The position numbers and the translations under genes are program-made. A stretch of 64,000 bases of DNA, taken from NCBI GenBank assembly GCA_964016885.1, contig OZ024745.1, positions 44,206,001 to 44,270,000 of the forward strand, in the 5' to 3' direction. Below are positions 1 through 64,000 of the stretch, in pieces. Each line of letters opens with the position of its first letter. Position 1 is the stretch's first letter. The notes beneath the pieces are model-generated. The model was not told the origin of the DNA. It was given only the letters and a program-made list of their open reading frames with translations, and did no database searches. The stretch comes from Eledone cirrhosa (taxonomy: Eukaryota).

Positions 1-452
1 CAAGCCCGAGAAGCATCGATGAGTTAGAGTTATCACTTTATATATAAAGATAACTCTAAATTTCCCAAACACAAGGAACGTTGCCTGTCAGCTCCAATAT
101 AGTAGACCTATGGTCAAAGCTCTTCCAGCTTTTACTATTCTATCTTTAATTTTTTTCTCCAGATATTTAGAAAGGCAATATCTAATGTGTTGGGTCTTTA
201 AGATGATAGGGTCTAATTGCAGACAGATTTGGTTGTTATTTCTAGCAGGTAGAATGGTCACGTAGAATCACTTTTGTTACCTGTTAAAAAGAAACAAACA
301 AAACGAAACAAAAATAAACGATTAACATAGCGTTGTTGGACGGAGAATAAATAAACGATAACCATCTATCTCTTTATTTGATTCTGTGCAGTCTTGAATT
401 CAGTACTGCGTACTAACAAATAGACATCTTTTATTTAAAATACATTTATATT

Positions 453-617
453 ATAATTGTTTCTTATATAGGCACAATGCCAGCAATTTTGAGGGAGGGG
501 AAAGTCGATTTAATCGACCTCAGTGCGTGACTGGTACTTTATTTTATCGACCCCGTAAGGATGAAAGGCAAAGTTAACCTCGGCGGGATTTGAGCTCAGA
601 TCATAAAGGACCGTGAC
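453..617 (-). mobile_element. tRNA-derived SINE family A, 5'-truncated copy
   Basis: Reverse complement of the body TGAGYTCAAATCCCGCCGAGGTTAACTTTGCCTTTCATCCTTACGGGGTCGATAAAATAAAGTACCAG, which recurs about 10 times in the window. Confidence 0.85.
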
Positions 618-836
618 AAAAAAAGGGGAAAAACAAAATTAAGGAGAAATGGGGAGAAAAACAATCTCTGCACTCTTAGTTAGCTGCGAAAAAAAAAAAA
701 ACAGCCAGCAATACCCGCTGCATCAGCCATTCTAACTCGTGAATCTTCTAACTTAGGTGTGATGCTTTCGTTCCAATGTGGCGGAGGAAAACAGCAGTCC
801 GAGGACGAAAAACACAAGACGTCTCAATGGTTACTG

Positions 837-957
<121 letters not shown>

Positions 958-1270
958 AATAAAGCGGTCAGTCAATGCTTGGTACTTAGTTATCTTCCAC
1001 TCCTATGTGTGGTCATAGTACTCCTGCTGCCTCTAGTGACGATTTCGAGCTAACAATGGAGCCACTGACAAGTCCGTTGATCTGCTAGAAATACTGTCAA
1101 ATCTTCATCAAGTTACATCCCACCATCTTTAAAATATTATACTGGAAATATCACATTGAAGATCACAATAGAGAGTATAGTCCTAGATACACTGAGCCCA
1201 ATAAAATACAAACTGGTCTCGACTGGAACATTTTGTTATCACTTCTACTCAATCCGGTGTGACCAAAGCG

Positions 1271-1850
1271 CAACAACAACAGTGGCAGTTGCAACATCAA
1301 CAACATCAGTGGCAGTTGCAACAACGACAACAACAGCAGTTGCAACAACAACAACAACAGTGTCAGTTGCAACATCAACAACAACAGTGGCAGTTGCAAC
1401 ATCAACAACATCAGTGGCAGTTGCAACAACGACAACAACAGCAGTTGCAACAACAACAACAACAGTGTCAGTTGCAACATCAACAACAACAGTGGCAGTT
1501 GCAACATCAACAACATCAGTGGCAGTTGCAACAACGACAACAACAGCAGTTGCAACAACAACAACAACAGTGTCAGTTGCAACATCAACAACAACAGTGG
1601 CAGTTGCAACATCAACAACATCAGTGGCAGTTGCAACAACAATAACAACAACAAAAACAGCAGCAATTGCAACAACGACAACAACAGCAGCAGCAGTTGC
1701 AACAACCAACCAACCAACCAACCAACCAACCACCACCAACAACAATAACAACCAACAATATCAACCAACGACAATCAACAACAATAACCAACGATAACAA
1801 TAACAGCAGTTGCAACAACAATAACAACAACAACTACAACAGCAATAACA
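1271..1850. repeat. ACA-rich minisatellite with a 105-bp higher-order unit (about 3.4 copies), decaying into (AAC)n
   Basis: AGTGGCAGTTGCAACATCAACAACATCAGTGG recurs at 1281, 1386, 1491 and 1596. Confidence 0.9.
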
Positions 1851-2639
1851 GTAGAACATTATATCACTGGCTAAAATATCAGCTATTTGGTTATCCACGC
1901 TGGCCAGATTTTATAACTAGATACAATATATATCGATTTGGCAGCTTGAACCAAATTACATGATATTAGTGTTAGAGCTATCAATTATTTAAACGCATTT
2001 TCTTCCCTGACGTATTTACATGTAATTAAATTCCTCATTTACTTTTATAATGTCAATTTCTCAGTATATTTATCCTCATCCTCATCCTCAGCCTCATCCC
2101 CCATCCCTATCCTCAACCACCACCCCTTCCCTATCTTCCAGTTTACACACTTTTCATTTTACTCCAGAATCTATAACACTAAATATGGTATGCACCCGTA
2201 ACTCCCGAGGAGTCGTAAGGGCGTCATATTAACATACGGCGTTTCTAGGGCCTTTGTGTTTTGTTTTTAAACCTGGCGGAGCTCATCTCCTCTCCAGGCC
2301 TGAATACATTCGATTTCTTCCAGAGAAGGATAGAAAGAGTGAGAGAGAATGGAAGGGAGAAAGAGATATAGAGAAAGGAACGACCCCAGTACTTGACTGG
2401 TACTTTTTTTATCGACCAGGTTTTGTGATACAAAACTGCACGTTGTAAAATGTTCATATTTTTATGTAAGAATCCTTGTTAAGTTATCTTCCAAACATCA
2501 GCTTAATAATGAGAAAGTTAGTTATATTACTAAATCACTCCTAATTCTTAATTGTGTACAAAATAATTTCTAAATTATAATTTAATAGAATTACAGGCAA
2601 TAAATCAATTCTCAGTTGTATAAATAACGTTGCTAATAT

Positions 2640-2910
2640 TGATAGAAATATGGAAGAAAAAAAAAGAAAAAAGGATAAAAACGAAACCAAGCCATGAACA
2701 GAGAGGGGAGGGGGTAAAAAGCAGATCTGACTGTATAGGAAAGTAGGAGAAAGGGCTATAAATGAGAGGAAAAGGAAGGAAAAAAGCAAGGACTATGAGG
2801 CCACGGAAGAAAGGTCGTGGGAAGAGGAGAGGGTGATAGGCTCTATGCCTAGAGCAGGGCGGTGTTTGAGCTGCGCCCTGCGGACAAGGCTGCAAAAGCA
2901 TTTCCGATTC
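2640..2910 (-). mobile_element. 3' end of a CRE-clade non-LTR retrotransposon
   Basis: The minus strand reads GNAFAALSAGRSS, like the RGNVLSAGR end of the CRE fragment near 28870, followed by a pyrimidine-rich 3' UTR. It is homologous to 7498-7800. Confidence 0.55.
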
Positions 2911-3877
2911 AAAATGATTTGAAAATTATAAGCAGTCTTTTATTATGATAGAAATATGGTTACGGAACGGTTAATACAGTGTGTATTAAAAGGTTAATTA
3001 CAAATGATTATGCAATAATGAAATGACAAATATTTTTTCTCCTAAATATTCAATTCCACGTCTCACCGTGTTCAATATTGTCCATCTCAACCATCAAAAT
3101 CCAAAGTCTTGAAAAGCTGTAGGCGTTGAGAAAGGGATGTAAACCGTCTTTCTCCATCGTCCCTGCTCACCAGCCAACCTCCTGTTTTTCACCATCTTCA
3201 TGTTACTCTGACCCAGAGTTATTCTTATACCTTTTTCATTAGTTGTTTGTTCATGCAGAACTGCATTCACTTGAGGTATGTTATCATGGCGTCGTGTTAA
3301 AAGACGAAACCATTCCATTTCTAATAGTTTCACAAATGATAGAAGTGTTGCTCGGTTCGCAGTTTTCCCAATAAAAGACAGCTAAAATAACAGTTCCCAA
3401 TAAAGAACAGTTGAAATTACTATTACTATTTTTAAAAAGAAATATTAATCTTAGTCAAGTACTGAGTGGATATAATCGACACTCCCAACCCCATATTGCT
3501 AGCCTTGTGCTAAAATTAGAAGCAATTATTTACCAAAGTTGCTGTAGCTGCTACAATCCGACCTATAGCAATTCTTTCATGTAGATTCCAGTCGTCATTC
3601 AAACTGTGGACACCACACACGCGATCACCAAATATCAATTCAAGATCCGACTTGATTTCACCAATATACTGTTCTACAGCGTGTAACGACAGCTTACTGT
3701 ATGTGTGTGTCAGTACACACACACACACACATATATATAAGCAAAAGGGATATTCAATTTGTTGTTAATTCAACAAATATAAATGTTTATAACTGATTCA
3801 AAGCACTCGACAAGTTTTCTGGAGTATAATATTCAATGATATTAGATAAATGGAAACTATATTTATAAAACCATATT

Positions 3878-3938
3878 TATTCTATTATATATATTTCAAA
3901 GGTACCAAAACTTTGGTACGCTCTCATCAGATAAAATA
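3878..3938 (-). ncRNA. Minimal type I hammerhead ribozyme (family A, left arm)
   Basis: Minus strand: TATTTTAT-CTGATGA-GAGCGTACCAAAGTTTTGGTACCTTT-GAAA-TATATA-TA-ATAGAATA. Confidence 0.8.
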
Positions 3939-4057
3939 CAAAGTTTGTTTTATAAATATTGACATAACCAGTAAAAAATAACTTAACGGCTCAGGAAAAA
4001 CTTGAACCGTTAAGTTATTTTTTCCTGGTTATGTCAATATTTATAAAACAAACTTTG

Positions 4058-4118
4058 TATTTTATCTGATGAGTGCGTACCAAAGTTTTGGTACCTTTGA
4101 AATATATATAATAGAATA
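4058..4118 (+). ncRNA. Minimal type I hammerhead ribozyme (family A, right arm)
   Basis: Stem I TATTTTAT/ATAGAATA, CTGATGA at 4066-4072, stem II GTACCAAA/TTTGGTAC, GAAA at 4099-4102, palindromic stem III and an AUA site. Confidence 0.8.
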
Positions 4119-4157
4119 AATATGGTTTTATAAATATAGTTTCCATTTATTTAATAT

Positions 4158-4204
<47 letters not shown>

Positions 4205-4375
4205 CATGTTAATATAAATTAATATATTTAATAAACACAAATACCAACATATTCATGTTTGTATTGTAAATGACCAAGTTAGCTAGATTGAAATATACTA
4301 ATAATAATATTACAGTATGCCTGCCTTGATTTAAGATAATAAATCAACAAAAACAAATCGTATTGGCAATGGCCG

Positions 4376-4508
4376 TGGTGCTTGGACAAATTTAAATTTC
4401 AAAATCAAACCTGTTCCGTAGACAGGTTTAAACCTTAAAATCCAAATATGTTTCGAATCATGAAAAAGTGGAAGAAATACCGCATTTTGATCTCCTCAGC
4501 AAGCACTA
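4376..4508 (-). ncRNA. Type I hammerhead ribozyme with long stem III (family B)
   Basis: Reverse complement of 5454-5586. A second minus-strand copy at about 4926-5043 has a deletion in stem III. Confidence 0.8.
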
Positions 4509-5453
4509 TAAAAATTGGTATGTTCCACTTCAAAATAGTTAGAAAGACTGTTTAACGCACGAGGTAATTTCACGCGGTTATCCAGTGTCTAGCTAGTCTC
4601 ATACTCGTGCTGCTAGAAATAACAGCCGTTTGTATGGGGCTAAAATTCAGCTCAACGAAGGAGCAGTGATAAATCAATAATAATGAGTTCAAAACTCAGG
4701 TAGTCTTTTACAATGAAATAGCTCAAAGAAAGAGTATTTCTGAGCCGTGTAATACATGTTAATATAAATTAATATATTTGATAAACACAAATAACAACAT
4801 ATTCATGTTTGTATTGTAAATGACCAAGTTAGCTAGATTGAAATATACTAATAATAATATTACAGTATGCCTGTCTTGATTTAAGATAATAAATCAACAA
4901 AAACAAATCGTATTGGCAATGGCCGTGGTGCTTGGACAAATCAAACCTGTTCCGTAGACAGGTTTAAACCTTAAAATCCAAATATGTTTCGAATAATGAA
5001 AAAGTGGAAGAAATACCGCATTTTGATCTCCTCAGCAAGCACTTGCCAATACGATTTGTTTTTGTTGATTTATTATCTTAAATCAAGACAGGCATACTGT
5101 AATATTATTATTAGTATATTTCAATCTAGCTAACTTGGTCATTTACAATACAAACATGAATATGTTGTTATTTGTGTTTATCAAATATATTAATTTATAT
5201 TAACATGTATTACACGGCTCAGAAATACTCTTTCTTTGAGCTATTTCATTGTAAAAGACTACCTGAGTTTTGAACTCATTATTATTGATTTATCACTGCT
5301 CCTTCGTTGAGCTGAATTTTAGCCCCATACAAACGGCTGTTATTTCTAGCAGCACGAGTATGAGACTAGCTAGACACTGGATAACCGCGTGAAATTACCT
5401 CGTGCGTTAAACAGTCTTTCTAACTATTTTGAAGTGGAACATACCAATTTTTA

Positions 5454-5586
5454 TAGTGCTTGCTGAGGAGATCAAAATGCGGTATTTCTTCCACTTTTTC
5501 ATGATTCGAAACATATTTGGATTTTAAGGTTTAAACCTGTCTACGGAACAGGTTTGATTTTGAAATTTAAATTTGTCCAAGCACCA
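5454..5586 (+). ncRNA. Type I hammerhead ribozyme with about 29-bp stem III and GUC site (family B)
   Basis: Stem I GTGCTTG/CAAGCAC, CTGAGGA at 5463-5469, GAAA at 5508-5511, long stem III hairpin closed by the loop CTACGGA, and GTC at 5575-5577. Confidence 0.85.
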
Positions 5587-5837
5587 CGGCCATTGCCAAT
5601 ACGATTTGTTTTTGTTGATTTATTATCTTAAATCAAGGCAGGCATACTGTAATATTATTATTAGTATATTTCAATCTAGCTAACTTGGTCATTTACAATA
5701 CAAACATGAATATGTTGGTATTTGTGTTTATCAAATATATTAATTTATATTAACATGTATTACACGGCTCAGAAATACTCTTTCTTTGAGCTATTTCATT
5801 GTAAAAGACTACCTGAGGTTTGAACTCATTATTATTG

Positions 5838-5905
<68 letters not shown>

Positions 5906-6120
5906 GCGGAAAAGCAAACATTAAACAATCTTTTAAATAAATTAAAATACGATTTAAATATTCACCTGTTCAGAGAATTTCCAATGGAATATATATATAT
6001 ATTATATATATATATACATATATATATATACATATATATTTGTATGTTTATATGCATGTATGTATGTATGTATGTATGTATGTATGTATGTATGTATGTA
6101 TGTATGTATGTATGTATGTA

Positions 6121-7165
6121 TTGTGTCAGGTCACCAGTTGGTGCTACTGGTAACATGTATCCCAGTACAACCTGTCTCATGGTCGGGTCGTTGGCGACTA
6201 AACTGGCAACCCCACCAAGGTTTCTTGGTGAGGAGGGTGACTTTGGACATCCTGCAGGACTAAAAACAAAACCTGTCAAAGGGCAAAGGAGCTCTTAAGA
6301 GTCAATGGCCATCCAAAATCACCGGGAGAGATGACCCCTTAGCCTTTGTCAAGGCAGAATTCTAGGAGAAGGAAAACTCTGATATAACACCTGCAACCCT
6401 GATGGTATCCAATGATGTTGACTTGTTCTTCTTTTTGGTAAATATCATCTTGGTTAAGAGAGTGGGACTGGCTTTGTGCAGTGCCTTTGCTCACTATAAA
6501 AGCTTCACGGCACAGGCATTGCTTTATATCTGGAGATCTTTCTGCACTTGTCGTTACATGGTACCATGGGCCCAGCACTATGTGTCAATAATTGTCACAG
6601 GTGTAGTGTTTGTACCAGAGTTTTCAAGTCGCTGGCTGGACTAAAAAGTCATATTCGTTCAGCGCATCGGTAGGAGTTCTCCTACATGGATATAAAGTAT
6701 TGGCCGTTCTCGAAAACGAGTTGGCAGCCACCATGTATGTATGTATGTATGTATGTAGAGATGTAGAGAGATGACCCCTTAGCCTTTGTCAAGGCAAGGA
6801 AAACTCTGATATAACACCTGCAACCCTGATGGTATCCAATGATATTGACTTGTTCTTCTTTTGGGTAAATATCATCTTGGTTAAGAGAGTGGGACTGGCT
6901 TTGTGCAGTGCCTTTGCTCACTATAAAAGCTTCACGGCACAGGCATTGCTTTATATCTGGAGATCTCTCTGCACTTGTCGTCACATGGTATCATGGGCCC
7001 AGCACTATGTGTCAATAATTGTCACAAGTATAGTGTTTGTGCCAGAGTTTTCAAGTCGCTGGCTGGACTAAAAAGTCACACTCGTTCAACGCATCGGTAG
7101 GGGTTCTCCTACATGGATATAAAGTAGTGGCCGTACTCGAAAACGAGTTGGCAGCCACCATGTAT
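6121..7165 (+). mobile_element. Internally deleted non-autonomous RTE-like LINE with a partial tandem duplication
   Basis: RTE-type 5' UTR motif CTAGGAGAAGGAAAACTCTGA. 6602-6673 encodes CSVCTRVFKSLAGLKSHIRSAHR*, an RTE-type C-terminal C2H2-like motif. It ends in an (ATGT)n tail, and 6325-6735 is repeated at 6765-7160. Confidence 0.7.
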
Positions 7166-7354
7166 GTATGTACGTATGTATGTCTATATGTGTGTGCATG
7201 TATGTATGTGTGTGTAAATGGCTGACTAAACAGACACGAGATTTCACCACAAAAAAATTTTTTTTTTTTATTTCATACACTTCTTCCTCTCGTCTATCTT
7301 ATGTATACATAACTTTTATTATGTCAACTATATTTTTTCCAAAAAGAAGTTATA

Positions 7355-7493
7355 CAGCGAAATTCTGTTACAACGAAATTCACGGGGTATAAAAAAATTC
7401 GTTGTAACGAAAAATTCTTTATAACAAGATCGACCTTACACATTGAGTGTGTGGCCGGGGATTGAAAAATTCGTTATAACGGAATTTTACCTG
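7355..7493. mobile_element. Tc1/mariner (pogo/Tigger-like) MITE
   Basis: TA|CAGCGAAATTCTGTTACAACGAA ... TTCGTTATAACGGAATTTTACCTG|TA: imperfect TIRs with a TA TSD. Confidence 0.65.
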
Positions 7494-7497
7494 TACA

Positions 7498-7800
7498 ATG
7501 ATGGAAATATGAAAAAGAAAGATAAAAATATTAAGTAATGAAAAGAGTGCGGAAGGGGTAAAGAAGGGCAGATCTGGCTGTATAGGAAAGTAGGAGAAAG
7601 GACTATAAATACCATAAATGTGACGAAAAGGAGGGGAAAAGCAAGGACTTTTGGCCACAGAAGAAAGGGAAGAGGAAGGGGAGAGGGTGATGGGCTCTAT
7701 GAATGGGCGGTGTTTCGGCTGTGCCGCCCAAAGGGATTTCTGCGGACAATGGCCAGCGACACCCGAAACCGCTTGGCGCCGCGGACAGGATTTTACATAT
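7498..7800 (-). mobile_element. 3' end of a CRE-like element (homologous to 2640-2910)
   Basis: Shares GCAGATCTGRCTGTATAGGAAAGTAGGAGAAAGG and AAAAGCAAGGACT; the minus strand reads ILSAAPS. Confidence 0.5.
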
Positions 7801-7910
7801 CACTATACCCATTCTGCATCTCCCCATGCATTGAGTACTCCCATGATTAGTGGTCTCCCCGGCCTCAGCACCGCAGACTCTCTCTCTCCCTATCTCTCTT
7901 TATATATATA

Positions 7911-8451
7911 TGTGAATCCATACGTACATATATATATGTGTGTGCATGTATGTATATATATATACATACTACTGTACGTCTGTATACATATATGTATGTA
8001 CGTATACATACTTATATTTAAGTAACAGCCGTACTAAGAGTGAGAAATGAAATTTCGTTTCATTTTTTACGTTTATCGTTTTCGGTGCGCCCGGCCGATT
8101 AACTCACTCGATATGCAAATTAGGCTGCTCAGCCGTTAATATGCATAAGGAAAGTATATACTTTCAGACGTTCAATCATCGGGCAGGAAGGTATACGTTG
8201 CTGACGATAGCTAATAAGCTTGAAACTAGTACAGCGTTCCTTTGTCAGTGTTGAACAAATTAGCAACGATGGTTGCTAGACACTGTACGGCTTAATTCGG
8301 GATGTTTGTTTACAAACACACCGAGCATTATAATAAATGTTCTGTGAATCCATACGTACATATATATATATGTGTGCATGTATGTATATATATATATACA
8401 TACTACTGTACGCCTGTATACATATATGTATGTACGTATACATACTTATAT
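7911..8451 (+). mobile_element. Hammerhead family C: 432-bp period with a terminal direct repeat of about 107 bp
   Basis: 7911-8017 is repeated at 8343-8451 around a unique 325-bp core that contains the ribozyme. Confidence 0.7.
8186..8242 (+). ncRNA. Minimal type I hammerhead ribozyme (family C)
   Basis: ACGTTG-CTGACGA-TAGCTAATAAGCTT-GAAA-CTAG-TA-CAGCGT, with palindromic ACTAGT stem III. Stem I extends (GGA/TCC) beyond a bulge. Confidence 0.85.
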
Positions 8452-9242
8452 ATATATATACTTATATACATATATATATACTTATATACACACACACATA
8501 TATGTATATGGAATCATATTGTGCTGAGAATATAATCCACGAGGCATCAATAAAAATATTCAGTGGTTATCTTCTCCGCCACTGTGCCTCCACACACAGC
8601 AGCCATAAATCCTCGATATTTGAAAGGAATTCAGATACAGGCGAGAAAATAAACCGAATTCTCTGCAGTTACGATTTTTGACGAGACTTTGTATGGCTTT
8701 CCCAAAATATAAATTTTGTTTTTCATTGAAAAAATTATAGTCTCAGTGTAGAGATCGTTAGAGCTATAACATAAGTATTGGTTATTGATCGAATATGTGA
8801 GTCACGGTCATTGATCTAACTGAACATTATAAATAGCACAGATTACCAGAAATATATTTATGATTCATCTAATTAGATAAAAGTCTACTGCAGTTTAGAA
8901 CTAAAATAAGTGATTCCACTTGACAAGTAACACTATTCCGTAGCTACCATAAACAGGCGAAGCACTGATTAGAATGTATCAACAATACTAGAGCGGATTT
9001 TAATCATCATTGGATTTACATAAGAGCGTTGACAAGGCTCTCAAACTCAACGACTCAAAAGAGCCATTACGTCTCGGGGAAAAGGCACAGCGGGCCAAAA
9101 GTGAGATGGACGTGGGGCACATAATTTCCAATAATCATAATCAGACCTGTCAACTCTCCCCGTCCGACGACGGGGACACCTTCCACCCACTTTGGGGTGG
9201 GTGAGAGATGTCGTCTCTTGTGCAAATGGGGATAGCTTTCAT

Positions 9243-9430
9243 TAGTGGATTGGCAGTATCGGTAGAGGGTCGGACGCCATGCTTTCCAGCATAGTTACGT
9301 CCCTTTACGATCTGAGTTCAAATCCCGCCGAGGTTGACTTAGCCTTTCATCCTTATGGGGTCGATAAAATAAAGTACCAGTAATGCACTGGGTATTTGCT
9401 GGCCTTGTGTCAAAAAGTAGAAACAATTAT
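9243..9430 (+). mobile_element. tRNA-derived SINE family A
   Basis: Box A-like TGGCAGTATCGGTAG, box B-like GAGTTCAAATCC, conserved body and 3' end AAAGTAGAAACAATTAT. Confidence 0.9.
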
Positions 9431-9681
9431 GTAAAATCTCCCCATGTTGCCTCATTTCTCCTCGTTTGGGGGCACTTTTTTCATGGTACTCCCCGTTTGG
9501 GCTTTTAGAGCTTGGCAGGTCTGTTATAATGCCTTACAGTTGATAGGCTCCATTTACTTTTTGACGCGTTTTTGAGGTGTCTCCTAGTAAGATATAAAAA
9601 TCATTTCATTTGTAAATAACAATTATTATGCCAAATTCGTTAGAGAAATTTACACCTACGAGTATCTATTATAACTGGCTG

Positions 9682-9759
<78 letters not shown>

Positions 9760-9820
9760 CGCCCCAGGTGTGTGTCTTTACATATTCCAACCATAATTAT
9801 AGCAATTGGTCACTGTGGCA

Positions 9821-9879
<59 letters not shown>

Positions 9880-11634
9880 GAGGTTGTATTTAATTTGTTG
9901 GGATTCAACAAGCTTAAACATATATATATATAAATAAATATCTTTAAGTCGTTTGGAAGCCTCGACAATGCAAATGGGTAAATCTCCGGGTAACAAGATC
10001 CGGTGGTGGAGAGAGAGATGTAAGTGGGTGTACGTTGAGATGCGTGGTGTGTGTAAAGATGTGTAAATGTGTAGAAGAAAGAAGGGAAGAGTATAAAGGA
10101 TAAAATAAAAATAACAACACAAGAGAGAGTTACCTTGGGAGAGATTTAATAGTCCCTATATATTTCGGATTCACATCCATCAACTGGGGTTTTTTTTCGG
10201 GGTAAAGGTTGTCTGTCGGACAGGTGCGAAACGCGTCCTCCGCTGTTTGTTGTTTTGAATATCTAGCTAGCCAACTTACAACTTTTGTGGAAATCTAAAC
10301 AGATTTTATAAGCTCGGAGATAATTATCTTTATCGCCAAGAAAGCCTAAATCTCATTTCTCAAAACATAAAACAGCCGACCAATACTTTCTTGGTCATGA
10401 AAAAATTAACTGACCATAGATAAGGAAGTGTGTTATGACCCTCGATATCAGAGAAGCTTATAATAGAGTTGGTACAATTAAATCTACGCCAAAGGGAAAT
10501 ACAAGGAGATAAGCAGGAAACAGTTACAGTGGCTGCAAAGCAACCTTAGGGGAAAATTCGTGATAAAATCTCAGGAACTTTTACACTTGAACTACAAGAA
10601 ATTTCAGCCAAACCTCTTTATTAAAAAAAGGAAGGACATATTGCATAAATTAAATCATTTGAAAGGACAGGATGGTCACGGCTAGAATGCCTTTGACCAT
10701 AGGTTTGCTAGATAAGGTATAACCTGGAGAGAAAAAAGCGACAGCAATCCATAAAAGAATTTTCAAGTCCAAATTATGATCTGCCAGCCACTATTACATC
10801 AATCGTATAGGTTCCATTCTTTGTCCGCGCTTCTGTCTTCTATTTTCGCGTGAGCAGTGTTGAACAACATTGTTTGAATTTGGAAGATCATCGATCATCA
10901 AATGAAAAAACCCTTACAGTAGATGGAAGAGACATTGCAGCAGCCAACACAAACAGAAACTACATCGTGATGAAAGTTTTGATTATAGTCAATGTAGCCA
11001 ACGCCACTCGATGTTGTTGGTTTTCATTTCTTTTTCTTTTAATGAACACTTACTACTCCAAGCAATGGCGAAAACTAATAAATTAGAAACTTTGAAGTTG
11101 CCTCCCTTTTTTTCTCGGTTAAAGAAAACGTTAGTTAACTTCTGATATCTATTTCTTAATTACTGCATTTAAAACTACTCTGATTATTTATAATGATAAA
11201 AATACAGTGAAGCTTGCTTATTATAATTTATCTTATTATATATATTTTTATATTACTACAGTAATATAAAAGATATCTTCATCAACAGTAACAGAATTGC
11301 ACAGCGGTTTGAAACGCTACGGAAAATGGCCGGAGACCTCATTCCGGTGTCTGATTCATTGCATTGACGAGTGTGTGCAGTATGAAAACGATGCTTTTCC
11401 TAAAACAATGTCTTACATACTGAAGTAGCATGTCTTTTAGTTCTTTAGTTTGTTTTAACCATTACAGCAAAGGCCATTCTAGAGCACCCACCCCCTTTAA
11501 TTAACTGGTATGTTTCAATAGGCTAATGTCCATCTTGAAACAAATATAACTTAACAAATGTCAATTTAAATAACTTAAAACAACAAACTTACTGGAGCTC
11601 AGAATTACACGTCTTCACACGTTAGTCGCGAATC

Positions 11635-11635
<1 letters not shown>

Positions 11636-11720
<85 letters not shown>
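11636..11720. repeat. (AAT)n followed by (ATT)n, a self-complementary microsatellite
   Basis: Seen directly. Confidence 0.95.
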
Positions 11721-12010
11721 GGTAATAATAATGTTTGGATGTTACAAGAACAGCAAAATAAATTAAACATTGCTTAAAAATAAAGGAGATAAAGATATAG
11801 AGATAAAGATGATGTTACATAATTTCTATAAAAACATTATGAACTGGAGTACATAGAAAGTAAAATCACATACAGCTGTTGTTCGTGGTGTGGATAGAAA
11901 TGTATTTTATTATTGGTTTTGTTTGTGTTGATGCTTTCTGCTTGTTGATATAGATCTGTTTCATAATATTATTCTTTTGTTTATAGAGTTGTTATCATAG
12001 TAGTAATAAT

Positions 12011-14115
12011 GCTTTCTTTATTAACCACAAGGGTTTACATAAAGTAGACATTAAGGACAGTACAGGACAATACAGGACGGCACAAATGGGCATTTCTGCG
12101 TGTAAAAAAAAAACAGAGGATGTAACAAAAAAATAATAATGAAAAATTCCCCAATACGGGGGAGACTTCCGAGGGACATTCGTGGAGAAAGCCCATTAAA
12201 AAGCCACAATGACCCTGACCACCAGGGCAAGTGCCCTCTCCCAGTTTTCCACCTTTAATTTACATACACATACTCAGAGTAGGCCCATTCACTCGGACCA
12301 TTCTTACCTCTCTCACCCATCTTTCAACAAAATTCTGGGAAGAGAGCACTTCCCTCTCTACCCTGATTTTCCTTTTCAAATGAAATTTGAAAAAGTTAAT
12401 CAGGGCATCACCGAAGAGGTAAGTGCTCGTCTTCAGCCCTTTCAAACGTGTCCACCATACTATCTCTTTCGTCATGGCCACCAGACAGATAAAAACTGCC
12501 TGCCCTTCCCGGCTAAAGGAAGAGGGCGGGGCAATCCTCACGATGGACTCAGCTGATAGCTGGATCCATCCTACACGCGACAGCAGGTGTTCGACATAAA
12601 CCCACAAGTCAGCAATGCTCGGACACTGGACGAGTGCGTGCAGGACGGTTTCGTCGCCCTGCGCGCATCTCGGACATGCCCGGCTGCCCTCCATGCTTGT
12701 AGAGTTTATCCTGAACTGGCAAAGCTCCTCGGTAGCACTGCCAGGCCAGGGATTTCTGGAAGTTGTCCATAGGCCAGGGCCCGAAAGTTCTTCCGAAGAG
12801 ATTGGCTAGTTGATTTTCGTCGACGCCTAGAGTTTCACCAAGTACGTCGTCGCACTTCCCCTCCACTTATCCCCTATAGAACGCCAAGGTGGAGTTTCCA
12901 CCGATCACATTGCCTGATTGGTCGAGGGCTGTGAGCGCCTGAAGACATTCCAGTCTCCAAGCGCTCCCTCTCGGTCTTCGCTTGACGCAGGACTGCAGCT
13001 CCGTCAAGGAGACGAGCTGGGGAAAGACGCGTCTAGCAAACGGCGACCACACCTGATCACCGTCGAGGAAGAGGTGGAGATGTCGTAGCCTGAGCGCGTG
13101 TCTGCGCATCATCAGCCACGGCATGCCCAGACCCCCACGTAGCGGTGTTGACAGCAGATGGACCGCCTGACCATCGAAGCGCGTCCGTTCCACAAAAAGC
13201 GAAAGAGCAAACGCTTCAGCGCAGTCAGGCGGGGCTTAGGACAAGGTACGACGGTCAGGCGGTAGTAGATGACGGGCGCGATGTACGCGTTAGCCACCTC
13301 CGCTCGACCTTTCATGGATAGCTTCCTCTCCGCCCATTTCTGGGTGAGAGAAGCCACCCTGCTCGTCACCTGGTCCCAGTTTTTGTCCGTCTGGAGGTCC
13401 AGACCGAACCAGAATCCTAGCAATTTACCCGGTCCGTCCGTCCAGCGCCCGACAACGCTGTTGGACGGCATGGACCTGCTTCTCCAGGTGCCGAGCTGCA
13501 GGCCCACTGACTTATCCTGGTTGATCATTGTTCCTGTCACCGCTTCGTATTCTCTTAGTGTAGTGCCGATCGCCTCGATGTGTTTGGCGTTCGACACCAC
13601 TACGGTGACATCGTCCGCATATGCTGACACGGATCTTCCGCATCCTAGTTCGCGCGGGACCCCCCTCAACGTCTCCAGTTTGTGCAGTAATGGCTCGAGA
13701 GTCAATACGTACAAGAGGGACGAGAGAGGACATCCTTGGCGGACCGAGCGCATGGTGTTGAACGGTTCTGAAAGGTGACCGTTCACTCTCACCACAGAGC
13801 AGATGTCGCTGTGCATGGCAGCGATCCAGCCTCAGTGGCTGAGAGCCACGGCAGTCCGTCGAGGTAGACACTAAAGTCCATCCCTCGATCCGGCCCGCCG
13901 CTGCCCCCGAACAGCTGAGCGAAGTGTCGCTGAAAAGCTTCACACATTTACCCGGGATCGAGTAGCATGCGCCCGTCGTGGTTCACCAAAGACCGGATCG
14001 TGGCTTTGTTGCCACGACGCGCCTCCGCCACTCGGGCCCATTAAACGGCTTTCGGCCCCTCGTGTCTGAGAGCACGCACCCTAGCTCTGATAACGCAGCC
14101 TTCGTGCTTTGCATT
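12011..14115 (-). mobile_element. 5'-truncated L1/Tx1-clade LINE with an 11-bp TSD
   Basis: GTAGTAATAAT at 12000-12010 and 14116-14126; AATAAA near the 3' end on the minus strand; GC-rich relative to the host. Confidence 0.85.
12260..14115 (-). pseudogene. Frameshifted L1/Tx1 ORF2 (reverse transcriptase and C-terminal zinc knuckle)
   Basis: SVRQGCPLS, YADDVT and INQDKS in 13112-13816; CPRCAQGDETVLHALVQC in 12260-12694; split over four frames. Confidence 0.9.
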
Positions 14116-15174
14116 GTAGTAATAATAGCAGCAATACATTACATAAGCTGAAATTTTACAGAGTCTTTGTAAAATATAAACTATTGCTACCACTGGTTTT
14201 GAGTCTTAAAATGGTTCTGTTCTTTTAAATGTTTATCAATACATCCTGCACATAGATAATTCATAGTGTAGATTTTACATCTGCACTCCATATTTTATTT
14301 ATTTATTTCGAATACGTTTCTTACAACTTGCGCGTAATAGTTCTGCCAACAAAGATTATGATGTCAATCAAAATACAAAATATGTCTTCTTAGTGTTTCT
14401 TACTGATACAGAGAGAGTTTGAAAACAGCTTCATAGCTTTAAGTATCTTTATTTTTATTTTTATATAGTACTGGCTGTGGCAATGTTATGTAAAATACAA
14501 ACGAAATATTTTGTGGTGGATTTGTGTAAGCAAATATAACATGGAAACGGTTTGACTTCTCAGGATCAGAATTCTCAGATCAAGAATGATAGACAATATA
14601 AAGAGTAAATTAAAGATTCAGAAACATACTGAAAACCATGCGAAATAAAGATGGGAAAATATATTGTACTCAACGCATATTGCTGGTTTTATGTAAATAA
14701 GTCGAAACATTATAGGGATTGGCATTCCTGTAGGGGAAAAGAACGCTAAAATCATGTAGATTACATTAGAAATTTATGAGTTCAATATTAGTCAAATAAA
14801 ATGTTTAGATATAATAAATATATAGTACACGATTGCAAAGAAAATAAAAATAGAAAAAGATAGTAAAAGCCCGATAGATGTTTATGATTCATACGTAGTA
14901 ATAACCAATATCAGAAATATTATTTTAAAAATGCAATCACATAAACAATAAAAGAGCACAACATTGGCAGTAAAGGATGGTGTTTATTGATTCGACGATG
15001 AGGAGATTGCAAGTTTAATTTCGAAAATATGAGTCCAGTATATTGCTACGATAGTATGAATAATAATTCGCTCGAAAGAAATCATAAATCAACTTGGATT
15101 CATAGGAAAGGAAACCAGATCTCTAATCTATATAATTTATCGGTAACAGGGTAAACAAAGATATTTTACTAAAG

Positions 15175-15340
15175 TACTATGTTCCGTGAGTCGTTAGGAC
15201 ATCGAATTGACTGCATTGTGGTATTGGTTTCGGCTCTCTGCACTCTTTGAGTTCAAACCTCACCGTGGTTCACTTTACTTTTCATCGTTTCGAGGTCGAT
15301 ATAACAAAACGTACCAGTCCAGTACTGAGATCAATTCTTT
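15175..15340 (+). mobile_element. Diverged SINE family A copy
   Basis: TGAGTTCAAACCTCACCGTGGTTCACTTTACTTTTCATCGTTTCGAGGTCGATATAAC...GTACCAG. Confidence 0.65.
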
Positions 15341-15544
15341 CTCTATACCTCTTTCTCACTTCATCGCTCTCTCACTTCCGCTCTCCTTCTCGTGCAGAAA
15401 TCGGTTGTGTTCAGACCTGGAGAGGGTTTGCGCTCCTCCAGGTTTAAAATGCCCAAGACGGCGCCCCTACGATTTCATCAGGATTTACGAGTCCATATAT
15501 ACTATTCTTTATATACTTTCTCTTTGCAATTGCATCCACTTAGA

Positions 15545-16292
15545 AGAGAACTTTTCAAAATGGTCCATGCAGACCCCTAAGGGTGAATAAATACTTAGGA
15601 GACCACAGGAGGTGAATTTACAAGTTTTTATTCATCAATCGCTTTAACGGGAGAAGTAAAATCAATGGATCATGTAGACTAGCTAGGTGCCAGATGTCAT
15701 AAACCAAACAGTATGCTAAGCTAAAAATTCCTTAATGAATCATTTCTTCATTTGATATTGAAGTGGAAAGTTCGTACTTAGACACCTTTCTTAAAGAAGA
15801 ATTTATTGAAATGACTATGGATCTTGAAGCGAAGTCTATGTTCCAATTTTAAGGAAATGAGTATTACTGGATGATCAAAAAGGAAAGTGTAGCAAAATAT
15901 CATTCCAAGCTTTGTGCGAAAGTTGAGTTCTTTTTTCTAGCATTTCCAAGTTGGTATATAGGCAAATAATGGGTTTAGTCATGTGCGTTATTTTATTAAG
16001 AAAGCAGAGAAGCACTTTCAACATAGAACATAGAACATGGTGATTTGAGTTTCAAACTAACAAACCTGTAACCCTAGTATTCGTCATCTTCTCCGTGCCC
16101 ACCAACCCATCCTTCCTATTAAAAAATAAACCAAACATTAAAGGTGTGTTTGCGTTTATAGTTTACTGATTCTTTTCTTGTGTAAGTTGTATTAAACACT
16201 GGTAAATTAGTCATGTTTTGTAATTTTATATTCAATTAATTTCTAATTTTATACTCAACTATTTTGTATGTTAGAAATTAAATTTTGTTTCT

Positions 16293-16330
<38 letters not shown>

Positions 16331-16440
16331 TGTGTGTGTGTATGTGAATGTGTGTGTGTATGTGAATGTGTGTGTGTGTATGTGAATGTGTGTGTCTTGG
16401 GGGGGGGGGGGGTCGCGTGTAAAGAATTTGAGAAGCCCTG
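15545..16440 (+). mobile_element. Degenerate hAT (Buster/Charlie-type) DNA transposon with an internal deletion
   Basis: 15740-16120 gives frameshifted peptides LKEEFIEM, FFFLAFPSWY, GFSHV, KQRSTFNI, HGDLSFKLTNL and IRHLLRAHQP (hAT C-terminal dimerisation region). The 3' TIR-like TTTGAGAAGCCCTG ends at 16440. Confidence 0.75.
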
Positions 16441-16689
16441 ATCTTTCTAATGTTTTTATTTCACCCATTTCTCCACAAGAGTTCAAACTGAATAATAACT
16501 ACATTAAAAGAGGAATTCGTAGAAATATGATAAGGTCAGAAGTGGAAGCCTAACATTTAAAACTTTCACCCTTCAGTAAAAAGTAGAACTATCGACAGCC
16601 GGGTCAATAACTCTTTCGTTACTTTTCTTACTCTCCGTCGAATGTCTCCGCAGCCCACACTCAGTTCCAAGTCCAAAAGTGGTTTACTC

Positions 16690-17063
16690 ATAATTGCGCT
16701 GCAGCAGTACACAGGTAAAGACCACGTTCAATAATACTTGGAGAAAATCACTCACACATACAAATTGGACGGCTTTTGCCCTTCACCGTAACTCATGCAA
16801 GACCATCATATAAACCACGAAGGATACCTCCATACATCATACAGTCTGAAAGTTCTCCCACCTTCCGAACAGAAACCGATTCTTTTGGTCCCTCACCAAA
16901 AGGATCTCACACAATATATTCTGATCTTTGGAAACGGGCTACAATGTGTTCCATTCTTAAGAAGAGGAACCCCTAACACTTCGATAACTATCATCCTAAC
17001 GCACCTCCAGCGTCTCAAACGTGATGGGGACTACGATTAACAGCAACCATCTCCAACACCTTG

Positions 17064-17151
<88 letters not shown>

Positions 17152-18230
17152 CTCTCTCTCTTTCTTTATCTGCCTCTCTGTACCTCTCCATTTCTCTCTC
17201 TTCAACAACTAGTATGTTATCCACAAAACAAGATCTAGATGAGACCTATTCTCTTATGAGTCCTTGCCATTAAGAAATTAGATGAAGCGTGTTGCTGCCT
17301 TCGACATCAGTAAAACATTCAATAATATTTGGTACGCAGGTCTCCTGGCAAAACTACCTGCCTATGTGTTCTATCTATTTGTTACCTTTTGGAAAGATGA
17401 CTTTCTTTTATATTGCACTATCGCGGAGTATGCTGATTGAGCTCTCTCACGAACACTTTATCAACCATGGAAGGACAAAACCTTCGTTTTGTCTTTTCAT
17501 ACTCTTCCTTTTATATATCAAGGTCCAGTTTGCCGTCACAATAACGCCTACTCAACCTCAAATGACACCGCCATTCATTTCTCACTAATCTTCGACATAC
17601 AAATGTCATCAACATACAACGAAGACAACCCACGATAAATATGTATTGACTTAGAAAGGGAGACCTTAAACAAATCTTCCAGTGGGTTCATGACAATTTT
17701 ATCTCGTTTAATAGCACAAAGACGAAATTACAACACATATCAAGAAAAATTTTCACACCATTCCCCTATCCCCGTAAACATGAATGTCACGCAACTAGAA
17801 CCCTCAAGATCACGACAAATACTAGGCTTCGTTATTACTAAGGATCTCTCCTGGTGAACACGCATCCTCAATGTAGCCAAACCTACATCATAAAGACTGA
17901 CATTTCTATTCGGAGCTCTTGAATTCTCTATCCCTCAGCAACTGCTAGCTTTTTACAAGGTTCATGTAGGAGCCACAATAGGTTACTACTCTCACATCTT
18001 GGGAGGTGATGCTACTACACACAGATACATCTTGGATTACATCCAAAGAACGACCACTCGACTGATTGGCAAGAAGTCACTCACCAACAGTCTCCAGGCT
18101 CCAGTTGACAGACGTGCCGACTCCTCTCTCACTGATATATTCTACCATACTTTATCTAATAGCTCTAAATCCCCGTGTCGACGTGAGCTGACACAGACAT
18201 TCTCTTGATCCTCCCACATTTGAGCCAGTG
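16690..18230 (+). pseudogene. Highly degraded CR1/Jockey-group LINE ORF2 relic, interrupted by (CT)n
   Basis: VAAFDISKTFNNIWYAGLLAKLPAY near 17290 (compare the consensus ALDISKAFDRVWH.GLL.KL), LFLLYI, and FYKVHVGATIGYYSHILGG (compare LYKAQVRP.MEYCSHIWGG). Confidence 0.7.
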
Positions 18231-18629
18231 AAACATCCATGATATATGTTACAACTAAAGAGAGAGAAAGCCGAACTAACATTGAGTTGATATTTTCTTA
18301 ATCGACCCCGAAAGAAAAAATGGCATACTAAACTTCGGCAAAATTTAAAGGCACAGCGCAGAGAACCGAATCAAACACTGCAACACATCCTATCCGACGC
18401 CCTAACCACCTGACAATCGACAGTCTTTTCACATACATACTAACGAAATGCTACTCTCTTGTTCCTGCAGATGAGATCTAGAGTTCCATGGAGTAATAAA
18501 CTACACGGCCATTCTGCCAACATTGTTGAAATTACACTTTCTTCTACATCACCATTGAAACAGCATCCAACTGCAGATATGTCAACTCTCCCCGTCGGAC
18601 GGGGAGATCTCCCACAAATACCCATAATA

Positions 18630-19056
<427 letters not shown>

Positions 19057-19221
19057 AATTAGTATATCTACTAACATATATATACAGATGCATACCTATG
19101 CCAGCAAATATATAGGTTTTGTCTTAGTAACTTTGTGGTTCAATGCATGGAGATGCAGAACAATAATATGAGAGACGTAAAATAAGAAAATTATAAAAAT
19201 TAACTTACTTACTAAAATTTC

Positions 19222-19303
19222 ACTCCAACTAATTAGTTTTTGAAAGGGAATAAACATAGTTTCCGAAGAAACGTACGGAGAAGCCTTTCGTCATCAGGGA
19301 AGT
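19222..19303 (-). ncRNA. Type I hammerhead ribozyme (family D, left arm)
   Basis: Reverse complement of 20107-20188, with stem I 3' strand GGAGT. Confidence 0.65.
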
Positions 19304-20106
19304 CTATTCTCAGCTAAGTTTCCAGGCAATACGTGGACACAGGGAACTTATACAAAAATAATTCAGTGGATGGAAAAAAGCAAAGCGTGGACTAAGTTCC
19401 AAGCCATTGAAAAAAATCACTGCCTACTGCGTCGGTGGCAAATTCAAAAGAATCAATCACGTGACATCGAGGTCAATCAGTGAAGAGTGGTTTGTTAAGA
19501 AGACAGCAGCCGGACCGTTACTATGAACTATAGTAGCAGTTTTGGCCAATTTTGGCTCGACAAAATAATTTGGAGATAATTATAAAGAATTAGTATATCT
19601 ACTAACATATATATACAGATGCATACCTATGCCAGCAAATATATAGGTTTTGTCTTAGTAACTTTGTGGTTCAATGTATGGGGATGCAGAAGAATAATAT
19701 GAGAGACGTAAAATAAGAAAATTATAAAAATTAACTTACTTACTAAAATTTCACTCCAACTAATTAGTTTCTGAAAGGGAATAAACATAGTTTCCGAAGA
19801 AACGTACGTAGATATACTAATTCTTTATAATTATCTCCAAATTATTTTGTCGAGCCAAAATTGTCCAAAACTGCTACTATAGTTCATAGTAACGGTCCGG
19901 CTGCTGTCTTCTTAACAAACCACTCTTCACTGATTGACCTCGATGTCACGTGATTGATTCTTTTGAATTTGCCACCGACGCAGTAGGCAGTGATTTTTTT
20001 CAATGGCTTGGAACTTAGTCCACGCTTTGCTTTTTTCCATCCACTGAATTATTTTTGTATAAGTTCCCTGTGTCCACGTATTGCCTGGAAACTTAGCTGA
20101 GAATAG

Positions 20107-20188
20107 ACTTCCCTGATGACGAAAGGCTTCTCCGTACGTTTCTTCGGAAACTATGTTTATTCCCTTTCAGAAACTAATTAGTTGGGGT
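20107..20188 (+). ncRNA. Type I hammerhead ribozyme (family D, right arm)
   Basis: ACTTCC-CTGATGA(20113)-CGAA...TTCG-GAAA(20147)-CTA...TAG-TT-GGGGT, with a GUU site. Stem I is short and weak. Confidence 0.65.
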
Positions 20189-20347
20189 GAAATTTTAGTA
20201 AGTAAGTTAATTTTTATAATTTTCTTATATATATATATATATATATATACATACACACATACACAAATAAAATATAGAGTTATTAACTCATATTGATACC
20301 CTGCAATTAACAAGCTCAAAGTATAAATACTGAGCATTATAATATTA

Positions 20348-20530
20348 TTGGCAGTATCGGTAGAGGGTCGGACGCCATGCTTTGCAGCAAAGAGTTACGG
20401 CCCTTTATGATCTGAGTTCAAATCACGCCGAGGTTAACTTTGCCTTTCATCCTTACGGAGTCGATAAAATAAAGTACCAGTAATACACTAGGATAATTGC
20501 TGGCCTTGTGCCAAAAGTAGAAACAATTAT
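20348..20530 (+). mobile_element. SINE family A with a 12-bp TSD
   Basis: Family A body; ATTATAATATTA at 20336-20347 and 20526-20537. Confidence 0.9.
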
Positions 20531-20578
20531 AATATTAATATTTAATATATGTAGAAATAAACACAGTAAATTCTGATA

Positions 20579-20612
<34 letters not shown>

Positions 20613-20693
20613 GGAGATGAATAAATTGGTTTTAATTCCAGTTTCTTACCATATGCGAAGAACCATATGGTAATAAACTGGAATTATACCCAT

Positions 20694-21024
20694 AAACTAC
20701 CAAAACACATCTATTTGGCTATGCGCTACAATTTATGTACATGTTATGTTTATCGCATATCGAAGTTTCCTGACCATTTTAGTGTGCAAAGAGTTAAACT
20801 AATCACTACAACTAAATTGTCCAAATTTCTCCCCCCCCCCCCCCCCCCTCTCCCTCTGTGCCTTTACATGTACAAGTTTAGTCAAAGCTGACGTTTCGCC
20901 CGTTTACCCATTATTTCCGCGTTATGTTCTGTGCGCATGTACGTTTTTCTAAATGTGTCTGTTGGAAGCCATATATTTGCATGCTATTTGTACATGTAGC
21001 TAAAAAGAAACGAGTATGTGTGTG

Positions 21025-21056
<32 letters not shown>

Positions 21057-21232
21057 TGTAAATATGTATGTATTATATGAATATTATATGCATACACACA
21101 CCCACATATATGTTGTAGGGATTAGTTTAACTCTTTGCACTCTAAAATGATCAGAAAACTTTGATATGCGATAAACATAACGTACGTAAATTGTAGCGCA
21201 TATATCCAAATAGATGTGTGTTTTAGTAGTTT
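20694..21232. repeat. Diverged inverted repeat (arms 20694-20812 and 21112-21232)
   Basis: TGCAAAGAGTTAAACTAATC mirrors GATTAGTTTAACTCTTTGCA, with further matches along the arms. Confidence 0.85.
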
Positions 21233-21298
21233 GAGGAGAAAAATATAATTATTATAAGGGGAGGGGGCAATGTCCCCCCCCCCACATTTCCTCTGCCT

Positions 21299-21345
<47 letters not shown>

Positions 21346-21871
21346 AACACACACAAATAGATACACACACACACATATATATATATACACACATATATAT
21401 TTGTGTGCGTGCGTGTACGAGAACAGAAAGAGAAGGAGAGAGAGTTAAAGATGCGCGCGCGTATTTGCTGAGTTTGTGTGTGTGAGATGGTCATTCATTA
21501 TTCGGGTACTAAGCATGGACCGAACGAGAGAAAATATTAACAATTCGTTAGTGTTTAAAATAGTAATAATACATAAATAAAAGCTCATGCCGCCTAAACA
21601 GACATAGTTTGCATAAGAAGTGTATAGGCAGTGGGTGCATATGTCTGACGCATGCTCTGTTTGTACCATGTGCTGTAATGTTAGGACATGGGGCTCTATG
21701 AAGAGGGTATGCAACCTTGAGATTGCAAACTTTTAAAGGTAAAGTGTTGTGCTTCTAGAGGAGACCACATAAATACTTGCTTAACACAAGTGGATACGTC
21801 ACATACATAAATACATACATCTATATATATACAGACTCACACACACGTTTGTTTTGTTTTGTTTGTTCAAC

Positions 21872-21911
<40 letters not shown>

Positions 21912-22273
21912 TACGTATATATATATGTGTATGTGTGTGTGTGTGTGCACATGTATTCTTATACGTGTACCTATACATACATGCATGCATGCATGCATGC
22001 ATACATACATACATACATACATACATACATACATACATACATACATACATACATACATACATACATACTTAAATACGTACATACGTATGGGAGTGTGTGT
22101 GTATACACGCAATATTAGGGAAGATATCAAGTACTTAGCTGAGACCACGTAAAGGAAAGGTTGGGCTGTCGGGAGTGGCGTTGATTCCTCTTAACGGATG
22201 TAACACTATCACGTGGTTTTCTTAGAATGCTTTGCAAGTTTAGGAGCATTCCATTCAAAGGAGACACACGAAG

Positions 22274-22342
<69 letters not shown>

Positions 22343-22393
22343 TATATTCACATATCTAAAAACACGCACATATGTATAAGCATACTCACATGT

Positions 22394-22471
<78 letters not shown>

Positions 22472-22678
22472 TAATAATAATAAATTTGAAGACTAAAATC
22501 CAAAGAGGGCTCGATAAGGATAAATATATATCAAATATATAAGAACCGTAGAGCAAATATTTATTAAAATAACAGATTAAAGTTTAAGCAAAGAATCGCT
22601 GCTTTCACTATTAACGGGATCTTCTGAAACTAACAAAGTCAATCTGTGAACGCAGAAGTGAATATTTAAAAAAACGTT

Positions 22679-23197
22679 GCACATAACATCACAGCTTCAA
22701 ATTTAGCTAAACTACCTAGCCGTAGGAACACGTGCAACCCTGTAGTTAGTACTAATTGTAATTGTAGGAATCGGGTTGACTGCCCCCTATCCGGGAAATG
22801 CCTCTCTAGTAACATTGTCTACAAATGTAAGGTTGAAACACCCACGTCCCGTAGGGCCTACATAGGGTTAACCGTCAATAGATTCAAGCAGCGTCTTTAC
22901 ATGCATACCCATTCTTTTCGTTTCCCTTTAAGAAGGAATATGACGTCACTTTCAGCTTATATCTGGAGTCTAAAAGACAACCACACCCAATATAAGTTAC
23001 ACTGGGAGATCCTAGCTAGAGCTAGATCGTATAACGGAAATAAAAGACCATGTGACCTCTGCGCCGCTGAGGCCCTGGAAATACTCTACGCCAAAGACCA
23101 CATCTTAAACAAAAAATCTGAGGCAATTTCGGCTTGTAAACATAAATTGCACAAAACTTTCCTGTATTACAGCCCCACATTATACCCTAACGGATAG
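22679..23197 (+). CDS. PLE C-terminal GIY-YIG endonuclease (partial, no start)
   Basis: Open frame CNCRNRVDCPLSGKC (CxCx5Cx5C), then NIVYKC, YIGLT.NRFKQR..H, LSAYIWSLK, HWEI, CDLC..E, LNKKSE and CKH. Confidence 0.9.
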   Translation, partial: AHNITASNLAKLPSRRNTCNPVVSTNCNCRNRVDCPLSGKCLSSNIVYKCKVETPTSRRAYIGLTVNRFKQRLYMHTHSFRFPLRRNMTSLSAYIWSLKDNHTQYKLHWEILARARSYNGNKRPCDLCAAEALEILYAKDHILNKKSEAISACKHKLHKTFLYYSPTLYPNG

Positions 23198-24288
23198 TAC
23201 GAACTATACGCGGATATTTTACGTCTTGGTGTGGTAGCTAAGTATATGTTAAGTTTATACCATTACTTATTTGTATACGTAAGTATATATTACCTGTAAG
23301 TTTTGTGAAGGTACGTATACTTTCTCGTACGTATATTTGATTGTATATGTTATGTCGTATATATTATATATCCTAGTACATATGTTTTGGTTATGTGTAT
23401 ACTTGAGTTTTGCGTCTGTGTGAGTATGCGGGTTCGTACGTATGTAGGGTGTGTGTATATGTGTACTTTGTGTTTTGGTTGACGTACGTCTCCGAACATA
23501 TGTGTATTTACATGTAGATATGTGTGTGCGCTTGTTATATACGTATTTATTGATTTATATACGTTTATTTAATTATATGTATACACGCACACACACACAC
23601 ATATATTTATATATATATTTTTTTTATGGCGCATGTCTCTCAGACATGACAACCCTTAATTTTAATTTTGGATATATATTTTTTTATATAGATTTTTATG
23701 TGTATTTGGTGTATACATTCGTATGCGTGCGGGTACTGGCGTTGCGTGGGTTCTGTATATGAGTGCGGATTTTTTTGTTTTTTTTCGTGTACGTTCGTGT
23801 ATTTGTATACCTATGGCGAGTGTTTTCGCGTATGGTTGTGTATGTACGTATATGGATGTGTGTGTGTATTTATTTAATTTCAATTACCTCTGTATTTTAT
23901 TTACTTTATTCTTAACACTGAAGCCTTGAATCTTCGGTTTCCTAGTTAGAATTTTAGTCTACGACTTCAGTTATACCATTTACGTGGTTTTGTCTTTGTG
24001 TGCAATTGTTCTTCTCGCTACACATACGACGTATTATCTTCGTTTTTTTTTCGTTCATTGCCAGAGGACGTCTCTATGAACCACCTAATAGAATATTAGT
24101 CTACGACTTCTTTTATACTATAAACGTGGTTTTGTCTTTGCGTGTAATTGTTTTTCACCGCTCCAAATAATGACGTATTATATTCGTTTTTTCCCGTTCT
24201 TTGCCAGGGAACGTTTCCACGAACCAAAGTATCGTCTTCCTGTCTTCCTCCGGTCGCAACGTTTTTTGAAATATTCACTTCTGCGTTC

Positions 24289-24364
24289 ACAGATTGACTT
24301 TGCTAGTTTCAGAAGATCCCGTTAAGGGTGAAAGCAGCGATTCTTTGCTTAAACTTTAATCTGT
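24289..24364 (+). ncRNA. Type I hammerhead fold with variant core CAGAAGA in the PLE pLTR (family E)
   Basis: ACAGATTGA..AGTTT-CAGAAGA-TCCCGTTAAGGGT-GAAA-GCA...TGC-TT-AAACT-TTAATCTGT. The same motif occurs at about 22572-22650 (-), 25683-25760 (-) and 27593-27668 (+). Confidence 0.75.
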
Positions 24365-25181
<817 letters not shown>

Positions 25182-25315
25182 CACCTTGATCACCTTGACC
25201 GTCCAGTCTATCGGGTGTCCATTCAGCGCCGCTGGTCATAGCAGGCCGTCCATCCCTCTCTGGATCGTGCTTTCCTCATCCATGTATTCCCAATCGTATT
25301 CTTAAAATCGTAACT

Positions 25316-25386
<71 letters not shown>

Positions 25387-25461
25387 GTAGGTCCCGGGTT
25401 GAGTCGGGGATAACCACAGTAAGTAAGGTACTCAATACATGGCAGAGTAAAATTTTTTTTT

Positions 25462-25580
25462 TTTTATAGAAGGAACTTCTACAGGACTAGTACTGTTTCA
25501 TTCAGATGAAATCTTCAGGAAGCCTGAAGATTTCATCTGAATGAAACAGTACTAGTCCTGTAGAAGTTCCTTCTATAAAA
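25462..25580. repeat. 119-bp near-perfect palindrome (hammerhead family F)
   Basis: The arms mirror each other around CAGG-AAG-CCTG. Confidence 0.95.
25474..25524 (-). ncRNA. Type I hammerhead ribozyme (family F)
   Basis: Minus strand: GGCTTC-CTGAAGA-TTTCATCTGAAT-GAAA-CAGTACTAGTCCTG-TA-GAAGTT. Confidence 0.75.
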
Positions 25581-25586
25581 TAAAAT

Positions 25587-25661
<75 letters not shown>

Positions 25662-25667
25662 ATTTAT

Positions 25668-27971
<2,304 letters not shown>

Positions 27972-28081
27972 ATACATTATATATATATATATATATATAT
28001 ATAAGTCGTGTTGGATGCTTAAAGCGTCCGTATGCGGTAGGCCGTATGAGCACTCAATGCCCTCGTAGAGCAGAGTATGAT

Positions 28082-28413
28082 ATCACAGGAAAAAGAGAAT
28101 CAGTGTTGCGACGAAAGGAATTTATTGGACATATTACAATTGTTTCACGGGCGACCAGCTCATGGCACGATCGGTATGGTGATCAAACCTGACTCTGAAA
28201 TTGCGCGGTCTTCGGATACGTCTCGATTCTACGAAGATTCGATGTTAAAGAAAAATCTGCTTCGTAGAATCGAGACGTATCCGAGGACCGCGCGATTTCA
28301 GAGTCAGGTTTGATCACCATATCGATCGTGCCTCGAGCTGGTCGCCCGAGTAACAATTGTAATATGTCCAATAAATTCCTTTCGTCGCAACACTGAATCT
28401 TTTTTCCTGTGAT
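28082..28413. repeat. About 330-bp inverted repeat ending at (TA)n, with a hammerhead-like 3' half
   Basis: ATCACAGGAAAAA mirrors TTTTTCCTGTGAT. The left arm, minus strand, has GAAA-CAATTG-TA-ATATG but no CUGANGA. Confidence 0.9.
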
Positions 28414-28415
28414 GT

Positions 28416-28462
<47 letters not shown>

Positions 28463-28739
28463 CACACGTATAGACATATGTAAAAACACATACATATGTA
28501 CAAGCACAAACACACACCCACATATGCAATTCATTAGAGCTTTCGTTATATTTGCTTATCCGGAGATGATCCCTAAATCTACATTCCATATTTACAGCTT
28601 GCTGAAAATCGTTGCTGTTTTTCTTGCTTCTATTTTTGTTAATTTAATAATGTCAACTTTAAGAGAATTAGCCTGCTAATATTTATTCAATACAAAATAT
28701 CTCAATGTCATGAAAAGCCATTGACATTATATAAAATAT

Positions 28740-29690
28740 AATCGAGCAGTATATAAGAAGAAAAAGAAAAGGGAAAGGAGAAAAAAAAAAATGAAAAAAG
28801 AATCAAGCAACGAAAGAAAGGGAGAGGGGAGGGACAGTCGCTATACTCCAGTCTGAACCGTGCCTCAACCCCGCCCCGCGGACAAAACGTTACCACGAAG
28901 AATGACCAGAGACGCCCATTGCAACAGTCACCCCACCTCACGGGGCCACCGTCTTTCTGACTTTGCTGATGAAATCAGCATGGCAAGGACCAAGACGCCA
29001 GAGGTCTCGACAGAGACCAGTACAAAGAGGAAGTGGTCGGTCAGACCACTGTATTTAACTATCTTACTCTCTTCTGTAACTTCGGACAGTGGAACCCAGG
29101 TTTGTGACCAAAGCGACAAGGCTGAGAACGAGTCGCTACAGGTCGCGTCACAGATTAGGAATTTGCCCCTCACGGGGCACTTCCTATCGCTATGGTTGAG
29201 GCCAACCGGCTCCAATTATGAAGGAAAACCAGCTGCGTCGAGCCTCCTTCTGATGATGTCGTTCAGAGCAGCGTGAAGGGGAAGCTGGCCTACACTACGG
29301 CGACAAAATAACGAGTGCAGACCGAACTGGTCGACCATTGCTCTGCAACGGCATCTGTATGGCTCGTACACGCGGAGGTCGAGGCGCTGTTCCACTCCAA
29401 TGCGGGCGTACTTCTCATCTAGAAGGATACTGGTTGCTGATGAAGGCACTAAATGGAGCCGAGCGGCATTGTTTGGTTGCGAGGCGGAGCGTAGGTAGGC
29501 AAGACGGTGTTGGTCTCAGAAAGATTCGATATGCTTGAAGGCGGACATACATCAAACATAATCCCAGTTCCGTTCGACATTGGTACATTTGGAGAAGGTA
29601 AAGGCTTCGTCGGTCCAAACAATCAGAGTTGACTCCAGTTCTCGGGCCACGTCGGGTTCTGTCGTCTTGCGGAGGATCTCGTTGATATAT
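28740..29690 (-). pseudogene. CRE-clade non-LTR retrotransposon 3' part (CCHC knuckle and restriction-like endonuclease), degraded
   Basis: CRCRAMVDQFGLHSLFC, HAALNDIIRRRLDAAGFPS, EPVGL, GKFLICDATC.D, E.SKIVKY, VETSG and RGNVLSAGR. Confidence 0.85.
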
Positions 29691-30247
29691 AACATTTCAG
29701 TGCCAGGCTTAACCAATCTCTTGATTTAACAACACCACCTGTCGTCCAGTGACTGCTTCAGTGGACTCCATTCTGCTAAGTCTTAAGCCTGAAGATAACT
29801 TTCTCTCTTCTTCCTACCAGCCACAAAGACCTTCAGCTGGGTTATAGGCACTGCTCTTCATCCTTTCACTTAACCATTACAAACAGATACACAATGTCCA
29901 AGAGAATGGATATCATGGTCATTGCTGGAACGCTTTTGAGGACAGGTCTAGTCAGTCAGAGATAACCCAAAGCTAAACTACAACTAGATTGCGAATAAAA
30001 ATAATCTATATAGCCGTAGTTCAAGGCTACCGTATGCTCCAACCCATTGCAGCAAAATGTCTAACTGTTCACAAAAACTGACACTCCGTAATTATCTAAG
30101 ATCAACTTACAACTCTATCTCGCCCGACAAAAAACAAACAAACAAACAAAAAAACTAACAAACAACTACATCGACTTTCATATATCATCTTCCACTCTGT
30201 CCCTTATTCCGTCTAGTAGGCATTATTTCCATAATAAGCCCTACTAG

Positions 30248-30469
30248 GGTGGTGGATTGGCAGAATCGGTTGAGCGTCGTACAACATTCTCCGCGGTATG
30301 GAGTTACGGCCCTTTATATTTTGAGTTCAAATCCTGCCGAGCTTAGCTTTGCCTTTCATCCTTACGGGGTTGATAAAATAAAGTACTAGTAATGCACTAG
30401 GGTCGATTTAATCGACTTTCCCTTTCCCCCAAAATTGTTGGCCTCGTGCCTAAAGTAGAAATCGTTATT
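30248..30469 (+). mobile_element. Full-length SINE family A
   Basis: GGTGGTGGATTGGCAGAATCGGTTGAGCGTCG head, box B-like GAGTTCAAATCC, conserved body and tail. Confidence 0.9.
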
Positions 30470-30856
30470 TCTATAATAGCTTTTCATACCTCATTCCATG
30501 ATTCTGTTTAGTCTTCATTGGCTATTCACTGGATTACAACGATATCTACGTGGATAGAATTTGAAACTTACTAAACAGAAACAGAAAAATAATTAATGTG
30601 TTTATATTCTTTTAAAGATAAGTTCAGATATCACTTGAGCCAAAATAAGACCGGGATCGATTGTTTTTTCAACTGTTAATCGATAGTCGTGTTGATGCTC
30701 TATAACTTATATCTACTCAAATTTGTGAACTAGAAAAACCAATCTTTGATAGTAAAAAATAATTATCGAGAAGTTATATGGGCTGAATAAAGTGTATATT
30801 GAAATATCGAACATTGAAAGAATTGTTATATAAAATATGAGGCCACGCAGATCCAT

Positions 30857-31471
30857 AATGTTGGATTTGTTAGTCTATTGTAGTCTTGTACAGTGACAAG
30901 GCCACAACTAATGAAACAAATGTTGGATTTGTTAGTCTATTGTAGTCTTGTACAGTGACAAGGCCACAACTAATGAAACAAATGTTGGATTTGTTAGTCT
31001 ATTGTAGTCTTGTACAGTGACAAGGCCACAACTAATGAAACAAATGTTGGATTTGTTAGTCTATTGTAGTCTTGTACAGTGACAAGGCCACAACTAATGA
31101 AACAAATGTTGGATTTGTTAGTCTATTGTAGTCTTGTACAGTGACAAGGCCACAACTAATGAAACAAATGTTGGATTTGTTAGTCTATTGTAGTCTTGTA
31201 CAGTGACAAGGCCACAACTAATGAAACAAATGTTGGATTTGTTAGTCTATTGTAGTCTTATACAGTGACAAGGCCACAACTAATGAAACAAATGTTGGAT
31301 TTGTTAGTCTATTGTAGTCTTATACAGTGACAAGGCCACAACTAATGAAACAAATGTTGGATTTGTTAGTCTATTGTAGTCTTATACAGTGACAAGGCCA
31401 CAACTAATGAAACAAATGTTGGATTTGTTAGTCTATTGTAGTCTTATACAGTGACAAGGCCACAACTAATG
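30857..31471. repeat. 62-bp tandem repeat, about 10 copies
   Basis: Unit AATGTTGGATTTGTTAGTCTATTGTAGTCTTRTACAGTGACAAGGCCACAACTAATGAAACA starts at 30857, 30919, 30981 and so on. Confidence 0.98.
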
Positions 31472-31578
31472 TAGTTAATGAAATACATGAACATTATAAA
31501 ATGTTTATATTTTTAATCATGGATCATGTGGAGGTGGTGAAAGGAATCTTAAGTTTCACTTCCAGATTTGATTTGTAC

Positions 31579-32525
31579 TAGGGTTACAACGATTAATCGG
31601 CAGATGACCGATGTCGGCCACATCAGTCATTTTGTCGATTAATATGTATTCCCCTTTTTGCCGATAATCGGCCTTTATTGATAGGTACGTATGCCGGAAA
31701 AAGAAAACTATGGATGATAGAGAAATGTGGAAAACACACTGGATTCAGAATGTAGAAATACATAAAAATATAAATTATCTTCTAGGACTCAATAATAAAA
31801 CTATTCCTAGTGCTTGAACATGGTGATCTATACCATTGGAAATTACTTGAGACTGTCCAATGGCGTAACTCCCTGTAGGTTAAAGGATGTCAAAGTAGAA
31901 CAGACCCCCCCCCCCCTACTAACATGAGAGGACACGTGTTTATCTGATCTTTTAAAAAAAGAAATTAGTTAAAGAATTATAAAGACACCGATTTCATGTT
32001 TTTTTTTTAAAGATATTCAAACATTTTACTTAAAAACTAAAATTTAATGATCAAATTTAAGAACTCATAAATTATGATATACGACATCAACATTTCTCCA
32101 ATTTCAGAGCATAATCGATTTCTTGCAGGCTTAACAGAGCCTAATTTTGTCATCATATGCTCTCTAATAGTAGCTTCATAATTGTGATTAATTATAAGAT
32201 GGCAGTATCGGTAGAGGGTCGGACGCTATGCTTTGCAGCACAGAGTTACGCCCCTTTATGATCTGAGTTCAAATCCCGCCAAGGTTAACTTTGCCTTTCA
32301 TCCTTACGGGTTCGATAAAATAAAGTACCAGTAATGCACTGGGTAAATGCTGGCCTTGTGCCAAAAGTAGAAACAATTATATATTACAATTAATCATAAC
32401 ACGCATTTTCATATCACAACACCTAATTGTATTATAGATAATCAACAACCGATTAATTGGTATCAGTCGATAACATAAGAGCGATTAATTAGTAATCGGC
32501 CAGTTTGCTTATCAGTGCATCCCTA
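31579..32525. mobile_element. Non-autonomous hAT element with an 8-bp TSD and a nested SINE A (32200-32380)
   Basis: ATTTGTAC|TAGGGTTACAACGAT ... ATCAGTGCATCCCTA|ATTTGTAC, with subterminal ATCGG/CCGAT repeats. Confidence 0.85.
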
Positions 32526-34665
32526 ATTTGTACATCAAACAAAATATATCTCCTTCCTTTTCTCCTTATTACGAATTATCTTGTAGGATTTTAGTTACAT
32601 TTGTTTTTCTTTTTAATGGTATATATATTATTTGCAAATCATTTCAAGCCACACTGGAAACCCCGGGAGGTCGCTAGCGATCTGCTACACATATCTTATC
32701 CAGGCATAATCTACAATCTCTAAGTATCGTTTGTGATCTGGAAGAGTGATCAACATTGTTGAGAAATGTACACAAGGTTGTATATATATACACATTAAAA
32801 GTATTTAGACGTATATATATATATATCAAAGTTATCCACTTGCTTATTATTGAACAATTGGACACAAGTTTTTAATACATTACCAATTGAATGTTATACA
32901 ATCTCTATAACATATGATTTTGTAAAAGCCTCGAACATCAGCTATATGAGAACGTTTAGCTCTGTATATGATCGTAGGCATGAAGAGGGGTGGGCTTCGC
33001 CAGGCTTAAATGCCCAAGAAACGCCATATGTTAATGCGGAAATATGAAGAATGTCACATTGCGAGTGAATGATGCAAATCGTTTCTATTTGAAGAGAAAT
33101 GAGAGACAGAAGAGTATAAGATCTAAATCCAGCAAAGAAATTATCCAAAACAACTTTTTTTTTTAGTTAAAAAAATCCGCTGAGGTCCACTTTGTTTTAT
33201 TTAAATCTTATCGGGAAAGATAATAAAAGTCAAAGTAAAAAAATAATAAACCGAGTTAGTTTAATCAACGATGCCGACTTCCCTTCTAATCAAAACAAAT
33301 TTTGCAATATTTGTCCAGCACAGTTATCACAATGAAATGATATTAAGTAGCCATTCAACAGCTGTATTTGGTCGGAGAATATCTGTTCACACACGTCCAT
33401 CATGTTTATGTTTGCACCAATAAACATTGTTTAATTCAGTGATGCTTTTACCAACACTTGTGATATTTCCCCCAACTCTTGTGATATTTCCCTCAACACC
33501 TTTCTATAATCACATTGGTGGCGGTCAGAATTTCTCTACATTTGTCTACGTGAACGAGTGTGAGTGTGTGATTTTTTTTTATGTGTGTAGTTGTGCATTT
33601 ATGTATCGATGTATCGATGTGTGTCTCTGTAGGTGGCTATGTGTATGCGTGCATTATTGAGCATATTAGTGTGAAATTGTGTGTTTATATATATATATAT
33701 ATATGTCTCGGTGTTTGCAGTTGTGTGTATATGTGAATTTGTGTATGTATGTGACTGAGTGAATGTGAGTGTCAGTGTGCATGTGTATGTGTGTGTGTGT
33801 GTGCATGTGAGAGTGGGAGTGTTTGTCTGTGTGTGTGCGCGCGCGCGCATGTGTGTGTATATATAAAGAAGTATATTTGTGTGTGTGTGTTTGTGCATGT
33901 GGGAGTGTGTGTATGTGAGTGTGTGCGTGTGCATAAGTGTATGTATGTATGTATGTATGTATGTATGTATGTATGTATGTATGTATGCGAAAAGAAAAAA
34001 AGAAAGAGAGACGCGATTAATTGTAATCGAGTTTCGCCATTTTTACCGTGCTTTATTTTCCTATTTGACGTCACTGGAAGTTTGGGTAGAGAGCATAACG
34101 AAAAGAAGAAGTTATGATATCATTTGCAAATCTGATTCTCTATGGTAATGTTGTAATTCTATGTTGAGCGGATGCCAAGAGTTTCCAACACGAGTCGCTT
34201 CAAGTGCTGTCGATGGAGAGGTAACAATAACATGGCAACGGCGAACTAACTGAAATTTTAGCACTTCATAGCATGATAATAAATAAACGGCATATCTTAG
34301 CTCCCTTAAGCTTTATAATTATAATTACTTACCGACTACAGATGAAAGCGAAATTACATATACAGTTTTATACGTAATGTATTGGACCGGCAGAGGGATA
34401 GGAAGAGGAAAAGAGGGCATCAAGGTGAAAGAGAGTGAATGTGTGTGTATACATATGTATATGTATGTGTGTATGTATGTGTGTGTGTGTGGCGTATGTC
34501 TAGAGAAAGAGATAGGGGGAGGGAGAGAGAGGGGGGAGGGAGAAAGCAATAAGAGGAAAATAGAAATATAGATATGAAAGTAGGTAGGTGCATACATAGA
34601 TTCATATATACATACTTACATATATAAATAAACACAAACACATACATATATATAGACACACTTAC

Positions 34666-34698
<33 letters not shown>

Positions 34699-34741
34699 TT
34701 TATCCATACGTACATATATACCAACAGACACACAAATAGTT

Positions 34742-34800
<59 letters not shown>

Positions 34801-34926
34801 TGCGGAGAGAATGTAAGTAATAAAAAGGGAAAAAGTGAGTGATATATATGTATATATGTGTGTATGTGTATGTGTGAGTATGCATGTAAGTATGTATGTA
34901 TGTGTATGTGTGAGTATGTATGTAAG

Positions 34927-34997
<71 letters not shown>

Positions 34998-35250
34998 ATA
35001 TAGATCTAAATATATTTGGAGAGAAGGGGAGACAATAATCAAGATATAGACTGGGGAAGAGGGAAGGAATGAGAGAGGAGCGGGGAAGATTGAAGAAAAA
35101 AAGAGAGAAAGAGAGAAAGGTAGGAAAGAGTGGACTCTATTTAAGATATGTAACAGGAAGGAAACAAACGACGAAAATAACTGCAATACATAAAATTCGT
35201 TTAACCTCATTGGCGATGGCGTGCAAGTCGGAACAGTGCGACATTAGATG

Positions 35251-35394
<144 letters not shown>

Positions 35395-35458
35395 AATGAA
35401 GTATTTCCGTCGGAAGGGTACAGCAAAAAAGAGTGCTCTATGTAGGCTACAGAGCTTA

Positions 35459-35626
35459 TTAGTTATGTAATAAACAACATAAGATAATTATTTCATTTAC
35501 CGGTGGTTTCTTGAAGGCAGATGTTGTGTCTGTCTTCAGTCGTCACTGAAGACAGACACAACATCTGCCTTCAAGAAACCACTGGTAAATGAAATAATTA
35601 TCTTATGTTGTTTATTACATAACTAA
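35459..35626. repeat. 168-bp palindrome abutting (TA)n, with an irregular hammerhead-like motif
   Basis: The arms mirror around CAGT-CGTC-ACTG and contain CTGAAGA...GAAACCAC(C/T)GGTA. Confidence 0.9.
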
Positions 35627-35636
35627 ATATATATAT

Positions 35637-35740
35637 ATAGTGACGAACCATAAGTCAATTGCATGAACTCATAATCTTTTATTTACTGCAGTAAATAAAG
35701 GATTATGAGTTCATGCAATTGACTTACGTTTCGTCACTAT
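35637..35740. repeat. 104-bp spacerless palindrome centred on CTGCAG
   Basis: ATAGTGACGAA mirrors TTCGTCACTAT. Confidence 0.92.
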
Positions 35741-35897
35741 TATAACTCCGGAACTTATATCTTCGTTGAGTGCTCCCTATCCGCATACTGAAGTACTGGA
35801 TTTTACCAACACTTACTTTCTTGCTTATATATATATCATGTGTGTGTATGTGTGTATACATCTATATGCAGTCACAAATACTTACATGCACACGTAC

Positions 35898-35985
<88 letters not shown>

Positions 35986-36212
35986 AGATAGATAGATAGA
36001 TGCATCCATATATACATAGATACATTCAGCCATTAATGCATACATATATACATGCATACACGCATGCATGCAAGCTTACATACATACATGCATAAATAAT
36101 TACATGCATGCATGCATGCATACATTCATGCAGGTATACAGACATACATACATACGTACATACGTACATATATACATACATACGCACATACATACATACA
36201 TACATACATACA

Positions 36213-36246
<34 letters not shown>

Positions 36247-36669
36247 CATACATGGATACATAAATACATATATACATATATGCATACATACATATATACA
36301 TATATACATACGTACATATATACATGCATGCATACATATATATACATACGTGTGGCATTAACGGACCTCTGAAAGCTTGTAAAACATTTCCAAAGTTTAG
36401 TCAATAGTATGGACACATACACATGTGAACTTACATAGACACCAAACATGTGTATATATGTACACATGTATATATACACACGTGTATATGCACACATCAA
36501 CAAATGAAACACATACGTGCATATACACATGTATAGGTATACACATGTTTGCATATACACATGTTTGCAAACATGTGTATATGCAAACATGTGTATACCT
36601 ACACATGTGTATATGCACGTATGTGTATACCTACACATGTGTATATGCACGTATGTGTTTCATTTGTTG

Positions 36670-36890
36670 GGACAACGGAACTGCCTGTATGTCAAATTAA
36701 CATGACGGAGCATTTCACAGACATGAGTATCCTTCACGTTGTTCTCGTGGAGATTCAGCGTGACACAGTATGTGACAAGGCTGTGTGGGTTGGAGGTCCA
36801 GGTACAATTACAGATACAATTCACTTTTGTTAATCGAGAGGATTGGGATAACATGAACAAAAGAATCTTGCTCCTGAACATAACAAGTCT
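36670..36890 (-). mobile_element. SINE family B, diverged copy
   Basis: GATTCAGCGTGACACAGTATGTGACAAGGCTG and CAGGTACA are shared with 51597-51885 and 58460-58790 and with the 109-bp satellite unit. Confidence 0.65.
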
Positions 36891-37351
36891 CTAGGAATCA
36901 AACTAAGAGTGAGTCGAAAACCCTCACGACTAAGGTGGTCAGGCTGGTGATACGATGAAAAAGTACCCAGTCCAACCTATCAGTTGATCGGGTTGGTGAC
37001 ACGATAAAAAGCCCACAGTCCACGCTGTAAATGTGGTTGGCTTTAGGGAGGGTATCCAGCCTTAAAATCCAAGCCAAAAGCAGTTCACTATGAGCAAGAC
37101 ATGGTCATCTGATCTGACTTAGAACGGGACAACTCGTCTAACCCAGACTAGCGTGAAAAATGGACGTAAAACGATTGTATATATAAATCTGGATAAAACC
37201 AGTTTAAAACTAGTTAGACCATTACTCAACAGAGTACTCGATACTCGGGGTAGTAGAGTATGGCTATATTAAACGGACTCGGGACCCACGGCAGAGCTCT
37301 TGCCGTTTCAACAGCTAATCCCAGATAGGAACTAGCTGTTGAAAACGGCCG

Positions 37352-37390
<39 letters not shown>

Positions 37391-37395
<5 letters not shown>

Positions 37396-37426
37396 TATGT
37401 TATTGCAGTTCCTATATGTATATATA

Positions 37427-37457
<31 letters not shown>

Positions 37458-37491
37458 TGCTATGTTATTGCAGTTCCTATATGTATATATA

Positions 37492-37587
<96 letters not shown>

Positions 37588-37690
37588 TTGCTATGTTATT
37601 GCAGTTCCTATATGTATATATATGAATATATATATATATATATATATATATTCATATATATACATATAGGAACTGCAATAACATAGCAAT
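37391..37690. repeat. Three direct copies and one inverted copy of a 40-bp unit separated by (TA)n
   Basis: ATTGCTATGTTATTGCAGTTCCTATATGTATATATATGAA at 37391, 37456 and 37587; inverted copy at 37651-37690. Confidence 0.92.
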
Positions 37691-37743
37691 TACAGAACTG
37701 AAAGTATGTAAAACATTCCAAAAGATACACATACAAATATACG

Positions 37744-37774
<31 letters not shown>

Positions 37775-38113
37775 ATGTGTGTGTGTGTTGATATACACAC
37801 ACACACACATACATAAGTCAATACGTATGAATCCTTGCCACCTGCAACAACATGCACACATACACACTTACATACATGACTGGCTTAGCAAGTCGATGTC
37901 TAATAAATTCCAATGAAAGAGCTTTGTTTCTGGGTAGGAACATTTTAACATTGTTGAGAACATTTTAAAAATAAAAGCAGAACACACAACAACTCTAAAA
38001 GATATGTAATACTGTTTAAGTGTGTATGTGTCTGTGAATTAGATAAGCTAAGCTAGCTGGTCAACAAGACTAGATACAATTTATCTATCTATACATACAT
38101 ATTTATCTATCTA

Positions 38114-38150
<37 letters not shown>

Positions 38151-38160
38151 GCGCGCACAT

Positions 38161-38236
<76 letters not shown>

Positions 38237-38317
38237 TGATCGATCGACTTTCGTCAAATCGGACCAAGGAAACAATGTTTCCGTTGGTCTTTCCAGTTGC
38301 TAGTACTATCTATCGGT

Positions 38318-38363
<46 letters not shown>

Positions 38364-38450
38364 GTAGGAGGTGAGTTTTATTGTAGTACAATAAAGCAAT
38401 GCAGATATCGGATAAGAAGCACTCTACAGTTTGTAGGACTGGAGTATGCA

Positions 38451-38484
<34 letters not shown>

Positions 38485-38567
38485 CATGCACACACACATT
38501 CACTTACACAAAATTATCAATCTATCTATCTTTCTCTCTCTTCCCTCTCGTTCTCTCTCTCTCCCGC

Positions 38568-38719
<152 letters not shown>

Positions 38720-38740
38720 GTGTGTGTGTGCGTATACTCT

Positions 38741-38802
<62 letters not shown>

Positions 38803-38963
38803 ATGTGTGTGTGTGCGTGTGTGTAAATATATATTTACATACATATATCTTTAGATACCTATTTATTTACACACATATATATACTTATATATGTCAAAAG
38901 AGGGAAATAACTCACACACAAACACACACATACACGCACACACGCACTCGCACACTTCCACCC

Positions 38964-39017
<54 letters not shown>

Positions 39018-39124
39018 GTGTATATATATATTGAGTGTACAAAGAGAGTAAAAGAAACAGAAAAAGTGAGAATGAGAGATTTAATGCGTACACTCTTATC
39101 TCTCTCTCTTTCTCTCTCTCTCTC

Positions 39125-39382
39125 ATACACACACACACACACACATATATATATACATATATGTCTGTGTGATATATATGTGTGTGTGCGTATGCATACA
39201 TACTTACATATATATTTATATATACATACATGTATACACACACACATACATACACACACACACATATATATATATATATACATATATGTCTGTGTGATAT
39301 ATATGTGTGTGTGTGTGTGCGTATGCATACATACTTACATATATATATTTATATATACATACATGTATACACACACATACAT

Positions 39383-39417
<35 letters not shown>

Positions 39418-39514
39418 ATATGTGTGTGTGATATATATGTGTGTGTGTGCGTATGCATACATACTTACATATATATATTTATATATACATACATGTATAC
39501 ACACACACATACGT

Positions 39515-39565
<51 letters not shown>

Positions 39566-39670
39566 ATATATATGTGTGCGTGTGTGTGTATGCATACATA
39601 CTTACATATATATATTTATATATACATACATGTATACACACAGACATACATAGACACACACACACACACG

Positions 39671-39740
<70 letters not shown>

Positions 39741-39820
39741 ATATATATGTGTGTGTGTGTGCGTATGCATACATACTTACATATATATATTTATATATAC
39801 ATACATGTATACACACACAA

Positions 39821-39870
<50 letters not shown>

Positions 39871-39981
39871 GTGTGTGTGATATATATGTGTGTGTGTGTG
39901 CGTATGCATACATACTTACATATATATATTTATATATACATACATGTATACACACACATACATACATACACACACACACAC

Positions 39982-40072
<91 letters not shown>

Positions 40073-40190
40073 ATATATATGTGTGTGTGTGTGTGCGTAT
40101 GCATACATACTTACATATATATATTTATATATACATACATGTATACACACACACACACATACATACACACATACATATGCACACACACTG
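39125..40190. repeat. Compound minisatellite, about 7 units of 130-195 bp built from (TA)/(CA)/(TG) runs
   Basis: The core TATGCATACATACTTACATATATAT occurs seven times. Confidence 0.9.
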
Positions 40191-40377
40191 AGAAACACAC
40201 GTACACAGGCCGGTATCCCTAGACAGACATATAGAGAGACGGTCTGACAACAGTCATACTTAGTATAATGTCTGTTCCACGGACAGATCAATATAAGAGA
40301 TATTAGCTATCGCTTGGCAATCTAATTATAAAAGTCGATGGCTAAATACGCAACGCAAAACTGAAAAATCTATCGTG

Positions 40378-43198
40378 CTTGTTGTTACTATTACTAGTGT
40401 TGTAGTTGTTGTTGTGGTGGTAGTGGTGGTGGTAGTGGTGGTAGTTGTTGTGTGGTGGTAGTGGTGGTAGTTGTTGTTGTGGTGGTAGTTGTTGTTGTGG
40501 TGGTAGTGGTGGTAGTTGTTGTTGTGGTGGTAGTGGTGGTGGTGGTAATTGTTGTGGTAGTGGTGGTAGTTGTTGTTGTGGTGGTGGTGGTAGTTGTAGT
40601 TGTGGTGGTAGTTGTTGTTGTGGTGGTGGTGGTGGTAGTTGTTGTTGTGGTAGTTGTTGTTGTGGTGGTGGTCGTAGTTGTTGTTGTGGTTGTTGTGGTG
40701 GTAGTACTTGTTGTGGTAGTGGTGGTAGTTGTTGTTGTGGTAGTGGTGGTAGTTGTTGTTGTGGTAGTGGTGGTAGTTGCTGTTGTGGTGGTGGTGGTGG
40801 TGGTGGTGGTAGTGGTGGTAGTTGTTGTTGTGGTGGTGGTGGTGGTAGTGGTGGTAGTTGTTGTTGTGGTTGTGGTGGTGGAAGTTGTAGTTGTGGTGGT
40901 AGTGGTATTGGTGGTAATTGTTGTAGTTGTGGTGGTAGTTGTTGTTACTATTACTAGTGTTGTAGTTGTTGTTGTGGTGGTAGTGGTGGTAGTTGTGATG
41001 GTAGTTGTTGTGTGGTGGTAGTTGTTGTTGTGGTAGTTGTTGTTGTGGTGGTGGTCGTAGTTGTTGTTGTGGTTGTTGTGGTGGTAGTACTTGTTGTGGT
41101 AGTGGTGGTAGTTGTTGTTGTGGTAGTGGTGGTAGTTGTTGTTGTGGTAGTGGTGGTAGTTGTTGTTGTGGTGGTGGTGGTGGTGGTGGTGGTAGTTGTT
41201 GTTGTGGTGGTGGTGGTGGTAGTGGTGGTAGTTGTTGTTGTGGTTGTGGTGGTGGAAGTTGTAGTTGTGGTGGTAGTGGTATTGGTGGTAATTGTTGTAG
41301 TTGTGGTGGTAGTTGTTGTTACTATTACTAGTGTTGTAGTTGTTGTTGTGGTGGTGGTGGTGGTAGTGGTGGTAGTTGTTGTGTGGTGATAGTGGTGGTG
41401 GTGGTGGTGGTAGTGGTGGTAGTTGTTGTTGTGGTGGTGGTGGTGGTGGTAGTGGTGGTAGTTGTTGTTGTGGTGGTGGTAGTTGTAGTTGTGGTGGTAG
41501 TGGTATTGGTGGTAATTGTTGTGGTAGTGGTGGTAGTTGTTGTTGTGGTGGTGGTGGTGGTAGTGGTGGTAGCTGTTGTTGTGGTGGTGGTGGTCGTAGT
41601 TGTTGTTGTGGTTGTTGTGGTGGTAGTACTTGTTGTGGTAGTGGTGCTAGTTGTTGTTGTGGTAGTGGTGGTAGTTGTTGTTGTGGTAGTGGTGGTAGTT
41701 GTTGTTGTGGTGGTAGTGGTGGTAGTTGTTGTTGTTGTGGTGGTGGTGGTGGTGGTAGTGGTGGTAGTTGTTGTTGTGGTGGTGGTGGTAGTTGTTGTGG
41801 TAGTGGTGGTAGTTGTTGTTGTGGTGGTGGTGGTGGTGGTAGTGGTGGTAGTTGTTGTTGGGGTGGTGGTGGTGGTAGTTGTAGTTGTGGTGGTGGTGGT
41901 AGTTGTTGTTGTGGTGGTGGTGATGGTAGTGGTGGTAGTTGTAGTTGTGGTGGTGGTGGTAGTTGTTGTGGTAGTGGTGGTAGTTGTTGTTGTGGTGGTA
42001 GTTGTTGTGGTACTGGTGGTAGTTGTTGTTGTGGTGGTGGTGATGGTAGTAGTTGTTGTGGTACTGGTGGTAGTTGTTGTGGTAGTGGTGGTGTTAGTGG
42101 TTTTTGTGGTAGTGGTGGTAGTTGTTGTTGTTGTGGTTGTTACTATTACTATTGTTGTGGTTGTTGTTGTGGTGGTGGTAGTGGTAGTTGTTGTGGTAGT
42201 TGTTGTTGCAGTGGTGGTGGTAGTTGTTGTTGTGGTTGTGGTTGTGGTGGTGGTAGTTGTGGTGGTAGTGGTGGTAGTTGTTGTGGTGGTAGTGGTGGTA
42301 GTTGTTGTTGTGGTGGTAGTGGTAGTTGTGGTGGTGGTGGTAGTTGTTGTTGTGGTGGTGGTGGTAGTTGTTGTTGTTGTTGTGGTTGTGGTGGTGGCGG
42401 TAGTAGTTGTTGTTGTTGTGGTTGTGGTGGTGGTGGTAGTAGTTGTGGTGGTTGTGGTGGTGGTAGTTGTTGTGGTGGTAGTAATTGTAGTTGTTGTTGT
42501 TGTGGTGGTAGTGGTAGTTGTTGTTGTGGTGGTGGTGGTAGTTGTTGTGGTGGTGGTGGTAGTGGTAGTTGTGGTTGTTGTTGTGGTGGTAGTGGTAGTT
42601 GTTGTTGTGGTTGTGGTGGTGGTGGTGGTGGTAGTTGTAGTAGTAGTTGTTGTGGTAGTGGTGGTAGTTGTTGTTGTGGTGGTAGTGGTAGTTGTTGTTG
42701 TGGTGGTGGTGGTAGTTGTTGTGGTGGTGGTGGTAGTGGTAGTTGTGGTTGTTGTTGTGGTGGTAGTGGTAGTTGTTGTTGTGGTTGTGGTGGTGGTGGT
42801 GGTGGTAGTTGTAGTAGTAGTTGTTGTGGTAGTGGTGGTAGTTGTTGTTGTGGTGGTAGTGGTAGTTGTTGTTGTGGTTGTGGTGGTGGTGGTGGTGGTA
42901 GTTGTTGTGGTGGTGGTGGTAGTGGTAGTTGTGGTAGTAGTTGTTGTGGTAGTGGTGGTAGTTGTTGTTGTGGTGGTAGTGGTAGTTGTTGTTGTGGTTG
43001 TGGTGGTGGTGGTGGTGGTAGTTGTTGTTGTGGTTGTGGTGGTGGTGGTGGTGGTAGTTGTTGTTGTGGTGGTAGTGGTGGTAGTATTTGTAGTTGTTGT
43101 GGTGGTAGTGGTGGTTGTTGTTGATGTTGTTATTATTGTTATGATAGTAATAGTAGTTATCGTTGTTCTTACATTATCGTTGCTGTTAAAGAAACCAT

Positions 43199-43254
<56 letters not shown>

Positions 43255-43306
43255 CTAGTAGTAGTGGTGGTGTGGTGGTGGTAGTGGTGGTGGTAGTAGT
43301 GGTGGC

Positions 43307-43375
<69 letters not shown>

Positions 43376-43422
43376 TGTTGTTGTATAAGTAGTTGTAGTA
43401 GTAAGTAGTAGTTGTTGTTGCT

Positions 43423-43478
<56 letters not shown>

Positions 43479-43495
43479 TGTTGGTGTTGTTGTGA
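40378..43495. repeat. (GGT/TGT/AGT)n trinucleotide low-complexity tract with internal block duplications
   Basis: Seen directly; TTGTTACTATTACTAGTGTTGTAG marks three blocks near 40383, 40942 and 41316. Confidence 0.95.
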
Positions 43496-43696
43496 ACTCA
43501 GGAAAGCGGGCGGAGTGATATGCAGTATTTTGCCGTAAGTTTAAACTTGCAATCTATATAAAGGAAAATATCTCCACTAAATATAATTGGTTCAACGTGT
43601 GTGTATGTACATATATGTGTGTGTGTGTATGTGTCCCCGTGTGCGTGTGTGTGTGTATAAGATATGTCGATGTAATTGTGCAAAGTCTGTGAAAGC

Positions 43697-43747
<51 letters not shown>

Positions 43748-43795
43748 GGTGTGTGTGTGTATGCGTGCATGTATATTTTGTTTGTATTTAACACA

Positions 43796-43834
<39 letters not shown>

Positions 43835-44189
43835 CATAAATCTATACATATATATGTGTATGTGTATTCATTTACATATATACATACATGTATGTATGTA
43901 TGTATGTATGTATGTATGTATGTATGTATGTATGTATGTATGTATGGTATGTAAGTATGTATGTATGGTGGACATATATGATACGTGTGTAAAGATTAGC
44001 AAATACAAAACGTATCGATTAGAGAAAACGATGTTAGAGGCGAGAGAAAGAAAGGGTGAGATTTGGAGGGAGCGAGAATGAAAGAATGGGTGAGTTTCTA
44101 AGATATTTAGAGAGAGGGAGATATCTAGAGAGAGATATCTAGAGATATCTAGAGAGAGATATCTAGAGAGATATCTAGAGAGAGATATC

Positions 44190-44236
<47 letters not shown>

Positions 44237-44738
44237 CAAAATAGATGCAAGAGAAAATAGACGTGTGAGAAAAGGCAAGAGAGATGGTTTGGGCAAGTAA
44301 GCTAGCTAAGCGATATGTAGGTGAACGGGCAAGTAGAATGGACGAAAGATTGAAAGAAAGTGAGATAGATTGTGTAATGGATGGCGAAGGGGTGAATGGC
44401 GATAGAGGTGGCTTGAGAGAAAATGTATTTAAAGCTTACGGACAACAATTTGCAGTTCCGGATTTGTGAAAATTGCCTGCTACGGAAAACGATGGCGTTA
44501 GAACGGCAACCGAGACGAAGAGGAAAAATCAAACTAAAGAATTTGAAGTCGAGTGGCATTAATAACCATGGCAACGTCTTTAAATGTGATAGGCAGTGTC
44601 TTTTTTTTTTTCTTTTATTTTAATTTCTTCCTTTGTTTTATGTAGTATGGGTGTTTTAAATATATATATATACACACTCATATATACTCACACATACATA
44701 CATACATACATACATACATACATACATACATACATACA

Positions 44739-44792
<54 letters not shown>

Positions 44793-44961
44793 GATATATA
44801 GATATATTCAAAATAGGGAGCGCACAGGACAAAGACAATGGAAAGACAACGGAAAGATGGACAGTCCTATCTCCTCAGTCAACCTCTGGAAATCACTACA
44901 GTTCAGTACATTAAGGTCGATACTAATCATACCAATGAACATTGGGACATACAAAAAGAGG

Positions 44962-45049
<88 letters not shown>

Positions 45050-45406
45050 AAAAAGTGAACAGAAATAACAAAGCAAATGACACAGTACATTAAAGAAATA
45101 TATTAGTTTGACTCTTGATATGGAAGGAAAAGAGTTTTTATGTTTGGGATACTAGATCTTCATCAGATGATAGAATGAGAAATAAATGATGAAATAGAAA
45201 GATAGAGAGTGAGAAGAGTAAGGAAGCCTATGTGGGGATTGTATTTGCTGATAAGATTATGGACACCTGAGTTGCCTTCATAGAACCAGTCCTGTGAACA
45301 TACCTCTTACTTCTTTTGAAGCCCAAGATGCTGCTTGTGGGAAATCAGCTCAAGGTTCGATCTGTATCGATCTAGCCCGACTCTGTAATCCACGGCTCGT
45401 CAGACT

Positions 45407-45478
<72 letters not shown>

Positions 45479-45520
45479 GAAGAATAACATGGTTGACAGT
45501 ACAAACAAGGATATTTATTT

Positions 45521-45631
45521 ACAGTCTTACAATTGTTTCCATGATAGAATTGTCTATAAATTGCTAAATACTGGAGACAGTATAACTCAATTTATAATAC
45601 ATCTAACTTCAATCATTTCATCAGAAACTAT
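45521..45631 (-). ncRNA. Type I hammerhead ribozyme (family G, left arm)
   Basis: Reverse complement of 45940-46050. Confidence 0.8.
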
Positions 45632-45939
45632 TAAGAACTATAAAATATATGCGTAACGTAAACTTAAAAATTCAAATTACTATATCAATAATAGTATTAA
45701 TGATAAATAAATAAAGGAAGGGGGACGGATGGAAATAAGAGAGAAAGAAAGAAAATGACGAAAGAAGGAACGAAGTTACGAAATCAAACTATATCTTCGT
45801 TCCTTCTTTCGTCATTTTCTTTCTTTCTCTCTTATTTCCATCTGCCCCCCTTCCTTTATTTATTTATCATTAATACTATTATTGATGTAGTAATTTCAAT
45901 TTTTAAGGTTACCGTTACGCATATATTTTATATTTCTTA

Positions 45940-46050
45940 ATAGTTTCTGATGAAATGATTGAAGTTAGATGTATTGTAAATTGAGTTATACTGTCTCCAG
46001 TATTTAGCAATTTATAGACAATTCTATCATGGAAACAATTGTAAGACTGT
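45940..46050 (+). ncRNA. Type I hammerhead with long stem II and minimal palindromic stem III (family G)
   Basis: ATAGTTT-CTGATGA(45947)-78-nt hairpin (ATGAT/ATCAT, TGTAAATTG/CAATTTATA, ATACTG-TCTC-CAGTAT)-GAAA(46032)-CAATTG-TA-AGACTGT. Confidence 0.85.
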
Positions 46051-46260
46051 AAATAAATATCCTTGTTTGTACTGTCAACCATGTTATTCTTAACTTTTTT
46101 TTATTACTATAAGATATATTTACATAGGAATACAAGCGAAGTCATAAAATCGTCACAAACATAAACCTCTTGTTGAGTCACACAGCACCGTACGCTTAAA
46201 CTGTCCATGATAAGTAGTTTTCACAGACTCGTATCGGATTACCTTTAACGATTTATTGTT

Positions 46261-46313
<53 letters not shown>

Positions 46314-46934
46314 ATAGAGAAATTAATGTGAGCAAGAAGTCAACAGTATTTCATAATATATAAGTGACTATAACGTCAAAATGGAAAATAATTAACGTAA
46401 GATATGGGAAAATAATTCAAACTCAATTAAAAAAAAATCAAGTCAGAGATTTTATCCACAGATTTTGTGAAATCCAGGGGAAAAAACCAATAGAGTCTTA
46501 ACTCAGAATAAAATAAAGTTTAAATACTCATCCTTCAATTTGGAAAAATTACAAATGCTCTATATAGTCTTAAAAAGACTATTTCACGACACTTTTCAGT
46601 GGGATTAGTCATGGTTGGAGTCATTCCTCAGTAGAGCTCAACACGATAACCCAAAGTACCACTGCCAAAATATGCCAAAAAGGGTATTTAAAAGCAGGCT
46701 AGTTCACCTCGTGCGGAATTTTGAAAATAAACATACATGGAGAAACATGGCTGGTGACGTCAGAATGAGACGAATGTCTGTTTACAAGAAACAGCAGTCA
46801 TAAACATTACACACACACATAGTTGAACAATGGTTGATTTAAGAAGTATTGGTAAAATGTGTGCGTTTCAACGCAAATGACTATATTAATAATAGTTAAG
46901 AAAATCGAAGAAAGTACTCCTTAAGGCTCATGAG

Positions 46935-47120
46935 GTCTTGTCCGCGGGGCGCAGCCGTTCTTCACCCATGCCCTATGCCCAATCACGCCCTGCCCCCTCT
47001 TCTGTGACATTAGAGTTCTTGCCATCCCCTCCCTTTCCCGTTCTTTTCCTCTTTTTTTCTCTATATTTTCCTATTCTTTTCTTTTCTTTTGTTTCCCTTT
47101 CTTTTTTTATTATTCTTGTC
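46935..47120 (+). mobile_element. 3' end of a CRE-like element
   Basis: VLSAGRSRS followed by a pyrimidine-rich tail, as in the other CRE ends. Confidence 0.45.
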
Positions 47121-47229
47121 AATTATACGGTATGTTGTCTAGATCAGTGAGTTCTGCTCCCACCCCACCCACTGCTTACACAACACCACATGAGGGCCAT
47201 ACTATGATACCGAGTTAGAACTGTTAATG

Positions 47230-47828
47230 TAGCTGTTTTTGTTGATGGTGTTGTTGTTATTGTTCCTGCTGTTGTTGTTGTTGTTGATGTTACTGAAGTT
47301 GTTGCTGTTATTGATGTTGCTGTTGTTGCTGTTGTTGTTGCTGTTATTGCTGTTGCTGTTGTTGATGTTTGATGTTGTTGATGTTGTTGTTTGTGTTGCT
47401 GTTGTTGATGTTGTTGTCGTTGCTGTTATTGCTGTTGCTGTTGTTGATGTTACTGTTGTTGTTGTTTGTGTTGCTGTTGTTGATGTTGTTGTTGTTGCTG
47501 CTTGTGTTGCTGTTGTTGATGTTGTTGTTGTTGCTGCTTCTGTTGCTGTTGTTGATGTTGTTGCTGTTGCTGATTGTGTTGCTGTTGTTGATGTTGTTGT
47601 TGTTGCTGCTTGGGTTGCTGTTGTTGTTGTTACTGCTTGTGCTGCTGTTGTTGATGTTGTTGTTGTTGTTGTTGTTGCTTGTGTTGCTGTTGTTAATGTT
47701 GTTGCTGTTTGTGTTGCTGTTGTTGTTGTTGCTGCTGCTTGTGTTGCTGTTGTTGCTGCTGCTTTTGCTATTGTTGTTGTTGTTGCTGCTTGTGTTGCTG
47801 TTGTTGTTGTTGTTGCTGCTTGTGTTGC

Positions 47829-47859
<31 letters not shown>

Positions 47860-48270
47860 GCTGCTTGTGTTGCTCGTGTTGCTGTTGTTGTTGTTGTTGC
47901 TTGTGTTGCTGTTGTTGTTGTTGCTGCTGCTTGTGTTGCTGTTGTTGATGTTGTTGTTGTTGTTGTTGCTGCTTGTGTTGCTGGTGTTGCTGTTGTTGTT
48001 GTTGTTGTTGTTGCTTGTGTTGCTGTTGTTGTTGTTGTTGTTGTTGCTGCTGCTTGTGTTGCTGTTGTTGATGCTGTTGTTGTTGCTGTTGTTGTTGTTG
48101 TTGCTGTTTGTGTTGCTGTTGTTGTTGTAATTGTTTGTGTTGCTGCTACTTGGGTTGCTGTTGTTGATGTTGTTGTTGTTGCTGTTGCTGTTGTTGCTGT
48201 TGTTGTTGTTGCTGCTTGTGTTGCTGTGTTGCTGTTGCTGCTTGTGTTGCTGTTGTTGATGTTGTTGTTT

Positions 48271-48303
<33 letters not shown>

Positions 48304-49860
48304 TTGTTGCTGCTTGTGTTGCTGTTGTTGTTGTTGTTGTTGCTGTTGTTGTTGAGGCTGCTGGTGTTGCTGTTGTTGTTGTTGTTGTTGCTTGTGTTGC
48401 TGTTGTTGTTGTTGTTGTTGTTGCTGCTGCTTGTGTTGCTGTTGTTGATGTTGTTGTTGTTGCTGCTTGTGTTGCTGTTGTTGTTGTTGTTGCTGTTTGT
48501 GTTGCTGTTGTTGATGTTGTTGTTGTTGCTGCTTGTGTTGCTGTTGTTGATGTTGTTGTTGTTGTTGCTGTTTGTGTTGCTGTTGTTGTTGTTGTTGTTT
48601 GTGTTGCTGTTGTTGTTGTTGTTGTTGCTGCTTGTGTTGCTGTTGTTGTTGTTGTTGTTGTTGCTGCTGCTTGTGTTGCTGTTGTTGATGTTGTTGTTGT
48701 TGCTGTTTGTGTTGCTGTTGTTGTTGTTGTTGTTTGTGTTGCTGTTGTTGTTGTTGTTGTTGCTGCTTGGGTTGCTGTTGTTGATGTTGTTGTTGTTGCT
48801 GCTTGTGTTGCTATTGTTGATGTTGTTGTTGTTGCTGCTTGTGTTGCTGTTGTTGATGTTGTTGTTGTTGTTGTTGTTGCTGTTGTTGCTGTTGTTGATG
48901 TTGTTGTTGTTGCTGCTTGTGTTGCTGTGTTGCTGTTGTTGTTGTTGTTGTTGCTGCTTGTGTTGCTGTTGTTGATGTTGTTGTTGAGGCTGCTGGTGTT
49001 GCTGTTGTTGTTGTTGTTGTTGTTGTTGTTGCTGCTGCTTGTGTTGCTGTTGATGTTGTTGTTGTTGTTGCTGCTTGTGTTGCTGTTGTTGATGTTGTTG
49101 TTGTTGCTGCTTGTGTTGCTGTTGTTGATGTTGTTGTTGTTGCTGCTTGTGTTGCTGTTGTTGATGTTGTTGTTGCTGCTTGTGTTGCTGTTGTTGATGT
49201 TGTTGTTGCTGCTTGTGTTGCTGTTGTTGATATCGTTTTTGTTGGTGTTGTTGATGTTGTTGCTGTTGTTGTTGTTGATGTTGTTGCTGATGCTGTTGCT
49301 GGTGTGATGCTGATGTTGTTGATGTATTTGTTGTAGTTAATGTGTACCACCACCACCACTAACAACAACAACAACAACAACAGCAACAACAACAACAACA
49401 ACAGCAACAACGCCAACACCAACAACACCAATAAAAATTACAATATCGGCAACACGACCACCACCACAACCACATCACAACCACCACCACCAACCACAAC
49501 ATGACCACCACCACCACCAACCACATCACGACCACCACCACCAACCACCACATGACCACCACCACCATCAACAACAACAACGACAACAATAACAACTTCC
49601 ACTAGTGACTGTTTTTGTTTTCTTTTTTCTTTGAAGTTGAATGTATTTCTGTTGGCGCCACATGGAAGAAAAGACGTCACCAGACTGCTGCCAATTCTAC
49701 TGCTGCTGCTGTTGCTATTGTTGTTGTTGTTGCTGATGTTCTTGTTATGGTGGTGGTTGTGGTGATTGTGGTGGCGGTGGTGATAGTGGTGGTAGTGATA
49801 GTGGTAGTATAGTGCAATGGGTGATAATAATAGTTATGGCAATAATGGTAGTGGTGGTGG
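47230..49860. repeat. (GTT/GCT/GAT)n tract with a recurring GCTGCTTGTGTTGCTGTTGTTGAT subunit, then (AAC/ACC)n
   Basis: Seen directly. Confidence 0.95.
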
Positions 49861-50119
49861 TCGTGTATTGACCAGATCAGATGTAATCCAGCAGATATAA
49901 TAATATCAATAATAACAATGACAATAATAGTAATCATGAGTAGATATATTATCAAAAGAGATGTGTTCATCACATCATCTTTTTTCAAATAGTATATCTT
50001 TAATTATATTATTTATCCACAGTCTCCTTCATCTCTGAAGGAGGCATGTTGTGACGGTAGGCTATGAATTTTAGCAGGTCAAGCAACGATGAAGAAGCTT
50101 CGTCGTAGGCCTGAATTTT

Positions 50120-51530
50120 GTTGGCGAATACTCTACCTCAACAATGGTGAAACTCTGTCGTACCCCTGCTGTTAATGTTATTGGTCAATACTCCACCTCA
50201 ACAATGGTGAACCTCTGTCGTAGGCCTGCTGTTAATGTTATTGGTCAATACTCTACCTCAACAATGGTGAGCCTCTGTCGTAGGCCTGCTGTTAATGTTA
50301 TTGGTCAATACTCTACCTCAACAATGGTGAATCTCTGTCGTAGGCCTGCTGTTAATGTTATTGGTCAATACTCTACCTCAACAATGGTGAACCTCTGTCG
50401 TAAGCCTGCTGTTAATGTTATTGGTCAATACTCTACCTCAACAATGGTGAACCTCTGTCGTAAGCCTGCTGTTAATGTTATTGGTCAATACTCTACCTCA
50501 ACAATGGTGAGCCTCTGTCGTAGGCCTGCTGTTAATGTTATTGGTCAATACTCTACCTCAACAATGGTGAACCTCTGTCGTAGGCCTGCTGTTAATGTTA
50601 TTGGTCAATACTCTACCTCAACAATGGTGAACCTCTGTCGTAGGCCTGCTGTTAATGTTATTGGTCAATACTCCACCTCAACAATGGTGAGCCTCTGTCG
50701 TAGGCCTGCTGTTAATGTTATTGGTCAATACTCTACCTCAACAATGGTGAACCTCTGTCGTAAGCCTGCTGTTAATGTTATTGGTCAATACTCTACCTCA
50801 ACAATGGTGAACCTCTGTCGTAGGCCTGCTGTTAATGTTATTGGTCAATACTCCACCTCAACAATGGTGAACCTCTGTCGTAGGCCTGCTGTTAATGTTA
50901 TTGGTCAATACTCTACCTCAACAATGGTGAGCCTCTGTCGTAGGCCTGCTGTTAATGTTATTGGTCAATACTCCACCTCAACAATGGTGAACCTCTGTCG
51001 TAGGCCTGCTGTTAATGTTATTGGTCAATACTCTACCTCAACAATGGTGAACCTCTGTCGTAGGCCTGCTGTTAATGTTATTGGTCAATACTCCACCTCA
51101 ACAATGGTGAGCCTCTGTCGTAGGCCTGCTGTTAATGTTATTGGTCAATACTCCACCTCAACAATGGTGAAACTCTGTCGTAGGCCTGCTGTTAATGTTA
51201 TTGGTCAATACTCTACCTCAACAATGGTGAACCTCTGTCGTAGGCCTGCTGTTAATGTTATTGGTCAATACTCCACCTCAACAATGGTGAACCTCTGTCG
51301 TAGGCCTGCTGTTAATGTTATTGGTCAATACTCCATCTTAGCAATGGGGAAACTCTATCGTTCGTTCATTGTTAATGCTATCGTGAATACTCCATCTTAG
51401 CAATGAGGAAACTAAATTGTTATGTCACTGTTGGTGTTGTTGGACAATTATCCACATTAGAAATGGTAAAACTAGATCGTTCGGTCACTGTCAATGTTGT
51501 TGGTCAATATTCCATCTTAGCAATGATGAA
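50120..51530 (+). repeat. 60-bp tandem repeat: about 20 near-identical copies with diverged flanking copies, one frame open (50144-51400)
   Basis: The unit is exactly 60 bp and translates as MVNLCRRPAVNVIGQYSTST. Confidence 0.97.
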
Positions 51531-51596
51531 TTTGTTATTGTCAATTGTTATATAATTTATAGTTTTAGCACTGCTTAATATTTGATACATGAGTGA

Positions 51597-51885
51597 GTAT
51601 TCCAATTGTTCGATTAATGGAACAGCCTGCTAAAGAAATTAACGTGTAAGTGACTGAGCATTCCATAGACATGCGTACTGTTAAGGTAATCCTCAGGAGA
51701 TTCAACGCAACATAGTGTGTGACAAGGCTGACCCATTGAATTACCGGCACAGTTCATCTGGTGGGCTTCCAAAAGCTTTTTGTCTAACCAATTTCGCTCA
51801 CATAGCATGAGTAGACATTTGCTTAAGATGCCACGTAATGAGATTAAACCTCAAATGTTATGATTATGAAACATACCTTTTAACT
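51597..51885 (-). mobile_element. SINE family B copy
   Basis: Homologous to 58460-58790 and to the reverse complement of the 55375-57890 element. Confidence 0.65.
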
Positions 51886-52082
51886 GTGTTTCACAACGTT
51901 TAGTTTAATGAGGTGAAGATGTCATCGACTGAACAGAACACTAATGTATTGCTAATATATATTTTCAACATTTGGTTTTGAACTCTTGGTGAAAAGCAAA
52001 ACAGTTTGTTTGTATGCTGTTGCTTTCATCATTTAAAATAATAAACGCAGGGTATAAAACTGGAACACGCAATGTGGTTAGG

Positions 52083-52420
52083 TACTTTCAGGTCTTGAAT
52101 AAACCCCACCCTCTTTTATTAAATTTTCAGATTTTTTCCAACCCCTACGCTTATTAAATTTTACTAATCTACCTTCGGCGAAATATTATTGTAAGTGATT
52201 CATGCCGATACAGCAGCTGGAGAATCTAAACAATTTTATTTTACATTGAAAAAACATTATATATGACAAAAAAAAAAGAACATTACAAGAAATCTCATAT
52301 TTACAAACGAACGTACACTATACAATTACCGATCCCCACCCCGTTTATTCCAACCCCTCCGCTTATAAGAATTTAAACAAATGTCCAATCCTTTCCCCTA
52401 TTATTTGGGACCCGAGAGTA
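52083..52420. mobile_element. MITE with imperfect TIRs and TA ends (Tc1/mariner-like)
   Basis: TACTTTCAGGTCTTGAATAA ... TTATTTGGGACCCGAGAGTA, with internal TCCAACCCCT.CGCTTAT repeats. Confidence 0.6.
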
Positions 52421-52857
52421 AATGGACCTCAGTCGCTTTCGGTCATTAAGTGTTCCATTTGTATGGACAACGGAACGGCATACTCGTTAAATTTGTGTGT
52501 AATTTGCTGAATATTCTATAGACATGTGTATCCTTAACGTAAATCCATAATGATATGGCACTGAACGGAGAGCAGGATAATAGGGAGAGTTACAGAAATA
52601 AGGAATGAATTGTGAACAATATTCCAACAACACAGCCTGTTTTCGTGATGAAAAATTGCATGCATAAATTCATGGAAAATGTATTAACTGAAACTGATTT
52701 TCTTTAAGATAATTCTGTTATTACAGTATCATGCTACAATTTAGTCCCAATTTATTCTCAAATACAATAATACTCACAAAGATTAAGTCGTGTCGAATTC
52801 TTGCCATTTAGAATTTTCAATCAATGTTACTTATAGAAATAGATTGATATTTGAATG

Positions 52858-54305
<1,448 letters not shown>

Positions 54306-54426
54306 ACACAATCATTAAAAACATAAATTAAAATGTATATACGCACCTCTATAACTATATAACACACGCGTACAAATACAAAGAGTTCTGTTTCGCCAGG
54401 AAGTTGTTGACTGAAATGGAATCGCC

Positions 54427-54522
<96 letters not shown>

Positions 54523-54648
54523 CCCTTTATTCTTTCCTTATAAAATTATGTTTTTTCACAAAAAAGTATTCTGTCTCTTATATATTCCATGTGCCATTAC
54601 CAACCTCAATTTTCTCTATAACCTTCGTTTTGTGTAGAAACTTACACT

Positions 54649-54727
<79 letters not shown>

Positions 54728-54846
54728 CGATTCCATTTCAGTCAACAACTTCCTGGCGAAACAGAACTCTTTGTATTTGTACGCGTGTGTTATATAGTTA
54801 TAGAGGTGCGTATATACATTTTAATTTATGTTTTTAATTATTGTGT
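54306..54846. repeat. 125-bp inverted repeat pair (54306-54430 and 54722-54846) around (TA)n-flanked DNA
   Basis: Near-perfect reverse complements containing GAAA-CA...TG-TA, which resembles the 3' half of a hammerhead. Confidence 0.92.
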
Positions 54847-55224
54847 GTCTACCCTACCTTCCATAGGTTATAGACTCCATACACGGGTGATTTTCCCTGT
54901 TTTATTGATGGCACACTATCTCTCTTTAGTGTGTCACCTTTTCAACATATTGTATTTTAAAGAGCTCAGGATTCCTTTTCCTTTGAGCACATTATTGACA
55001 GGGAATGGCGAGAGTCTATGGCTCCGTTAATTTAACGTGATATATATATATATATATTAATGATTATGCAACAGTAGTTGGATAAGCACAATAGGACAGT
55101 GCTTAGATGAGGAAGAGCATTACTTATGATCTTCAGGGCCTCTGAGATTGGTGGGGAGGAAGAGCGTAAGTTATCCTTGGACTGGATTCCTGGACCGATT
55201 GCTTGCAAAATAGGGTACACCACG

Positions 55225-55356
55225 GTTTCTGAATTAGGCACAAGGCCTCCTAGGGGAGGGGGAAAGTCTATTAAATTGATTCCAGTACGTTACTGGTACT
55301 TTATTTTATCGAGCTCGTAAGGATGAAGGCAAAGCTAACCTCGGCGGGATTTGAGT
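55225..55356 (-). mobile_element. SINE family A fragment
   Basis: CTGGTACTTTATTTTATCGA...GTAAGGATGAAGGCAAAGCTAACCTCGGCGGGATTTGAG. Confidence 0.85.
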
Positions 55357-55374
55357 CGAGTAGAGAACATCAGT

Positions 55375-57890
55375 GGAAGTAGTATGGTCGAATAGTTAAG
55401 AAGTTCGCTTTATAATCATTAGGTTCTAGGTTCGATTTCACTGCGTAGCATCTTGAGCAAATGTCATTTACCTCCGATAGACCCGTGCCTTGTGAGTGAA
55501 ATTAGGTAGACAGAAACTGTTTGGAAGCCCGTCAGATGGAGTGTACCTGTAATTCCACAGTTCAGGCTTGTCTCACATCGTGTCACACTGAATGAGCTAT
55601 GTGAGTGAAATTAGGTAGACAGAAACTGCTTGGAAGCCCGTCAGATGGAGTGTACCTGTAATTCCACAGTTCAGGTTTGTCTCACATCGTGTCACACCGA
55701 ATGAGCTATGTGAGTGAAATTAGGTAGACAGAAACTGTTTGGAAGCCCGTCAGATGGAGTGTACCTGTAATTCCACAGTTCAGGTTTGTCTCACATCGTG
55801 TCACACCGAATGAGCTATGTGAGTGAAATTAGGTAGACAGAAACTGTTTGGAAGCCCGTCAGATGGAGTGTACCTGTAATTCCACAGTTCAGGTTTGTCT
55901 CACATCGTGTCACACCGAATGAGCTATGTGAGTGAAATTAGGTAGACAGAAACTGCTTGGAAGCCCGTCAGATGGAGTGTACCTGTAATTCCACAGTTCA
56001 GGCTTGTCTCACATCGTGTCACACTGAATGAGCTATGTGAGTGAAATTAGGTAGACAGAAACTGTTTGGAAGCCCGTCAGATGGAGTGTACCTGTAATTC
56101 CACAGTTCAGGCTTGTCTCACATCATGTCACACTGGATGAGCTATGTGAGTGAAATTAGGTAGACAGAAACTGTTTGGAAGCCCGTCAGATGGAGTGTAC
56201 CTGTAATTCCACAGTTCAGGCTTGTCTCACATCATGTCACACTGAATGAGCTATGTGAGTGAAATTAGGTAGACAGAAACTGTTTGGAAGCCCGTCAGAT
56301 GGAGTGTACCTGTAATTCCACAGTTCAGGTTTGTCTCACATCGTGTCACACTGAATGAGCTATGTGAGTGAAATTAGGTAGACAGAAACTGTTTGGAAGC
56401 CCGTCAGATGGAGTGTACCTGTAATTCCACAGTTCAGGTTTGTCTCACATCGTGTCACACCGAATGAGCTATGTGAGTGAAATTAGGTAGACAGAAACTG
56501 TTTGGAAGCCCGTCAGATGGAGTGTACCTGTAATTCCACAGTTCAGGCTTGTCTCACATCATGTCACACTGAATGAGCTATGTGAGTGAAATTAGGTAGA
56601 CAGAAACTGTTTGGAAGCCCGTCAGATGGAGTGTACCTGTAATTCCACAGTTCAGGCTTGTCTCACATCATGTCACACTGGATGAGCTATGTGAGTGAAA
56701 TTAGGTAGACAGAAACTGTTTGGAAGCCCGTCAGATGGAGTGTACCTGTAATTCCACAGTTCAGGCTTGTCTCACATCATGTCACACTGAATGAGCTATG
56801 TGAGTGAAATTAGGTAGACAGAAACTGTTTGGAAGCCCGTCAGATGGAGTGTACCTGTAATTCCACAGTTCAGGCTTGTCTCACATCATGTCACACTGGA
56901 TGAGCTATGTGAGTGAAATTAGGTAGACAGAAACTGTTTGGAAGCCCGTCAGATGGAGTGTACCTGTAATTCCACAGTTCAGGCTTGTCTCACATCATGT
57001 CACACTGGATGAGCTATGTGAGTGAAATTAGGTAGACAGAAACTGTTTGGAAGCCCGTCAGATGGAGTGTACCTGTAATTCCACAGTTCAGGCTTGTCTC
57101 ACATCGTGTCACACTGGATGAGCTATGTGAGTGAAATTAGGTAGACAGAAACTGTTTGGAAGCCCGTCAGATGGAGTGTACCTGTAATTCCACAGTTCAG
57201 GCTTGTCTCACATCATGTCACACTGGATGAGCTATGTGAGTGAAATTAGGTAGACAGAAACTGTTTGGAAGCCCGTCAGATGGAGTGTACCTGTAATTCC
57301 ACAGTTCAGGCTTGTCTCACATCATGTCACACTGGATGAGCTATGTGAGTGAAATTAGGTAGACAGAAACTGTTTGGAAGCCCGTCAGATGGAGTGTACC
57401 TGTAATTCCACAGTTCAGGCTTGTCTCACATCATGTCACACTGGATGAGCTATGTGAGTGAAATTAGGTAGACAGAAACTGTTTGGAAGCCCGTCAGATG
57501 GAGTGTACCTGTAATTCCACAGTTCAGGCTTGTCTCACATCATGTCACACTGAATGAGCTATGTGAGTGAAATTAGGTAGACAGAAACTGTTTGGAAGCC
57601 CGTCAGATGGAGTGTACCTGTAATTCCACAGTTCAGGCTTGTCTCACATCATGTCACACTGAATGAGCTATGTGAGTGAAATTAGGTAGACAGAAACTGT
57701 TTGGAAGCCCGTCAGATGGAGTGTACCTGTAATTCCACAGTTCAGGCTTGTCTCACATCGTGTCACACTGGATCTCCTTGAGAATTGCATTAAGGCTACA
57801 CATATCTGTGGAATGTTCACAAGAAGACTGTCTGTTTATCGAATAACTGGAACCCTCATCGTTAAAACCGACGGAGATCCATTCTAGAGA
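55375..57890 (+). mobile_element. SINE family B copy whose internal segment is tandemly amplified
   Basis: tRNA-like head (TGGTCGAATAGTTAAG, GGTTCGATTTC) at 55385-55440. The family B tail resumes after the array at 57772-57890. Confidence 0.75.
55491..57772 (+). repeat. 109-bp tandem repeat, about 21 copies
   Basis: TGTGAGTGAAATTAGGTAGACAG starts at 55491, 55600, 55709 and so on. Confidence 0.98.
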
Positions 57891-58459
57891 CCATCTCTAT
57901 CCCTATCTCTCTTTCTTCCCCATCTCTCTCTTTCCCTGTTTCGCCCCCTCTCTTTATCTGTATATCTCCCCTTCCCCTCTCTCTCTTTCCCTGTCTCTCT
58001 CCCCCGCTTCCCTTTCTTCTCCGAACTTTTTATGGACCAATAAATAAGTATTGATTTATTTTAGTGAGAAATTATACATATTTCAGAAGACGGACATTCA
58101 AAATTCAGACGTTTATAACTTAAAATAAAGTAATAAATGAAATAATGATAATAATAATAATAACCTTAATAACAGAAGTGATGTGGGGAGGCTCTTCAAC
58201 GGGGAATCGAAACTGCATTGCTAACTCTTGTATTCAAGTATTCATTTACCATTGTAAATATCTTTAAATTCGTCATACACGTAGAGCCGCATGGGAATCG
58301 TGAGCAGACTTGTCTATTATACAAGTTTGACTTTGAACACTTTGTCAAGGGCAACTGCAACTTTCTCCTATATTATATAAATATATGTGTATGTGTCTAT
58401 GGATGGTGTCAAGTTGCATTATACGAGTCGAGGTTGAGCGGTAAGAAATTGTGGATTGA

Positions 58460-64000: not shown

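Follow-up and report, generated by a model that had tools for sequence, protein, structure and literature searches.

The window, that is, the whole 64,000-nt stretch of Eledone cirrhosa DNA analysed here, carries at positions 4202-5843 an element lying between two (TA)n tracts. It is built of two arms set head to head, with their 5' ends meeting centrally, and both arms are made of a unit of exactly 550 nt that runs from GTC|CAAGCAC to the next GTC|CAAGCAC. Unit positions are numbered from the first nucleotide past the predicted cleavage site, and E1 and E2 denote the two 3' ends described below. The features are as follows:

4163-4204, left (TA)n tract, probably one half of the site targeted by the insertion (62 of 62 arms of the E1 type enter a TA tract)
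4202-5043, minus strand, left arm of 842 bp: unit 428-550, 1-550 and 1-183, with its 3' end at E1 (unit 183)
4202-4384, minus strand, left tail: unit 1-183, ending at E1, with 61G (4324) and 155T (4230)
4378-4506, minus strand, predicted type I hammerhead: stem I of 7 bp, core CUGAGGA/GAAA, long stem III, predicted cut after GUC at 4385
4385-4934, minus strand, one full 550-nt monomer, from cleavage site to cleavage site
4928-5042, minus strand, upstream copy of the hammerhead, lacking 14 nt in stem III, within the unpaired 123-nt centre of the palindrome
5043, head-to-head arm junction with a 1-nt overlap, where unit 428 meets unit 16
5043-5843, plus strand, right arm of 801 bp: unit 16-550 and 1-266, with its 3' end at E2 (unit 266)
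5456-5584, plus strand, predicted type I hammerhead, intact, predicted cut after GUC at 5577
5761-5843, plus strand, 83-nt extension from E1 to E2, on one arm only; counterpart of the 'tail' of Penelope-like elements (PLEs; PMC3846280, PMC8557442, PMC11167929)
5841-5904, right (TA)n tract, probably the second half of that site (52 of 56 E2 arms enter a TA tract)

A previous sequence-only reading had described two arms of about 840 and 800 bp, each longer than one unit, reading straight through the predicted GUC site and devoid of an ORF. This is confirmed here: the arms comprise 842 and 801 bp of the 550-nt unit, the cleavage site is read through, and the longest stop-to-stop frame inside the element is 54 aa. 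Over 718 paired nucleotides there is one difference, the 155T of the left tail, and the left arm contains a pair of cleavage sites spaced by 550 nt, that is, head-to-tail units with at least two ribozymes. The element has a GC content of ~0.29, lacks LTRs, is non-coding and occurs in dispersed copies. A second palindrome, of family A, occupies positions 3732-4163, adjoins the element and has the left (TA)n tract in common with it; this palindrome carries a type I hammerhead motif (CUGAUGA) in both arms, its ends are ~100 nt apart, and its arms differ at 5 of 165 sites.

A search of the genome (3.0 Gb) with the unit of this family (family B) yielded 2,844 first-look candidates, 40 being scored per search. 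The sample used for the analysis of ends comprised 136 arms in 86 loci, this locus included, and favours copies like the present one; it excluded 7 arms of duplicated loci, 9 arms with <85% identity (one arm being in both lists) and pieces of <30 nt, and it left out long arms, a separate set of 42 arms being drawn from tail queries. Within the sample, 62 arms ended at unit 181-185 (E1), 56 at 256-271 (E2) and 18 elsewhere, and a TA tract lay beyond 114 of the 118 E1 and E2 arms versus 3 of the 18 arms with other ends. The outer ends of the locus thus coincide with the two ends that are standard throughout the family. Among the 44 head-to-head pairs, E1 was combined with E2 in 29, one was E2+E2, none was E1+E1, and 14 had one or two other ends; E1+E2 was thus the combination in 29 of the 30 pairs with both standard ends (p 3e-8). 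No tail-to-tail pair was found among the 86 loci, and the unpaired arms used both sites (28 E1, 18 E2). The 5' ends were variable, with overlaps of 1-18 nt at 30 of the 44 junctions, and arms reached up to 2.84 units, most of those in head-to-head pairs having 0.2-1.6 units each. The longest alternating TA runs of the unit (158-163, 88-92 and 169-173) were not the main ends, only 3 arms ending at 173. Three like-structured family B palindromes located on one contig (L123, G000:C27:13979177 and C27:12994233) are probably segmental duplicates.

These results change part of the sequence-only reading. Its statement that the arms end at different positions of the unit stands (183 versus 266), but not as scattered points, both positions being standard for the family. 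Priming at different AT-rich points of a circular template, for which it had predicted dispersed endpoints among genomic copies, is rejected, since 118 of the 136 arms end at two sites. It had also proposed that a fixed 3' end together with attached PLE ORFs would speak against a circle: the ends are indeed fixed, though at two sites, and no PLE ORF is attached. With the 3' ends fixed in this way, the end pattern is uninformative on circularity; the two-ended pattern is the signature of the Penelope 'tail'. We found no shared fold of the E1-E2 segment across families that was better than shuffles (z 0.40, -0.53 and -0.15, with a poor alignment), and a hairpin after E1 that had been spotted by eye was likewise unsupported against shuffles.

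The same layout is present in two sister families of this genome, B' (unit of 517 nt) and B'' (unit of 530-545 nt). In B', 49 of 66 arms ended at 176 or 244 and E1+E2 accounted for 22 of 24 pairs; in B'' (3,595 first-look candidates; loci L207-L225), 25 of 36 arms ended at 171 or 256. In view of these units, and of the range of 51-972 bp published for such repeats (Li et al. 2026 preprint), the earlier remark that a 550-nt unit is unusually long does not hold. The B' arrays L191 (G000:C3:202355000-202362500), L192, L193 and L195 have 2.9-7.2 units, fixed ends and inverted partner arms. In the long B' arrays, alleles are shared by subsets of units, which points to later DNA-level duplication or conversion, and the length of such arrays was therefore rejected as proof that copying was of the rolling-circle type. 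Multi-unit sources can also be replenished by expansion at the DNA level. At 19054-20228 the window contains a further element of this head-to-head type, again within (TA)n, with a period of ~530 bp, ends ~128 nt apart, a CUGAUGA...GAAA core and arms that differ at 3 of 421 sites. At L160 (G000:C3:161916000-161925000), an inverted duplication of ~7 kb has identical B and B'' copies at both sides, with a different PLE-like frame (35-44% identity) between the B and B'' copies.

The assignment of the three ribozyme copies of the locus to the type I hammerhead class draws on the core letters (CUGAGGA, GAAA and GUC), on the predicted fold (z -3.6) and on covariation, and self-cleavage is predicted. 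Stem I has 7 bp, stem III ~30 bp, and stem II just 2 bp plus an internal loop; an Rfam scan of the window returned no family at gathering score. Across the sister families, both sides change in 5 of the 7 stem I pairs, with 95.5% of cells paired, in a set of 6 sequences from 3 related families that represent only about three independent lineages. The ribozyme is conserved between subfamilies, with polymorphism at 3 of 129 sites versus 50 of 421 elsewhere (p 5e-4), the singleton rates being equal. Folding of the monomer as a circle gave a structure that lacks stem I and exceeds 40 shuffles in stability (z -4.7). In B'', 17 of 18 copies have a UUGAUGA core, in which U replaces C3 while G8 is kept, and ends are still fixed; following the account of the C3-G8 pair in PMC11167929, cleavage would likely be slower. 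In Xenopus, only 1 of 9 elements showed self-cleavage (Li et al. 2026 preprint, 10.64898/2026.07.22.740005). A lone type I hammerhead-like motif, with stems of 6, 5 and 7 bp, is found upstream of a (TA)n tract at 46557-46637 (minus strand) of the window. As for an snRNA-type promoter, 18 comparisons with the DNA upstream of U6 and U2 genes showed no likeness (best p 0.03); these genes form tandem clusters with periods of ~1.8 kb (U6, G000:C19:31780605-31840331) and ~2.2 kb (U2, C3:307349256-307453739).

To get insight into the template, we used the 42 arms picked by tail queries, a set that is selected for length, with this locus excluded and 4 matches left out. Thirty-three of them reach the first cleavage site, 31 of the 33 cross it, and 15 arms are longer than one unit, which upholds the earlier proposal of reverse transcription of a circular or concatemeric RNA beyond one unit. 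The cleavage junctions were exact over 8 nt in 117 of 126 cases, the rest having one substitution (7) or one deletion (2), insertions not being scored. Subfamily alleles agreed between tandem units (1229:26) and between paired arms (758:7), whereas random pairs from different loci disagreed in 36%; this agreement within loci indicates that lineages pass through one unit. At sites present in three copies, rare alleles were confined to one unit in 32 cases, common to all three in 4 and shared by two of the three in a single case. Outside this locus there was no sign of unit-specific template variants in a register test (26:23), and recurrent differences between units ran in the same direction 23 times and in the opposite one 25 times (278 differences, 41 loci). 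A template continuous across the cleavage site, together with a one-unit bottleneck, fits a circle.

The 5' ends add a further pattern. They cluster past the second cleavage site, no more than ~30 nt downstream, in B (6 of 31) and B' (14 of 40), with p values derived from assumed backgrounds; a test over a wider zone was weak (p 0.13 and 0.03), and the 5' stops in B did not differ significantly between the first and second sites (p 0.14). This pile-up hints at either a ribozyme in its folded state or a true end of the RNA, although a near-palindrome at unit 15-23 could also attract junctions, and it is past the second site that a rolling enzyme would run into RNA that is base-paired with cDNA by then. 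Stops at exactly one turn (E2 arms 4 of 24 and E1 arms 1 of 33 at one window; 2 of 29 and 0 of 18, respectively, at the other) were not convincing. In paired B arms, the 5' ends lay within 20 nt of each other in 7 of 29 cases versus 2.5 expected (P 0.007), which was not seen in B' and is compatible, in part of the pairs, with fold-back or with an RNA end common to both arms.

At the locus under study, both arms share private variants in register, namely 141T plus 476G (full unit) and 61G (tail), and 68T is present in all four units. The arms differ at 1 of 698 sites versus 1.6% in other pairs (P ~1e-4), and other long palindromes are not homogenised (17/673, 12/447 and 6/461). The search for a parent locus gave no candidate in the assembly: the exact 26-nt pattern with 68T had no genome match outside the four units of the locus, and the 14-nt deletion had no exact match among the best 40 scored of 563 candidates. 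Since one monomer circle alone cannot give in-register variants without later conversion between arms, either an aged multi-unit RNA was copied twice or the arms were converted afterwards. The absence of the parent from the assembly slightly favours conversion; the unconverted state of the other long palindromes favours a linear source. Neither arm contains the other here, this being one of 4 such pairs among 29. A direct origin of the present insertion from a monomer circle, which would then need later arm-to-arm conversion, seems to us somewhat doubtful.

The insertion was likely made by the endonuclease and reverse transcriptase of a PLE. An abundant coding element of this genome (62,384 first-look candidates) has a 726-aa frame with DKT, CxCX5C, CxxC and CxH motifs (matched by eye), which are those of the (TA)n-targeting Hydra clade of PLEs (PMC8557442), and Pfam and PDB searches with this frame gave no match; on the motifs, read against that source, it is a putative Hydra-type PLE. 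Its ends (47 in 30 loci) lay at one site in 15 cases, at another 89 nt further in 18 and elsewhere in 5, while 9 further ends look like alignment run-on from the first site. Comparison of unit B with 34 loci of one PLE family disclosed nothing beyond short AT-rich words, and thus the coding PLE, having no sequence in common with unit B, shows the mechanism and not the partner. Other PLE families of the genome are present in the flanks of the loci; PLE-like coding fragments were near 12 of the 86 loci, and by coordinates none was directly upstream of a same-strand arm. The element itself is not an autonomous PLE, as it lacks an RT plus GIY-YIG ORF between pseudo-LTRs. Fragments of the abundant PLE-like family are found in the window at 22670-23197 and 25948-27772, with Hydra-clade motifs, an inverted arm and ends 89 nt apart, and most of the copies listed for this family have a ribozyme-like segment with CAGAAGA, not CUGANGA.

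The window has other repeats and frames. There are 1.9 copies of a 427-bp repeat at 6369-7183, with a C2H2-like reading (CxxxFxSLAGLKSHxRxxH), which we take to be possibly the 3' end of a non-LTR retrotransposon, and a broken non-LTR retrotransposon with an RVT_1 match (E 5e-12) at 12260-13831 (minus strand). A 62-bp tandem repeat (9.9 copies, 99% identity) occupies 30857-31471, and a repeat at 50093-51400 reads as an open 435-aa frame of ~23-aa units. The 413-aa open frame at 59462-60703 (plus strand) has no Pfam match and is presumably transposase-like.

We propose that a PLE enzyme acting in trans would nick both strands of (TA)n, that one nick would prime at unit 183 and the other at unit 266, probably on one RNA, and that both cDNAs would cross the cleavage site, halt at variable points and be joined by short microhomology. 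Multi-unit transcripts would in turn self-cleave into monomers, which a host ligase would close, and uniform multi-unit copies would be regenerated from them. PLE-type two-site insertion of family B is in our opinion very probable, and trans nicking, two-site priming and microhomology joining, taken jointly, deserve the same high confidence. The monomer circle as the recycling route of family B is a close call, tipped barely in its favour at best. The chances are even for the mechanism as a whole, in which PLE two-site priming takes place on an RNA that is likely, by a narrow measure, the self-cleaved and re-ligated monomer circle; a circular template is only slightly likelier than a linear one. 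In a mixed cycle, a PLE dimer would prime both (TA)n ends on the 550-nt circle and continue past one full turn, and some insertions, this one included, would derive from uncleaved multi-unit RNA; we consider this possible, with the balance against it. If true, such a mixed circular and linear life cycle could be traced in genomic sequence, and a single short RNA together with a single enzyme would suffice to test it.

The in-register private variants in both arms of this locus are what one would expect if PLE two-site priming used linear RNA, uncleaved or partly cleaved, from earlier multi-unit copies, with DNA-level duplication renewing the sources and no circle involved. The 5' pile-up past the second cleavage site in B and B' (in B'', 5' ends lie at 14-18 in 4 of 19 loci), the B' arrays with subset-shared alleles, the non-canonical core of B'', the paired-arm 5' ends within 20 nt (7 of 29), as if stopping at one RNA end, and the use of uncleaved RNA in vitro (PMC11167929) all point the same way. 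However, the other loci show no unit-specific template variants (26:23; 23:25), multi-unit B arms look inserted whole, the assembly has no parent locus with the variants of this copy, no B array exceeds 2.84 units in 86 loci, and the ribozyme that would cut such a template is strongly conserved. We judge this exclusively linear route unlikely, though it is the alternative to be taken most seriously. Self-priming, in which one cDNA would fold back and copy itself and the endonuclease would act at the remaining fixed site to resolve the second end (PMC3846280), could account for the 25 of 29 B pairs in which one arm is contained in the other ('neither' in 4 versus 10 expected, P 0.005, by a permutation that ignores locus selection) and for the near-perfect palindromes (7 of 29). 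We hold it improbable: at this locus neither arm lies within the other, B' has no such excess, unpaired arms occur at both sites (28 E1, 18 E2), and at L143 the arms are each uniform yet differ from one another at one site.

Copying of linear self-cleaved monomers, with the enzyme, on reaching the 5' end of a monomer, jumping to the 3' end of the following one, would explain the one-unit bottleneck and the stops near the cleavage site. But junctions that are exact in 117 of 126 cases and otherwise show single-base changes (insertions not being scored), the stopping of only 2 of 33 arms at the first site and the lack of a subfamily switch at junctions (at most 3 scattered discordant sites per arm) make it more improbable still. 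The unusual likeness of the arms at this locus (1/718) might suggest a misassembly, which the sequence-only reading had named as a possible objection, or a purely DNA-level satellite rearrangement. Such an origin is hardly credible, because the same fixed-end layout recurs at 29 loci on many contigs, the neighbouring palindromes keep their 5/165 and 3/421 differences, and the arms are unlike in length and at both ends. The preferred reading is PLE two-site priming on RNA, with the self-cleaved and re-ligated monomer circle as an evenly balanced choice of template.

L1 twin priming, in which cDNA synthesis is primed at both target ends and the two products are joined by microhomology into an inversion, resembles family B in its two primed cDNAs, its inversion and its microhomology join. 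It differs in that both starts are fixed and internal here, there is no poly(A), and the arm sequences overlap by up to 700 nt. PLE insertions are truncated at the 5' end, form partial tandems and include an inverted copy, likewise 5'-truncated, as well as a tail of 30-40 bp that is often present at one end only (PMC8557442). The element studied here shows the same 5' truncation, partial tandems, inverted 5'-truncated head-to-head copy and tail on one arm, and its insertion anatomy is of the PLE type, the microsatellite target included, as for a non-autonomous PLE-mobilised element. Hydra-clade PLEs target (TA)n (PMC8557442), and family B shares with them this target and a hammerhead upstream of the ends. 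A PLE protein, PAc, cuts and extends both strands, is a predicted dimer, starts at two internal sites bounding the tail, comparable to the two start sites here, and has uncleaved RNA as its dominant substrate in vitro (PMC11167929); in other PLEs the tail is on one of the inverted repeats, and self-priming has been proposed for inversions (PMC3846280). In contrast with PLEs, the element has no ORF, its tail is 83 nt versus 30-40 nt, and the whole 550-nt unit acts as the pseudo-LTR. To explain the longer-than-unit, inverted copies of PLEs and animal retrozymes, a circle has been proposed (PMC4209133, PMC7229834) and self-priming has been put forward for the inversions (PMC3846280), while uncleaved RNA and two internal starts were found in vitro (PMC11167929). 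Family B offers a substrate that is short and non-coding, whose ends are mapped (unit 183 and 266) and whose pairs strictly combine one end of each kind, a rule that we did not find stated for retrozymes in the literature searched (subscription journals and supplements being outside its coverage); it makes the circle-versus-linear question testable and does not settle it.

On its sequence, the element has the features of a non-LTR retrozyme, with cleavage and circles predicted. Like the metazoan members of this group, it is non-coding and AT-rich, with head-to-tail units, a type I hammerhead motif in each and dispersed multi-unit copies; PLEs co-occur, the unit length falls within 51-972 bp (Li et al. 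2026 preprint, with a mean of 650 for ray-finned fish), and circle-templated PLE retroposition has been proposed. Animal hammerhead repeats form circles of 170-400 nt on northern blots, with PLE-driven retroposition proposed (PMC7229834), circles have been proposed for longer-than-unit PLE copies (PMC4209133), and such repeats would derive from PLE pseudo-LTRs (Li, Clavereau and Pollet 2026, 10.64898/2026.07.22.740005). The unit of 550 nt is longer than those circles, its own circle being predicted from genomic DNA, and stem III has ~30 bp versus the usual 1-2 bp of metazoan type I motifs, a large helix III being reported for fungal and protist PLEs (PMC4209133). Unlike in metazoan retrozymes, the arms, set in head-to-head pairs, mostly have 0.2-1.6 units, and no link in sequence to a PLE repeat was found among the 34 PLE loci compared. 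With these differences, the element is a further member of the PLE-dependent non-LTR retrozymes.
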